Below are positions 1 to 64,000 of a stretch of 64,000 nucleotides of DNA, one piece after another. The notes under the pieces were generated by a model. That model did no database searches and was not told the origin of the DNA. It was given only the letters and a program-made list of their open reading frames with translations. The position numbers were made by a program, and so were the translations under genes. Origin of the DNA: Podarcis vaucheri (lineage: Eukaryota); the NCBI GenBank assembly GCA_965113315.1, contig OZ220372.1. One strand, 5' to 3'. How positions within the stretch are numbered: position 1 is the first letter of the stretch; the number at the start of each line of letters is the position of its first letter.

Positions 1-234
1 CAGCACAGCCATCTTCTCAGAAAAACTCTTCACAAGCTCAAGAGGTCAAGACACAAAAGCTTTAGCAACTAATCTACACTTAATGACCCACCCAGTGGTA
101 TTCAGAATATCACTCATGAAATCACTCAAGATATCCCTCAAGTAATTAAGGAACAAAAGAAGAAAAGGCACACTAATCTAGGAACTTCCTCTCTGCCCAG
201 AACGTTGGAGGCTATACACCACACCCCTCAACAG

Positions 235-242
235 TATTTATA
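235..242. promoter_or_regulatory. TATA-like element in the pLTR, ~60 nt upstream of the hammerhead (also at 587-594 and 2226-2233)
   Basis: TATTTATA on the element sense strand, TATAAATA on the antisense strand. The position fits a pLTR promoter; function is inferred. Confidence 0.35.
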
Positions 243-297
243 GGAACTCAAACACCAGACTCTGCTCTGTTCCAGTAACAAGAAGCCGAAAGCACCA

Positions 298-335
298 GCC
301 TGAAGATGACGAGTGAGACCTCGTCGAAACGTCGC
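298..335 (+). ncRNA. Minimal hammerhead ribozyme-like motif in the pLTR (copy A)
   Basis: CTGAAGA (300-306), extra T, stem II GACGAG/CTCGTC with 6-nt loop, GAAAC-GTC (326-333). Stem I is only ~2 bp (GC/GC). Confidence 0.75.
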
Positions 336-493
336 CCAGACACCCCGACTCTTACACGGGAAGACACCCGAAGACACCAAAACCTGCATATATATATATA
401 TATATATATATGCTTTCGTAGATTTTCACGGGTACAGGAATGCAGGTTTTGGTGTCTTCGGGTGTCTTCCCGTGTAAGAGTCGGGGTGTCTGT

Positions 494-531
494 GCGACGT
501 TTCGACGAGGTCTCACTCGTCATCTTCAGGC
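494..531 (-). ncRNA. Hammerhead-like motif (copy B)
   Basis: Reverse complement of the motif at 298-335. Confidence 0.75.
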
Positions 532-763
532 TGGTGCTTTCGGCTTCTTGTTACTGGAACAGAGCAGAGTCTGGTGTTTGAGTTCCTATAAATACTGTTG
601 AGGGGTGTGGTGTATAGCCTCCAACGTTCTGGGCAGAGAGGAAGTTCCTAGATTAGTGTGCCTTTTCTTCTTTTGTTCCTTAATTACTTGAGGGATATCT
701 TGGGTGATTTCATGAGTGATATTCTGAATACCACTGGGTGGGTCATTAAGTGTAGATTAGTTG

Positions 764-1394
764 CTAAAGCTTTCGTGTCTTGACCTCTTGAGCTTGTGAA
801 GAGTTTTTCTGAGAAGATGGCTGTGCTGCATTTAGTTGTGCTCTGGCTTGGCTTCGTGTATAGGGGCGAGCTGTGGTTTTGTGCCTTGTGCCAGCCAGAT
901 CTGTGTAGGGATTGCAGGGGGGTGCAGCATCCGGAGGTGCCACTATAGTTTGGCTACTGGATGGAGTCTGTAATATGTCTGTGGAGAGGGTCTGGGTTTG
1001 GGTCTGGTGTGGTTGATTGGTGACGGCGTTCTGTGTGCCTCTGGTTCTGGTGTCGGTTTTTGTGGGGAGGGCTAATTTCCAGATGTCTGGCAGGCGGGAC
1101 GTGTCGTCACGCTTGTTCATGTTGTGAGGGTGTTTCTCTATCTCGATGGCTTCCATGATTATTCTCTTGTGGTGATGTTCCATGTTAAAGAGCAATTTGG
1201 AATCTGCAAAATTAATTTCGTGTCCTGTTTCTTTCATGTGTTGGAAAAGAGAGGAAGTTTTTTCTTCTTTTTTGACGGCATTCTTGTGTTCTGCGATACG
1301 TGCATTTATTCGTCTGTTTGTTTGTCCAATGTACGTGGCTGGGCAGACTTTGCAGGGTATTTCATAGACCCCTTGGTTTTCCAGCTGGATTTTG
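764..1394 (-). CDS. Mirror copy of the PLE GIY-YIG ORF fragment
   Basis: C-terminal part of track ORF 764..1696; reverse complement of 1426-2056. Confidence 0.88.
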
Positions 1395-1414
1395 GTTTTC
1401 CAGCTGGATTTTGA

Positions 1415-2056
1415 AACCCAAAAGACAAAATCCAGCTGGAAAACCAAGGGGTCTATGAAATACCCTGCAAAGTCTGCCCAGCCACGTACATTGGACAAAC
1501 AAACAGACGAATAAATGCACGTATCGCAGAACACAAGAATGCCGTCAAAAAAGAAGAAAAAACTTCCTCTCTTTTCCAACACATGAAAGAAACAGGACAC
1601 GAAATTAATTTTGCAGATTCCAAATTGCTCTTTAACATGGAACATCACCACAAGAGAATAATCATGGAAGCCATCGAGATAGAGAAACACCCTCACAACA
1701 TGAACAAGCGTGACGACACGTCCCGCCTGCCAGACATCTGGAAATTAGCCCTCCCCACAAAAACCGACACCAGAACCAGAGGCACACAGAACGCCGTCAC
1801 CAATCAACCACACCAGACCCAAACCCAGACCCTCTCCACAGACATATTACAGACTCCATCCAGTAGCCAAACTATAGTGGCACCTCCGGATGCTGCACCC
1901 CCCTGCAATCCCTACACAGATCTGGCTGGCACAAGGCACAAAACCACAGCTCGCCCCTATACACGAAGCCAAGCCAGAGCACAACTAAATGCAGCACAGC
2001 CATCTTCTCAGAAAAACTCTTCACAAGCTCAAGAGGTCAAGACACGAAAGCTTTAG
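1415..2056 (+). CDS. C-terminal part of the PLE ORF: GIY-YIG endonuclease plus low-complexity tail (5'-truncated, no RT domain)
   Basis: Open frame NPKDKIQLENQGVYEIPCKVCPATYIGQTNRRINARIAEH...HMKETGH...RIIMEAIEI...NMNKRDD. It has the GVY/YIG motifs with intervening CxxC and the conserved R, H, E and N of the PLE GIY-YIG. Confidence 0.9.
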   Translation, partial: NPKDKIQLENQGVYEIPCKVCPATYIGQTNRRINARIAEHKNAVKKEEKTSSLFQHMKETGHEINFADSKLLFNMEHHHKRIIMEAIEIEKHPHNMNKRDDTSRLPDIWKLALPTKTDTRTRGTQNAVTNQPHQTQTQTLSTDILQTPSSSQTIVAPPDAAPPCNPYTDLAGTRHKTTARPYTRSQARAQLNAAQPSSQKNSSQAQEVKTRKL

Positions 2057-2288
2057 CAACTAATCTACACTTAATGACCCACCCAGTGGTATTCAGAATA
2101 TCACTCATGAAATCACCCAAGATATCCCTCAAGTAATTAAGGAACAAAAGAAGAAAAGGCACACTAATCTAGGAACTTCCTCTCTGCCCAGAACGTTGGA
2201 GGCTATACACCACACCCCTCAACAGTATTTATAGGAACTCAAACACCAGACTCTGCTCTGTTCCAGTAACAAGAAGCCGAAAGCACCA

Positions 2289-2326
2289 GCCTGAAGATGA
2301 CGAGTGAGACCTCGTCGAAACGTCGC
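2289..2326 (+). ncRNA. Hammerhead-like motif (copy C)
   Basis: gcctgaagatgacgagtgagacctcgtcgaaacgtcgc. Confidence 0.75.
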
Positions 2327-2486
2327 ACAGACACCCCGACTCTTACACGGGAAGACACCCGAAGACACCAAAACCTGCATATATATATATATATATATAT
2401 ATATGCTTTCGTAGATTTTCACGGGTACAGGAATGCAGGTTTTGGTGTCTTCGGGTGTCTTCCCGTGTAAGAGTCGGGGTGTCTGT

Positions 2487-2524
2487 GCGACGTTTCGACG
2501 AGGTCTCACTCGTCATCTTCAGGC
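2487..2524 (-). ncRNA. Hammerhead-like motif (copy D)
   Basis: Reverse complement of the same 38-mer. Confidence 0.75.
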
Positions 2525-2550
2525 TGGTGCTTTAGAAGCCGAAAGCACCA

Positions 2551-2588
2551 GCCTGAAGATGACGAGTGAGACCTCGTCGAAACGTCGC
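2551..2588 (+). ncRNA. Hammerhead-like motif (copy E)
   Basis: Same 38-mer. Confidence 0.75.
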
Positions 2589-3608
2589 ACAGACACCCCG
2601 ACTCTTACACGGGAAGACACCCGAAGACACCAAAACCTGCATTCCTGTACCCGTGAAAATCTACGAAAGCATATATATATATATATATATGCCATATTGA
2701 AAATTCAACAGTATTTTAGTGTAAATTTCTCCTAAACTATAAGTTACTGTATACAGTTTTGCCTAAGGTAATTTATTTATATGTAACTTTCACAAATATA
2801 TCAATTTTTGTGCAAATTACTTAGCTAAATAACTGTATCGTACTGCAAAATTTGGTGAAGGGGGAATTCCAAAGGATAGCTGTGTTTTGGTTCACATATT
2901 GTTCTGGAAAGAGCGAATCAGGTAGGTTTGCTTTTAAATGCAAACTTAATTGACTTTTCCCCCTCATCCCTAACTGGGGCTCCTGTTTTCTCCCCACTAT
3001 TGTAGGTCAGCTGTAGTGTTCTGCACCAAGTGCGATGTAGCCTTGGGTCGAAAAAGTTTCCCTTCCGCTGCAGTAGAAGATAGCTGTATATCAGGTGTTT
3101 GGCCCTCCAAATGTTGCTGAACTAGAGCTCCCATCAGTTGCAGCAAGCATGGCCAGTGGCTAGGGAGAATGGGAGTTGTAGTTCCCAAACACCTGCTCTA
3201 TGTGCAACATGACTAGAAGATAGAGTTTTCAGTACTATAATGAAGTTCAAAGTTCTGTCATACATGAATCTACTCCAGGTCCGTCCGTCCCCCCCCCCCC
3301 AAAAAAACCCAACTGTCTTACTTTCAGGAGCCCAATTTGAATGGAAAAAGGGGTTGGAGTTGGAAAACCTTGCCAATCTGCTGAGAAGCACGCAGAAATT
3401 GACTGGTAGATCTCAATCTCTCTTCTGTCCACCCCTGTTCCATTGCTACTGGCATCCACTCTGCAAGGTCTCTAGCAGAGACCTTTTTTATCAGCCTATT
3501 AATCAGAGATTAACTAGATCTGCTGGGATTGAGCCTGGAACCTTGTGCACGCAAAATGTGTGCTTTACCATAATCCAGGGAGAGAAACCAGGGACATGAT
3601 GCAATATT

Positions 3609-3837
3609 AAAGGTAAAGGGACCCCTGACCATTAGGTCCAGTCGTGGCCAACTCTGGGGTTGTGGCACTCATCTCGCTTTATTGGCCGAGGGAGCTTCCG
3701 GGTCATGTGGCCAGCATGACTAAGCCGCTTCTGGCGAACCAGAGCAGCGCACAGAAATGCCGTTTACCTTCCCGCCAGAGCGGCACCTATTTATCTACTT
3801 GCACTTTGATGTGCTTTCAAACTGCTAGGTTGGCAGG
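3609..3837 (-). mobile_element. Sauria SINE (partial, internally deleted)
   Basis: aaaggtaaagggacccctgaccattaggtccagtcg... is the reverse complement of the SINE 3' end seen at 58140-58180. Confidence 0.85.
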
Positions 3838-4073
3838 ATTACACACACCTTACTTCCTGAGAATCACCTCCAGTGCAAGGATTAAAGAAAACTGATATTG
3901 CAAGAACGAGATCCCTTCTGGCCCCAACCCACCCTCCCAACCAGCCAGCCTCCAGAATTGTTTAGCCTTCTTGACCTCTCTATCCAAGGTGTTCAGCAGG
4001 AGTTAACATCGTCCTCTGAAAACAATCTGATGCTATGTACTCTTTAAGCCATGTGCCACTACCACATGCACCT

Positions 4074-4117
4074 TAGAACTGTAGAGTTGGGAGGGATCCT
4101 TGGGGATCATCTAGTCC
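4074..4117 (-). mobile_element. CR1 LINE extreme 3' end
   Basis: tagaactgtagagttgggagggatcc...atcatctagtcca matches the CR1 tail at ~17055-17097. Confidence 0.6.
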
Positions 4118-5574
4118 ATGTAGAGACTGAGGATCCTTTGCTATAATTATTGGTCAACCACATTCCAGGCCCAGGTCACAAGGCAAAGTTTGCACTCTTT
4201 CCCCACTTTTGTTGTTTCCTGGTTTCGCTTTTACAGCCCATATGGGATTAGCTCTATGTTCCTGATGTGCTTGGGCTATCATTTCAGGAAGAATCCTATT
4301 CAAAGAACTGATAGCTGACTGGGTAGTCTAAGGGCATCAGCTGTCTACTCTGCCTACTATTCCTCATTGAATCAAAAGTTTTAAACAGCGGCCCTCTCTG
4401 TGTCTACAGAAAATGTTTTGTTAAGTTAGATTTGGACAAGCATCTCACTCCTAGACATGTGCATATGCTGCAAATACTCTCAGGTTGCTTCCAGATGGCC
4501 TGTTCTCGATGAATGTTCATCCTGATCCGCTTGCAAAGTTTGAGGGAAAGTGATATATGTCTCCTATTTATTAAGCATTCATTCTGATTTGTTTGTGGGG
4601 ATGTTATATTATTATTGTTATTATTTTTTATTATTTTTATTATTTTTATTATTATTATATACCATCCTATACCCGCATTTATACTTTCCAGTGCATTTCC
4701 CCATCACTTTCTGTATGGCAAAAGTTCATTAAAAAAAAAAGTGCTGAACCTCCTTCAATGCCAGTAAATTTTAGCTGTGCGATTAGAACCCCATAGCAAA
4801 AACAGTGACAGTTGGGAAGCAACATCAGTAGCTTGCCCAGATGCTGTTAAACTGTCATCTTAGGCTGTGTAAGTCCATTCCAAATTACAAAAGATGTGAA
4901 AGCTTGCATTGACATGGAATGCTTTACGGTGGCTGCAATGCCTTTTGACTGGAGTGCATGCTTTTTTGCAATGCCTTTTGACTGCAGTGTAAATTATCCC
5001 ATATCCCACAGTCCCTCCACCTAACTTGGCACAGTGCAACTCTTAGTCTACAGCAGTGTGATGATGATGGAGGCTATTGCCAACACAGCTGCAGAGTTCT
5101 GTGTTAATAGGACATCACCGCTTGCAATGCCATTGCAGTTTCATAGCTCTTGATTATGTGCCTGTGCAGTGCCCTATCCTACACTAGGCTGTTTAAATTG
5201 GCTGTGGAAACCCTGGCAAGAGATCTTGCTTCATAATGTGAGCTCAGTGTACTTTGGCAGTGAAAAAAGTGGTGGAAAAGAAAAGCAAATTGATAGAGGG
5301 TAAGTCTATGAATGGCCAAGATCGGGCATCTGGCAAGACCTGCTTTTCAGCAAGTGGGTGAGGGATAGCAAAAGGCAGGTTGAGGTTGGTAGAAAGCATC
5401 CCGTTTGTCCTCATGGACGAGCCTCTAGTGCTGGTTGGCTACTGTGGGAAACAGGATGCTGGACTGGAATATGGAACTTTTGTTGTTGAACTGCAAGTCC
5501 CATCCACCCCAGTAGGTATGGCCAATCTCTCTGCATTCCTGTGTTGCATCCCTGTATTAGACTGCTCTGGCAGT

Positions 5575-5755
5575 TACAGATAGGTAGCCGTGTTGGTCTG
5601 CCATAGTCAAAATAAAAAAATTCCTTCCAGTAGCACCTTAAAGACCAACTAAGTTAGTTCTTGGTATGAGCTTTCGTGTGCATGCACACGAAAGCTCATA
5701 CCAAGAACTAACTTAGTTGGTCTTTAAGGTGCTACTGGAAGGAATTTTTTTATTT
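5575..5755. mobile_element. Fold-back pLTR fragment of a second Penelope-like family
   Basis: Perfect palindrome 5608-5757 (centre 5682/5683), 33-nt unpaired left tail, 12-bp TSD tgctctggcagt (5563-5574, 5756-5767). Contains the hammerhead 3' half cacacGAAAGCTC. Confidence 0.8.
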
Positions 5756-6409
5756 TGCTCTGGCAGTGCTCATCTTCTGTTCCCCAGCTTGCAGCATGGC
5801 TAATCTCAATACATTCAATACTCAATACATGTATTAGGTCATTCTACCTAATGTTTAACTTCAGCATGCCACGTCTACCTAAATTGTTTCTCGGCCAATC
5901 CTCAGAAAGCATGACAAATCTTTGGCCATTCTCTTCTTTCCTCAATCTTTTGAAAGTATTTGTAGACCCTTGAGGTATTGTACTCTATCCTCCTTAATCT
6001 TTTTGTCCCTTTGGGCTAAGCATACGCAGGTTCCTTCAGTTGTAACAGACTTAAAAACAAGATTTAAAATATATATACTTAGTGGAAGCACACAAACAAA
6101 TTCAAACATTTGGTGATCATGCAAACAAGCTGTCTTATCTCATGGATAGCCCCTTTGCTGTTACCCTGACAGCTGTGACTCAGCAGTGTCGGCCATTTTG
6201 GGGGTGAGTGAGACATAGGTTGTTGAGGTCCCCATCCCTAATGAAAATAGTCTCCAACCACTGTCAAATCACAAGTCACATCTGTCTCCATTGACTGATC
6301 CATAAAAATCACAGACCTGCTGCTTTGCAACACTCATCACAGCTTAAAATCATGGATCCAATGTACGGTCCTCATGAATCCTCATATTTTTGTACAAGGC
6401 ATCACCACA

Positions 6410-6716
6410 ATTCAGGACAGTTTCAGGGTACACAAAATAAAGTACTTCTCCGCCCAACACACAGTTAAAACTATGGAATTCACTACCAGAAGAAGCAGTG
6501 ATAGCCACCAACTTGGATGGTTTCAAAAGAGGATAAGACACATTCATGAAGGAGAAGACTATCAATAGCTACTAACCCTGATGGCTATGGAGGCCGTAAT
6601 ACTTCTGAATACCAGTTGCCAGAAACGACAGGAGGGGAGAGTGCTGTTGTGCATAGGTCCTACTTGTGTGCTCCCAAAGGCGTCTGGCTGGCCACCATGA
6701 GAACAGGATGCTGGAG
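6410..6716 (+). mobile_element. CR1-type LINE 3' fragment; related tails at ~12400-12545, ~33100-33560 and ~9915-10010 (minus)
   Basis: Degenerate ...KYF..Q..V..WNSLP..V.AT.LDGFKRG.D..M coding remnant followed by a shared 3' UTR (ggcca..gtgagaacaggatgctgga). Confidence 0.7.
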
Positions 6717-6729
6717 AGAGTGCTGACTT

Positions 6730-6890
6730 GGGAACCAGGATTCAAACCCCACCCAGCCATGAATCTCACTTGGTGACCACGGGCTAGTCACTGCCTCTCA
6801 GCCTAACCTACCTCACAAGGTTGTTGTGAAGATAAAATGGGCAGGAGATGTATGTATGCCACCTTGAGCTCCTTGGAGGATATAAATGTA
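6730..6890 (+). mobile_element. CORE/MIR-like tRNA-derived SINE; relatives at ~8385-8540, ~24420-24600 (minus) and ~52620-52840 (minus)
   Basis: B-box-like gattcaaacc followed by ctctcagcctaacctacctcacaaggttgttgtgaagataaaatgg, repeated in the window. Confidence 0.6.
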
Positions 6891-9800
6891 AATCTTCATC
6901 ATCATCCAGCAGACTCTTCTTATGCTGAAAAGTACAATCAGTATAGATGTGATTTGTTTTATGTATAAATTATGAAGAGGATCTGCACCTTGGATGACTG
7001 TAAACTGTAATCTGATGGTGTTTTTGTGGGGGGACTTCATGTAAAATGCAAATTCAAGAGGATCCATTTTAATTCACTGCAGCTGAAAAGCAAAGTGTGT
7101 GCGCGCGAACAACTTTGTCTCGTTCTGTTATCTGTGGGGTGGAATGACTTGGAGGAGGTAGGGGCAGATGCACCAGAGGAGGAAGTGCCTACAGCACTTT
7201 CTCAAAATTCCAGATGTGCCTGTGGGTCCAGAAAGCTTGGCAACTGCACACAGTTCTTAAAACTACATGATATTTTGCCCTACATGGAACTTGGCAATAT
7301 TTAGCCAAGCTGCAACAGGCCCGTGAACAAAGTTCCCTCTCAGATGCCTGGGAGCCAAAGTGTTAAGTTTCTGCAGACATGCATGGAGACCAACATCCCA
7401 TCTCATAAAACACATTTACCTTGGGGTGAGAAAACCTGGCACCAAACACTCGCTCCAGCCAGTGCAAAGCTGAGGCAATGTTTCCCTCTAATTAGCTGGT
7501 ATTTGCTATAATAGCTATTATGTTTCTGGTTATAAAGTCCTGAGGACAATGGCTCCTTCTTTCTTTACCCAAGGGTTGGGGGGGGGGATGAAGGAAAATC
7601 GGGGTTACTATTCCCCCCCACTGATTCCCCCCTCCCTTTTGCTGTATCACAAAAGATAGGAGGTCCTGCCGAAGAGGGGACAAGGATGGAAAACATGTTA
7701 GGCTATGAAGGAAACTAGACAAAGCCTTCAATTCTCTTCATTTTTTATTGAATCACTAGTATTGAGGGTGACCCATTTCTCAAAAAATATCACACAATCA
7801 GCAGTTCTACCTTGAGCAAGAAGTGAGGCTTGGAACCCAGACAGTGTTTGAGTTGAGAGACAGATGGGAGAAAATATCTATCAGCTATCTAATATCCAGT
7901 CTCCTTGATCAGTGCTCTTGATGATGATGGGTTGTATCCAACTAATGTTCACTCAGAATAGGCCAATTGAAATGAATGAACCAAAGTCGTGTCCATTCAT
8001 TTCAATGTATCTACTCGTAAGTATGAGTAGCATTAAATGCAACCTGGTTATAGAAAATAATATACTGTCTTCCGTATATGTAGTGTCTTATACCAGGGAA
8101 AGCAAAAATGGACAGGTCTTCCTGCCTTCAGGGAGCTTGCAAATTAAAATAGACAATGGGGAAAGTGACAGAAGAACAGGAAGTTAAGGGCAGGGAGGGA
8201 AGGAAGTAGACAAATGACATCATATGTGCTTAAACCAGGGCTGGAGAACCTGTGGCTCTCCAGTGATAATTGGACTGCCATTCCCTTCACTCTTAAATAG
8301 TGGCCACTGGCTTGGAGTCCAGCAACGTCTGGAAAGCCAAAGGTTCCCACTCTTGATATAGTGGATATTATTGGACTTCAGCTGGAAAGGCTGGGATTAA
8401 ATTCCAGTTCAGCCATAATGCTCAAAGGGGCGCCTTGGGCAAGCCACTATATCTGAGCCCAATCTACCTCGCACGTTTGTTGTGAGGATAAAATGGGACA
8501 ACCCCATGTTTGTTATCCTGAACAACTTGGAGGATAGAAATCAGCACTGGCCCAAGACATTTTGCTACCTGAGGTGAAGGACAGGATGGCATCCCCATTT
8601 TATGTACAGAAACCAACTACTGGCAGCTGCATCTTACTTAAATCATTGGCAGCTGCAACCTTTGCCACACCTGAGGGCAGCAGGGTAGTTTAGAGGGTCC
8701 TGGACAGGCCATGTGGCACACGCAGCTCTGTCCTCCAAAGAGGAATTGGCCTTGGATCTGCCACTGCTGCTTCCCCCATCATCTGCTGCCTGAGGTGTTC
8801 ACTTCATTCTGCCTAACAGTAGAGCCAGCCCTGATGGAAATCCATATCAATAAATGTTATTGCAACACATGCAAGCATGTAGCTTCCAGTTCCAGCACAA
8901 TTAGAACAGAAAGTAATTTTATTTGCAGTGCCCCCTAATTGCATTAAAAATTGAAACTAATTACATCTCTCCTTAATTACAAATTATAAAATAAAGAAGG
9001 CGTTTAAAATCTGCACAGCCAATTGTAACAATAACAATGGTATGTAAACTTGCCAGCAACAATTAGAACACCCTTCTGCCTCAGGAGGCTGAGATCACCA
9101 AGAACAGTTTTTACCCTGGAAATGCTTGGCATCAAGTCTTGAGGTCTGTTTCTGGCTTATAACATGGCTAAAGAACAACAAAAATCTGAACTTGAATGCA
9201 TGACAGAGGTCTGCATGACGGGTGGGGAACCTGTGGCTTTTCAGATGTTGGACTACAACTCCCATCATCCCTGATCATTAGCCAAGTTGCCTGGGACTGA
9301 AGACAGTTGTAGTCCCAACAACTTCTTTAAGGGCCACAGATTCCCCACCCTTCTGCTATGCACGAAGGCTGGTATTAGGCAGTACAGAACTGGTCCAACT
9401 TAGCTAGATCACTCTTGAAGAGTTTTGGAGAAAAGAAAGGGGAACAGTAAAATGGGCAGAAAGAGAAATATACTGTTGTCAAACTCTAGCCACAAGGATG
9501 GCATATTTGTTTTGAACAAGTTAGTTATTCTTGGATTTTGGAAAGACATTCTGGAGAAGATCAGGGATACTACTGCCTACATTCATAATCCAAAAACTTC
9601 TTTTAAAATGTTGGAAGAGGACTGCAAACTGATAACACATGTCTGTTAATTCCAGCTAGAATCTGAATTGCAACTTTCTGGACATTTTCTGCTGTTAGGT
9701 CTATGTTGGATAGGCTTGGATCTGGACAATATCCTTGTTGACAAAACATGTCGGAAGACTGAAAGAAGGAACAAACAAATCCAAGTTTATTAAAAGATTT

Positions 9801-10530
9801 TATTCATCCCTTACTGGGATGCTAATTCTCAAGGTGATATATGGGGTATGGGGGCTGTTTTCACATCTTTAAACATCTATAATTCTCTTTTTAAGTCTTG
9901 GAAACTATAATATAAGAATAGCCTTGCTGGATCAGGCCATCTAGCCCATCCTCTTGTTCTTACAGTGGTCAGCCAGATGCCCATGGGAACCTTCAAGTAG
10001 GACCTGAGTGAATCATTTACACACTTTTCATAATAATAAAGAAAGATGAATTGGAAATTCAGGTATAGATAGAGAACAAACATAAATACAACCTCTTCCC
10101 ATATGTTTGCATGCTGGTAGTGCTCCTGTTGTGACCCACCTTGGATCAGGCTGTGACCCAACCCGCCAACTGAAGACCAGTAGTCTATACGGATGATTTG
10201 ATTATCATGATGGCTGAGGTTTTGATATATGCACAATAAATATATTTTTCTGTTGAATTTGACACCTGGTTGCCTCTTTAAGACCTGAGAGGCTGGTATC
10301 AAATTATGGAACCCATGGATCAGGGTGCTTTTTATGTGTGACTTCCTCAGGAACTATCTACACAGAGGAACAGATGTGGAGGCAAGGGCAGGGTTGGCTA
10401 GCTGTATTTGTTAATCACTGCACTTGAGCATAGATTGTTGTTTTCACTGTGTAAATCCTGGCACCACTAGAGTTCGGCATCCTGCCCAGTGCTTGGTTTT
10501 CTTCTCTTTCATGCATTTTACTATAATTTC

Positions 10531-10534
<4 letters not shown>

Positions 10535-10598
<64 letters not shown>
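10535..10598. repeat. Compound microsatellite (TG)n(TA)n
   Basis: Directly visible. Confidence 0.95.
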
Positions 10599-10599
<1 letters not shown>

Positions 10600-10681
10600 G
10601 CTTTCGTAGATTTTCACGGGTACAGGAATGTAGGTTTTGGTGTCTTCGGGTGTCTTCCCGTGTAAGAGTCGGGGTGTCTGG

Positions 10682-10719
10682 GCGACGTTTCGACGAGGTC
10701 TCACTCGTCATCTTCAGGC
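10682..10719 (-). ncRNA. Hammerhead-like motif (second locus, left arm)
   Basis: Reverse complement of the same 38-mer. Confidence 0.75.
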
Positions 10720-10785
10720 TGGTGCTTTCGGCTTCTTGTTACTGGAACAGAGCTCTGTTCCAGTAACAAGAAGCCGAAAGCACCA

Positions 10786-10823
10786 GCCTGAAGATGACGA
10801 GTGAGACCTCGTCGAAACGTCGC
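10786..10823 (+). ncRNA. Hammerhead-like motif (second locus, right arm)
   Basis: Same 38-mer. Confidence 0.75.
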
Positions 10824-10870
10824 CCAGACACCCCGACTCTTACACGGGAAGACACCCGAAGACACCAAAA

Positions 10871-10916
<46 letters not shown>

Positions 10917-10919
<3 letters not shown>

Positions 10920-11099
10920 TTTCGTAGATTTTCACGGGTACAGGAATGCAGGTTTTGGTGTCTTCGGGTGTCTTCCCGTGTAAGAGTCGGGGTGTCTGTG
11001 CGACGTTTCGACGAGGTCTCAGAGACCTCGTCGAAACGTCGAAACGTCGCACAGACACCCCGACTCTTACACGGGAAGACACCCGAAGACACCAAAACC

Positions 11100-11103
<4 letters not shown>
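10917..11103. mobile_element. Mini fold-back PLE pLTR unit 2
   Basis: Centre at 11021 (gtctc-a-gagac), 8-bp duplication gaaacgtc in the right arm, followed by (TA)n 11104-11148. Confidence 0.9.
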
Positions 11104-11151
<48 letters not shown>

Positions 11152-12934
11152 GGGAATTCCCTCTCCAAACTCTTCTTGCTTTATGGAAATGTTTCACAGT
11201 ACATGTGCCAGAATGCAGATGCCCAAGCTAGGTTTTGAAAAGCAGATTACTATTGTCAGAGAGACAATAAAATGAACGGATCAGCTCGTCAACTGCCCAG
11301 TGTATTGCCTCATTGCTTCCATGTGCTACTCTTTTGGTATTCATGTTGGCTCTTATGTGTACGTCCTTGAGGCATAGATTGAAGTTATTTGTCTAGAGTC
11401 CAGCACTGTATGCCTTATACTGGTGGATTTCTAGATATAGCCACATTATGTCTCTGATAATTTACCAGAAAGCAAGTGCTGCTAATTCAATAGTACACTT
11501 TCCTGCAGGTGTTCTTAGGACAGCATTCTTCTTGTCACACACATGGGGAAGGGAACAGATACTTCCCAGTCAGCACAAGAGGATAGACTGATCAGTGTCC
11601 CCTAATCAAAGATATGTGTATTTGTTTGTGTATGTGTATTGGAATTCCAGTTCCATCTTCAGGCAACATATCTGAACTACAGAACTGGAACCAGTGCAAT
11701 TTGGCTGGAGCAATTTGCAAGTATTGGTGCAACTGCGGTTCCATGCAATTTGGCTGGTGCTTCTTCTTTAAATTTGGCAATCCCTGCTTCAGGCAGTGTC
11801 ATGTTTCTTTCCCCAGCAAAGGGGAATGTTAAGTCCTAGGGTATTGTGGGCAAAATCCTCTTGGGACACTTTTGATGAGTGTTTGTGGCACCAGCATCAT
11901 GTGAGATCAATAATGCTTGTTGGAGCGACGAGAAAACAAATACAATTCCTATCCACCATCTAGGTAAGTTGAAGTACTTGGATGAAAACTGATACAGTGC
12001 CACAGGAGTCACTGCCAGGAATTCAAGCTGCAAAACACATGAATGTCCATAGAAAAGAATGCTAGTGTCAAAATTCACACTCACAATACAGTGGGGAACA
12101 CATGGGCAGGAGTGCAAGGAAACATCTGCTTCTACTACAGTGGAGCCCACACATGGTAATAGATGTGCTCTGCTTATATTTTACAAGCTTGCTTAAAGAT
12201 AGTCATTGATACCAGACAAAAAATCAGTGGCAAGTGAGATCTGAACAGAAATGCACAGCATTCAAACTGATGCCACTGACAATCTTATCCATAAGTGAGG
12301 TACGGCTTATTAAACTCAGGGTACTTATTTCTGATTGAGGCTGCAAGAGTTAGCTGGCATAGCACAACTTAGTCATTTAACTTTGCTTAATGGAGACCAC
12401 ACAAGGGGAGAGTACTCTTGTACTCAGATTCTGCTTGCGGGTTTCCCATAGGCAATGGGTTTCCCAGTGGTTGGCCACTGTGAGAACAGGACACGGGACT
12501 GAATGGGCCATTGGCCTGATCCCACAGGCTCTTCTTATGTTTATGTTCTTAATATTAGGTTGACAGTTAGGCACTGAAATTCCTGCTCCATTATCATTGT
12601 AGTTCCTCATTTGTAGGCAGGTAGGCAAAGATATTCTTCCACCTAAAATATTTGTATTAGAATCCCAGCTTCAAAATGGGCAATTCCTTTGCTAGGGACA
12701 CTGCTTGACTGCGTTAAACACTAGGGATACTGGAGTGCTTGTGTTTATCCTCAATTACTGCTGTAATGAGTAGCTAACGTATTTATTCTGTGTATGTTTA
12801 AGCTTTGATTGAATTGCTACAGACATTTCATTGCCATTTGACACCATTGCATACAATCCTATCCACCGCCCACACATCTCTATGTCAACTTATAGGTAAT
12901 ATCCACAAAAGCTTATGCCACAATAAATTCGTAC

Positions 12935-13330
12935 ATCTTTGATTAGCATCTGTTTGTCTCTGGAGACAATGAAAGAGTGCGCCTTCAGGGGTAAAGTCAA
13001 ACCATTGGAGAGTTACAGCACCTGCTGTGGCTGTAGAAACAGATATGAGAAAGACATAGTTTGTTGCAGCTGGGGCAGATGAAGACATCCAGTTGTGTTG
13101 ATGCAGCTGTACCATGGCGTTCCTTCTTTCTGCGCTCCTTTATGGTGCCACAAAAGCATTGTCACCATCTGCTAGAGCCCCATTCTTCCATTCCCATCTC
13201 ATCCCATCCCAGATCATGGATTCCCGGTTCCTGAAACTGTTGAAGCCTCCCAAGTCAGTTTTTAAGAGCCTGCATATCTGCTCCTGTGACGTGAATAATG
13301 TTGGACTGCAGACGCCTGCTTTTCCAAAGG
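12935..13330 (-). mobile_element. RTE-clade LINE 3' end (degenerate)
   Basis: Minus strand encodes DVFICPSCNKLCLSHICFYSHSRCC, resembling the C-terminal Cys/His motif of RTE ORFs, followed by a short 3' UTR. Confidence 0.65.
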
Positions 13331-13899
13331 AGTTGAAGGCACTGCAAAGCTCTACAGCAGTGTGTGTGCATGCATGGGCAGTGAAAGAGCAGTTCATCTG
13401 CCTTTTGCTCCTCTGAAGCAGCTGAGTCTACAACAGGGAGGAACAAGGGGTGAAAGGCACTGAGTGTCAACTTTTAGCATGTGTCTGCATCAAGGGACTC
13501 ATATGGGGGGCGGTGGTGGTGGTGGTGAGATGTGTCCTGGTGATGGATTGGATGGTATGTTAGTGGAAGGGACAAGTGGTGGGGTCAGGTGGTAGTGAGG
13601 AACTCAGTGGTGTTGAGAGTGTGCTAGTTTAATCGGTTGGGGAGGAAAGAATGTCAAGTATATGTGAGAACAGGAGCAAGCTCCAAGCTAGGGGGAATCT
13701 TGGAGAGTCAGGAATGAGGCAGCAGGAAGAGGGGTTGTTCCACGGAAGGAGAGGATGAAAGAGGAGATTAGTAGGGAAGACTGGGGAGAGCGAAGGGGTC
13801 AGGGCTTTAATGAAAAGGAAGGTCTATGAAGTTCCTCACGGGACAGCAGTGTCGCCACGCCAGCAAGAAGGGTGGCAATCTAAAGTGGCGAGGAGGGGT

Positions 13900-15200
13900 G
13901 ACTCTCGGGCTGCCTTTGGAAGAGACAGGATGACAGCGAGGGCTATATACACGGTGTGTGTCGCGAGGGGGGGGTTGAGGGGGGTTGCCCCGGGGTGGTG
14001 GCCATCGTCGGCGCTGCTGCCGCGCGGGGCGGGTAGGAGGGGGGGTGCTTGGGAGGGAGGGAGAGGCGGGCGCGGGGCGTGGGGGGAGGCGGGGCGGAGG
14101 TTGCTGCCTGAGCCCCCGGGATCGGTTCGGCTCGCCTTGCTCCGACCCTTTGCACTACAGTCGGCGCCGTCTTGCTGCTGCTGCTGTCGCCGCGGTAGTC
14201 AAAACTCCTACCGGCCTAAAAGTTGTCTGGTGCAAAATCCCTTCTGCAGCAGCAGCCCGAAAGAAAGCGAGAGCGCCAGCCAGCCAGCCGCCCGCCGCGG
14301 GCAGGAGGGAGGGAGGGAGCGTCGGCGACGGTGGATGCCTATTGCCCCTGTTGCTGCTGCAGCCGGCCAGCCAGCCAGAAGCGCGCGAGCGGAGAGGGGC
14401 GCATCCAGCCCGTTGGAGAGGAGCGCGGGGGCGCGTCCCCGGTGGCTTCCGAGCTGACCTTGCCTGGCCCGGCGCCTTCCGCGCTACCAAAGGGCGACTC
14501 ACCTGCTGCCTGCGCTGCGCCGGGACTAACTCGAGCGGGGCGAGGAGAACACACACTCGCACACACACACCGAGAGGCAAACTTGCCGCAGCCGTCGACG
14601 TCGCGGGGTTGGAAAGCGCGGAGATGCAGGTAGGGGGCGCCCCTCGCAGGGCCAGCGCCGGAGGGCCCGGACAGGCGCTCTTGTCACCGCCGGGGCGCTG
14701 GGGGGGGGGGGGAGAGAGAAGGAAGGAGCCCCGTCCGAAGAGCCCCGGAGCCTGGCCTCCCTAACTGGGAGTTGTGGGGAGAGAAGTGTGCGCGCCTTGC
14801 TATTTTTCGCCGAAACAAAGCTCCCTCTCCCTCAGAACCCGCCTTCACGCGTTCTTGCCCCTACGGAGACGCAAACACGTGTCCCGGCTCCCCTGGGCCC
14901 CGACCGGGGTGAAGCGCCTCGCCGCCGCGGCCGGACAAGGAGCCGGTTTCGCGCTGGTTGTGGCTTTTGGCGCGCTGGCCGGGGGTCCCATTGGACTCGG
15001 CGGGACTTCACTCCTGCGGAGACGCCTTAAAAAGCTCGTCCTGGTTGGTGTCTCGGCCCGGGCCGGAATTTAGCCCTGCTTCAAGCGGAGGAGGAGAGTT
15101 CACCCTTTTTTGAGTAGCGGGGAAAGAGCGTCTTGGCGAGCGGGCACAGCGCGCTTCTGTTGCCGAGATCCGCTCGCCACACTGGTGGGACTTGCTCGAA
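13900..15200. promoter_or_regulatory. CpG island / promoter of an unidentified gene
   Basis: Very GC- and CpG-rich against a CpG-poor background. Clustered GC boxes (gggcgg) at ~14025-14100. Confidence 0.9.
14155..14629 (+). other. Candidate first exon (largely 5' UTR) ending ...GAGATGCAG|GTAGGG; start approximate
   Basis: Lies downstream of GC boxes, has a (GCT)n leader, donor at 14629/14630 followed by G-runs typical of an intron start. Confidence 0.45.
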
Positions 15201-16594
15201 CAAGGGTGGGTAACCTGTGCCCCTCCAGATGTTGTTGGGCTCCAACGCCCATCGGCCCCAGCCAGCGTAGCCAATGATCAGGAATGATTATTGGCAGCTG
15301 GAGTCCAACATCCTTATGGAGGGTGACAGAATCCCCACCTACTAAACTAGGGGGAAGTTTTTGCAAGAGGGAGGATGCATCTGCCTGACAGTCTGGCAGG
15401 TTTGAGCTCCAGCAACATCTATTCTTTTAAGGCAGCACTTTCCCTTGAGAGTAGCTCCACCGAACTCAGGGGGGTTTACAGTGCTATCTTAACCCTGTCT
15501 ACTCCTGGGGTGAAGAGGATTGCAGTCTCAAGTCTGTAGGAAAGTTACACAGGAGCAGTCTCCAAATCCTGCTTTTGTTGACCTGTTTCAGGGATTGCTG
15601 GTGGATGGGGAGGACTGGGGAAGCTTCCAAGCAAGAAAACAAATCGGATTGCAATGTTGAGAGTGAGGAAAATATCCTTTCTCTTCACTCACAGCCTTTG
15701 GACTATTCATCCACCAAAGGAAAACCAACTTTCTTGTACCTTGTTTTACAGCCTCCAGCTGTCTTTTGCCCTGGTATATTTACTGGTCTTGGGTGCTTTG
15801 CCATCCTGTCAGGTAGAGAATAGCTGAGTGAGCTCTTGGACTATTCTGCTGCTGCTGGGGCATCCCTTCAGCCTGTCTGGTGGAGCCCCAGACTCCAGGG
15901 TGAACAGTTTGCCCTGCACAGCCGCATCCCAATGCAGGGCACTTTGGGTGGTCGCTGAGCACTTTACAGTACTTTTAACGAGGTGGAGACTGAGTGCCTC
16001 ATGGGTAGATAGGAGCTGCTCACAACCTCGGGAGGGCAGCTGCTGTTTTCTTCAGAACCTGTAAGGGATGCTTGTGGCACTGATCCCCTCAAGACGCTGT
16101 GGAAGGAAGGTGCTTTTAAGTCTCTCTTTAAATTACTCTTCTCTCATCACCTGTACTTTATGGCCTGTCATTGGCAAGATAACCTTGGAAAGTGAGGCTC
16201 TCAATTTGTTTGTAATGAAATCTCAGAGGCGGAGTTCAGCTCTTAAAGCCTTTGGCAACTTGGTGTCTTCTAGATGTTTTGGACTGCAAAGAGGCAGATG
16301 AGAGTCATGGTCCAAAGCAGCTGCTGAACCAGCTGCTGGATGCATTTGATGAGAGATTATGCTTGTCTTTGTGCCCTGTTTGTGGGTGTATGAGAGGCAT
16401 CTGTGTGGACTAGATGAGCCTTTGCTCAGATCTTGCCAAGCAATTTACTGTTTTCTTTAAATGTATGGTGTTCACACACTGGAAGTCAAACTGAGCCAGA
16501 GGAGACAGTGACCCCCTGGCATGTCTGGGTTAAAAGGCTCTTGGGTGACATAACTGAGAGAGTTCTCTGTGTGAGGCCTTGGAGAACTCCTGCC

Positions 16595-17097
16595 AGCTGG
16601 GGGGTTCTATTCTGCCTTGGTCAGACTCCACCAGGAATATTGTGTCCAGGTATGAGCACCACAGTTTAAGAATATTAACAAGCTGGAATGTATGCAGAGG
16701 AGGGTGAGGCTGACCAAGGTGATACAGGGACTGGGAACCAAGCCTTATGAGGAACTGTTGAGGAACCTGGGGATGTTTAGCCTGGAGAAGAGGAGATATG
16801 GCTATCTTCTAATATCAGAAGGGCTGGAAGATGGAGCAAGCTTGTTCAGAGGCTAGGACCCAAACCAATGGTTTCAAATTACAAGAAAGTAGATTGTGAC
16901 CTAACATCAGGAGGAGCTTTGACGGTAAGAGCTGTTCGACAGTGGAACAGACTCCCTTGGAAGGTAGTGGACTCACCTTCCAAGGAGGTTTTTAAGCAGA
17001 TGTTGGGCCATCTGTCATGGATGCTTTAGTTGAGATTCCTGGATTGCAGGGGGTGGGGCTAGATGACCCTCAAGGTCTCTTTCAACTCTACAATTCA
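16595..17097 (+). mobile_element. CR1 LINE 3' fragment
   Basis: Degenerate Y.ALVR.H.EYCVQ...YEE.L..LG.FSLEKRR...RAV.QWN.LP remnant and the typical tail ctagatgaccctcaaggtc..ttcaactctacaattc. Confidence 0.85.
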
Positions 17098-20000
17098 ATG
17101 TCTCAGTTGCCTCTGTTGAAGACAGTTCAATTTGTTAACAGGTAGTGGCCACATGAAGCCAGGGCCAATGACACTGTTCTTGAAGCCAACTTTAGCTCAT
17201 CAAGTTTTAACAAGATCTGGAGTCCTGCCTCTTTTTAGAGCTTAAAAGGAGCAGCCAGAAGTGAGGGAATTGATTCAGGATGGGGATCTTTTGATCAGGA
17301 AAATGGCGCAAGGGGAAAGGTTAAGCATGCTCTTTTCCCCAGTTCCACTACCACAATCTAGCCTTTCCATTGTAGTCACAGCTGTTTTTGAACTTTAAGA
17401 AATATGCTGGGAGGTCCAGTCACAGTTATTCTGCATCGTGCGTAGTTTGGTCCTAATCCATTGTGTTGCAAAAGGGAAATGCATCTGTTTGTAGTGCTGG
17501 CCACATGTAAAGTGTACCACAGTAACTCAACCACACAAGGCTAAGTGGATGTTGACTGTAAATCAGACTGGGGTTCAATATATATCTCTATTATTGTCCT
17601 GTATTTACCATTATTATGTTCAAGTGATATTATTATTGTTTATTAAATTTACATTCTCTAGGTGGCTTATAGAAGGTCAGACTATGGGACATGTGACTTA
17701 ACAATGCAAGTTCTCATACTCACAACATACTTCTTTTCCTTTTTTGCCGCACTTGCTGCACTTACACAGCTTCTTATTTCACACAGATACATAATGCAGA
17801 CATATTAAAACCTAGTCTCATAGATGATAGATAGATAGATATAGCATATGCATACATACATGTACACACGTGTGTGTATTTTATATCTATAATCTACCTA
17901 GACAGGTGTATTTGTATTCTTGACTAATTGACCTAATTATAAACCATGTGGGAATGTAACTATTCTTGACGCATCTATGTGCTGCAGGTGGAACCAACTT
18001 TCCTAAATAGGAATAACAAGTAGCCTTGATTTGTTATTGAACTTATTGGGGTGGTACACGATATTAGGGTCTTCATATCTCTCCCACTTATGCTCCTGAT
18101 CTGTGTATACTCTTGCTTACAAAAAGCTCACACAACAATAAACCAGTTGAACCTAGTACTCAGCGAGGTGACAAACCTGTGTTTATGCTGTTCCAGTTTG
18201 GACTGTGAGTCTCTGAATGCTCCTCTATACAAAAATAGCTCTGCACATAGGAGACCAGTTGAGGTAGAACCCTTCCACCAGACCTTTTTCTTGCTGTGTG
18301 GATTTTTTATATGGAGGAGGGTTTAATCCTATGAGGCTAGAACTGCAGCCTATAATGGTGCAAGTCCAGAAAACACTCTGCTTTACCATTTCACAGACAG
18401 CTTGGCCTAAACCCCTTTAAATTGCCACACTATTGTTTATCTTGCATTTGTATCTAGTCTTTTGCATCTTCAATGCTCCTGGCCTGCAGTCTGTTTTGTT
18501 CTCCTATAGTTGATGGCAGGCCAGTGTGTGTGGTGAGGGGAACTTTGTACATCTGTTGAGGGTGTTTCCTTGGTGGTTGTGTAAAGTCTAGATGACCAGC
18601 AATTATAGAAGATGGGAGGTGGAGTCTTCTAGTTTCAGCGAGGTGCACTGTGAATGGTAGAAGACAAAGTCAGGTGGTGACTTCTACAGCAAGGGGGAAA
18701 CTTCAATGGAAAACGTCTGAGATCCTGTTCTGCCTGAGGGTACCTTTGTCTAGTTGTGTTCTCCAGCACCCTTCCAGACTCCTATCCTGCCCTCTGTGTG
18801 TTGGAGTGTTGCAAAGCCAGTTACGTAAAAAAGGTATGGAGCTGTTTTGGTTGTGGGATGCATTCTGGAAATCCACTGGTTGCAACCCAAAACACAGTGC
18901 AAACTACTGGAATGAATTGACTATTCCAAATTTGGGCTTTTAAAATATCCATACTGCAGGTTAAATACTTGTAAATATACTTTTACCTCTAAGCAGTGGG
19001 TGTGTGGCAGTGACATGGTCTGGTGTGCTGATGATGTGTTCTGTGGAATCATACAGTAGTGCTTTCAATATCATCATAAAATGAACATTTTCTACAAGTA
19101 CAGATGTTTGGCACAATAGTTGTGCAGTACTCAACCATTTGTTTAACATAATCCAGATTACAGGCATGATTTTTACAGGTTCTGTCTGTAGATTTTATTC
19201 TTGTTTATGAATGAAATCCCAGCTCTTTTGTATTTTTTCCCGATTCCAATAAATACTCACACATGCCAAATCTGACCCAGGGCAACTTGTACCTTAAGAT
19301 AGGATAAAATGAGACCAAGTAGCCTGTGACCTGTCCACATATTCTTCTGTTTGATTAAGGTTGTATAATACTTAAGATAACTCCTGGCATAAAAATGTGG
19401 CAATGTGTGCATCTTGCATTTCTCTGCCCCTGGGATTTTCCCTTCCCTTTTCACTTTCTATTTCAGGTGTGCCATTTTAGCATTCAAAGTGCACCTCTGC
19501 ATTGTCCAACTCCAACTTATTGAATTGTGTGTATGTTCATATATACCTTTTCTGTTTAACTTTTACATTTGTTCGGATTCCCATGCAATGAGCAGCCTTA
19601 TTTTCGGGGGGGGGGGGGTTGAAATAGGGTTGAATAGGTGATTAGCACAAATTGCGTAATGCATATTCGGCAGGAAAATCTTAGTGAGGCTTACTTCTCT
19701 CAGGTAAGTATGCATAGGATTGCAGCTTAAGTGACAGCTCCTCAAATGTCAAACTATGAAGGAAAAAGGAAGGTAACCTTGCTTCTTTTCAACACTTTAA
19801 ATATACTGTCAAGGGTCCTAATCCAGTAACCTATATGTGGAATGGCTGAGCTTGTGTACCTATAACCTGACTGGAAAGTAAAGAAAAGCTGAATTCTTGC
19901 CAACCAACTTTTGGGTGGGAAAGTAGGAGTTGAATCCAGCCCCCTGCACCCTCTCCTCAACAGGTGATTTGCAGAATCCCAGCATTGTTTACTGGGCTAC

Positions 20001-21809
20001 ACACACATTTCTGGCTCCTTTGTTGGGTTTGGGAATACACTTAGTTGCATTTTAATTCTCCATTCAGCCAGGAAAATATGTGTAGCAACTTGTCTATCAT
20101 TCCAGCAGAGATAGGGCCAATCATTCTGATAAACACTTCCAAGAACTAGACTAAGTTGCTTTGTGGGACAGATCACACTCCCAGGCTGCCAGTTGCCATC
20201 CTTTTTGAATATCATATGTATATCTCATCAGGGCATACATATGCTCTGTGCATATATATCAGCTTATGTAGTTCATGTCAAACTAAGGTGGGTTTCTTTT
20301 TCAATAACCAAGGGGCTAAGCGGCAAAAGGAGAGAGAAAGCAAAGCTGTACGTAGAGAAATTTAAGAATTTGGTACCGAGAAAATTAATGTGATTTTAAA
20401 AGGGGGGAAAGTATGTGGAACATGGAAGTAAATGTGCCAACAATTAATGAAAGCAGGTTTTCATTTCTTCTGTCGAAGAAATTGGAATAGTATATGAAGA
20501 GGGAAACTTTGTGAGATCCAAGTGCCAATTCAGAGTAGGAGGCAGAATTGGACAGGCAGCCTGGCCTTACTCCAGCCCCAGATTTCCTGCGTTCCCAGGC
20601 TTCATCTCTTATGCTTCTGTGCCCAAGGGTATCAGAAAGAGATTCCTCTCTATTAGGAAGGAGTGCCTGCCTTCTTAGTTCATCTGGTAGTAGATGTAAT
20701 ACTATACAGCACATCTCCTTTGGCTGCCTTCAGACTTGCTCTGTGTTTCCATTTTGTGATATTAACCCTTAACAGTGATGTAGTTTTAAAGGTTTTGTGT
20801 ACTCTTCCTCCTCTTCTTTCTTTTGGTATTCTCTGCACTTTTGACACCCCCTCCACCTGCATTGGTTTGAGATGGTCTAAGCCACCTACTATGCACAGTA
20901 ATTCCAGTTCCTGATTTTGCAAGGTGTGGGGTTTTCAAAATCAGACGGTTGTACTGTCTTATATTAGGCCAGGTCATGATAATGTTTCTGGTGAAAAACA
21001 CTGATTTTTTTAAAAAAATCAAATCTGCACTTTGCTTTTCACATGCTGTGTGCACTATCTGTGTGTTTCCCCTTAATGCATTGCTTTTGTTGCCAGGACA
21101 TTGTATTTCCCGACTATACAAGGAACAATGGCCGTTATCCCACCAATGTTAAACTTTTGTAATTCCCATTAATATTAAGTATATACTTCAAATGGTTGAG
21201 ATTTATTTAATTGACTAAACTGCACCCAACTTTTAAAACTGGAACAATGTTATATTTTTCAATCCAATAATGCATTCATCAAATATTGAACACCCTTTCT
21301 GAACACCCATGCTAACAGGTCCCACTAGCTGCTTATTAATGACTGGTTTTAAGGTCTTGCTATTTACATATAAAGCCATAAACAACTCTCAACCAGGTTA
21401 CCGGAGGCAGTGACTTCCCCTCCATTGTCTGGCAAGGACATTTTTCAGGTTTGATCGGTTGATCTTAATCTTGCCATGACTCATTGACTTGTGACACAGA
21501 AATGGGTTTTTTCAGTGATGGCCCCAATATTATGGAATGCATTGCATGCTGAAATATGAGAGAACCCCCCCCCCATCTATACTGGCATTCTGTGACCTAT
21601 TGAAGATGTATCTGTTTTACATAGGTATTCCCTTCATCTCTTGACCTGAATCTCCTGTTTTAATTACTGTACTGTGCTGTTTGAATGGAATTGTTATGTT
21701 GTGTATTTTCATTGTGAATGGTTACATTTTAATGTATGTATGTAATTGGTTTTTATATTTGTTAAATGCTTAGAAGCCTATTTTGGTTTTAGTGGAATAT
21801 AAATAAATG

Positions 21810-21824
21810 AAATAATAATAATAA

Positions 21825-21855
<31 letters not shown>

Positions 21856-21862
21856 AAGATGA
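21810..21862. repeat. (AAT)n(GAA)n microsatellite at the tail of a probable L2-like 3' end (~21400-21810)
   Basis: Repeat directly visible; LINE assignment is by resemblance only. Confidence 0.7.
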
Positions 21863-22458
21863 TGTATGATTGGGGTTTCATAAATATCAACATGATATTG
21901 GTTGCAGTGCAATAACACACTTTACTAAGCATGACCTGCCACATTGTCTTAATCATCTCCAGTTATAAAGGCCTCTGAAAGCAGGGTTAGGAAAGGGGAA
22001 GGATCTGTGAACTACGATAAGGCATCAGCCTTAAGTGCATATAATCTTTCAGAGAGTCTCTGTGATGCCAACACTCATTGTTTGCTTGGACTTCCACAGC
22101 TGACTTACCATTGGCAATAGGGGGGGGACTTTTTAGTTGTTTTATAATGCCACTTACTGTTTTCTTCTATGCTAAATAATGCCATTATTCCAGTTAAGAT
22201 GGGGGGGGGGGGGACAAGAAAAAAAAACAGCAACTGATATGAAAGCCATATGCCATATGCGGGAAGCTGCCCAGAGTGGCTGGGGCAACCCAATCAGATG
22301 GGCGGGGTACAAATAATAAATTATTTATATATTTTGTTGTTGTTGTTGTTATGTCCAATAGTAGTGAATTAGGCTTAACTAGACACTGAAGGGGATTGGC
22401 TGCCACAGACCTGTGTCTCCTCAATGTGTTGGAGAAGGATCATAGCTCAGTGAGAGAG

Positions 22459-22793
22459 CAGAGGTTTCCACACTCACTGTCCCCCCCAGACCACTTGCAA
22501 ATTGGTAAAGGTCTTGCTATACCACTTAATGAGTTTTCTGCCTAGCAGTTGCTTAGCAGTTGTACTGTTTTTTAATTATATGGAATTCAAACTCTAACAC
22601 AATAAAATGCAATAAGAAACAAAAGGATTTAAATTTAATACAATTTAAAAATCCTTCTAGAGGTGCATTTCCCCTTGATATGTTCTTCCTTTACTCTTGC
22701 TTCATCTTTGTTACTATTTTCTTGAACATTTATTAATTTGTGGTTTTCTTCAGTCTCCCTTCTTCAACCACAAATCCATTTTTAGACATTGAC

Positions 22794-22842
<49 letters not shown>

Positions 22843-23237
22843 ATTAACTAACAGCTCCCACTTTTCAATCACTCCATCTTGCGTTCACTTTCTCAGCTTC
22901 TTAGCTTCTTCCCCTTCTCGCTGCTTCCTTCATTTCCATGTATTGGCTCCCCACTCTTTTCAACTGCCTTGTCAGCCTCTTTCCCCCTCTTTTGACCTTC
23001 CACATCTTGCTGCCAGCCACAGCTGTATTCCTGTGAGAAAGACAGAGCCTTCTCCCCACATCACTTCTGGTCAGTCCTGGCCAGGTTCCAAGACTGAAGA
23101 AGAAGCCCCTGTGCCCCCCATTCTTCACACACATTTTTCACATGCACATAGCTCCGCCACTCCTCAGAATTGCTTCTGTGAACCACCTGCATGAAACTGG
23201 TGGACCATGGACCACACTTTGGGATTGAGAACCTGTG
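22459..23237. mobile_element. Non-autonomous hAT-like element inserted in the head of a tRNA-derived SINE; contains (ATT)n at ~22794-22840
   Basis: The SINE head ggatcatagctcag-tggtagag-catatgccttgcat is split. Degenerate 8-bp TSD tgagagag/tggtagag. Confidence 0.5.
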
Positions 23238-23883
23238 TGGTAGAGCATATGCCTTGCATACAGGAAGTCCCACATTCATAACCTTCCCTGCCTTCTGACT
23301 TAGAACTGGCACAGAAGATAGCACTGCCTGTTGGCTTCTTCCTTTGCAGCCTCAGTGTTGCCTTGTGGAACTCAGCAGGGTTGAGGGTGGGAACAAGCAG
23401 TTGGCTCTGCCTTTCAGAACCTGTCATTGGTTCTGGCGCCACCTACTGTAGGCCTCCCTGTCAGTCCCAGGGGCCACCAGCTGCCACTGCTCTTGAAGTC
23501 TTTGCTACTTGATTCTGGCTAAGCCCGAATAGGTGCCAACACTCTTCCTTCTTGCCTGTTTACCTGTCTAAATTTAAGCTCTTCAGTCGGTATTCTGTGT
23601 CCCTGGTTGACATGTGGTCAGGCTCAAGTTGTGGTTCTGGCTGCTGCTTCTGCTTCTGCTTCTGCTGCTGAAGCATTTCCTGGCCTGTTGTGGGCTGACC
23701 ATGGTTGGTTGCTCACAGCTTTCCTCCAGCAGATATAACTTAGATTGCTTCCCCTGAGGATTTCAGCAAGCCTGTTCTCCCACTCTTATTTAGGCTCAGT
23801 TTACCTTTTACAAAAGGAGAAAATAAACCCTTGACAGTGCAAAAGAAGTACTAAACAGTTATCTGCCTCCAATTTGTGCTCTT

Positions 23884-23918
<35 letters not shown>

Positions 23919-24630
23919 GTGTGCCTAAACAAATACATCACAGTGGGACCTGGAATCATCCCACATACCATTTGAGATCTATGGCAACTTGTGAACCAAG
24001 TCTGATGATTCCAAAAGAGACCTTGAGAAAATTCTCAAAGGGAGTAATGTTCCTTTTTTTCATGATCCACCACCAGCACTTAAGAGCTGAGGCTTGGCAG
24101 CTGTTTGACTCTGTGCCTATCATTTTGTAACTTGAGATTTTGTTTCCTTGTGCTGATTGTAGCTTTTGAGTTTAGTGGGCAAACCTTTACTGCTACTTCA
24201 AGGAAAATGTAAATGTTTCTCTGCTTAGATCTTCTGTTTCCTGGAGAACACAGCAACTATGTGTTTCTATTACTGCAGTCTGCTATGTGGGATAAGCTGT
24301 TTGATGCCTAGTCTGGTGTTGTGGTTAATGCTATGAATTGGCAATGAAGGCTAGAGCTGCTGGGAGTTGGACTCCAGTGACATCCGTGGAAGGCCACATG
24401 TCCCCCACCCTGCCTTACAATAATTCTGTAAGGTAAGAGAGTATTCATGCCACTATATTGCAAATGGGTAGACTGAGGCTGAGAGACTTACTTGCCTAAG
24501 GCCACTAGCGAATTAATTGCAGAGGCAAGCTTCAAACTGGGACAAACTGGGACTTTCTGATTCACAACTCAGTCTCTTAACCATCATGCTACACCAGCTC
24601 ACAACTATTAATAGGCGTCTACTCCTCCAT

Positions 24631-26262
24631 CAGCAGAAGACATCAAGAAGAGGTGGCAAGAATACACAGAGGAATTATAAATTATACCAGAAAGATATGG
24701 ATGTCTCGTACACCCCAGGTAGTGTGGTTGCTGACCTTGAGCCAGACATCCTGGAGAGTTAAGTCAAATGGGCCTTAGAAAGCACTGCAGATAACAAGGC
24801 CAGTGGAAGTGATGGTATTCCAGCTGAACTATTTAAAATTTTAAAAGATGATGCTGTTAAGGTGCTACACTCAATATGCCAGCAAGTTTGGAAAACTCAG
24901 CAGTGGCCAGAGGATTGGAGAAGATCAGTCTACATCCCAATCCCAAAGAAGGGCAGTGCTAAAGAATGCTCCAACTACCGCACAATTGCACTCATTTCAC
25001 ACGCTAGCAAGGTTATGCTTAAAATTCTACAAGGAAGGCTCAAGCAGTATGTGGACAGAGAACTCCCAGAAGTGCAAGCTGGATTTAGAAGAGGCAGAGG
25101 AACCAGAGACCAAACTGCAAACATGCGCTGGATTATGGAGAAAGCTAGAGAGTTCCAGAAAGACATCTACTTCTGCTTCATTGACTATGCAAAAGCCTTT
25201 GACTGTGTTGACCACAGCAAACTATGGCAAGTTCTTAAAGAAACGGGAGTGCCTGATCACCTCATCTGTCTCCTGAGAAATCTCTATGTGGGACAAGAAA
25301 CTACAGTTAGAACTGGATATGGAACAACTGATTGGCTCAAAATTGGGAAAGGAGTACGACAAGGCTGTATATTGTCTCCCTGCTTATTTAACTTATATGC
25401 AGAATTCATCATGCAAAAGGCTGGGCTGGATGAATCCCTAGCCGGAATTAAGATTGCTGGAAGAAATATCAACAACCTCAGATATGCAGATGACACAACT
25501 TGATGGCAGAAAGTGAGGAGGAATTAAAGAACCTTTTATTGAAGGTGGAAGAGGAGAGCGCAAAATATGGTCTGAAGCTCAAGATCAAAAAAAAGGAAGA
25601 TCATGGCCACTGGGCCCATCACCTCCTGGCAAATAGAAGGGGAAGAAATGGAGGCAGTGAGAGATTTCACTTTCTTGGGCTCCATGATCACTGCAGATGG
25701 TGACAGCAGCCACGAAATTAAGAGATGCCTGCTTCTTGGGAGGAAAGCAATGACAAACCTAGACAGCATCTTAAAAAGTAGAGACATCACCTTGCCAACA
25801 AAGGTCCGTATAGTAAAAGCTATGGTTTTCCCAGTAGTGATGTATGGAAGTGAGAGCTGGACCATAAAGAAGGCTGATCGCCAAAGAATTGATGCTTTTG
25901 AATTATGGTGCTGGAGGAGACTCTTGAGAGTCCCATGGAGTGCAAGAAGATCAAACCTATCCATTCTGAAGGAAATCGGCCCTGAGTGCTCACTGGAAGG
26001 ACAGATCGTGAAGCTGAGGCTCCAATACTTTGGCCACCTTGTGAGAAGAGAAGACTCCCTGGAAAAGACCCTGAAGTTGGGAAAGATGGAGGGCACAAGG
26101 AGAAGGGGACGACAGAGGATGAGATGGTTGGATAGTGTCTTCGAAGCTACCAGCATGAGTTTGACCAAACTGCGGGAGGCAGTGGAAGACAGAAGTGCCT
26201 GGCGTGCTCTGGTCCATGGGGTCACGAAGAGTCGGACACGACTAAACGACTAAACAGCAACA
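24631..26262 (+). mobile_element. BovB (RTE) LINE, 5'-truncated, disrupted RT
   Basis: RT motifs (FIDYAKAFDCVDH, GVRQGCILSP, NLRYADDTT), BovB C-terminus ...ALVHGVTKSRTRLND, (CAA)n tail, 10-bp TSD actcctccat (24621-24630, 26263-26272). Stop at ~24760 and frameshifts at ~25500 and ~25590. Confidence 0.97.
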
Positions 26263-26371
26263 ACTCCTCCATGTATTTGTCTGATCCCCTTATCAAATCT
26301 TCTGTGCTTGTGGCTGTCACAATATCTTGTGGGGGGAAAGTCCATAAAATAATTTTGGATCCTCTTTAGAG

Positions 26372-26725
26372 CAAGGGTGGAGAAACTTTTTCAACTCGAG
26401 GACCACATTCCTTTGTTGGCAACATGCCAGGGGCCAGTGGTGGGTGGTGTCAGAGGCAAGAGTGGGTGAAGCAATAGCTGTGACTTTTACTTTGTACGGT
26501 AGACCTCTTTCTAGCCATGCAAATGCCATTGGTTTCTGTATCGTCACACACATCTCTTCATCCAGTCAAGCAGGAGTCATTATTGCTGTTCAAGCACATA
26601 TTCCAGTTGGGCAAAAGCTCTTAAGGAAGGCACAGGGAACAGCCAGGAAGCGATGTGGCCTGGGCAGAATCCCAAGAACTGGATTGAGAGGCCTGGCCCT
26701 TGAGCCTGACGTTCCTCACTCCTCT
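26372..26725. mobile_element. hAT-like MITE (degenerate)
   Basis: Ends caagggtggagaaac / gttcctcactcct resemble the CAGGGGT TIRs of other MITEs in the window. Confidence 0.45.
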
Positions 26726-27158
26726 TGTTTTAGAAAAATCCCTGGGTTGGGTACCCAGGAAGTTTTTAAAAGTAGAGAAATCCTCTGAAACTCTTTAGAA
26801 AGTTTTCTGCACTGGGGCCAAAGCTAATAGCAGAGCACTAGTGTAAGGATTATTAGGGTGTTAGTGTGAAAGTGTCACACTCAACCAGGTTCCTATGCCA
26901 TGTTGTGGCGTTAGGATGGAATCCTACTGAAGTCATGCTGTATATACGGTATGTATTGCATGGTGTGTGTTTCAGGATAGCATAACAACCACTTCGAAGA
27001 AAGGATTAACACCCATGGAGCACGTTGTACCTCCAGATGCAGACACTACTACCAAAGGTTCTAGTAACAAATTTAGTTTCTTGAGATGATAAGTTGTAGG
27101 GTGTCCATGGTGCACATAATGGTGTTAGTTTTGCTTTATATGTTGGGTTTTTTTGGGG

Positions 27159-27340
27159 AGGGACCATAGCTCAATGGTACATATGCACTTTGTATATAGA
27201 AGGTCCCAGATTCAATCCCTGGCATGTCCCAGTTAACAGGTCTGGAAAAGATCTATTTCCGGCTGACACCTTGGAGAATCGCTATTGATCAGAGTAGATA
27301 ACTGACCAATTGTGTAACACAGTGTAAGGCAGCTTAATTT
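27159..27340 (+). mobile_element. tRNA-derived squamate SINE (Squam3-like); relatives at ~3440-3570 (minus), ~51470-51610 (minus), ~56925-57030 (minus) and ~63445-63565
   Basis: A box atagctcaatgg, B box gattcaatcc, shared tail gtaaggcagctt. Confidence 0.65.
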
Positions 27341-27917
27341 GCTTCCTTCCTTCTCATTGTCATTTATGTTATGACACCGAAACCTGTTTCTTGTCTAGCC
27401 GTATGGCTGTAAGGCAGGCAGTATACCTGCAACATCTAATGTAATCAGAGCAGTTCCACATGCTATAGTTGCTGTGGAAAGCACCTGTACTGTACAGTGT
27501 TTGCTGCAGAAAACATGTAAAACGTGGCCATCATATGCATTTGCACACCTATCTCAAAATCACTGTGTATGTGTCTGGGAACCGCAAATGGGGGCAGCTT
27601 TAGATGTTACAATTGCTCTGTAAAACATTGGTGCTATGTTGGTGTTTCCTGCAGTTGCACACATGCAAGATGTGAGCATCACCCACCCACCCACACAAAA
27701 TTGCCTGGGAACTTTGAGTACACAGGAACTGACTAGCTTGGATTTGTTACTGTATAACATGTGAAGAAGACCTAAATATTTAGGGGGGAAGAAAAATACC
27801 TGTTATCATTGTTTTAGATATGGACCTGCCTAATTGTGCCCTGTATGCTGAGATGTACCAGCTTCCTCTTCCCAGTTTTTCAGTGAGTTTGTATTTGACA
27901 AATACTATCTCCCATGG

Positions 27918-28282
27918 AGGGACGCGGGTGGCGCTGTGGGTAAATCCTCAGCGCCTAGGGCTTGCCGATCGCATGGTCGGCAATTCAAATCCCCGCGGCG
28001 GGGTGAGCTCCCGTCTACGGTCCCAGCTCCTGCCCACCTAGCAGTTCGAAAGCACCCCTAAAAAGTGCAAGTAGATAAATAGGTACCGCTTTAAAGCGGG
28101 AAGGTAAATGGCGTTCCGTGTGCTGCGCTGGTGCAGGCTCGCCAGAGCAGCAATGTCACACTGGCCACGTGACCCGGAAGTGTCTGCGGACGGCGCCGGC
28201 TCCCGGCCTCTAGAGTGAGATGAGCGCACAACCCTAGAGTCTGTCAAGACTGGCCCGTACAGGCAGGGGTACCTTTACCTTT
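27918..28282 (+). mobile_element. Sauria SINE, full length
   Basis: gggacgcgggtggcgctgtggg head, (acctt)n tail, 12-bp TSD tatctcccatgg (27906-27917, 28283-28294). Confidence 0.95.
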
Positions 28283-28289
28283 TATCTCC

Positions 28290-28429
28290 CATGGGCATAG
28301 CCAAGGGGGGCAGGAAGGGGCAGCCCCCCCCAAATAAATAAAAATCCATAAAGTACTTAACTAAATGAGGTTCTGCCCACCTGTAACATAAAGCCTGCCC
28401 CCCTAACAAAAATCCTGGCTACACCCATG
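28290..28429. mobile_element. hAT-type MITE
   Basis: TIRs catgggcatagccaagg / cctggctacacccatg. 8-bp TSD ctatctcc (27905-27912) / ctatatcc (28430-28437). Confidence 0.75.
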
Positions 28430-30011
28430 CTATATCCCACAGTAGCTCACATCAGTTAAAATAAAAGAATGTCAGGCCCTGCTCTCAAATAGGTTTACAA
28501 GCTAAGAAGACAAGACGCAAAAGGGAAGGAGAGTGAGGGAAATAGGTATTTAATTTAAATATTTAGAAACCACACTTCCATATAAAATATCACAACACAG
28601 AAATGGAGATCAGTTTGACAAAGCCAGAACAACATAGTAAACTGCAAGCAGGCATGTTTATCCAATCTGGACTGGACTGGTATTTCCTTGCTAATGTTTT
28701 TGATTGGGTAAAGGTGATGCAACTATCTTGTGGCCCTTATCCTTTTGGCCAGTGGTAAAATGTCTTTCTTTTTGCCTTGGAAGTCCCAGAATAATTGGAA
28801 CTGAGTGGGTTGGGGTTTTTGTTGGCAGGGATGGGAAAGTCAAGAACACCCTTCAAACTGCTTTTTCTCTTGCTGATGACTGAGGACAGGCAGGCGTTTC
28901 CTTTCCCAGAGCCAGATTTTCATATAGTGTTCCCCAAAGTTCACCATGAAAACTACTGTCTCAAGAGCCAAAAAGCTAGCATCTTGACCTCCAGATGCCA
29001 GAAATCCCCCAAAGCAATGTCATGTCCAGGTTTAGTTGGACCTAAGCAAATGTTCAATTTAAGAGTGGCTTTGGATGTTAAGAAATGCCACCTGCTATAT
29101 GTGAAATCCTGTCTGTAATCAACTGGCAGCACTTAACGATCACATTTTGAAGGGGAAGTTGTACAAGAGCACTTGTGCAGGCCGTGCTTGTACAACGTAA
29201 GTTCCTCTTCAAATGTTTCAAAAAGTGCTGCCAACCAATTCAGAAGACACTAGACATCTAGCTGGCAGCACATCTGGAGTTTTCTGAGTGTCATAATGTT
29301 GTTTGTGTACTGCTGCAGTATTGCAGCTGAAGTGGATACCTAGTCAATTGTACCACAGCCTGATGATTGTCATCTTGTGGCAACATGAAGATGGGGTTCT
29401 GCATGTTTATTTTAATGTTTTGATGAAATTGTTTTATTGTGTATTTAATTATGTGGGGTTTTTTTGTAATTGATTGTATACTTGTGAACCGCTTAGAAGC
29501 CACCTTGGCAATTAATTGTTATATGAGTGAGTGAGTTAATGAATGAATGAATGAATGAAGTAATGTCGGCAATGACAAGAATCCTTCATTTTGTTGCAGA
29601 GCAAATCTGCAAGGCATATAAGCAAATAACTGCATCTGTAACCTGACTCCATCAGTCAGTTACTCTAAACTCATTTAGGGAACAGAAACTTCTGACCTTT
29701 ATGTGTTCAATCAAAACTAACCACACCAGGTGAAATTTCAGGTACCATATACTTACAACAAGAGATTTGGATCAGGTATTACTTGACTAGAATAGTAATG
29801 TTGGGTCCTAAGCAAGCTTCCTATGGGGAAGATGGTGGGACTTAAAAAGGTACAATTAAGCAGCTAGGAAGTGAGAAAAATGTGTCATACACTGCAGTTG
29901 AGTGATTCTGCGTCCGGGTTGTATTATTCCAAAACTGCTGAACGTTTGCTTGCCTCGCTGTTGGTCTCATGTGTGATTTGGGCACTTGACTTACAGCCCT
30001 GAATGTTGTTA

Positions 30012-30218
30012 CAGTGGTACCTCGGGTTAAGTACTTAATTCGTTCCGGAAGTCCATTCTTAACCTGAAACTGTTCTTAACCTGAAGCATCACTTTAGCTA
30101 ATGGGGCCTCCTGCTGCTGCCGCGCCGCCGGAGCACTATTTCTGTTCTTAACCTGAGGTACTATTTCTGGGTTAGTGGAGTCTGTAACCTGAAGCATATG
30201 TAACCCAAGGTACCACTG
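30012..30218. mobile_element. Tc1/mariner-pogo (Tigger-like) MITE
   Basis: TIRs cagtggtacctcgggtta / taacccaaggtaccactg with TA TSD. Confidence 0.9.
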
Positions 30219-31527
30219 TAGTTCAAAAGCCTCACTTTTTGTCTTACAAGTTGCTATGCCTGCCTGCAAATAAGAACTTAGGGTGACATGTGCAATGCTG
30301 CACAAAAATAAGGTGTTAGAATTGCATGGCAGAGATGCTACTTGGAATTAGCCATTTTTTATAAGATCCATGTCCTGGTCATTTGTCACTAGACTACTGC
30401 AGTCTTCTGCTCTGTAATCCACCACTGTTTCACCTTGCCCACCCCCCTCAGACCCAACATTGGCTTCTTCTGTCCACTCCCAGATCAGGCACAAGCTTTT
30501 CATATTTACCTTCAAAACCCTCCACAGACATGCAACCCGATCCTTATCTCTTAGCTATTGTGTGCAGCTGACACATCCCTGCCTGTGACCTTTACTTTTC
30601 CAGTTTCATGACTCTCACTTATCCAGAGGTTCCCTGCTCCCTGAAAAATGTTTCTGCCTTTCCACTCTGTATGCCAGGAACTTCCTCCAAATCCCTCTTA
30701 AGAACTCACCTGTGCTGCAAAGCCTTTGGAACAAGCCCCTAGTTCCAATACCCTGAAGTCACAATTTAAGTAAACATATATTCTTCCCATATTTATCCCT
30801 ACCTCCATTTCCCTCTGTTGCTTCCCTGTTTTCACATTATGAGCCTCTTGAGGACAGGGACCTGCCAAGTCTGTCCTTTTACAAAGCACCTTGGTGAAAT
30901 GTGAATGAGTAGGGTTGTCATATTCCCAAAACCGAAAATCCGGACAAAGTTGTTGAGCTTTAATAAAATTAAGTGCCTATACTCTGTTCCCCCCACTCTC
31001 AGCCCTTCCCATGAAGTTTGTACAGTTATTGAGCTTGTGCCATAATAGCACAAAGGAAAATGCTTCAATTGCTCTATACCAGGCATGAGGAACCTTGGGC
31101 CCCCCAAATGTTGCTGAGCTACAACTCCCATCAGCAGTGGCAAGCATGGTCAATGATCAGGGATGATGGAAGTTGTTGTCCAGCAGAGGGCAAAATGTTT
31201 CCCACACCTGATGATAAACTGTGCATAGCTACTGGTGCTGCCAGGGCAGGACATTAGGGCAGAGGTCCAGGGCCCCACTTTGCAGAATGGGTAGGCAGGC
31301 CACCAAGTGCAGCTTACCACATGTTGAAGTAAGTAAATACAGATTTTCATTTGTATCATATCTCATCTGTTTTCAGTGCCAGGGCTTCACCCTGGAACAT
31401 GTGAAATCAGGGTGCATTTCCTTTACCATTGAGCAACTGTAGAGAGCCTCAATGCGTCCAGGGTTACAGTGGTATTTCCAGGTAGAAACCCTGAGCATCA
31501 CTTTTGGAACATAAGCCTTCTCCTTTA

Positions 31528-31774
31528 GGGCTCATCCACACTTTCGTTTGTCCTGTGATTTCTAGGCATGGGTCTGATAGGTTTTTATTTTCTCCTGTCA
31601 CTTCTCCCTGGAAAACTTGCTGGTTACTTCTGAATCAGAACAAATGTCATTTGGGATTCTGTGGATTGATGCAGTAAACAGCAGGTTTTCCCGGGAAAAG
31701 CAGCGAGAGAAAAGGAAAAACCTATTGCACCTGTTCCTAGAAATAACAGGAGAAGCAGAAGTGTGGACAAGCCC
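31528..31774. mobile_element. Palindromic MITE flanked by TA
   Basis: TIRs gggctcatccacactt / aagtgtggacaagccc plus internal inverted segments. Confidence 0.65.
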
Positions 31775-34700
31775 TACATTTCAAAATTAAGCCTCGGGCC
31801 AGGTCCAGTTTTATTCTTAAAAAGCCTGCTTCGGGTTCTCTTCATACAACCCCAAAAGACTGAAAACTCTGTAAGTGAGCTCTGGTCTCAGTTTTCATCA
31901 GCTTTATAATCTTATCAACTTTAAAAACAAAACCAGATGATTAGCCAATTTATTTAAATTCCTTGCTAAGAGTTGCTCAACCTGCTGTGCCTCTCACTGC
32001 ACTTTGGGAAGGCTGTCCAGAGCTAAATATAGCGGAGCTTTCTCTGGACTGCAGTGTGGGTCAACATGTCACTCAGTAAAATTTACATGGAAAGTAAGGT
32101 GGGCAGCCAGCTCTTATTTTCAGCCTTAGGATTGTGTGTGCTGGTAAGTCAGCTCTCCCCAGATTTCATATTTAGACCAGCAGCTTATTTTTTCAAGGGA
32201 GACTTGCAAGCCTTGTATGTCTAAACACACACAATATTTACTGTCGCTAACCATGAAATATATAAACTGTTGGATTTCCTTTCCACCACTACTTTAACAC
32301 TCATATCCGGAAGCCAAATTAAAAGTGGTGGGACAGATAGTTAAAATGCATGTCTGCCCCGTTCATAAATAGATAGTATGGGGAGGTCTGCTCTTTATGT
32401 AAAACTCAACCTCCCCTCCCCTTGCAGTACTTTGTGTCACTTGGTTGCTTTAAACCATGTTTCCCCAACATGATACCCTCTAGAAAAGGGCAGCCCAAGA
32501 AATTTTTGTACTATTTCCTCCTGCCAGGGAAGAAGAGGTCAGGGTAGATCTACATCATTAACAAAGGGAGAGGGGGAGAAAAATAGGATCAGCATTGGGA
32601 TCTGTTGCCCAGGGTGGACCCTGTCGCCTGAGATAGTCTTCTCACCTCACCTCATGAGCTTTATTTCCCCCAAACCACATGCACCTGCTCCACATCTGAT
32701 ATAAACATTAGTATGAGCACATGGGTTTGTCCAAAAGGCTCATGGTTTGTTCTGGAGACCTAAACCAAAAATCCATATTCTGGTGACACACTAAACCAAA
32801 CATGGCTTAGCCAAGACTAGAGCAAAACGTCTGACCAGGAGCAAAGCAGCCATGATATCCTCTTCTGGAGTCCCTATACTGGCATGTTCAAACTAAGCCA
32901 TGGCTTCACTTAGTGTGACATGAGATCCAGGCCACACTATCCCACTTCTCCTAGTTTTTTACAAGGTTTGTAAGCAAGCAAGCAAATGGGGGAACTTCTG
33001 CCATTTCCACTTTCCAGTGAATATATTCTTTTCAAAATTCTCAATTGTATAGACCAATTCATGAAGAATAAATCTGTTACCCATGTCTGCTAAATGAAAC
33101 CTCTCTGTTCAGAGACAGTATATCGCCAAATACCAGTTGCTGGAGACCAACAACAAAGGTTGCCCATTGTCTTCATGCTTTGTCTTCCAGGGCATCTGGT
33201 TGGCAATTAGCTGGAAACAGAATGCTAACTAGATGGACCTATGATCAGATCTAGTGGAGCAGTTCTTTCATTTTTGCTGTCCAAAGTTTAAATCAGGTTC
33301 AATGGCCATTTTGAATTGCCCACCAAGTTGGATGGCATTAAAAGGGGGTTCGGCAAGTTCATGGAGGATAAGACTATCAATGACTGCTAGTCATGATGGC
33401 TGTGTACTATACCTCCAATATCAGAAGTAGACTGTTTCTGAATACCTGTTGCTGTGAATCACAAGTAGGGAGAGTGCTGTTGTGCTCAAATCCTGCTTGT
33501 GAGCTTCCCATAGGCCTCTGCTTGGTCACTGTGAGAACAAGATTCTGTACTACCTGGGCCTTGTTCCTGCAGAGCTTATGTACCCTTTATTGCACTGATG
33601 GGAAGCTGTCATGAGAACCTCAGTCTGGTGCTTCCTGGGTGGTTCATGGTGATCTAGCAGTTTGAGATCTTCTGACACCCTTGAAAGTGATGAATTTCAG
33701 ACTGAACTGGAAAGGATCAAGGGAGAATTAATATGTGTGCTGGGTGGGGAGACTCTTTATCTCTTGGTAAAGCTATGGGAATAAGAACTCTCCTTTAGAG
33801 AAGGAGGAATGTTGTTTGGACTGACATACTTGGAGTTACCTAATTTAGATGAAACTTGAGACACTAAAGATATGGGGGACATGAAACTGGACCTTACACT
33901 CCCATCCAAACAATCTACTTACGGTAACTGTAAAGCCATGCAAATTGTGCCATCTCTTAATATTGTTGATAGGTTTGTTCTTAAATAACATTAGCTGGTA
34001 CTTGTACTAGAGATTTTGTCTAATTTTAATTCAGTTTTCAAAGTAAGGCAGAGTTTCTCAGACTTTTCAAAGTTGTTATTTGTTTTGTTTATTTAATAAT
34101 ATTTTTATATGGCTTACATTAAAAGAAATCTTGAAGTGGTTTACAAAAGAAACAGTTTGCAGAAGTGTTATTGGTGACCCTCCTGCCCCTGGATTTTCTT
34201 TTCAGCCACATATTCTGAGACTTGAAAATATAGTGATTGCCTGTTAAAAATTACTGCATACCTAGAAAGTCAATAGGTAATTTAAGAATAATACTGTAAT
34301 TTGGTTTACTATACATATTATATTTGAAGTTTAATTCTGTGTGAAAATAAACTTTTTGACCTGGCACACAGCTGGGTGTGTTTCTTGTGATTTCTCCACA
34401 AAAACACCACCCTAGCCTGCAACTTGCTTTGGGTCGCAACCCACTGATTGATAATCTCTTAATTCAGGACTAGAAAGGCTATGTTGGTAGAATAACCCTA
34501 TCTGGATCCTGGACAAGTTTTAAATCCCCAAATGTCTTAAATATGATTGCTAAACCACACCTTGGCAGATGGACTCAGAACAGTTGCTCAGATATCAAAA
34601 CCATACTATGGCAACGTCCAGTGAAGAAAGATGCCTGCACAAAATGTCAGCTGAATGAAGGTTAGAAAAACTCAGCTTAATTACAAATAGTTTGAATGCA

Positions 34701-35870
34701 TCAGTAAGTATGAAGGAATCTGCTTTGTTCTCTCATGCAGCAGCCTCTGGCTTATAAAAGGATGTAATGCTGCCCAGGCAAGTTCTATGGATGTGTGGCT
34801 TGCTGGTTCCACAAGAGGCAGACTCCTATCATCTGCTTTAGCTTTGATTTCTTACATTCTAGATTGTGCTAAACTAGACTTAATTATTACTGAGGCATGA
34901 GCATTCAGGGTGGGGAACCTGTGGTCCTCCAGATGTTGATGGACTCCCATCAGTCCCAGCCAGCATGGATGCTGCTCAGTGATGATGGGAGTTGTATCCA
35001 ACAACATCTGGGGGGCCGCAGGTTCCCAACCCATGACTTAGGGACTCTTGTTCTGATTCATCAGCAGTGCTGGCTCCAGGTTTTGGGAGACCGCTGGGCA
35101 AGGTGCCCTCAACAAGCTCCCCTCTTCTCCAAGGCATCACTGCCCATTCATTTGCCTTCTCCCTCTGGACCCAATCTGAATAGTTGTCCTGGGAAAAGTG
35201 GGTGGAGGTTTGATTACAGAAGAGGGCAGGTGAACAGGCAGCAACAGCAAGGGGCAGGAGTTGCAGGGCCAAGAGGCACCAGAGGGTGTCAGTGTGCCCC
35301 CAGCAGGAATGTTCACTTTAACATGTGCCGTACAGTGCCTATCTGTGATGCTGACCCTGTCCAGTGAGAGAATTCCTTATATCTTTAGTCCAAGGGTAGC
35401 TAAAACATTAGGACCACAATAGAAATGGACAAACTGCAGCCTATCTATTACATTAGAACGTGTGCTATGTGTAACCAATGAGTTGCTTGCCAATTTATAA
35501 GCTGTATGGAGTATGATTCATGTTTGTCTTTACACAGCACAGTTTTTGGTTTCTTAGTGACTTCAGCGTTCATACTCCATGTTCAACCCATTATCAACAG
35601 GGTGCCTTTCAGCCCTGAGTTATACCGTATATGGGTAATGCAGTACCATGTGTGGAATAATTTGAGAGAATGTATATCCAAGTGTGAGTGCAGCTCATTG
35701 TACAGCTTGGGAATCACTGCTGAGAACTGCTCTTTCTCAAAGACCCTCCCTTTTCTTCGGGGTTTTGTTCTCTTGACTCATTGTGTTTCTTTCGTCACTC
35801 ATCATCTAAGTCAGGGTGGAAGGGGCTACCCAGTCTACGTAAAAGCTTCCAAGGAATGCCCATGAGCCTG

Positions 35871-35951
35871 CAGGAAGTGGCTTTGTGCCGCTTGGGTGGG
35901 TGACTCAGCTGGCGGTGGCTTTTACCCCCCTGTGTTAATACTGACTCAGCA
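35871..35951. promoter_or_regulatory. Enhancer-like cluster: ETS site plus two AP-1/ARE sites
   Basis: CAGGAAGTG (35871-35879), TGACTCAGCT (35901-35910), TGACTCAGCA (35942-35951). Confidence 0.5.
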
Positions 35952-37471
35952 TCCCTTTGTGGAATTATATAGACCCTGTGCTGCTGGAGCCCTCCCTTTC
36001 AAATAGTAAATAAAACTAGGGATCAGGGCAATTAAAATTCCAAGGGTGTTTTGTGACCTGGCCAGATTCCAAGATGAATTATAGCTCTAAATGCTTTCTA
36101 AAGCTTTTAACAAGATAATAGTTTGGGGAGGGGAATCTTTTTGTACTGCATTGTGCTGCACTGTGTGACTGCTACCATTTGACATCCCAACAAGCAGCAA
36201 TAAATAAAAGTGTCCTCTGTAATATGAGAGCAGTTTTGAAATTGGTTATTTGCAGGCTTTGTGATATCTATATGGACAGTACGATCAAGAAGTCAAGGTG
36301 TTTGCGTGTGGTTAATATTCTTAGAATTCAATGTTAAGCAATCAAAATCCATGGTGCCTGGAACTGATATAGGTGAAATATGATTTTTCTGGTACAGTTT
36401 TGTTGTTCTGGCTGCGTATTTTATATTGTGTGTCAATCACTCTGTGGTTTTCTAAATTAAGAGCAGTACCAATCTAATAAATAAAATAGACCCCCATTGT
36501 CAAACGACTGGGGGTGGGGAGGATTCTGTATTGCAGCCTTGGCCAGCAGGTGATCTCCAGCTATTTAGGACTATAACTCCCATCAGGCTCAAGAAGCATT
36601 GGTGCCCTGGAGAGTTTGGTGAAGTCTGCTGTAGTGAGTAAAAAGAGAACATATTCTCTACTGCTTATGCAGAGGACATGGGATTGCCACACTTATAATT
36701 CAGAAGTGTATACTGCTAAACGGAATGTCACATAGGTTTTTTCTAATAAACACTTTGTAATGCATCTATGTTCTATGGGAAGGATATCTCTGGGGCTTAA
36801 ACCATCAATTGTTAGAGGCTGCAACTGAACCTCATCAGCTAACCGAAACCCTGACTATTTTCATATGTACTGTTTTTGAGTCTTCCTTCTGCTCTTAGGG
36901 TGTATATATGTCTGTCAGCAATGCAAATTAAAATGAACTTGTATATTTTGCAAAAAAATCTTAAACTAAAGCTTTTTTAAAAACATTTTAAAAAATGGAT
37001 TGATTTCAACCTTGCTGCCAGTTTTATGCCACACAGTAGATCTATTTTATCAGAAGTGCATTTTTAATCTCTCCCTCCTCCCTCGTAATTTGTTCTGTTG
37101 AGTTGTACATGTCTATTGTGTTATTAAACTCTCCCTTTGGTTATTATCAACATAATATTACATGTTATTTTTAAATTTATACCACCTTTCCTTCAAGAGC
37201 CTCAAGGCCACCTTGCATGGTGGAAGGGCAGGAGAATGAATAAATAAATTGCATGAAGAAGCCGTATGCTCCATTGATTTCCATGTAGATGGGCTGCACT
37301 TTCAAATGTTAAAAAACCACCTAAATTTTGCACATGAAGTAAAACTCAAGATACAGCAGGGATTCCTGTTTTCAGTGCTGACTTTCCCTCTCCAGGCTCC
37401 TCAGCCACAGGCTCAGGTAACACATGCACACTAAAGATATCCCAAAGCATTGTTGTAGAGCCCCCACTTTA

Positions 37472-37478
37472 ATCTATC

Positions 37479-37517
<39 letters not shown>

Positions 37518-37540
37518 ATCTCTATCATCTATCTATCTAT
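37472..37540. repeat. (TATC)n microsatellite
   Basis: Directly visible. Confidence 0.9.
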
Positions 37541-40500
37541 TTAGTTTTATTTATTAAATTTGTATATCACCCTTCATCCATAGATCTCAGGGCAGTTCAC
37601 AGTGTAAAATGCAATATAAAAAAATTAAATACATGACGAAAATAAAAACCACAAACTGATAAACCTCCCTCTCCCCCACCATCTTTATACATTTATATAA
37701 AAATGTGTACCTTGTTTGTTTGTTTTATCTCAAGGTGGTTTTGGGGGAAGTGTTAATTCACAGTTACATTTCTGGGATAGTGAAGGGGAAATTGTTTGTA
37801 AGCACTTCTGAACTGTCCTTGCCATCTCTAACCTATTTAACACTCACTTTAAAACAACTACAGCACTTTATACAGGGTGCCCTGGCCTCGATGTATCAAA
37901 TGTTCCTGCGGGCATCAACAGAAAGACCAAATCACATTATTATTTTTTAGAAAAGTAGTTATCATGAGGAGCACTGTCACTTTGATTTAATAGCATTTTG
38001 CCTAAAGGATTCCAGCATGGTTTGCCAACATATATTCAAAAGAGGCCATTAAGCTGCTCAGATGTCTGAAGCCCTAATAATGACAGTAATCTTAGTCCTA
38101 TCACTTTACTGGCAAGACACTGTCTCAAACTGTGTCAGTCATTTCTAGCATGTTTGTAGATACACTGCTGACCACAGGCATACGACGACTTCCAAATGGC
38201 AGCTGGTTTTTAGCAGAGGTCTTGTTTTGAATCATTTCCACACCTCCCGCCTCCCGATGGGAAGGAGCCACCAAAATATTTCAGTGCAGTAAATTTGTCA
38301 GCACAGATCTGAATATAATTTCTATGTAGGTGATAATAGGTCACTGTGGTCTGGAATGTTCTGGACAGATGCAAGTTGAATCTGCTTCAGGGTTGCTAAA
38401 CCATAATAAACACCAGTGTCCTTGGAAAGAAAGTGAAGTAGAATGCTCTCCACAATGCAGTTTAGGAAAAACTTTGCAAGGCAAAATATAATTACCACTG
38501 CAGGCATTTGGCCTTCCTAATGATCACTCCTCTCCACTCATCCCAGCCATGAAAACTGACTCTAGTTCTCATGACCGCAGGCGGTCAAGTGTCCTTATTT
38601 CTCTTCTGAATGAGAGAGACCACTTCCTAGCTTCCTTCTGTAGCCCTGATTCAGGTCTGACTCAGAGAGGAAGCTCAGGCACCAGTTAAGTCAACTACAT
38701 CATCACTTCCCCTACCGCCTCCTTAAGTTTAACTTGGCCACTTAGCAAGATCTTGACTTGAGGCAGCCAATTAAAGCAAGATAACAAAAGAGCAATGCAC
38801 AGTGATGGCAGAGTTGGTTGGGTTCTGTTGTTATTTTCTTTAATAATTGGGTCTTGGGTTGAACATCTCTCAAATGTAAAACCTTCACAGAATTGGCAAT
38901 GACTGTATAGTTTAAAAGTCTCTGTTTGGCCAGTGCTGACTACACGCTTACACAATTATCCCTGGCCTGGAAAAAGATCTAAACCACAATGGCTAAGTAT
39001 AGAGGTTTCTAAAATATCTTCATATATACAGTGCCTGAATACACAAACACAACCAGCCTCTCTTCTGCCTACAAGAGCAATATTTTCCATAGGATTCATA
39101 TTGACATAGGTTTTGCTCCTGCAGTCCTGCTTATCTACAAAAATAAAGCCTCTACCATTGCATGCCTGTCCTGAACCCCACATCATCTCTGTCTGAAACC
39201 CAATATAAGCAGTGGGTGGCTTCTGCCAACCCCATCTAAGGTGTAAAAACAAGCGCTTTCCTCCTCCCTGGTTCAGTAACTTTTAACAGGGGCTCATTTA
39301 AAGATAATATATAGTAGCTTCAAAACACCATAGTCTGAAAATACAAATAATGGGATTCACACATCAAGATTTCAGAGAATCAAAATGGAATTCATCAGAA
39401 ACAAATGTATCTCAGTGCTGCGGTTGATTGCAGGCTGAATGCAAGTCAGCAGTGTGATGTAGCTGCAAAATGAGCTAATGCTTTTCTGGACTGCATTAAG
39501 GATGGTAGTAAAGGTGATCAGGGATGTGGGAAAGAAGTTTTGTAAGGAAAAGCCGAAGGAATTGGGTATGTTGAGCCTGTAAAAAGAAGACCAAGGAAAA
39601 AGAAATGGGGGTATCTTGGTTTTGGTCAACTGAAAAATATGAAAACCTGGATTCTAAAGACCTGTTCTTTCAATTTTAAATAAGAACATGTTACTAGCCC
39701 CTCTTGTCTCCATTTGAAATGCTTGCAACTAAATGTCAAAATAGAAGAATCCTGTTGTAACTTTTTTCAGACTTTAAATTCAGTGGGTTGGATCCAGACT
39801 CATCCAGACTAAAGTTGAATTTATGTTCCATTGAAATTAATGGAACAGGTTTCAGTCCTGATGTAAGTCCTGTTGATTATGTTGGGATCTTATTGCAACT
39901 TACTTGGGCTGCAATCCTTGCCATGCCTACTCAGAAGTATGTCCCACTGAATTCAATGGTGCTTACTCTCAGCTAAGTAGGGTTAGAATTTCAGTCTAAG
40001 TCTAGATTCAACCCAATATATTTAAAATTAAGCATCTCTGTGAAAACATGCCTCCCCCCCCCCTTAATTTACTCCAGTTGCAGAATCTGGATGGTCTGAC
40101 TGCAACAACTTTTTAAACAACTTTTAAAAAATGCTGAATTCCAGACCTGGCAGGTTATATTTTGTAATGAAAACTGAGCTCCTTTAGACCTCTGCTACTT
40201 TCCTGCATGTTTAGTTCTGCGAAAGTACAGATAGGTCCTTTGAGGTTTGTTTGTGGTGAGACACACATCCCTAAGTGCATAACGTAATTCGGCTGGATCT
40301 TGGCCAAGGGTGGAGATGGCATATGATTAGATCTCTGGATAACTGTCAGAGACTGGAGTTAACCTGAGCGGTGAGTCCCTTAGCTGCAAACAAGCTCAAT
40401 CCTCCATTCACCTAGCAAGAGCTGTGCTGCGCATGAGCAGCTTTTGTGCCTGTATCGTTTCTCTTGCACTATGCCTTTTGCACAAATGGACACGTAACCT

Positions 40501-42575
40501 TTCCCAAAGCTTGTGGTTTTGCAAGCAGCACTTTGTGTGTGCATGTCTGAATGAGCGAGATGCATAACATACTGTATTAAGCACTGAGAATAGCATCTTG
40601 GCCCATCGGCAGTTCCCATACTGTGGGAGTGGTGATCTGAATTCAAGCCCAGGTTGTGTGCCTTAAGGAGCAACACCTGGGTTTATGCTTGAGTTGTGAG
40701 TTTTCCCACAGACGTAGGTGGTACTTGGATGTCTCTCCTCTCTGTGCTATTATGGTGCTTCCCTCAGGAATGCTATGGCCATGGGTTATAAATACTGGCA
40801 TCAAGTCAGGACAGGGGAAATCCACCCAGGTTTTGGATAATGAGGCCTTCTTCTCCCTCTTTGTGGGGCCTGCAGACATCTATGTATGTTTTTGTGGTTG
40901 ACAGAGCTCTGAATATGGGAACTTCTGTTTTCCTCAGTAAGGAGCAAGCCTGCTGTGAGCAATGGCTCACATAAATACAGTATTTATTTACTAATTTTTA
41001 CATTATTTATGGGGGAGATCTGAACTCTGCCTCAGCATCAGTCCCCATCTGTAATATCTAATAAATAATCAAACAAATCTAATAAATAAATAAGTTAAAA
41101 AATATTTAAAATGTGTTGGGGAGGGTGGGTTTATTGGCTGTTTTTTATTATTATGTATTTTTTGTTTTTATCTTATGATTTTATGTTGTAACCACCCTGA
41201 GACCTGCAGGTACAGGGCGGTATACAAATCTAACAAATCTTACAGGGTTGTGGTAAGGATTACAATTAGATAATACATGTGTAGTGTTTTGAACATTTGA
41301 AAGTGCTCCTATCATCATCATCATTCCTGTCTTCCTGACTATATTTTGTTGTCTCTTCCATTGTTGGCTTTTTTGTTATATCCGGTCATTATTCCACTTG
41401 ACCAACTAGCAAGCTGGATTCTGCAGAGTAAACACCATCAGGGTTTGAAAAGCCAGTAAACTTCAGAGCCAGCCTGATAACATTTTGGGGCTGGTTTGTT
41501 TTTTGCTAGTGACCGCAACCTTGGACTAGCCAGGCTCTACCTTGGCTCTCTGCCCATTTCCTTTCCCCATGACTTTATCTCCATGCCAAGAACAGCTGTA
41601 CCTGCTAAGTATTTGCATGTCAAGATGCTGTTAAAACTCCAGGAACAGGCCAGTTAAAAATCTGGCAACCCTGACTTCAGCCAGTGGCCTCTTTAAACTG
41701 GAGTTCTGACTTCTGTTCACTGGAGATAGAGAAGTGAGGCAGTTGAAGCTAGGAGGCTACATTTCTCAGCTGCAATGAAGGAGGGTTCTTGCTGAATCTG
41801 TTTAAAAGCAGCACAGATCAAAACACAAAGAGGGGATAGAAAGGGAGGAGAAGAGCACTAAGCGCCTCCCATTCTCTCCTGATAATCCTTTAAAAATAAT
41901 TGCAGCCCCAAACTTCTGGCCTCCAGCAAATTTTCCACTCCATTAGAGGCTTTTGTGAAACTGGGGAAAGAAACCCGCAGACTTGCATATTGTGGTGTTG
42001 CCTGAAACTTCCAGCTGGGATTTTTTTCCATCAAAAGGGGATTTTAGTAAAACCATTATAAGGGGCTTAGTCACAGAAAAGCATCTGAGCTGTGAGACAG
42101 GGGTAGATTAGCATCAATAGGCTTGTTTTTTGGCACTGCAGACAAGGGAAGCTGCACATGTGAATTCCCTATACTGTAGTGGGTTGCCTTCTTGCCAGGT
42201 GAGTGACTGGGGTTCACTGCCATGCATATCCTGCAATGGGAGGGAACTAAGAGTGTGATGGTTCAGACAGGTTTCCTGGTCATGGGACAGAAGCCATTCC
42301 CTTCTGGACCCTGTTTTAACGCCCTGAGTAAAAATAACAGGACACTTGCACCACACTGATATGTATATATTGCTGGGAATTTGAGTGCTTATTCAAATCA
42401 TGGGTAGGAATGTTAATTAATTGTTGAATTTAAACCATCCAAAATAAAGTTAGGTCTTCAATGGGAACACCAAGTCCCCTTCTAATGTTACCTATGCAGA
42501 TCAATAAAAAATTGCATAACACTTAGGGAAATTTGCAGTATGTTTTTTCTGTTGTTTTAATGCATGCCCTTCTAA

Positions 42576-42715
42576 AATGTGTTGGGGGCATTATTGGCTT
42601 CTTGTTGTTTTTATTTTGTTTAAATATTTTGTGGTTTTATATTCTGATTTTATTCTGTGAACTGCCCTGAGACCTGTGGGTATAGGGCGGTATATAAATT
42701 CAATAAAGAAATAAA
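42576..42715 (+). mobile_element. L2-type LINE 3' tail; second copy at ~41110-41230
   Basis: Shared ...ccctgagacctg.gggta.agggcggtata.aaat end in both copies. Confidence 0.5.
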
Positions 42716-43861
42716 ATGTGTGGGATTCTAGGCCTGGTGTTTTATGGTTAGTTTCTTTTAAAAAGAACCATAGCTCTGTGTCAATTTATATTTGGAAACT
42801 AGAGCAAAGGCTGCACTGGACGCTGTAAACAGCCATGAATGTCCAGTAATACTCTAGACTAGTCTCCCTTTAATGCTGATTCCCCTGAGATATAGAGCTA
42901 TAGCTGGATCTTCTGGAAGAAGAAACTAAATCAGATTTTACACCCAATTGCTACAAGGAAAGCACAACCACACAGTAAGGCACTTCCTGAGTTCCTGTTC
43001 CAGCAGTGCTCATGAGAATGTACTCTGTCATTTTGGAAATATGCTATTAAAGCATTTTATATATTTGGAGCTCTAAAGAAACTTGCTAGGCTTTTAGGCC
43101 ATTTCATGTTTTGGATAATGTAGGTTTGCCCAAGGTTAGGGAAAGTGTGGCCCTCCATGATGTTGTTGGACTACAGCTCCCATCATCCCTGACTGTTGCG
43201 TCTGGAGATTTATCTCTCTTTCTGGATAGTATTAACAAAACTTCACAAAGCTTTCATACATAGATTTACTGAAGATAATCAAGGCACATGTGGAAATATT
43301 ATTCACATTCCAATAGACTGTTCTGTGGCTCTGAATGAAGATGGTTAGAAGCTTTTTATGAAATTCTCTGTGGAGTTCTGTAAGGACAAAGTGAGTTCAC
43401 CCTTCTTCTTGAGTTTGCCATAACTAGACTGCCACAAGATTACAAAGAAGGAAGGGAGGTATTTCCCTGCTCTCTGGCAAAGTAGAATAAAAAGTAGAAT
43501 ATTGCTGTCCCTACATTTCCCAACCTGCCTTGGGGTCTAAAAAGGGGCAGCATTGTTATTCCTTCTATCTAATACTAATACACACATTTGCTATCACTAA
43601 ATAACTGAACTCTGTGGGGGCAGAACACTGACCACTGTCTGTGCTGGCTGGGGCTGATGGGTGTGGGTGTCCTACAACATCTGGAGGACCACAGATTCCC
43701 TCCCCCTGCTCTCACCTATGAATTATCATTTCTCAATAACAATTAGTCTTTGCCACAATGCGTTGTACTATTTTTGATGTAATATATTGTGGCTACCAAA
43801 TTATAGAAGCAGTTATAATGCCAGAAATCCTTTTATAGCCTTATGGCATTTTCCTTTAAGT

Positions 43862-43966
43862 CAGGGGTGGGGAACCTGTGGCTCTCCACACTACAGCTCC
43901 CATCATTCCAGGCTGTGTTACCCATGCTAGATGTGAGTCCCAACAGCATCTGGTTCCCCAGCCCTG
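43862..43966. mobile_element. Copy of the abundant ~140-bp palindromic hAT MITE (internally deleted)
   Basis: caggggtggggaacc ... ggttccccagccctg with degenerate 8-bp TSD ctttaagt/ttttaaat. Confidence 0.75.
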
Positions 43967-44837
43967 TTTTAAATTAACCTAGCTTCTCAGGTATGCACAT
44001 AGCTGAGCTGAACTGGTAATGTAGGCAGTGTGACTTTTATGCATGTGTGGCATAAAATAAAAGGTATGCTGTCTGAAAGCCCAGGGGATTAAAACCTTGC
44101 TGTAAGGAAAGCCAGCGTTTACATGCATTTGTCCCCCACTCCCGCTGGCAGAGGTTGAACCGGGAGGAGCCTGAGGTTTTCCTCTTTGGCAGCTAATCTC
44201 TTGCAGGTGTGGTTTACAGACATATGTATGAAAGGGAAATATGCCATCTTTGGTATTAGGAAGGCTGTGTTAGAGCAGCAAAATGTTAGGGTCCTGCATT
44301 CTGTTCCAGGCACTGCTTCAAACCATGTGACTTTAGGCTAGTCTCTCTGCTTCTCTGGCCCTTGTGCTTAGGATGGTGCTACCCTGCTTTGTAATGTGCT
44401 TTTAAAAGCCAGAAAGGGAAAGGATTAGATGGATAATACTAATGCATTGCTAAAGGCTATCCTCCTTGTAGTTCTGCTTTGTTGGAGAAGCTAGGTTAAA
44501 GGCACTTCAATGCTGCCTTCCCCAACTTGGTGCCCTCCAGATTTTTTGAACTAACTACATACAACTTTAGCAACTCCATCAGCCAGCATGGCCCATGGTC
44601 AAGAATGATGGAGGTCCAACATCTGAAGGGCACCCAGTTGCGGAAGGCTGCTTTAGTGACATTTGGTCACATGTCCTGTATACCAAACTGCAACCACAGT
44701 GGTGTTATCTGATCGTCATGTTAATGTTTTAGTGTAGCTGTTATGATATTCTAAACATGGTCAGAGGTAGTACAGTACTGTCTTCTTTAGTATCATGTCA
44801 CATGGTCTGTGACTGAGCATTGGTATTCAGCCAAGTT

Positions 44838-45882
44838 TTTTTTAATGTAATTTTATTAAAGATTTTCTTGATTTACAAAGGTACGTGCAATGTCTCTCTC
44901 TCATATTTTTTTCCATGTAACACTTTTAAAAAACCAAAAAACTAATTGGTTTAATTTGTTGAGACATTAGGAAGAATAGGGGAAAAGAGGTGGAGGGGGG
45001 GGAAACATGAGTGGGGGTGGGGTCGGGTGATGATGTTTCTATTTTACTTAATATATGTGGGGTTTTGTGTCACTGTTGCTTGTGCAGGTTCTTTGCTGTT
45101 CACTTGTGTTCCTCTGGTGGTGAGAGAGGTTGGGGTTGGCCTAGGGTGTGGCTGTTTATTTGTGGTTGGCTGTGGTGGTCTTTGTTTTCATGTGTGAGTG
45201 GGGTGTGTGTGTGTGTGTGTGTTGGATCAGGTTAGGCATATTGATTTGTATGCTGTTGGTGGATTTTTGTCATTGTCTTGTTGGGCTGTGTATGTGATAA
45301 AGGGGAGCCATACCGGGTGAAGGCGTCTTCTTCTATATGTCCCTGTGTCAGTTTCAGTTTATTGGTTAATTTTTCTAGTAAGGCTGTTTCCCATACTATT
45401 TGGTACCATTGGTCCATGCTTACTCCTGACAGGTCTATCCAGTGTCTGGTTATGATGTTTCTGGCTGCTGAGAGTAGGTGGGTTATGAGTTCTTTGTGGT
45501 TTAAGTGGGCATTGTTGTCTTGAAAGATGTTTAGTAGGGCCATTTCTGGGGTGATTTCTAATACTTGCTTGGTTATTTTACATATTTCTCGTATGACTGT
45601 TGTCCAGAATAGTTGGATTTTGGGACACTCCCACCACATGTGGAGGTATGTGCCTGTGGAGGGGCACCCTCTCCAGCATTTTGGTGAGGTTCCTAGGCGT
45701 ATTAGTGCTAGTTTTCTTGGTGTTAGGTACCACCCGTAGGTGATTTTCAGAGTGAGTTCTTTTCTTTTTGTTGATATGGATTTAAAGGGGGGTTTAGACC
45801 ACATTCTGGTCCATTGAGTGGGGTTAATCTCATAGCCTAGCCTATGTCATCCTCCCATTGTTTTTTTATTGTGTTTGTGGGA
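44838..45882 (-). mobile_element. L1-clade LINE 3' end (ORF2 C-terminal Cys-rich domain, 3' UTR, poly-A)
   Basis: WYLTPRKL...CWRGC...GTYLHMWWECPKIQLFW. AATAAA plus A-tail on the minus strand. 16-bp TSD ggtattcagccaagtt (44822-44837, 45883-45898) at a TT/AA target. Confidence 0.92.
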
Positions 45883-46580
45883 GGTATTCAGCCAAGTTAA
45901 GTGGTTTGCTCCCTCTTCTGTCTCTGACATCATAGGAACTACTTGGGACATGATTGGTATGGCTCAGTTTCCATGGAATGTTGTGTATAATTTCCTACAG
46001 TTGCTCCTAAAGGCACTTTAATTCTCATTTAAAGGAAGGAGCTTGATGTGGGTGGATTCCAAATGTGATTTTCCCCAGAGCTGAGGCAGTTTGTGTGTTT
46101 GTATGATGAGAAGTAACTTACGGGTCCAGTGTGGATACAGCATTGTTGTGTCCCTTGTAAATCAGAGTTTGTGAAGCCAGACATGATCACCCAGGTCTGC
46201 ATACTCTGCCCCTCACATATCAGCCTTAGTGTGGGAATCCTGTCTTGTTTTAAGCTAGTTTTCCATTACATCTGGAAATTCGAAGCTTTGGTTTCAGGTT
46301 GATTAACTAACCGGGATTTTATGTCAGGATCTGCTGTGTTTTTTGAAGCCAGCAATGTGTACATACAACCAGCGATAGGAACCCCGTGGCCTCTTGAAGT
46401 TGCTGTACTCCAACTCCCATCATTCCTGTTGTTACTTACTGGCTGAGCCAATGGGAGTTTGAGTCCTACAACATCTAATGGGCCACTGGTTTCCCAGCCC
46501 TGCTGCATGCTGTGCCCAGATGTGCACACATCAGATTTAGTCTACAACTTGAAGGTATTCTCAGAGACAAATGTTTATAC

Positions 46581-46716
46581 CAGGGATAGAGAATGCGTGG
46601 CCTTCTAGATGCTGTTGGACTCCAGCTCCCATCAGTCCCAACCAGCATGAACAAGTCAGGGATGATGGGAGCTGTAGTCTGACAGTGTCAGAAGGACCAC
46701 AGGTTCCCTAGTCCTG
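46581..46716. mobile_element. ~140-bp palindromic hAT MITE; other copies at ~3090-3195, 8236-8355, 9218-9354, 15200-15340, 31080-31210, 34906-35034, 44515-44650 and 46370-46502
   Basis: Core ctccagatgttgttggactacaactcccatca...tgatgggagttgtagtccaacaacatctggag. TSD gtttatac/gttcatac (46573-46580, 46717-46724). Confidence 0.8.
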
Positions 46717-47084
46717 GTTCATACAGTGAAAGCTCTTATAATTTTTTACCCGACAGGTCAGGGGTGAGGAACTGGCAATCCTTCACAACAATCAAAATCT
46801 GTAACCACTGAAGTATATTTATGAGATTTTATAAATATATTGCTTTTTAAAACCCTACAAATGATGCTCCTGAGGAATAAGAACAAGTACCCTAAAATGA
46901 TGCTGTTGCTTCCCTGCAAGAACTAGAAAAAGTGCGGTGTGATGGTGGCACGGGTTCACTCCAAGCCAGAAGCCTCTTTTTGGCTGTCATGCTTTAAAAG
47001 CCTAATGCTGCAATCATAGATATAGCTCGTCAGGATATAATAAATCACTATGCACTCAACGGGCTTAATTCTGAGTGGGCCTGG

Positions 47085-47850
47085 TTAGCCGGGCTGTTTT
47101 TACACGTGACGCCAAAAGCGCGTTTTAGTCTGGAATGAATCACTTGTGCGCCGCCAAAAAAAAAAAAAAAGTCGAGAGTGCCGTTAAAAACAAACAAACA
47201 AACAAACAAACAAACAAACAAACAAACAGAAAACGGTACATTCTCGCCAACGCGGGCTTTTACCACCTTCGAGAGAAACCTATTTCAGGCGTCACTTGTG
47301 AAACCGGGCCCCCAAGCCCGGCTTGTGTCGCCGGCCCCCAAACGGCGGGCAATGCTGCCGCCTACTGGCAAGGAAGGATCCCTGTAGCGGGGAGCTCGGT
47401 CTTCGCCAGCCGCGAGAGGGGCTGCTGGACGCTCCTTCTCTGGCTGCAAACCACGAGGCAGGGGGGCCAAAGCAGAGCGAGAAACGGGATGCTCGGCTGG
47501 CCTGCCGGGGAGGCTGGGCTAATACTTTCTCCGCTTCGCCCTGCTTTTGATCCTATTTCAGTTTAGTTCCTGTGCATATTGCGGCTGCCGCGGAGCGCTC
47601 CATGCCCGGGCTGCGCGCGCCTGCCGTGCAGAGCCCTCTCCTTTATAGGCTAGCGGACAATGGCATTCTCTCTCATTGTACGTAGCGCGGTTAAAGCGGT
47701 GCCTGGGGAGTTCTGCGCTGGCCCTGAACTCCGGGCAGTGATCGGGAAATTCAGAGGGAAGACTCGCGTTTCCCAAGTGGGTAGGTGTGTCTCCCGCGGC
47801 CTCATTGACGCAGGCTGTGTGAGACCAGAGACCAACGCAGACTTTATGGC
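47085..47850. promoter_or_regulatory. Second CpG island (candidate promoter) with E-box CACGTGAC at ~47103 and a minus-strand TATAAAG at 47641-47647; (AAAC)n at ~47188-47228
   Basis: High CpG density in non-repetitive sequence; motifs seen directly. Confidence 0.75.
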
Positions 47851-50611
47851 TTTAACACCAAGCCATCATTTCCCCCGCTTCTCCACCCACCCTTGCTTTG
47901 GTTTAACATGCAGCCTCAAGAATTAAAATAGCTTTCAGTTAATAATCTGCTTTTTAAATAAATCAGTTTAGCACATTACCCAAAATTCAATACAGTACAT
48001 GTGCCTTTTTGATACCCTGAAAGATGACTTAGAATTTAAAAAACCAAAAGCTTCAGTTTGTTATGCTGTAATGAAATGTCATGGAGACCCACCAAGTAAA
48101 AATTGACCATCATTGACAGAAATTGGCCCTGACTGATTACCGGTAATTAGCAGCAGCCCCAGTTATTTCTGTAAGACTTCCAGCATGCAAAAATGACCTA
48201 CAGTTTTAATCTCTAGCCTCAGAAACAACCTCATGAGATAAATCAAGGGGGTCAGAGGCCTTTTTTCACAGCCAGTAGAGGAAACACAACCCTTTATGCT
48301 CAGTGCTACACTACTCTTACTTCACATCCTGTGTTAGGGGTTACAGCTGCTGCTACTGCACAGAGAAGCCAAGAGGATATCTGGGGCACCAAAGCTTTTA
48401 GAGAACCACAGATTCTGAGAGATGGTAAAGGGGAGACTGGAGCACCCAGCTCTTGAAATGCAAGCAGCTGGGCAGGAACCAAGAGTTGTTCCACAGCACC
48501 TATTGCGAGAGCATAAGGCAGGGGGTTGCCAATCTGTATAGGCCAGCAGGCATATTTGGAATTCTGAGAAAGTACTGTGGGTGCTAGTCACTAAATGGTT
48601 GCTGGGATGTGTGTGTGACGAATAATAAATGGATGCCACATCTAAAAGAGCAGAAAAGAGGCAGGACTACAAGCAGCCACCCCATCAACGAAAAAGGCAA
48701 CTGCATCAGCCTGTGTCGCTCTGTCTCACACAGAGACAAGTTATTTGCACCTCTGTTCAGAACAGATGGGACGGAGGGTGTCCAATTCTGGCACCCAGTG
48801 AAATGTGGCCATGTTTAAGAGGGCTTGTTCAACATAGGAGAGGCTGGGCCAGTACAGACAGGAACTGCACAGGAAGAGCAAATGGTCTGATGATTTGTGG
48901 ATGGGGGTGGGCATTTTCTGTGCACCATACCTAAGGGCTGTTCTACCACCCATCTGACTAGATGAGTCTTTAGGTAATCAAACATATAAAGACCAGTTCC
49001 TGTGTTCTGTCATGCCTATCATTAGCAAGAGATAGAATCCATGGTGGAGACTGGCAGCTAGGAGGAGGCTTAATTTTAGAATGGCTTCCATTATATTATG
49101 TGTGGGCTAAAGCAAATGGTGTTGCAGTCAGTGGGACTTGTACTGCCTTCCCCAGCTGAAACACACTGAGAGCAATGTTTTCTGGAGATAGGACAGGACT
49201 TTTATTTTGTATTTCTTGTTAGAGTGAGGAACCTCAGGCTTGGGGGCCAAATGCAGCCCTGCAAACCTGTCCCTCAGAACTCTCTCAAGGCCACACTTTG
49301 CATTCCAAATGTTTTGCTTGATGGGAAATATATAAATGGGTCATTTCACTCTGTTAATGCCCTGTGCTTTTTCTCAATGGAGGACAGAGAGGGATGTGTG
49401 AAAATGTATAGAAACTAACCTATTGTATAAAGACAAAATGTTCGCGTGTTGCGCCACACACGTTTGTCTCCGGCCCCATCAACCACTGGCAGATGGCTCT
49501 CAGAAGAGAATATTGCCCTCAGGTTTAAAACGTTTCCCCATCCCAAGATTAGACAATTCCTCTTCTTCTTCTTCGGTGATCACTCGTAGCCAAGTAAGAT
49601 TGTCTTCCATAAACACGGTTTTAACAATGAGTCTGTAAGTGACTGTGGAGGCCAATTCTGGACCCACACATCCTTCCACAGTGGGGACATTGGTTCCTGG
49701 GCAGGAGTTGATCACAGTGTGGATTTGCCAAGTGTGCCTTTCTCTTAGTACATTTCTCCCTTGCATTCTGAGTTTGAGTGTCTTTAAAGTCCATGACATC
49801 TTTGGTAAAGGCTGTTCTCCAACTGGAGCGCTCACAGGCCAGTGTTTCCCAGTTGTCGGTGTTTATACTACATTTTTTTAGATTATGTGTATGTCACAAG
49901 TAGGTCTGTGTTTGCCTTGATCCTGCAAGCTGACTTGTTCCTCCCCTCCGGAAGAATATACTTTTAGGGAAGGGGAAAGTGGAGCTAGGGAGTTCTTCAG
50001 CAGAGCATTTTTCCCCCACCAGAGACAAGGGCTACCAGTCCTAGAATCTCCAGTGAGAAATAGACGCATTACGTACTATTTCTGCTGGAGATTCTAGAAC
50101 AGGTAGCCTCAGTCCTCACCAGGAAAGGACTCTCAGCTGAAAGAATTCTCCATTGCCGTTGCATTCTCCAAAGGTAATCTATTGGGCTGGGGGCAACCTG
50201 GAAAGCAGAAGCTGGTGGTGGGGGAGGTATGTGCATTGTGAGTTTCTTTGAGTCTCTTTTAAATGCTTGATTAGAACTTTCACAAAAGCCCAATTCCTAA
50301 GAGAGCAATGCTTGTGCGTTCCTAGCAAAATATGTTGGTCTGGATGGATGTTGCTATCTGCTTTGTCGGGAGAGTCTGGCTTTGGATATTTGTGACTGGA
50401 AATGGATTCTGAACTCTGCCCATGCACAGCTAATTATGGAAATAATAGAGAGTGAAGGGGTGTCATCCCAGAGTCTGGGCTGGGGTGCCTGGAAATACTT
50501 TATTTCCATTTATTGAGTGAAGCCAGCTGGTGCCCTGTGCGCATGTGCAATTATAAGAACTCCACAACAATTAGGCTCCGGCTTTTGAATGAGCGGCTCG
50601 GGGGCTGTAGT

Positions 50612-50655
50612 CCATAAATCACTCAGCCCATTTCTCAGCTGCGCCCTTCCTGTCA
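50612..50655 (-). promoter_or_regulatory. Candidate PBX-HOX plus MEIS/PREP enhancer module
   Basis: TGATTTATGG (minus, 50612-50621) and TGACAG (minus, 50650-50655) in a locally CpG-retaining unique segment. Confidence 0.45.
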
Positions 50656-51372
50656 ATATCTGTTACCAGTGACTGTTACCACCTGCTATCCTTCTTGAGC
50701 TTGCCTTCTGCTGTTGCCCTTCTATGCCATCTTCCTTCTATAAACAAGTCCCTATTAGGTGCAGACTGTCCGGGATTCAGCACATTATAAGTCCTTCCTA
50801 GGCTCCTGTATCATATGCATATTCTCTTTCTCTCCTGTTTATATTTTTTGGAATTTAAAAACTGAAGAGAACAATAGAGATTGTCTTCTCTACTTGGAGC
50901 TAGAATTTGTTGTGGTCCTGCCCTATTAGAGAAAAAGTTAAATTGAGATTACAATTTCACAAACATTGGCTAGAGAACTGGGCCAGTTCTGCCATAAGGC
51001 AAAGTGTGACCTGCCTCAGGTGGCAATACTGGAATATCTTTAAAGGTTAGAAATGACCCATTATTTAGTTTAGAATTATATTGTTACCACCTTGGGGGTA
51101 TCACTTATCTGCCTCAGGAATCACAATGTATCATGAATCAGTGGCACAACTCCAGAGCAGAGATGAAGCCTTGGATTAGAACTGCACCAAAGTATGTAGC
51201 TTGGGGGAATGTAGTTTACATGAGAAAGTCCAACTTTTATTCCACTAACTTTTAAAATCTTCAGATCAGTTGGACTGTTGAGGTGCAGTTGGTCTACAGT
51301 GTGCAGCCTTCATGAGACTTCGTTGTAGTAAAGACTTTTGGCTCAGTTGTTTTAACTGTGTATCCTAGACCT

Positions 51373-51374
<2 letters not shown>

Positions 51375-51414
<40 letters not shown>
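51375..51414. repeat. (GA)n microsatellite
   Basis: Directly visible. Confidence 0.95.
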
Positions 51415-51417
<3 letters not shown>

Positions 51418-54400
51418 TCTGTATTGGAAAAAGATAAAAACACATTTTGAGATTATTCCATTTAGGAGCATAAGAAGCTACCTATCTCAGTATAATATAC
51501 TACATTCACTGTCAGCCGTTCTCCAGAATTTCAGGACAGGATTTTCCCCCAGCCCTATTTGGATATTCCAGGGAATGAACCTAGGTTCTTTTGTATCCAA
51601 AACATGTGCTACAACCCTTCCTTTTGTTCCAGCCACCAATAGTGGCTGTTCCTAAATGCAAAGTACACTCTTTTTCAGGTACCCATTTATTAGAATGTTT
51701 TCCCCTTTTAGCACTTTCCCCAGGAAATATATATAGAACTGTTGATCAAATCAGTGTGAAATCTTAACAAAGCTATTTTAGGCTTTTTGCATTGGGTCTT
51801 GTTTTTACCAACTAGATTTGATTTAATTTAATTGGGGAGGGGAAAGGAGGAGAGGGGAAATGCATTAGCTACATTGCAGAACAAATGTGGGAGAAATCTA
51901 ACTCCTTGTAAAAAATACTGAAACCTCACCTCTGTCTCCCACCCCACCCCCTCCATGCAGCTTTTAAGGCTAGAGAATTTGACAGGAAGGACTCTGGCTG
52001 GACACTGCAGGGAAGCATTATGCAATCATGCCAGCAGCTTTGGCACAGCGCCTAGAAGACATCCTTAGGGGTCTTCAAACATAGCCTTAGCTATTCCAGT
52101 AGAGTTATCGATTATCTTTTCTTAACAGACAGCAGTATGAAAGAGCAGCTGCCTATAGAAGTAGGCTTTGCTGAAGGGAGGGAGGCAGGAAAAACACAAA
52201 GGCCCCACTTTGCTGGAACCAGACTGTGCCTGTGCCTGAGAGCAGCAGATTTTGCAGAACACATTCCTTTGAAATGCTAGCATTGAGGTGCATTGACTTC
52301 TATTTTCAAATCTTCACCCCCCTCCTTTCCCAAATGCCTCCAACTTGAGGCAAGCACGTGCCTCCTTAACTCCTCACTGCCTATCTAGTTCATCATGGAA
52401 CATGAAGAAACTCTGTGCACACTCTGTGCAGTCTCTTTGCCTGTATAATCACAGGAGGGATGTCCAAAAGAAAGCAACGTCTGCATGAAACAACCCACAC
52501 ACCCCATCCCGTTTTAGACATATAGAAAAATATAGTGTGAACCAGCATTCTCCAATTGCTTGGAGTTTTGCTATCTACCACCTGCATGGAGGTTATAATA
52601 ATACATAGCATTTATATTAACACTTTAGTGTAGGTTAAATGCTTTGAATACTTCCTCCAAGTAATCCTTACAACTACTCTATAAAGTAGCTATATTTTTC
52701 CCATATTGCAGATGCAGAGTGGATCAGGGCTGAGCTGAGTTGTGGTTTGCTTAAGGCTACTTCATGGCTGCAGCAATAGTTGAACTGAGGGTTTCCCAAT
52801 GCACACTCTTAGCCTTTACACTGCAGCCGCTCTCAGCAGGTTTAGGTAAGTGAACACATTTTGGGGCTCACTCCATCTAACCTTGTGGCTATGTGCTTTA
52901 CAAGGCTATTTATCTTGGAATCCCAACCAACCAAATGGGAGTTTCACACAGCATCAGTGCTCAGACATACTTCCCTGACTTCCCAGCCCCAAACTGCATC
53001 AGTTTCCGCTTTTTCTGGGCATCAGACAATGCAGAAGTATTTCAGCTTGGAACAGGTCAATATAAAAGGTTTCTAATTTTTGTTCCTATACTCCACCCCG
53101 TACAGCCAAACCGAGTTAACTTCGGAATTCTGTGTTGCCTCACATGTCCGTTTAGTTGCAGCAGCTGGAGGGCAAATTTTCTCCCTTATTCAATTAGGAA
53201 ATAATATAGTGAGAGCTTGTTCTCATCCTGGTTGGGGGAAGGTCAAGGAAAAATACAATACTTTGCAGTAAAATCAAATACGGTGGGGCCTGAGATCACA
53301 CTCTCTGACACCCTCTAAGAGCATGTGCAAAAGTAGCAGTATTGCAGCTATAATAACTGTTCTTTTAAAAAGTATTTTTCCAAGAAAGAAAAACAAATGC
53401 AGTTCCTTGTTATGGAATACTATTTGTTAACATAATTGGTTCACAAATTAAATAAAATTATGAACTATGGCTACAATCTATATGCTTTCCTGGGAGTAAG
53501 CTCCATTAATAACAGTAGGACTCACGTCTGAATAAACATGTATAGGATAGTGATGTAAAGGTAGAAGCTTTTTCACCACAAAACATCTCAGATTTTTAGC
53601 TCAGTTTGCAGTGCCAAATCTTCTAGTTCTTTGGTAGGTGTTTCCTTGAATATATAGACATATCTGTTCCTTATACTACCTTGTGTCATAGCACATTGTA
53701 AAGGCTACCACGTTGTTCAAAATCATGTTGGGAGCTGCTAAATTTTGCATTTCCCTTTTGACATTTAGATTTGTAACCTCATCCTGCAACACTGCACTCT
53801 AGAAAAACTCATAGGATTACCGGTACTTCCATAGACTCAAAGAGAACCCAGTGCTAATAGAAGTACATGACACACTTTCAGAGGTAGTGAGGGGACATCC
53901 CCTGTGGTGTCATGCTCAGGAAAGGGACTGATACCTGAAGTAGCAAGACATCTCTCCAAAATCCTGGTGTAGCACTTGGTTCTTTTGGTCACTGTAGTGC
54001 TTCTGCAAATAAAAAAAAAAAAACCTTTCTCCCTGCTGCTTTTCAGGAAAGAGCATCAGTGGTGGAGCATGCAGAAGGTAGCTGTGCTTGGTAAAGAGAC
54101 TTGTAGGCCACATTATACAATAATGTTTCTCCTTAATGGGATGTGGAGAGCTTGTGCATGGGTGTTCAAGCAACTCTGGACAACACAGCCACAGCCTCCA
54201 TTGGAAGGACTTTCTCCCCTGCCAGCCAACAAGCTTGGCAAATGGGAACCTGCTGGTTAAGTGCTCATCTTTCCACTCATTCAGAATTTCTTACTGAATT
54301 GGCAGCCTGGTGGCCCAATAAGCAAACACCACTTTCATAAAGAGATACTCTTGTTATGCACAAAAGAGAGAGATCCTTTGGTTTCAGCCTACAGTTTATC

Positions 54401-54433
54401 TGTCCCTGTTGAGGAAGACTTCTGCTCTAGGTC

Positions 54434-54658
54434 CAGTGGCGGAGCTTCATGCTCCGGCACCAGGGGGGGCAGAGAGCAGGCAGGGGCGGGGCTGGTGCGC
54501 ATCCTGGGGGCGCGTGGCGCTGCCCACAGGGGCATGGCGTGCGTCCTGGGGGCATGGCATGTAGCGTGGTCGGGGGGGAGCAGCTGTGATGGCACCCCAG
54601 CGGGATCACGCTGCCGGGGGCAGTGCACTCCCCCTGCACTCCTATTCCTCCGCCAGTG
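54434..54658. mobile_element. GC-rich hAT MITE
   Basis: TIRs cagtggcggag / ctccgccagtg. Perfect 8-bp TSD tctaggtc (54426-54433, 54659-54666). Confidence 0.9.
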
Positions 54659-55594
54659 TCTAGGTCCACTGAATATGTCATATGAAGGAGAGAACACTAG
54701 GACTGGCCACAAAGCTCTCTGACTGACTTCTGGCAAGGAAATTCAAGCAGAAATTGTGCTCCTTTTGGCTTTCAGCAGGGCCTACCCTTCTGGGTAAATA
54801 ACGAACCAGTCCTTACTTGAAGAGATGTTTTGCTCCCAGGCCAGCTTTCTGACAGGGGCATAATCTGCCATCCCACGCAAGAAGCATGCTCCTCTCTACT
54901 GCCAAATTGAAGGAGAATCCAGTTTGGATGCCAGGAAGGATGTAACTCCTGAACTAATCCTGGAAAGGGAACAATATCAAGCATGGGAGTTCCCATTTTT
55001 GGCTGCCACCAGATCTATTTTATGGAAGTAGCTCTGTAGCATGCCAAAGCCCAGAGCAACAATTTTGGGCAACACTAATTCAGTTCCAATATTAACATGC
55101 AAAAGGACAGGTGGAGCCGAGCAGGAGGGAAGCACAGAGCTCTCTTTCTCAAACAGACCTGCTTTCTTTTTCTGCTTGATGATTGAGGTTAAGTCTCTTC
55201 ACCCAGAGTTTTTTCAGCTGAGAAAACAGGTGCTAAAGCATCTGGAAAAGTGGATTAATCAGCCCAGGAGTGATACCCTTTATAATTGGGTAATGACCCT
55301 CATATCACAAGAAGCAGAAAGCTTTTTCCTTTCAAACTTCCATTAACAGATCTACTGCCGCTCCAACAACCTATGTAATTTTGGAAGGGGAATTGCTTCT
55401 ATTGAGAAACTACCTGACGCTGGCCTGGTTCGTAAGCAACAGGCCACTGCCTATGTTTGCTTCTTGGTGCTTGAAATGGTGTTTAAGTGTCGTAAGGAGC
55501 CAACATTACAAGTCAGGTTGCAGAGAGAGGTTATTTTGTTTGCTTGCTTGTTTTGTTTTACTATGCTCTGACGCCTCCAGTGGGTAAAACGAGT

Positions 55595-55662
55595 CTTGCA
55601 TTGCAGGAGGTTGGACTTGATGACCCTTGTGGTCCATTCCAACTCTACAATTCAATGGTTCT
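55595..55662 (+). mobile_element. CR1 LINE extreme 3' end
   Basis: gcattgcaggaggttggacttgatgaccctt...ttccaactctacaattc. Confidence 0.7.
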
Positions 55663-57843
55663 TTGAAGTCTGAGGAGTTGCTCAGGAGAAATGGCCTTCC
55701 TTTCCTGACACAGCTTCTCTGTGCTTGGCTTCTCCCCCCGCAGCTGGTACTGCAGCAAAACACACTGCTGTTGAGCTGCTCTTTTCTGTCCCAAACCTGC
55801 CTGGATGTCAGGCCTAGAAGCAAGACAAGGCTTATCTGCTGTGATCTGACCTTGGCATTGCTTAGCAGTACACAATGGCATTCTGAAGCTCTTCACAAAA
55901 TGGCATCCAGTAGTTTCTGGAACCCACAGACACCAAGACAATAGTGCAAGAACTGTAAAAAGCAAACTAAAAGGGTTCCCTGGTATGTCTCCCATTTTCC
56001 CGCCTTTTTTACTTCAGGAATGTTACTGGTGACAAGAGTGGTTGTTGCCCTAGCCTGCCTTTCCTTCTGATATCCTCAGTGAGGCAGAGCAGGCATATGG
56101 AAGGGTGGCTGTCATCTGTCCCTCTTTTCCTGAGGGAGCAGCCATCCTTCCCCTACAAAGGCCTAATAGAAGCACTGAGGCCTAACAAGTTTGGCAAACA
56201 AGGGTGCTAACAGTACTGTTGGCAAGTTAAATGAAGTTCCTGGAAAGTCCCTCTGCCACCTCGTGGAGTGTGAAAAAGTAGCATAAGCCCCTTGTGGAAT
56301 TAGCAGTCCCTTGTGGTAGTGCTTTAAATTAAGTGTAGCCAGAGATGTGAAAAGCTGCTTTTATTCCTAAGAAGCTCGTGTCTCTCACTTGAGGGACGCT
56401 AGAGAACACAGCTGAAATCTCATTGCAATACTAGATGGAGAGGAAGGGCAGCCCTGGTTCTTTTTTCTGCGGGGAAACCAGTTCCCTCTTTTGTGAGGTG
56501 CAGCATTGGAATGGGACAGAAAAGTCAAAGTTTTTCAGGGAAAGCAAAATGGTAGAGAAGAGCAGCTTTCCAGAGGATGCAACTCTCTCATTTCAACTTA
56601 TGAGGCACAGGGCTGGTGTGTTGCAAGAGCCAGGCAGCATCACCGAGGCATGGCCTTGAGGTAAGAATAAAATGGAGAGGGGTGGCAACTGAACTCCCTC
56701 CCCTCTTAAGCAGCTGCCTGTCTTTTCTTCTGTAAGTAGGAAGTGGCACTGTTGCTCTGGGGCTTGAGACATTGGAAACAGTCCCACAAGGGTTTCTCTT
56801 CATATGCAAGCTTTCCAGCTGGTGGAAAGGTTACCACTCCTTGCCAGGTGTTTCGAAAGTTGAATGTGGGAGGCTGCCTTGTGCTGAGTCAGATCATTGC
56901 TCCATCTGACTCAGTGTTCTCTATGCTATCTGCCAGGGGTCTCTTCCAGACCTGCCTGGAGATGCTGGGGAGAGATCCTGGGACCTTCTATATCTAGGGC
57001 AGCTGTTCTGCCACTGAGCTACAGCTCTTCCTAAAAAGACAGCTGGGCATTTTTGTGTGTGTTCATGCATGTGCGCACACAATCTGGCACAAAAACAAGT
57101 TTGGGCAATCCCCTCATACTTCCCTGAATACTAGCACGTCTGATCATCAGTTTACTGAATGGTAGAGTACAACCCAGGAGTCTATAGATCTTCTGAAAGT
57201 TAGATCAAATACAGGCCTGAAAAGAAGAGAATTCCCTTGCATTTATCACCAGAAGTTTCAGAGAATCAAAAAGTTGTCCCTGAGAAAAGAGATATCACAC
57301 ATGGGCACAACTTGAGGTAGCAAGTTTCATCAAGGGGTTCTCTTTGTCAAATTTCCTACCCTCCTCCCTCAGAAACAGAGAGCAGTGGACTGTCCGGTGA
57401 ATAAAATCAGAGTTTTAGAACTTTCTCCTGTGGAGTAGATGCTTCCTCACCCCAAGCATAGAAGGGATAGAGCAGGACAGACACATTCAATTCTGAGTGA
57501 GGATTTCCCCACCTTTTATCTGAAGTCATTATACAGTAAGCCCACAATTTATATGCCTTTGGGTTGTGCACATTCAGCTTTATGAGCATGGCAAAAAAAT
57601 AGAAAAGGGTGGGGTTCTGGGAACTCAATGTTTTGACTATACACAATTTCGGCTTTAGGCGCAATCCCCGGAACATAACCCCTATGTAAATTTGGGCTGA
57701 TTGCAATAGGATGAGGAGCTTGCTTCTGTTTAGAGAGCTGATTCCTCTCCCAAGACTTCTGAGGTCATTGAGGCATTTCCAAAGGCAGTAGCAGAAAGCC
57801 AGGTTAGGTTCTCCAGGTGGGTGCAGTTTAAATAAGTAAGAAA

Positions 57844-58180
57844 CGGGACGCAGGTGGCGCTGTGGTCTAAACTACTGAGCCTAGGGCTTGCCGATCAGAA
57901 GGTCGGCGGTTTGAATCCCTGCGACGGGGGAGCTCCCGTTGCTTGGTCCCTGCTCCTGCCAACCTAGCAAGTAGATAAATAGGTACCGCTCCAGCGGGAA
58001 GGTAAACGGCGTTTCCATCCACTGCTCTGGTTCGCCAGAAGCAGCTTAGTCATGCTGGCCACATGACCCGGAAGCTGTCTGCGGACAAACGCTGGCTCCC
58101 TTGGCCAGTAAAACAAGAGGAGCGCCGCAACTCCAGAGTCGTCCGCAACTGGACCTAACAGTAAGGGGTCCCTTTATCTT
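57844..58180 (+). mobile_element. Sauria SINE, near full length
   Basis: Head gggacgcaggtggcgctgtgg; 11-bp TSD taagtaagaaa (57833-57843, 58181-58191). Confidence 0.95.
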
Positions 58181-61100
58181 TAAGTAAGAAAGAATTGCCC
58201 TTCAGTAGTTTGGATGGCCTCCTGGAAGGTCATGTAGTTGCACTGGTTAGTTGTCCGTAAGAATGATATAAATTGGCTAAAGTTTCTGCCTGTGGCAGTG
58301 GATATAAGTTTAGATACCCTTGTCTGCTTCCACCTTTGCAACTGATAGCGTGAGGTTTAATGCCATTACGGCGGCATTAGTTGGTTCTCTGTCTTCCAGG
58401 TCTTACTATTATTTGGCTTAAAGACCTATTGGAATGTACACCTCAAAATTTATGTGATTTGTTTTTCCTTGTAAGGCTGTGGTTTCTGCCCATTGGCTTA
58501 GATATGTTCTTGGATACTATGTTTTTTTCTACCTGTAGTTTGGCAGCAGATGGGGTCAGGCCAAATGTATCAATTGCAGCATATGGCCATTTCACAGTCT
58601 AATAGGAATTATCCATTGTTAAGTGAGCTTGGTTTGGGCCATGAAAATAATTCAAATAAATGGGTAGCTCAAAGTCACTATTGAAGCTTGCAATCACACC
58701 TGGTTTCACTAGTACATACAGATGAATCCTATAGAGCTAGATCAAGTCCACCGTCACCCAGGAATAAGGAATGACACAAGCTCAATGCCCAATGGGGACC
58801 CCTTGGCCTATACAAAATGTTCCCTTGCCCCAAACTCCTAGTCTGCCTGGAAAAATCTTTCACTATTGGCGTGTAGGGGTGAACTTTCCAGAAGTGGGGC
58901 TTGAGAGCACATTGCCTAGCATATAATGCCTAGCCTTGGCATCTCCTCCAAAGGGGTATGACAGCCCTCTCCATGCATAGAGCATCTATCTTGGCTGCCA
59001 TAGATCTAACACACCACTAAAAGCCTCCATGACATTCTCAGTGGGTGAACCCTCCATCTTCATGTGACATTTGCCAAATTATCCTTCCATCGAAGGGTCC
59101 TGCAACAAGTATTACAAAGTGTTTTTTCTCTGTGTTTTGGGAATATTGCTATTGGATAGCCCTTTGTTGTCTGCTCAACTCCCTTGACTTGAGAATGGAA
59201 GCTTTGTTACCAAGTGTTCTTCTGGTCAGCAGACACCCCCCCCCCCGTATTAGTACAACCAATCATGGAGGGTGGTTCACATCTTCTTCTGTGCTATTTA
59301 CCACAAATTTTCAATAAAGGACACTGTGGAGGTTTCCCGTCTCTCCATATTATTCTTTACTACTATTCTGCTGGCAACAAATGTAATCTGCCAATGGCTT
59401 TTTGTTTGTAGGAAATTTCTATGGTTAAGTCCCGAAACTAGAAGGTTCCTCCTCATCAGGAAGGACAGGTTTTTTTCTGATTGGCACTGCCTTCTTCTTG
59501 AACAGGCGTTAATCCTCTGCTCCCTGCTGACCAGAACATGACTCCAACTTTTTGTTCTCCCCTGGTCAACTGGTATTTTTAAAATGATCCATTACTCTGG
59601 GTGAGTTGGATAATGGCTTCACAACCAGCACAAGAGACAACCAGTCAGCTTTGTGCACAGCCACCTTTTATTGGAAACGGGGGAAACTTGTGGCTCCAGT
59701 ATGTGGGAGTTTCGTCTAATAAAAAAAAAAAGGCAAATGAAGGGAGCACATGCTGTGCAAATGAGAGATGTCTGTACATATCCAGGTTTTCAGAACAGAA
59801 TGCAGTTTGTTTGGCTTCAGATATTTGCATATATTATTCCAGCCAAAGCTAGAAGGTACCAACCATTCTCTTACCAAAAGTTGTCCTTTATCTTGGCAGA
59901 CATAAATTCACTCAGCCATAACTGACTAGTTGCCCTTGTATAAATCCTTCCTATTCCTCACTGGAAACAGACCGTGTTCATGTTGGAACTACTGGTGCAA
60001 ATGGAGGCCTGTGGCACAGAATGGAGGGTTTAAATTGCTCTGTAGAAGAGTGAAGTATATAGATGGTTAAGAAAACAAAAACAAATCCACAATAGCTAAT
60101 GTTCTTTATGTTCTGAATCCCAGGAAAATTTTAGTTTCAGCTCTGGTTTTTCAAAACTTGCTACGAGTCTCTTGCACCAAAGCAAGGTGTTTGGGAACTT
60201 GTGTCCATTACATACACAGATTCCACTATCACTGCTTACTAGTCAAGCATTCGTATTTTAATAGTGTTCATTGCCTCTTCAGTCATGAACATGTTATAAA
60301 TTATAAAAAGAAAAGGCAAAAGTAGGAATAAACATAGAAACAGACCTTACACCTCCCTCCAAGTAAAAGAAGATGGATGTAGTGTCAGGCTCAATTAGAT
60401 CCAATTGTGCTGGCTTTTGCCAACAAGAACAATGCCGCTTGTGTGACGAACTCCCAGCAGAAAGCATGAAATATTTTAAATAAAAGCAGCAATAGCCATC
60501 TAGGTGCTAGCTTCCTCTTGAGGGCACAGTGGAGGTCCAGTAAAACCTTACTCTGAACAGGAAATGCAAGGATGGCCTCCTCCCAACCCCAGGCAGAAAT
60601 TTAATCTTGTTCCTTTCCATGTGTTAGAACATGAATGTATTTCAGTGTTGAAGGAGAAACTGATGTTGCGGGTTCCACTGTAGCTGAGGAAGTGCCTGTC
60701 TTTCTGCTGTAGTTTTATGGACAGTTTACCTGGGGTACTGTTAGCTGAGAAGCCAACTAGTAGAGAGGAGAGTTTGAATGGAAGAGAGTAGCCTGCAGCA
60801 GCCCTGGAAGTGCTTGAAATGCAAATGTACAGGAACTCCAGACCATCCCCCACCCCCGCCCTCCACATGGAGGAAAAGCAGCTTAAATACAGCCAGGCCT
60901 GGAGAGGAATGTTAAAAAGAGGGAAAGAACCACCCCTCCTCCCTTCCATGGGGACCCTCACACAGCAAGATTCAGTATGCATGACTGAACAAGCAAGCAA
61001 GGACAGCTCCTCTTTTAACTTTCCTGAACAATGGCTGCTGCTCCTTCCACCATTTCACATTCTCTCTACCCCCCCCTTTAATAAGAAAAGAAGGGGAGAA

Positions 61101-61785
61101 AGCCATGCTGCATGACTTAGAAAGAAAAAGCTTTGTTTTATGCTCGATAAGCACTGCTTAACCCCCCACTACAGTTTTGAAAAATCCTCAGTAGAAGTTT
61201 TTTTAAAACTGTCAGGCCAAAAGTCACAGATGAGTACAAAAGGGGTGGGGGAACCTCCCCCCCCCGGGCTATTTTTAACATCCAAGTTTGGCTTTCACTT
61301 TATTTTCAAGACTTGGATGATTCGCATGGTTTCATCCTTTTGCCATCCAAGTTTCTAGTTATCCAGATTCACTTGATATTTAATGCAGCAACTGAGGATA
61401 TTGCCTCTGTTGAAAAGGAAAAACCAAACATTGCTGTACTGTTCTCAGCATCTGTAAAAAAAAACTTATTAAAACTCCAGTAGCAATAGTGATTTGCCCA
61501 ACAGTGAACTGAAAGCTATTACTGGACAGGTTCAATTACATATTACATGTAGACAGACTAGGATAAGCTAGGACTAACAGATCCTTCCAAATGGAACCAA
61601 TTGCTCAGTTGTGGACTTCTAATTCTGAAGTTGTTTAGCCTCCTGTACTAGAAGGACAAAGCATTCCAACTCCTTTGATTCACTAGACCAAATTGCTTAC
61701 TGACTGCTTACTGACAGAGGAGACAGGGCAAGAGCTCTGTGATGTGTCTCTTCTCACAACTTTTGATCAAATATACCTGCCTTTT

Positions 61786-61916
61786 AAAAAGACAAAGACA
61801 ACACAGATACAACTTTTTTTTTTCAAAAACATACTTCATATTTCCTCTTTTATTATATAAATATCAGTTTAACCTTTTACTGTAAGAATATAAAATGTTT
61901 TAAGAGGATCTTTATT
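61786..61916 (-). terminator. Polyadenylation site: AATAAA at 61911-61916 and 61849-61854, with a GU-rich downstream element at 61786-61813
   Basis: Minus strand reads ...AATAAAagaggaaatatgaagtatgtttttgaaaaaaaaaaGTTGTATCTGTGTTGTCTTTGTCTTTTT. Confidence 0.7.
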
Positions 61917-64000
61917 TTATACAAATTCACAAACAGTACATTTATTCCATGGTGGGGTTATGTGTCTGGGCTTGTCTGAATTCCATTACCTGCAACTGTG
62001 GAGGATTTGAAAATCTGCTCAACTGCCCCTTCTTCCCCCATCATTTTTGCTTTCTTCAAAGCTGACTTATTTCTCCTTTTAAAGACAAGTAGTCAAGAAG
62101 TGGCTTTAATTTAATGAGAGAAGAGAAACAATAAATGAAACCAACTTTTCCCATTCATGTTACAACTACAAGTCAGTCCACTCTGCTCTTCTTTCTACTT
62201 CCATATAGGAAGCTTCTTACTTGACCTAGGTAATTTGAGAGAAGGGGAGGTGGGGATTTGCATAATATATATATATTTAAAGAAACGGTGTTTCTATTTC
62301 ACATCTCTTTTAACCATAGCCCAATCATAAGTTTGGATGTTTACATGTTACACCTTTTTGTGCTAGAAGAGTAGAAATGCAAGAGCATCATTGGGTCCCC
62401 AGAACTTTAGTCAGAGAGGGAGAGGCACAAAGATGATGTGTATGTGGGACACAGGGGGAAAGAAACCCCAACCAGCCTCCCCCCTTGCAATCATAAACCC
62501 AAGAGATTATCTTTCCAGTCTAGGCACAAAATATTTCAGTCTCTTATCTTTCTTATAAAAACTCCTGGGGGAGGGGGTTGAGAACAAAAACAAAACAAAA
62601 CCCCAAAACCCGAGGTAGCCAAACATTTATATAGAGAATATATTAAGCAGTAAAAGTGTACTTAAAAATCCACAAGAACAGCCACTTCAAATGTCTTTCA
62701 AAATTAGACTATGTATGAAGATGAATACTGAAGAGAAGAGAATGAATAAAAAAAGCTGAGCTCACCCACAAGACTTTTCAGGGAAGGGAAGCTTTGTAGA
62801 GTAGTTTTGTTTGTTATGTGTTTCTAAATAAAAGACAGTCATAGTATTTCTAGTGAAAAGTACAAGTGAAGATTAATTCCATCGTTCATACACCCTCAAT
62901 TCTCCAAATGGAAAAGATGTGTGGTTGGATATGTTGTTAAAAGTATATATTATCCCAAGCTACACACACACACATAAAGGAGGGGAAAGATGGAGTAAGG
63001 AGGGAGAGAGAGGCGGGGGGGGGGAGAATTATAAAATGTTGAACAAAGGTGACTTCAACCTCTAGACTGAGACTGCAATCTTATGCACATTTACCTGGGA
63101 GTACAGCCTACTGAAAACAGTGGGATTTACTTCAAAGTAAATATGCATAGGATTGTACTGTTAACTGGCAGCAAAGGAAAGATGGTGATGGGGTTGGTTG
63201 GATACAGCATAAAATGAGTCCAAGGGAGAAATACTGTGTTTGATGTCTCCTCCCCTTTTTCTGCAAGCAACAGTAAGAAGTATGAGTGCACTTCAGTTGA
63301 CACTCCATTTATAGTGCTGTGTCAAAGAAACATCACCTGCTCAGGGGAGAAATCTAAAAAGCATGGCTGTTTCTAGCCTCAAGCACAAGGTGGGGGGCAG
63401 GAAGAGTAAAATAGAAGTATTATGGCCCAGAAGAGGTAGTATGATAGGGCTGGGAAAGACTCCTGCCTGAGTTTCTGGAGAGCTGCTACTAGTCAGTGTG
63501 GATAATACTGAATGAGATGGATCAATGGCCTGACTTGGTATAAGGCAGCTTTCTATGTTCCTGTGATATCTACAGCTTGTCTACATACCATATAAAGAAA
63601 GGGGTGGATGACTACAAAAAGCAAACTAGGAACGGGTGAACAAGCAATAATGGAAAAGAAGTAGGAAAGAAAGAGACTTATGCATGCTCAATAAAGAGCC
63701 AGTCTGCAGTAAATAACAACAATGGCGGGCTAGGTTTTCTTCTTCCATCCCTAGTGCAGAAGGGGGGTGGGGGGTGGAATCAGATTTGGAGAAAGGGGCT
63801 GTATTCATCCCCAGTGCATAAAAGATTGAGAAGCTGCATTCCCAATAGAAAAAGGTAAGGACAGTGATACTGTATCCATCCACAGTGAAGGCTGATATAA
63901 GAGTGCAGTTGTCTCCCACTGGTGCAGGGGAGGGAATTATGAAAGAACGGTGGGTTTTCCCTCTTTCCCACCTCCACTGCTATGGCAGGTAATTGAGGGG
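61825..64000 (-). other. Distal part of a long 3' UTR of an unidentified minus-strand gene; upstream extent inferred
   Basis: U-rich, repeat-poor minus-strand sequence ending in two AATAAA signals. Confidence 0.6.
63071..63160. mobile_element. ~90-bp hairpin MITE; relatives at ~19645-19728, 39907-39995 and 53469-53555
   Basis: ctgcaatc.tatgca..ttac.tgggagta...ttactt...gtaaa.atgcataggattg inverted symmetry, repeated in the window. Confidence 0.6.

Follow-up and report, generated by a model that had tools for sequence, protein, structure and literature searches.

A stacked array of head-to-head Penelope-like element copies bounded by (TA)n tracts in Podarcis vaucheri

Penelope-like elements (PLEs) are known to insert as head-to-head inverted, 5'-truncated copies, with a tail of 30-40 nt at one end, into simple AT-rich or (TA)n targets (PMC8557442, PMC3846280). 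In Drosophila virilis Penelope and Adineta vaga Pen2a_Av (Arkhipova et al. 2013, PMC3846280), an inverted pseudo-LTR (pLTR) or an inverted 5'-truncated copy is found in head-to-head arrangement, palindromes occur at the inverted junction, and just one of the inverted ends bears a tail, of 31-34 nt; the pLTR extends over the first codons of the ORF, and simple AT-rich targets are preferred. A strong (TA)n bias, complex tandem and inverted insertions, and a tail have also been described for the Naiad and Neptune PLEs (Craig et al. 2021, PMC8557442). Poseidon_Ac (PAc), a PLE of Anolis carolinensis with a Repbase consensus in File S1 (Frangieh et al. 2024, PMC11167929), has been studied in vitro: reverse transcription starts at two adjacent internal sites, of which one lies 111-118 nt inside the ORF, and the interval that they enclose is the tail. 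PAc, which favours AT-rich DNA, cuts both strands of its target and extends them both (PMC11167929).

We analysed a 64,000-nt stretch of DNA (the window), the first 2,690 nt of which show all of these likenesses to Penelope and Pen2a_Av. Insertions of those two elements, however, usually retain a copy that is full or longer, with direct pLTRs and a single short inverted pLTR, and show target duplications of 8-10 bp, whereas both arms are equally truncated here, giving a near-perfect palindrome, and no duplication is readable in the (TA)n. With PAc, the family described here shares a single ORF that ends in a GIY-YIG endonuclease and is followed by a pseudo-LTR, copy ends at two internal sites ~30 nt apart and ~85-115 nt into the ORF, and AT-rich targets. 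The hammerhead core of PAc (CUGAnGA / AUG...GAAACGUC), which is experimentally active, has the start codon inside it, a layout that appears to recur in our element, and the cutting and extension of both strands by PAc would fit the mirror-pair insertions of this locus. The two are nevertheless different sequence families: in a by-eye comparison the ORF starts (MTSETSSKRR... here, MPAIDVGETS... in PAc) and the endonucleases differ and only motifs are common, and we found no motifs of this element in the PAc supplement. Insertions here are confined to (TA)n, and at both starts a homology of 2-3 nt (GCAU with a TA primer) is possible, whereas PAc is reported to start at a site without homology to the cut DNA (PMC11167929). 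In Naiads the endonuclease is N-terminal and a canonical hammerhead is missing, unlike in this element, where a putative hammerhead-like core is present. Neptunes have a CX2-5CxxC linker before the GIY-YIG domain; relatives of our element lack this linker upstream of GVYEIPC (...LPYIKGTTDKISKILHKHNIKTAFCTNQKIANILRNPKDKIQLENQGVYEIPC), and the window copies begin just downstream. MuTAnT, a Mutator-like family of Medicago (PMC4486113), is likewise a mobile family specialised on TA microsatellites, but it is a DNA transposon, with neither retrotransposition nor fold-back arms. A 2026 retrozyme preprint treats neither inverted units nor TA targets. Thus the structure, which we confirm to be real, is of an ordinary and already published PLE type, and the locus offers a clean, young natural example of it in a family distinct from that of the in vitro work.

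Arrangement of the arms

Sequence inspection and a repeat search divide positions 1-2690 into five arms of alternating orientation, A+ B- C+ D- E+ (Table 1), just as the original prediction had it. They resolve into the end of one unit and two complete head-to-head palindromes, and the unit boundaries first proposed (to 388, 411-2379 and 2404-2671) are correct to within 1-2 nt, an ambiguity due to TA microhomology. Every outward-facing arm end adjoins a perfect (TA)10-13 tract, in agreement with the earlier description of palindromic units bounded by (TA)n. The window begins inside A+, and the left end of the array lies outside it. Positions within arms are numbered from the element ORF's start, on a reference of 996-997 nt in which C+ (1413-2380) is joined to the E+ tail; this reference supplies coordinates only and is not a consensus.

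Table 1. Arms, element parts and (TA)n tracts in the 64-kb window
Feature	Position	Strand	Description
Arm A+	1-388	+	right arm, remainder of unit 0 left of window start; -304 to +83/84 (ATG at 306); no tail
Perfect (TA)12	388-411		between unit 0 and unit 1
Arm B-	412-1394	-	inverted 5'-truncated copy, +112/113 down to -870
B- tail	~412-439	-	28-30 nt
B- hammerhead-like core	496-529	-	
B- ORF start	523	-	ATG
B- endonuclease ORF part	764-1394	-	UTR between core and ORF part
Unit 1 centre	1395-1412		18-nt slipped duplicate of 1377-1394
Arm C+	1413-2380	+	-883 to +83/84; no tail
PLE ORF, C-terminal part	1415-2056	+	213 codons and stop; GIY-YIG endonuclease
Pseudo-LTR untranslated part	2057-2296	+	240 nt, stop codon to next ORF start
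Hammerhead-like core	2291-2324	+	CUGAAGA / UGACGAG-loop-CUCGUC / GAAACGUC
Perfect (TA)13	2379-2404		between unit 1 and unit 2
Arm D-	2405-2534	-	+112/113 down to about -16/-19; tail
Arm E+	2535-2671	+	about -23/-26 to +112/113
Perfect (TA)10	2671-2690		right edge of array; unique flank from 2691
Unit of a different PLE family	5574-5757		non-TA site; clean 11-nt target duplication
Second array	10535-11148		same family; two units
Left edge of second array			(TG)n(TA)12, ahead of F-
Arm F-	10599-10752	-	tail
Arm G+	10753-10872	+	ends at +79-81; no tail
(TA)22			between G+ and H-
Arm H-	10917-11021	-	tail
Arm I+	11022-11103	+	ends at +83/84; no tail
(TA)23			right of I+, then flank

The largest unit, for which inverted arms of 955 bp had been predicted, is formed by B- and C+. 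An automated repeat search placed its arms at 440-1399 and 1421-2380 with 100% identity; by eye, perfect complementarity ends at 1394/1426, and the two arms are 100% complementary, with 0 mismatches, over ~955 nt. The junctions at the centre of this unit have the microhomology ttttg in common. We set the start of C+ at 1413 by reference to other copies, whose natural upstream sequence departs at that position, and loose ends occur at 1413 in read sets X15 and X2. At the centre of unit 2 there is no filler, and E+ reaches 7-8 nt beyond D-. What had been called an inverted 5' pLTR is indeed an inverted copy, but actually a full inverted 5'-truncated one that reaches into the endonuclease ORF.

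With the second array, the window contains four complete head-to-head units of this family. Close inverted repeats of at least 40 nt are limited, across the 64 kb, to the units of 1-2690, the second array (at 10575-11148) and the unit of the other family (at 5608-5757), and chance therefore cannot produce the palindromic units. Arm ends fall into two classes: B-, D-, E+, F- and H- end at +112/113, and A+, C+ and I+ end at +83/84, with G+ at +79-81. The 28-30 nt by which they differ, present on the first five arms and missing from the other four, is the published PLE "tail". E+ is the sole (+) arm that has it (~2643-2671). Copies that end near ORF positions +84 and +112 are thus found outside the PAc family, and for this reason the rule of two start sites and a tail seems to extend across families. 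In all four asymmetric units of the window, which belong to two PLE families, the tail is on the left; on an unlikely reading, this could reflect coupling to the direction of replication or transcription. Asymmetry at the centre is informative in one unit only, B-/C+.

The element and its hammerhead-like core

The predicted GIY-YIG ORF is present in C+ and mirrored in B-. The endonuclease has CCHH-type cysteines (GVYEIPCKVC...YIGQT), and GVYEIPCKVCPATYIGQT is present. Its match to the Pfam GIY-YIG family (PF01541; E 2e-4, 22.0 bits) is just below the cut-off of 22.6 bits, which the relative P0003 clears with 25 bits, and the core residues are invariant across the alignment of relatives. In these relatives (47-94% identity, with P0001 at 94%), a reverse transcriptase YVDD region, the motif LPYIKGTTDKI and GIY-YIG lie in a single ORF. 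Alignment A1 shows 65-85% identity for two of them, P0002 and P0015, whose single ORF has the YVDD region upstream of the endonuclease, and the match of P0015 to RVT_1 (E 2e-6, 28 bits) is under the cut-off of 29.6. Together with the cysteine-bearing endonuclease, this single-ORF organisation bears out the original assignment of the copies to the PLEs. Every copy in the window is 5'-truncated at or after the endonuclease and is missing the reverse transcriptase; therefore, none is autonomous.

In C+ the stop codon (2054-2056) is followed by the 240-nt untranslated part of the pseudo-LTR and then, from an ATG at 2297, by 84-112 nt of ORF (MTSETSSKRR...). The hammerhead-like core has the pattern CUGAAGA / 6-7-bp stem II / GAAACGUC, with a helix I of only 2 bp in cis, and the AUG of the ORF starts at A9 of the core. 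Seven identical copies of this core are found in the window, at 300-333, 496-529(-), 2291-2324, 2489-2522(-), 2553-2586, 10684-10717(-) and 10788-10821. Rfam searches of 1-6000 at E <= 1 and of 2255-2375 at E <= 10 gave no hammerhead match.

Origin of the palindromic units

We consider it very probable that the array was built by one young PLE family of the Penelope/Poseidon type, which retrotransposed serially and independently into a (TA)n microsatellite. Independent events are the best reading of the variants: arms within a unit carry common variants, and units differ. F- and G+ have +31c, and probably +81a, in common, and H- and I+ have neither; A+ differs from C+ by three substitutions, at -250, -179 and +31 (its +31c being common to F-/G+); and C+ lacks the tail of E+. 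The serial insertion originally proposed is thus upheld by units that are unlike in end type and variants but alike in their two arms. Recent activity, which had been read from the near-identity of the copies, stands to the extent that the family is young, with 0-0.8% difference between units; the 0 differences between arms within a unit do not by themselves demonstrate activity, because those arms have a joint origin.

We infer the following order of biochemical steps. An AT-rich target would be cut by the GIY-YIG endonuclease of the element, and reverse transcription would begin at either of two internal RNA sites, ~84 or ~112 nt into the ORF that lies after the pseudo-LTR in a tandem transcript; which of these two sites is used would decide whether an arm carries the 28-30-nt tail. 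Early abort of cDNA synthesis would cause the 5' truncation. Completion as a head-to-head mirror pair could then follow one of two routes: either each of the two target strands primes a cDNA, and one of these products switches to the end of its partner, or the growing cDNA turns back and serves as its own template, and the endonuclease then resolves one end. The (TA)n left on both sides would allow later copies to enter the same tract and to stack. LINE-1 twin priming also involves priming of cDNA by both target strands, and yields an inverted 5' part; there, different parts of one copy are inverted and no palindrome results, whereas here the arms cover the same segment. A more specific version of the first route, which we regard as unlikely, sees in the one-sided tail a relic of mirror-pair formation by a dimeric element protein acting on one RNA with both target strands priming, one at ~+84 and the other at ~+112. 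The trailing enzyme would displace the leading cDNA and then jump onto its 3' end, which would account for arms that stop 0-13 nt apart, for a tail on one arm, and for the greater length of the tail-less arm in B-/C+.

The (TA)n on both flanks of the units masks any target-site duplication. Of the seven (TA)>=6 tracts in the window, six lie next to PLE arms, in keeping with insertion into (TA)n. This association also raises an alternative that we think unlikely, although a little less so than the dimer, namely that the element itself made or lengthened the (TA)n, either by cutting with a long stagger, which would duplicate TA at the target, or by copying repeatedly as synthesis initiates. The association of so many tracts with PLE arms would be expected, as would the long inner and right tracts of the second array, (TA)22 and (TA)23, and PLE reverse transcriptases are related to telomerase (PMC8557442). 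Yet the unit of the other family occupies a non-TA site, where it has an ordinary duplication of 11 nt, the second array opens with a compound (TG)n(TA)n, a form that native microsatellites commonly take, and the literature regards (TA)n as a target (PMC8557442). It is from this compound repeat, the one feature that points this way, that we infer the presence of the (TA)n before the element. The self-perpetuating array originally envisaged stands in so far as each unit retains (TA)10-23 on both sides, but there is no sign that insertion lengthens or creates the tract.

A sequencing or assembly artefact, whether fold-back chimeras of long reads or the misassembly of a high-copy repeat close to or at the end of a contig, is very unlikely. 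The window does start inside an arm, and tandem and inverted PLE structures are known to disturb assemblies (PMC8557442). In reads of four runs mapped to 1-4200, other copies of the family made up most of what matched the PLE part and, through high depth and multi-mapping, masked the junctions of 1-2690 itself; unit number and TA lengths could still be in error. Against this, the units end exactly at the two biological end points of the family and at (TA)n, their centres vary, with slippage and microhomology, the same design recurs in a second array 8 kb off and in a unit of another family with a clean 11-nt target duplication, and the architecture was already published. Furthermore, in contigs of X15, which is probably the sample that was assembled, we detected at least six other (-)>(+) fold-back joints at a depth of 57-145, compared with ~30 in single-copy flank; these joints belong to other copies of the family, and not to the centres of 1-2690. 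Two X15 contigs pass from the short end directly into (TA)n, and an X15 contig spans 2671 to 2899 without differences. Bins of zero depth at 2101-2520 probably reflect duplicate arms, with reads that fit two places, rather than absence. An apparent rule in the X15 joints, that the (+) arm is longer, is uninformative and flips with the strand read.

Least probable of all is a single insertion followed by local rearrangement, through unequal crossing-over or slippage between (TA)n tracts and deletions at the centres of palindromes: long palindromes and (TA)n are prone to recombination, B, C, D and E are identical wherever they overlap, and 1-540 and 1992-2533 form a 99-100% direct repeat, but this repeat is expected regardless because all units have the same ends, the tail on E+ and not on C+ means that D-/E+ is no deletion derivative of B-/C+, variants common within each unit separate F-/G+ from H-/I+, and A+ is unlike C+ at three sites even though B- equals C+. 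An origin of the direct repeat by tandem duplication was likewise rated low, given the tails and the unit-specific variants.

Bearing on PLE integration and annotation

Arm ends, centre offsets and tail side compiled genome-wide could separate self-priming from dual-strand priming in PLE integration. Kilobase-long perfect palindromes within (TA)n are likely to be fragile and liable to recombine, and they are possible sources of hairpin RNA. Such loci are best masked as PLE rather than called miRNA-like hairpins: dozens of Rfam miRNA-precursor matches, all below gathering scores, merely reflect the palindromes and are not RNA genes.

Structure and identity of the arrayed element

The original prediction of five arms in alternating orientation held on a reading of positions 1-3600 combined with a repeat search, as did the 955-bp inverted arms of the largest unit and their GIY-YIG ORF: arms B- and C+ (signs denote strand) are complementary without mismatch over about 955 nt. 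Arms D- and E+ are complementary over ~130 nt, with E+ 7-8 nt longer at the centre, without filler. A second array of the same family (10575-11148) comprises two mirror units, F-/G+ and H-/I+, and opens with a compound (TG)n(TA)n tract of native appearance. Beside the centre of H-/I+, gaaacgtc is doubled in I+ (11022-11044), an 8-nt slip analogous to the 18-nt slip in the first array.

Features of the two arrays and fold-back joints in reads; arm ends are counted from the ATG of the element's ORF, by alignment of the arms to one another
Feature	Position	Strand	Detail
Arm A+	1-388	+	ends at +83/84
(TA)12 tract	388-411
Arm B-	412-1394	-	ends at +112/113
18-nt slipped duplicate	1395-1412		copy of 1377-1394
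Arm C+	1413-2380	+	ends at +83/84
ORF end, GIY-YIG endonuclease	1415-2056	C+	last 213 codons; Pfam E 2e-4, marginally below cut-off
Untranslated stretch		C+	240 nt, 3' of endonuclease ORF
Hammerhead-like core	2291-2324	C+	CUGAAGA-UGACGAG-loop-CUCGUC-GAAACGUC
ATG inside core	2297	C+	opens new ORF (MTSETSSKRR...)
(TA)13 tract	2379-2404
Arm D-	2405-2534	-	ends at +112/113
Arm E+	2535-2671	+	ends at +112/113
(TA)10 tract	2671-2690
Unique sequence	from 2691
Arms F-, H-		-	end at +112/113
Arm G+		+	ends at +79-81
Arm I+		+	ends at +83/84
Fold-back joints, run X15	458>2610, 466>2606, 497>2309, 475>341, 555>269, 565>265	minus to plus

All arms derive from the 3' portion of a single retroelement. In a protein search, relatives included one at 94%, others at 68-84% in the agamid lizard Phrynocephalus forsythii, and Penelope-like element (PLE) fragments from the beetles Pyrocoelia pectoralis and Leptinotarsa decemlineata (P0008, P0010, P0015) at 63-65% over the endonuclease part. 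The last value is high for lizard versus insect, and horizontal transfer of this PLE lineage could be involved. Longer relatives in the alignment carry a reverse-transcriptase YVDD region, an LPYIKGTTDKI block and GIY-YIG in a single ORF, and a search of that alignment for a CX2-5CxxC linker found none. Judged from sequence, the element, already proposed to be Penelope-like, is a canonical endonuclease-bearing PLE of Penelope/Poseidon type. All copies in the window lack the reverse transcriptase and hence were dead on arrival. Candidate miRNA precursors at 1354-1466, 2496-2579, 345-484 and 5624-5741 (Rfam 50-67 bits on both strands, all below gathering scores) were rejected, since they score solely because they are perfect hairpins.

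Read evidence on inverted structures in the family

Tandem and inverted PLE structures are known to disturb assemblies (Craig et al. 2021, PMC8557442), and here the PLE part reaches a depth of 10^4-10^5, so that the centres of 1-2690 itself are not distinguishable. However, in contigs of sequencing run X15 at least six further fold-back joints of the family, all minus to plus, come from other copies with differing truncation points and have depths of 57-145, which is single-copy level or above; two X15 contigs pass from the short end directly into (TA)n. X15 is probably the assembled individual: flank depth is ~30 with zero differences, and one contig spans 2671 to 2899. Natural sequence upstream of 1413 occurs in contigs of X15 and of a second run, X2, which fixes the C+ start. 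Given this read evidence, the exact biological end points of the arms and the presence of the second array, we consider an artefact very improbable; this judgement covers the structure, with unit number and TA lengths as assembled. Close inverted repeats of at least 40 nt in the 64-kb window are confined to the units of 1-2690, the array at 10575-11148 and a unit of another family at 5608-5757, so chance origin of the mirror arms is no concern.

The same reads show an extremely high-copy repeat at 3501-3920, probably a SINE (contig depths to 10^6; raw-read depth ~500-1000 per strand in 4/4 runs).

Arm ends, target sites and probable serial insertion

Growth of the locus by serial insertion, as put forward in the original prediction, is supported: arms within a unit agree, whereas units differ from one another in variants and tail, the 28-30 nt by which +112/113 arms exceed +83/84 arms. 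Divergence between units is 0-0.8%; A+ differs from C+ at three positions, whereas B- equals C+, and +31c, probably also +81a, is common to F- and G+ and absent from H-/I+. The tail is present in E+ and absent from C+. D-/E+ therefore did not arise from B-/C+ by deletion. Since all units have identical ends, a direct repeat such as 1-540 = 1992-2533 is to be expected. Serial independent insertion into one tract therefore appears the best reading of both loci.

The window has seven (TA)≥6 tracts, of which six touch PLE arms. Both end sites read GCA then U, so that 2-3 nt of pairing with a TA primer is possible; G+ stops 2-4 nt earlier, at UA, and its partner F- carries the variant CCUACA. An unrelated second PLE-like family contributes a unit at 5563-5767, a perfect 75+75-nt palindrome (5608-5757) with zero spacer and a 34-nt extension on the left only. 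The unit lies at a non-TA site between two direct copies of the 11-nt sequence gctctggcagt (5563-5573 and 5757-5767), and its truncation falls inside a GAAAGCUC hammerhead-like half. The left arm bears the tail in all four asymmetric mirror units (412-439, 10599-10627, 10917-10945 and 5574-5607; two families, three loci), for which the chance expectation is 1 in 8; this might reflect a link with the direction of replication or of transcription.

Published parallels, mechanism and age

All structural points raised in the original prediction are already published. Inverted 5'-truncated copies adjoin PLE insertions, only one end of which bears a tail of 30-40 nt, and some clades show a (TA)n bias (PMC8557442). 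Arkhipova et al. 2013 (PMC3846280), who proposed self-priming, described inverted pseudo-LTRs placed head to head with palindromes where they join; one inverted end has a 31-nt tail, and simple AT-rich targets are preferred. For PAc, Poseidon of Anolis carolinensis, Frangieh et al. 2024 (PMC11167929) showed that reverse transcription begins at two adjacent internal RNA sites. One of these lies 111-118 nt inside the ORF, and the segment separating the two makes up the genomic tail. In the same study, the start codon lies within stem II of the hammerhead, and the protein prefers AT-rich DNA and, in contrast to R2 or L1, cleaves both strands of its target and extends both. The PAc Repbase consensus (File S1, PMC11167929) has the same layout, CUGAGG|AUG...GAAACGUC, but belongs to a different sequence family, so the match is in architecture. 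The prediction is supported, yet describes ordinary published PLE behaviour, in another family and a lizard-type genome.

What is observed is anatomy and end points, from which we infer that the endonuclease would cut (TA)n, cDNA would initiate at +84 or +112, and synthesis would abort. The mirror pair could then form (a) if both strands prime and one cDNA jumps to the other's 3' end, or (b) if one cDNA folds back and copies itself, the endonuclease trimming one tail. By itself, (b) should leave a tail on each arm, the pattern seen in D-/E+. One-sided tails follow from (a), which would still have to account for both arms stopping within 0-13 nt of each other. The only informative unit is B-/C+, whose tail-less arm is longer by 13 nt.

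At a rough substitution rate of 1e-9 per site per year, zero differences between B- and C+ place an upper bound near 1.6 Myr on their age, although gene conversion between arms could hide the true age. Elsewhere in the window, 12001-16000 is GC-rich (54% versus 39-46% in all other 4-kb bins), with several overlapping ORFs at 13810-14764, and may be a CpG island or exon.

Follow-up and report, generated by a model that had tools for sequence, protein, structure and literature searches.

Penelope-like elements (PLEs) such as Drosophila virilis Penelope, Adineta vaga Pen2a and Naiad/Chlamys carry an optional extension of 30–40 nt past the end of their pLTR, and in rotifer and Naiad elements this tail is present at one end or at either end of the inverted pLTR structures (PMC3846280, PMC8557442). 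With its 31-bp tail, the pLTR of Pen2a includes 22 instead of 12 codons of the ORF. Both papers explain the tail by endonuclease resolution and the inversions by self-priming. A biochemical account is available for PAc of Anolis carolinensis, which cuts and extends both target strands in vitro (Frangieh et al. 2024, PMC11167929). Its reverse transcription starts at two adjacent internal sites, with the main start region at +111 to +118, and its tail of 30–40 bp is the sequence between them. An analysis of the pairing of sites per insert, of arm asymmetry or of 5' hot spots was not found in the portions of that paper that were searched. From the Drosophila, Adineta and Naiad/Chlamys examples, the elements described here differ only in host and family.

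The window is the whole stretch of 64,000 nt that was analysed from Podarcis vaucheri (GCA_965113315.1, contig OZ220372.1). A preliminary description of this DNA reported about 30 extra nt on the left arm of three inverted inserts, missing from the right arm, and 30-mer matches bear this out for 411–2380, 10599–10874 and 10917–11104. The window contains five exact copies of the 30-mer of 411–440: four start at 411, 2404, 10599 and 10917, and a reversed one occupies 2642–2671. In the three reported inserts the partner arms, which end at 2379/2380, 10873/10874 and 11103/11104, lack it. At 411–440 the 30-mer lies on the minus strand, corresponds to nt +84 to +113 of the ORF (codons 28–38) and occupies the interval between a short and a long end site. 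In this large insert of what we call family A, the tailed arm (411–1394, minus strand) reaches to -871 from the ATG, and the tail-less arm (1413–2380, plus strand) covers -884 to +84 and includes a GIY-YIG C-terminal fragment (ORF 1415–2056). On the plus strand there is a TATA-like box at -71 (2226–2233), followed by a hot spot of 5' junctions at -42 (window 2255), the predicted transcription start, and by a minimal hammerhead-like motif (2291–2324) with the ORF ATG (2297) inside, recognised by eye from the PAc description. The centre of the palindrome (1380–1445) contains a duplicated piece of ~20 nt, which is likely a repair scar.

Positions 1–389 (plus strand) are the tail-less arm of a preceding insert (L067) that begins, tailed arm first, ~865 nt to the left of the window. 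A (TA)n target tract (390–410) separates the two inserts, and further tracts lie at ~2381–2403, 2672–2690, 10576–10598, 10875–10916 and 11105–11149. Family A also provides a spacer-less palindrome with both arms reaching to -42 (10599–10874, tail 10599–10628), a short inverted insert centred within the hammerhead-like motif (10917–11104, tail 10917–10946), and an insert absent from the preliminary description that has a tail on both arms (2404–2671, tails 2404–2433 and 2642–2671). The 33-nt left extension reported for the element at 5575 is confirmed as well. Within this family B tail (5575–5607, minus strand) lie an ATG in frame and roughly the first ten ORF codons, as read-through in L201 indicates; the tail adjoins a palindrome with 75-nt arms (5608–5757), the centre of which is the natural palindrome of the family B hammerhead-like motif. 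The insert, tail included, lies inside an 11-nt target site duplication (left copy 5564–5574, right copy 5757–5767). Bases common to element and target blur the tail boundaries, which gives lengths of 29–34 nt in family A and 33–37 nt in family B.

By its sequence features, family A is classed as an EN+ PLE of the Penelope/Poseidon type. Its tail continues into a 906-aa ORF in L063 that is intact and matches RVT_1 (E 6.7e-15) and, below the Pfam cut-off of 22.6, GIY-YIG (E 1.1e-3, 19.7 bits). L063 holds a 2,961-nt unit in partial tandem, and family A also forms 38 head-to-head pairs, a structure of the pLTR type. The likeness to PAc (Poseidon_Ac; PMC11167929) includes an RT together with a GIY-YIG domain at the C-terminus in one ORF, an ATG inside the hammerhead motif, which is hammerhead-like in family A, a tail made of ORF-start sequence between two end sites, AT-rich targets, and the long site, at +113 to +118 here and at +111 to +118 in PAc, positions that were compared by eye. 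The hammerhead-like core of family A can be made out by eye, and its ATG has the same placement as that of PAc; an Rfam search returned no hammerhead match and just hairpin-shaped miRNA matches below the gathering score, none of them meaningful. Unlike PAc, family A has (TA)n as its main target, and AT bases are common to its ends and the target. Both ends are AT-rich and match the (TA)n sequence there, so primer pairing may help to fix them, which differs from what is claimed for PAc. Two side observations concern this family: L061:488–4626 is a 4.1-kb near-perfect palindrome in which either strand has an open frame of 585 aa, and L066:4834–7723 belongs to an older subfamily (84–92% identical) and is nested in a young inverted insert.

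Family B is assigned, on its linker motif, to the EN+ PLEs of the Neptune type. Longer copies contain an RT (YIDD), the linker CNKPRCQLC and a GIY-YIG domain (E 3.4e-6). The linker, seen in L074 and L173, has the CX2-5CxxC pattern upstream of GIY-YIG that is a Neptune/Nematis mark (PMC8557442); in the alignment, a CxxC linker before GIY-YIG is present in family B and absent from the family A protein P0001. The hammerhead-like motif, the tail and the inverted inserts are further features in common with Neptune-clade PLEs, from which family B differs by target duplications of typically 12–13 nt at mostly ordinary sites. No full-length copy was present among 40 long loci. The 575-aa open frame of L173 aligns to P0001 over RT and EN (29%, E 1e-52), so the two families, previously called unrelated, are homologous PLEs. 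Among 30 loci selected for a longer match, ten have a family B tail that leads into the ORF start, in frame from the ATG inside the tail. Because both tails run into the ORF and the proteins are homologous, they represent one kind of feature in two clades of a single superfamily.

Several arrangements of family B were seen in passing. L176:519–4640 is an inverted insert with both arms >1.7 kb and with one short and one tailed end. In partial tandems in L193, L196, L199 and L204 (after position 1500), a short ORF-start piece is directly joined to a new unit that starts at the 5' hot spot, which suggests a template jump from the RNA 5' end. L132:7041–7504 consists of five head-to-tail units of ~100 nt, each with a hammerhead-like motif, and resembles a retrozyme-like array; a 2026 retrozyme preprint has no passage containing 'tail' or 'initiation'.

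The tails are neither chance nor an assembly artefact, and the ends of the arms fall into two states in both families. The 30-nt family A anchor has 12,743 exact matches in its own genome, and the first 100 matches listed (contig C1, 0–12.3 Mb) yielded 42 non-redundant loci with 106 arm ends: 54 at +79 to +84, 48 at +113 to +118, four that read through into the ORF and none at +85 to +112. Genome-wide, the short end followed by TA was counted 5,458 times and the tail followed by TA 6,271 times, patterns that overlap the anchor matches and are not nested in them. Among the long ends of the C1 sample, 28 stop at +113 and 17 keep two more element bases; these two micro-states suggest that a TA primer pairs with the RNA. 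No defensible shared structure emerged from MFE folds of the two end sites, calculated without a shuffle control. The family B anchor has 10,694 matches in the genome, and 107 ends were obtained from 61 non-redundant loci, which include most of the first 100 matches listed. Fifty-six are short, at +3 to +26 from the anchor (mode 13–15), and 49 are tailed, at +44 to +52 (mode 50); one lies at +60, one is the reference itself, and none lies at +27 to +43.

The preliminary description had recognised the extra stretch as a PLE tail and had named broadly random lengths across genomic copies as the refuting outcome. The naming holds up and that outcome did not occur: the ends are two-state, random lengths were not seen, and in both families the extension is ORF-start sequence past the pLTR end, optional and present at either end. 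The extra 30–36 bases are thus almost certainly the known PLE tail, an internal sequence between two fixed arm-end sites. By likeness to PAc, both boundaries of this tail are likely start sites of reverse transcription; an in vitro assay of the type that had been proposed is already published for PAc, and there both sites are starts (PMC11167929). Since publications already cover the tail, the constancy of its length and its occurrence in several PLE families, the finding as first written adds two families. The tail is a described signature with a published biochemical explanation, and what has some novelty here is solely the rules of pairing, asymmetry and allele sharing. With roughly 12,700 and 10,700 young arm ends available from a single assembly, such rules become countable: one tail per insert, a tail-less arm that is usually longer, the same alleles in both arms, and 5' ends at a likely start site.

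Pairs were defined as head-to-head arms with at most 60 nt between them. One tailed and one short end were found in 63 of 69 pairs (32/38 in family A and 31/31 in family B). The other six family A pairs comprise three with two tails, two with two short ends and one read-through. The gap rule or the hit filter removed inserts whose arms are further apart or have other pieces between them, namely L039 and one each in L031, L038 and L045 in family A, and L088, L098, L099, L100, L121 and one in L128 in family B. The dropped insert in L128 is gapped and has two tails, against the one-tail rule, and so does the window insert at 2404–2671. The polarity suggested by the window, with the tail on the left, is attributable to chance, given that the tail is on the left in 26 and on the right in 37 of the 63 asymmetric pairs (p=0.21).

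We propose that each end of the cut target primes reverse transcription at one of the two internal sites, probably on the same RNA, and give this twin priming a probability of about 0.6 (0.55–0.6 for the mechanism on one RNA). Both families are PLEs whose arm ends lie at two sites only. As PAc does in vitro, the encoded protein would cut and extend both target strands, starting at the two internal sites that bound the tail. Priming from one target end would use the short site, which is upstream, and priming from the other end the tail site, which is downstream, so that one tail-less and one tailed arm would result; priming from a single end would leave a lone arm, with or without a tail. Both cDNAs would be copied from one RNA, the short-site cDNA usually becoming the longer one and many running off at the RNA 5' end ~30 nt past the TATA box. 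A few matching bases would then allow a head-to-head join of their 3' ends, and fill-in would complete the palindrome. For mammalian L1, Ostertag and Kazazian reportedly described twin priming in 2001, in which both target ends prime cDNA on the RNA and a 5' inversion results from a microhomology join. The second site of L1 varies in position and its arms are not known to overlap, whereas in the present families the two sites have a fixed spacing of ~30 nt and overlapping arms are the usual case.

The 5' ends of the arms agree with such a run-off. Hot spots of 5' junctions lie at -42/-37 in family A and at -79/-81 from the anchor in family B, ~29–33 nt past a TATA-like box, and would represent run-off at the predicted transcription start. 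An additional G, of the kind expected from a cap, is present at 11 of 18 family B junctions at -79 (p=0.014 against one third); of the 26 junctions at -81, 23 are preceded by T, for which we have no explanation. In the C1 sample, 5' ends do not cluster at the predicted hammerhead cut (+29 in family A). Examples of family B loci with a 5' truncation hot spot past the TATA-like box are L072, L085 and L095.

That one RNA served both arms is best argued for family A. At all 23 informative sites the two arms of an insert have the minor allele in common (shuffled mean 0.15; 0 of 2,000 shuffles reach 23), including 6/6 where the short arm is much longer, and paired arms differ at 12 of 10,269 bases, as against 0.93% for unrelated arms. 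The reach of the two arms is correlated (rho 0.75 overall; 0.79 in A and 0.38 in B). Together, shared minor alleles and correlated lengths make twin priming on one RNA the best reading, and a single template molecule per family A insert is the simplest one. Family B does not repeat this pattern, as no allele is shared, four are discordant at two sites, and the mismatch between paired arms (49/2,865) is no lower than between unrelated arms (1.24%).

Other observations also weigh against twin priming on one RNA. All steps of the mechanism are read from end products, with no intermediates seen; five of the 38 family A pairs, in addition to the window insert at 2404–2671 and the L128 insert, have two tails or two short ends; and shared alleles and correlated lengths would suit copy-back equally well. 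A more specific form, in which the tail-less site leads and the tail site follows ~30–36 nt behind, perhaps as two RT protomers in line, with cDNAs that often run off at the capped 5' end and are joined at their 3' ends in both Poseidon and Neptune clades, is put forward tentatively, at slightly less than even odds. If true, such coordinated twin priming would replace self-priming as the source of PLE palindromes. Neither it nor the pairing, asymmetry and allele rules were found in the literature searched, most subscription journals lying outside its coverage. The counting rules narrow how PLEs build inverted repeats and yield predictions for the existing in vitro system.

Priming at both sites could also take place on two RNAs held by a protein dimer and derived from a source copy active in that cell. 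PAc is a predicted dimer that extends both strands (PMC11167929), no displacement of the first cDNA would be needed, a single active source per cell would also give shared alleles, and inserts with two tails or two short ends would be accounted for. Independent cDNAs should not, however, share a far stop, as the arms do in L061 (-1965/-1972), in the window insert at 411–2380 (-871/-884) and in L046 (-212/-212) and as the overall length correlation implies, and two RNAs by themselves give no reason why different sites are used in nearly all pairs. We regard this variant as rather unlikely.

The mechanism offered in the preliminary description, in which only the tail end primes and the other arm is a copy-back strand that stops ~30 nt short, at a distance that an RT/EN footprint might set, meets with stronger objections. 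It is taken here as fold-back and self-copying of the cDNA, with asymmetric inserts due to later deletion at an unstable palindrome centre. It agrees with the one-tail rule, with identical arms and with correlated lengths, the centres often lie in natural palindromes (5682, ~11029), and self-priming has been proposed for PLE inverted junctions (PMC3846280). Under copy-back, the tailed arm is expected to be equal or longer. Among the 63 pairs, the arm that reaches further 5' is the tail-less one in 38 and the tailed one in 11, the two being equal within 2 nt in 14 (p=1.4e-4); if a margin of 20 nt is required, 17 and 7 pairs remain. The 11 pairs with a longer tailed arm speak against our reading. 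A copy of the tailed arm cannot pass the 5' end of its template without a later deletion, so that a tail-less arm reaching further disfavours copy-back.

The tail-less end, moreover, looks like a priming site in its own right. The full-length copies L062 and L063 stop at the short site and have no inverted partner, the end of L063 lying at +83 between (AAT)n tracts. Lone short arms of family B, some with poorly defined 5' ends, have clear target duplications of 10–13 nt in 5 of 15 cases (L122, L123, L124, L125 and L135), a count that also weighs against our reading when set beside the 11 of 11 lone tailed arms with a duplication. Inversions of little beyond the tail exist (L048, L150, L155), and in 5 of 42 family A loci, as in the window palindrome at 10599–10874, the centre lies at -42 and lacks a spacer, which leaves no loop for fold-back priming. 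In addition, both sites start reverse transcription on RNA in the PAc system (PMC11167929). Longer tail-less arms, lone short arms, tail-only inversions and zero-spacer centres together favour two primed cDNAs and make copy-back improbable. The preliminary description was thus right in naming the tail and probably wrong in regarding the tailed end as the only primed one.

A further proposal, put forward in PMC8557442, derives the tail from endonuclease cleavage or from resolution of a transposition intermediate instead of a second start of reverse transcription. The D. virilis endonuclease required the tail for recognition, as cited in PMC11167929, but the start sites of PAc in vitro coincide with the two tail boundaries (PMC11167929), and this origin of the tail appears very unlikely. 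A fold-back artefact of sequencing or assembly, which perfect palindromes do resemble, is practically out of the question, as the preliminary description had held, since target duplications flank the family B inserts, the ends are two-state over thousands of copies, and identical ends recur in short-read contigs of other public runs, where, among the rows shown, loose ends followed by (AT)n occur at +84 in two of four runs and at +118 in three of four, and a loose start at -42 in one of four.

Neighbouring family A inserts within a single (TA)n tract have a common orientation more frequently than chance would give, with examples in the window at 389–411, 2380–2404 and 10874–10917. In one TA length class, 50 of 59 array junctions were covered, three of them unclassified; of the other 47, 32 are short/tail, six short/short and nine tail/tail (p=0.019). 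The modest excess of same-direction neighbours could stem from tandem duplication, as in L031, or from serial insertion. Another repeat is represented in the window by two inverted copies (3607–3802 and 57967–58183) that are 82–92% complementary.

Follow-up and report, generated by a model that had tools for sequence, protein, structure and literature searches.

The locus lies in a 64,000-nucleotide stretch of the Podarcis vaucheri genome, which we call the window and whose positions are counted from its first base. A microsatellite at 10535-11148 contains two fold-back units, separated and flanked by (TA)n, just as the initial annotation had described them. Both derive from a Penelope-like element (PLE). 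Numbering of element positions runs backwards from the final base of the full tail, which is -1, and our reference is a natural copy at window 412-1399, minus strand, from a first array of the same family. The features are:

1-2671: first array of this PLE family; comprises three head-to-head units and includes the GIY-YIG coding end
10535-10575: (TG)20, left part of the target microsatellite
10575-10599: (TA)12, following (TG)20, left part of the target microsatellite
10600-10873: unit 1, antisense arm plus sense arm, head-to-head
10600-10753, minus strand: unit 1 left arm, antisense copy of element -1 to -154, full tail
10711-10717, minus strand: hammerhead core of the unit 1 left arm, one complete motif
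10752-10873, plus strand: right arm of unit 1, clipped, a sense copy that starts at -154 and reaches about -33
10788-10794, plus strand: hammerhead core of the unit 1 right arm
10794, plus strand: ORF start codon in the unit 1 right arm
10873-10917: (TA)22 spacer, target microsatellite between the two units
10918-11104: unit 2, antisense arm plus sense arm, head-to-head
10918-11021, minus strand: unit 2 left arm, antisense copy of -1 to -104, full tail, -82A allele
11022-11104, plus strand: unit 2 right arm, sense copy of -103 to -29, clipped
11103-11148: (AT)23, right part of the target microsatellite

Unit 1 measures 274 bp and not 276 bp as first given, while unit 2 spans 185-187 bp, a range set by a shared AT, which includes the earlier figure of 187 bp. 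The two arms of unit 1, of which the left carries the variants -82C and -32A, overlap by 2 nt at the centre to form a 125-bp fold-back with no spacer. Its RNA fold has z = -35.7, and none of 200 shuffles was equally stable. The right arm of unit 2 contains an 8-nt tandem duplication (11033-11048). The hammerhead that had been attributed to both units has its core once per strand in unit 1, where cleavage of the right arm is predicted from the hammerhead consensus after position 10821, but unit 2 has no complete motif, because its arms stop at -104 and -103 and the CUGAAGA core lies at -118 to -112. Likewise, the units encode no protein, as had been stated, although the 3' 112 nt of a full arm correspond to ORF codons 1-37. 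Both units share one polarity, with the full tail on the left and the clipped end on the right, as had been noted; no meaning needs to be read into this, since the census described below splits into 16 units of one orientation and 20 of the other, as in a coin toss. The alleles of the two units differ at -82 and -32, and they therefore come from different source copies, in line with the independent events proposed initially, the (TA)22 spacer parting two independent insertions.

To the ends of copies with an ORF, the arms show 98-100% identity; they terminate at -1 or near -29 and adjoin (TA)n. Of the two origins first suggested for the units, extreme 5' truncation of an inserted element, here a PLE, is supported, and we regard their PLE origin as practically certain. 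Within the element, a TATA-like box begins at -183 and the hammerhead core occupies -118 to -112; the ORF opens with its start codon at -112, and -29 is where the clipped end lies. One copy (locus L116), with a partial repeat upstream, carries a 906-aa ORF with a reverse transcriptase (RT) domain (RVT_1, E = 6.7e-15) and a C-terminal match to GIY-YIG that is weak (E = 3e-4; 21.4 bits, slightly short of the 22.6 cutoff), and a CCHH motif, with its two Cys and two His, is visible in the parent element. With a single ORF containing RT and C-terminal GIY-YIG, the parent is an EN+ PLE; a search against solved structures returned distant RTs only. Tandem copies have a period of 2,961 bp, and the pseudo-LTRs (pLTRs) occur both in tandem and inverted, with a tail of 28-30 nt that corresponds to the optional 30-40 bp tail of PLEs. 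Minimal hammerheads with a palindromic 15.2-16.2 region are described in PMC4209133, and, judged by its sequence, the pLTR carries a minimal type I motif of that description, with the core, an extra nucleotide before stem II, a 6-bp stem II and a palindromic 15.2-16.2. An Rfam scan of the window gave no match at the gathering score. The nearest model for comparison is Poseidon_Ac (PAc), a Penelope/Poseidon-clade PLE of Anolis carolinensis (Frangieh et al. 2024, PMC11167929). As in PAc, the ATG lies at hammerhead stem II; upstream of the GIY motif we found no Cys cluster. The element is young and very abundant, and its layout suggests a PLE of the Penelope/Poseidon type rather than of the Neptune clade.

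An exact 22-mer near the tail, taken as a marker of arms, occurs 13,033 times in the 1.6-Gb genome. The initial annotation had read two loci only 8 kb apart as a sign of very high copy number or of local hopping, and of these the former stands and the latter is not needed. In a sample of 41 loci from 12.2 Mb of C1, 3 of 40 gaps were 10 kb or shorter, as against about 1.3 expected, so that copy number alone can suffice for the spacing.

We read by hand the 41 head-to-head units in C1:0-12.2 Mb, a census that leaves aside solo arms, ORF tandems and two complex inserts and simplifies four composite units. A full arm is paired with a clipped arm in 36 of the 41 units, where 50% would be expected (p = 4e-7). 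Both arms are 157 nt or shorter in 17 units, both are longer in 22, and 2 are mixed; in 11 of the 41 both arms end at -145 to -157. An automated parse of 113 units, biased towards minis and possibly containing some duplicates, gave the same pairing in 54 of the 61 short units and in 32 of the 38 long ones. In this automated set the two arms of a unit differ at 51 of 22,655 sites (0.23%), compared with 1.1% between units, and at -82 they carry the same allele in 98 of 105 units and discordant alleles in 7. Such sharing of alleles between arms is compatible with one RNA molecule or with two RNAs from one active locus.

Perfect palindromes within microsatellites are difficult to assemble, and a fold-back artefact of the assembly or the library therefore has to be considered. 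The ends are, however, fixed (-1, -29, -154), the tails are asymmetric, the arms have private differences, and the structure recurs at hundreds of loci on many contigs. Further, in raw RNA reads of a related organism (AT)n is attached to the element at both known 3' ends, the same two as in the genome. We consider an artefact extremely unlikely.

Shared alleles would also follow if one strand snapped back and was copied, the fold-back self-priming proposed by Arkhipova et al. 2013 (PMC3846280). Templated patches, which we found at some junctions, would be in keeping with this mechanism, and units 1 and 2, both nested, would on their own be compatible with it. In 19 of 25 unequal full-plus-clipped units, however, the clipped arm is the longer one and the arms are non-nested, the shorter arm having tail sequence that is missing from the longer, so that the longer arm in its present form cannot have been its template. 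The published mechanism, in which an antisense template primes itself, also fits the sense-strand signature described below poorly, since it leaves the TATA-like box, the sharp end and the extra G unexplained. Finally, PAc extends both target strands in vitro (PMC11167929). Taken together, self-priming seems to us very improbable.

The distribution of arm ends points to one particular base. Among 8,788 arms that span -154 to -133, 729 break exactly at -154, the native next base being absent, while over the next ten positions 568 of 8,059 arms are lost, or 57 per base with substitutions included; the excess of breaks at -154 over the neighbouring bases is 12.8-fold. The partners of these -154 arms include another -154 arm, arms of -97 to -153, long arms and unrelated DNA, and some end on bare (TA)n or jump to another template position, in three loci leaving exactly -154 (L035, L043 and L172). 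The TATA-like box lies 29 nt upstream. Further, 26 solo arms end at -154 on AT-rich DNA; read on the cDNA strand, they continue with C in 9 cases, G in none, A in 9 and T in 8 (sign test for C against G, p = 0.004). As a control we used breaks at -107 to -137 (the first 100 of 198 matches, giving 22 loci, from which 6 with a short second arm were dropped), where a single extra C occurs in 1 of the 16 loci listed, as against 9 of 26 at -154 (Fisher p = 0.06), a weak excess. Among the matches listed, the internal solo breaks end mostly on A or T, which are able to pair with the target. An extra C on the cDNA corresponds to an extra G on the sense strand and is the trace expected of a copied 5' cap, as known from CAGE and from retrocopies. 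The extra G at -154 is thus likely to be a copied cap and, with the sharp end, the extra C and the TATA-like box 29 nt upstream, the simplest explanation of -154 is the capped 5' end of an RNA.

Alternatively, -154 could be a hotspot of sequence or structure, at which the RT stalls or self-complementary ends are joined, and not an RNA start. The commonest junction is indeed a 2-nt self-complementary overlap. Our prediction that most ORF-bearing copies would end at -154 failed: among the 30 best-scoring matches only 2 do (L198 and L204), whereas 28 pass through it, 8 of them extending past -983 and 20 stopping between -176 and -954. Nor was a read-level pile-up of start sites at -154 seen in the RNA reads of the related organism, whose copies are mostly 90-99% alike. 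Against a hotspot, the 26 solo arms reach -154 with no self-complementary partner, 9 of them with the extra C; internal solo breaks mostly have an A or T that could pair with the target; template jumps leave the very same end; the TATA-like box is suitably placed; and the sense arm folds no better than its shuffles (z = -0.03). We hold a hotspot to be improbable, although less so than the other alternatives discussed here. Only 2 of 30 ORF-running copies stop at -154, and a single-unit RNA with its start there could not serve as template for the others unless a jump occurs. Long cDNAs would then have to derive from RNA multimers or from jumping at the run-off point, and multimeric transcripts or homologous transfer must be common. 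The Drosophila Penelope promoter is internal and TATA-less (PMC2377424), so a TATA reading would not be general for these elements; by analogy with that internal promoter, transcription of a -154 arm is a possibility.

Several individual copies deserve description. The copy L204 is seen in locus L225 (L225:854-7359, G000:C10:127,820,353-127,826,858). It is full-length, with its 5' terminus precisely at -154, and has, ahead of the ORF, 15 further identical head-to-tail units of 228 bp (-141 to +87). Each unit spans the entire hammerhead motif, giving a retrozyme-like array inside a PLE that may stem from rolling-circle copying, from repeated jumping, from a tandem expansion at a later stage or from an assembly error. 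L198 is seen in locus L226 (L226:386-1649, G000:C17:42,531,885-42,533,148), where two ORF-bearing copies lie head-to-head with 5' ends at -154 and -146, and their junction is one that recurs in several minis. Long arms also break recurrently at about -730 to -739 (L007, L010, L013, L018, L062) and at about -506 (L014, L015); they could reflect additional RNA ends, stalling sites or targets of jumps.

The initial annotation had proposed a genome-wide census of fold centres, in which many copies with an identical centre would indicate an amplifying non-autonomous element and scattered centres would indicate truncation products. A pattern for the centre of unit 1 gave 228 + 228 matches in the genome. 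The first 100 of these 456 contain 43 perfect and 15 near-perfect junctions, which by extrapolation corresponds to about 260 loci folding at -154, of which about 190-200, roughly three quarters, have a junction identical to that of unit 1. Near the centre of unit 2, on the other hand, only 3 loci fold, each with a different junction, and the junction of unit 2 is unique in the genome. The two units thus give opposite answers, and the either-or form of the census is misleading: a shared centre does exist, but it is a general end point of cDNAs and not the mark of a clonal family.

The shared centre is also what would be expected if unit 1 belonged to an amplifying non-autonomous mini-element, whose stubs are transcribed, possibly by means of a promoter inside one arm, and mobilised in trans, the palindrome being rebuilt at every insertion. 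The 11 census units with both arms ending at -145 to -157 can be added in its favour, as can the internal position that Penelope promoters may have (PMC2377424) and the existence of non-autonomous PLE derivatives (PMC8557442; bioRxiv 10.64898/2026.07.22.740005). Haplotypes speak against it. In the loci sampled, -82C is similarly frequent in mini and long arms (34/114 and 49/130, p = 0.22). The variant -55T, found there in 4 of 114 mini arms and in 0 of 130 long arms, was considered as mini-specific and rejected, since genome-wide it occurs in 22 long and 6 mini units. A rare three-site haplotype is present in 75 arms genome-wide, of which, from their coordinates, 56 form 28 head-to-head pairs, 6 with mini spacing and 22 longer; two pairs of matches are spaced by one tandem period. 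In all 12 pairs examined both arms carry this haplotype, and neighbouring units in the same microsatellite carry others. The rare haplotype is found in mini and long pairs alike, and one source therefore yields both products.

In the samples examined, we found neither a haplotype lineage private to the minis nor a uniform junction: junctions and combinations of tails vary. Further, the stubs have neither the TATA-like box nor the stretch of ORF that PAc needs for binding (PMC11167929), and a read-through transcript would be a 125-bp hairpin. An amplifying mini-element is accordingly unlikely, and the units very probably formed independently and are not members of a clonal family. The suggestion of a retrozyme- or MITE-like non-autonomous derivative is not supported by these comparisons. 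MITEs have the equal terminal inverted repeats of a DNA transposon and a fixed target duplication. The ends here are unequal, with a one-sided tail, and the origin is a retroelement whose parent encodes RT and no transposase. As for retrozymes, the non-LTR kind is reportedly treated by Cervera and de la Pena (2020, PMC7229834). Non-LTR retrozymes resemble our stubs in being short, non-coding, derived from PLE pLTRs and hammerhead-bearing, but a retrozyme is by definition a tandem of at least two units in head-to-tail order, each with its own complete hammerhead (bioRxiv 10.64898/2026.07.22.740005), whereas here the arms are head-to-head and unit 2 has no core.

The reading that we prefer, with a probability of roughly 0.7, is that the two arms are twin-primed cDNAs from one RNA, that -154 is the capped 5' end of this RNA and that unit 1 is a run-off product. 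The element protein would prime reverse transcription on both cut strands of the target from one RNA, and, as the arm data and the PAc biochemistry suggest, the two cDNAs would start 28 nt apart. The cDNA with the clipped, upstream start would lead and tend to be longer. Transcription would start at -154, below the TATA-like box at -183, and the cap would sometimes be copied as an extra base. When priming takes place in the first repeat copy of the RNA, both cDNAs would run off at -154; the 3' ends of the cDNAs would then be linked, either by microhomology of 0-2 nt or by short patches of templated sequence, and the palindrome would result. Unit 1 would be such a run-off or 'strong-stop' product, its length of 154 nt marking the capped 5' end of the RNA, and unit 2 would come from the same reaction with the joining at an earlier stage. 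Units that lie next to each other in one microsatellite would be separate insertions. In themselves, units 1 and 2 are likely to be inert insertion stubs of a known element class, dead ends, and the interest lies in the genome-wide pattern rather than in these two units.

This twin-priming reading can be set against what is known of PAc (PMC11167929). PAc cuts and extends both target strands, begins synthesis at two neighbouring internal sites and has been predicted to act as a dimer. It resembles the present element in its ORF with RT and C-terminal GIY-YIG, in the start codon at hammerhead stem II, in its AT-rich target and in the use of both strands, a likeness of layout. Its starts lie at +111-118 from the ATG, where ours lie at +112 (full tail) and +84, and in both cases they define the optional tail. 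Our start sites adjoin AT or AAATAT, which could pair with a (TA)n primer, whereas initiation by PAc is described as non-homologous. PAc requires the first 172 nt of the ORF as template, and the stubs do not contain the ORF stretch up to +172. In the sections available the PAc paper, whose in vitro work ends at priming, describes no head-to-head stubs, no fixed 5' run-off point, no cap-like base and no pairing of full with clipped arms. Beside this, we observed twice a joint from +68 past the tail (+180 from the ATG) back to the start of the repeat, once in the genome (L035:1169-1668) and once in 3 RNA reads of the related organism (X22 on L116, 3885 to 3680); its position is close to the +172 template limit of PAc.

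Inverted pLTRs, one-sided tails, palindromic junctions and microsatellite targets have been described for PLEs (PMC3846280, PMC8557442), and the published palindromic insertions are like ours in having a 5'-truncated inverted copy, a tail at one end, a palindrome at the junction and a microsatellite target. What sets ours apart is that nothing but the repeat is left in either arm and that a single base is the end point of 8% of arms. Two further systems offer partial parallels. In LINE-1 twin priming, two primers on one RNA give an inversion, while here both primers would sit at fixed sites 28 nt apart, so that the arms overlap as inverted repeats. Retroviral minus-strand strong-stop DNA is a short cDNA that ends at the 5' end of the RNA; the run-off product proposed here would instead be target-primed and fixed in the genome. 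Our search of the openly accessible literature found neither a run-off or strong-stop class of PLE insertion nor a rule of one full and one clipped arm with shared alleles.

The inverted repeats and one-sided tails of PLEs were called undefined by Craig et al. 2021 (PMC8557442). In this young family, thousands of near-identical insertions make three rules readable: a full arm is paired with a clipped arm, both arms carry the same template variant, and there is a sharp one-base end with a cap-like G. These rules predict a transcription start and a twin-priming geometry. They also warn annotators that hundreds of palindromes of the same length are not necessarily a MITE family. A broader proposal, which we advance tentatively and think rather doubtful, is that the stubs are a genomic record of PLE integration, in which a protein dimer would prime two cDNAs on one capped RNA at a distance of 28 nt, about a quarter of the head-to-head insertions would be integrated strong-stop DNA, and long copies would arise by LTR-like strong-stop transfer to a downstream repeat of the RNA. 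If this is true, strong-stop transfer regenerates a promoter-bearing pseudo-LTR, and a single scheme would account for the pLTR of Penelope-like elements as well as for their tail and inverted repeats.

At L109:5622-7900 (G000:C1:1,584,122-1,586,399), arms only 80-92% identical to the reference lie beside young arms, indicating, from their divergence, a possible second related subfamily or chimeras. Within the window itself, a fold-back mini of a different repeat family occupies 5573-5757, outside (TA)n, with 75-bp arms at 5608-5682 and 5683-5757. Only its left arm has additional sequence, some 35 bases, and there seems to be a target duplication of 9-10 bp; we take this mini to resemble the end of another hammerhead-bearing reptile PLE.
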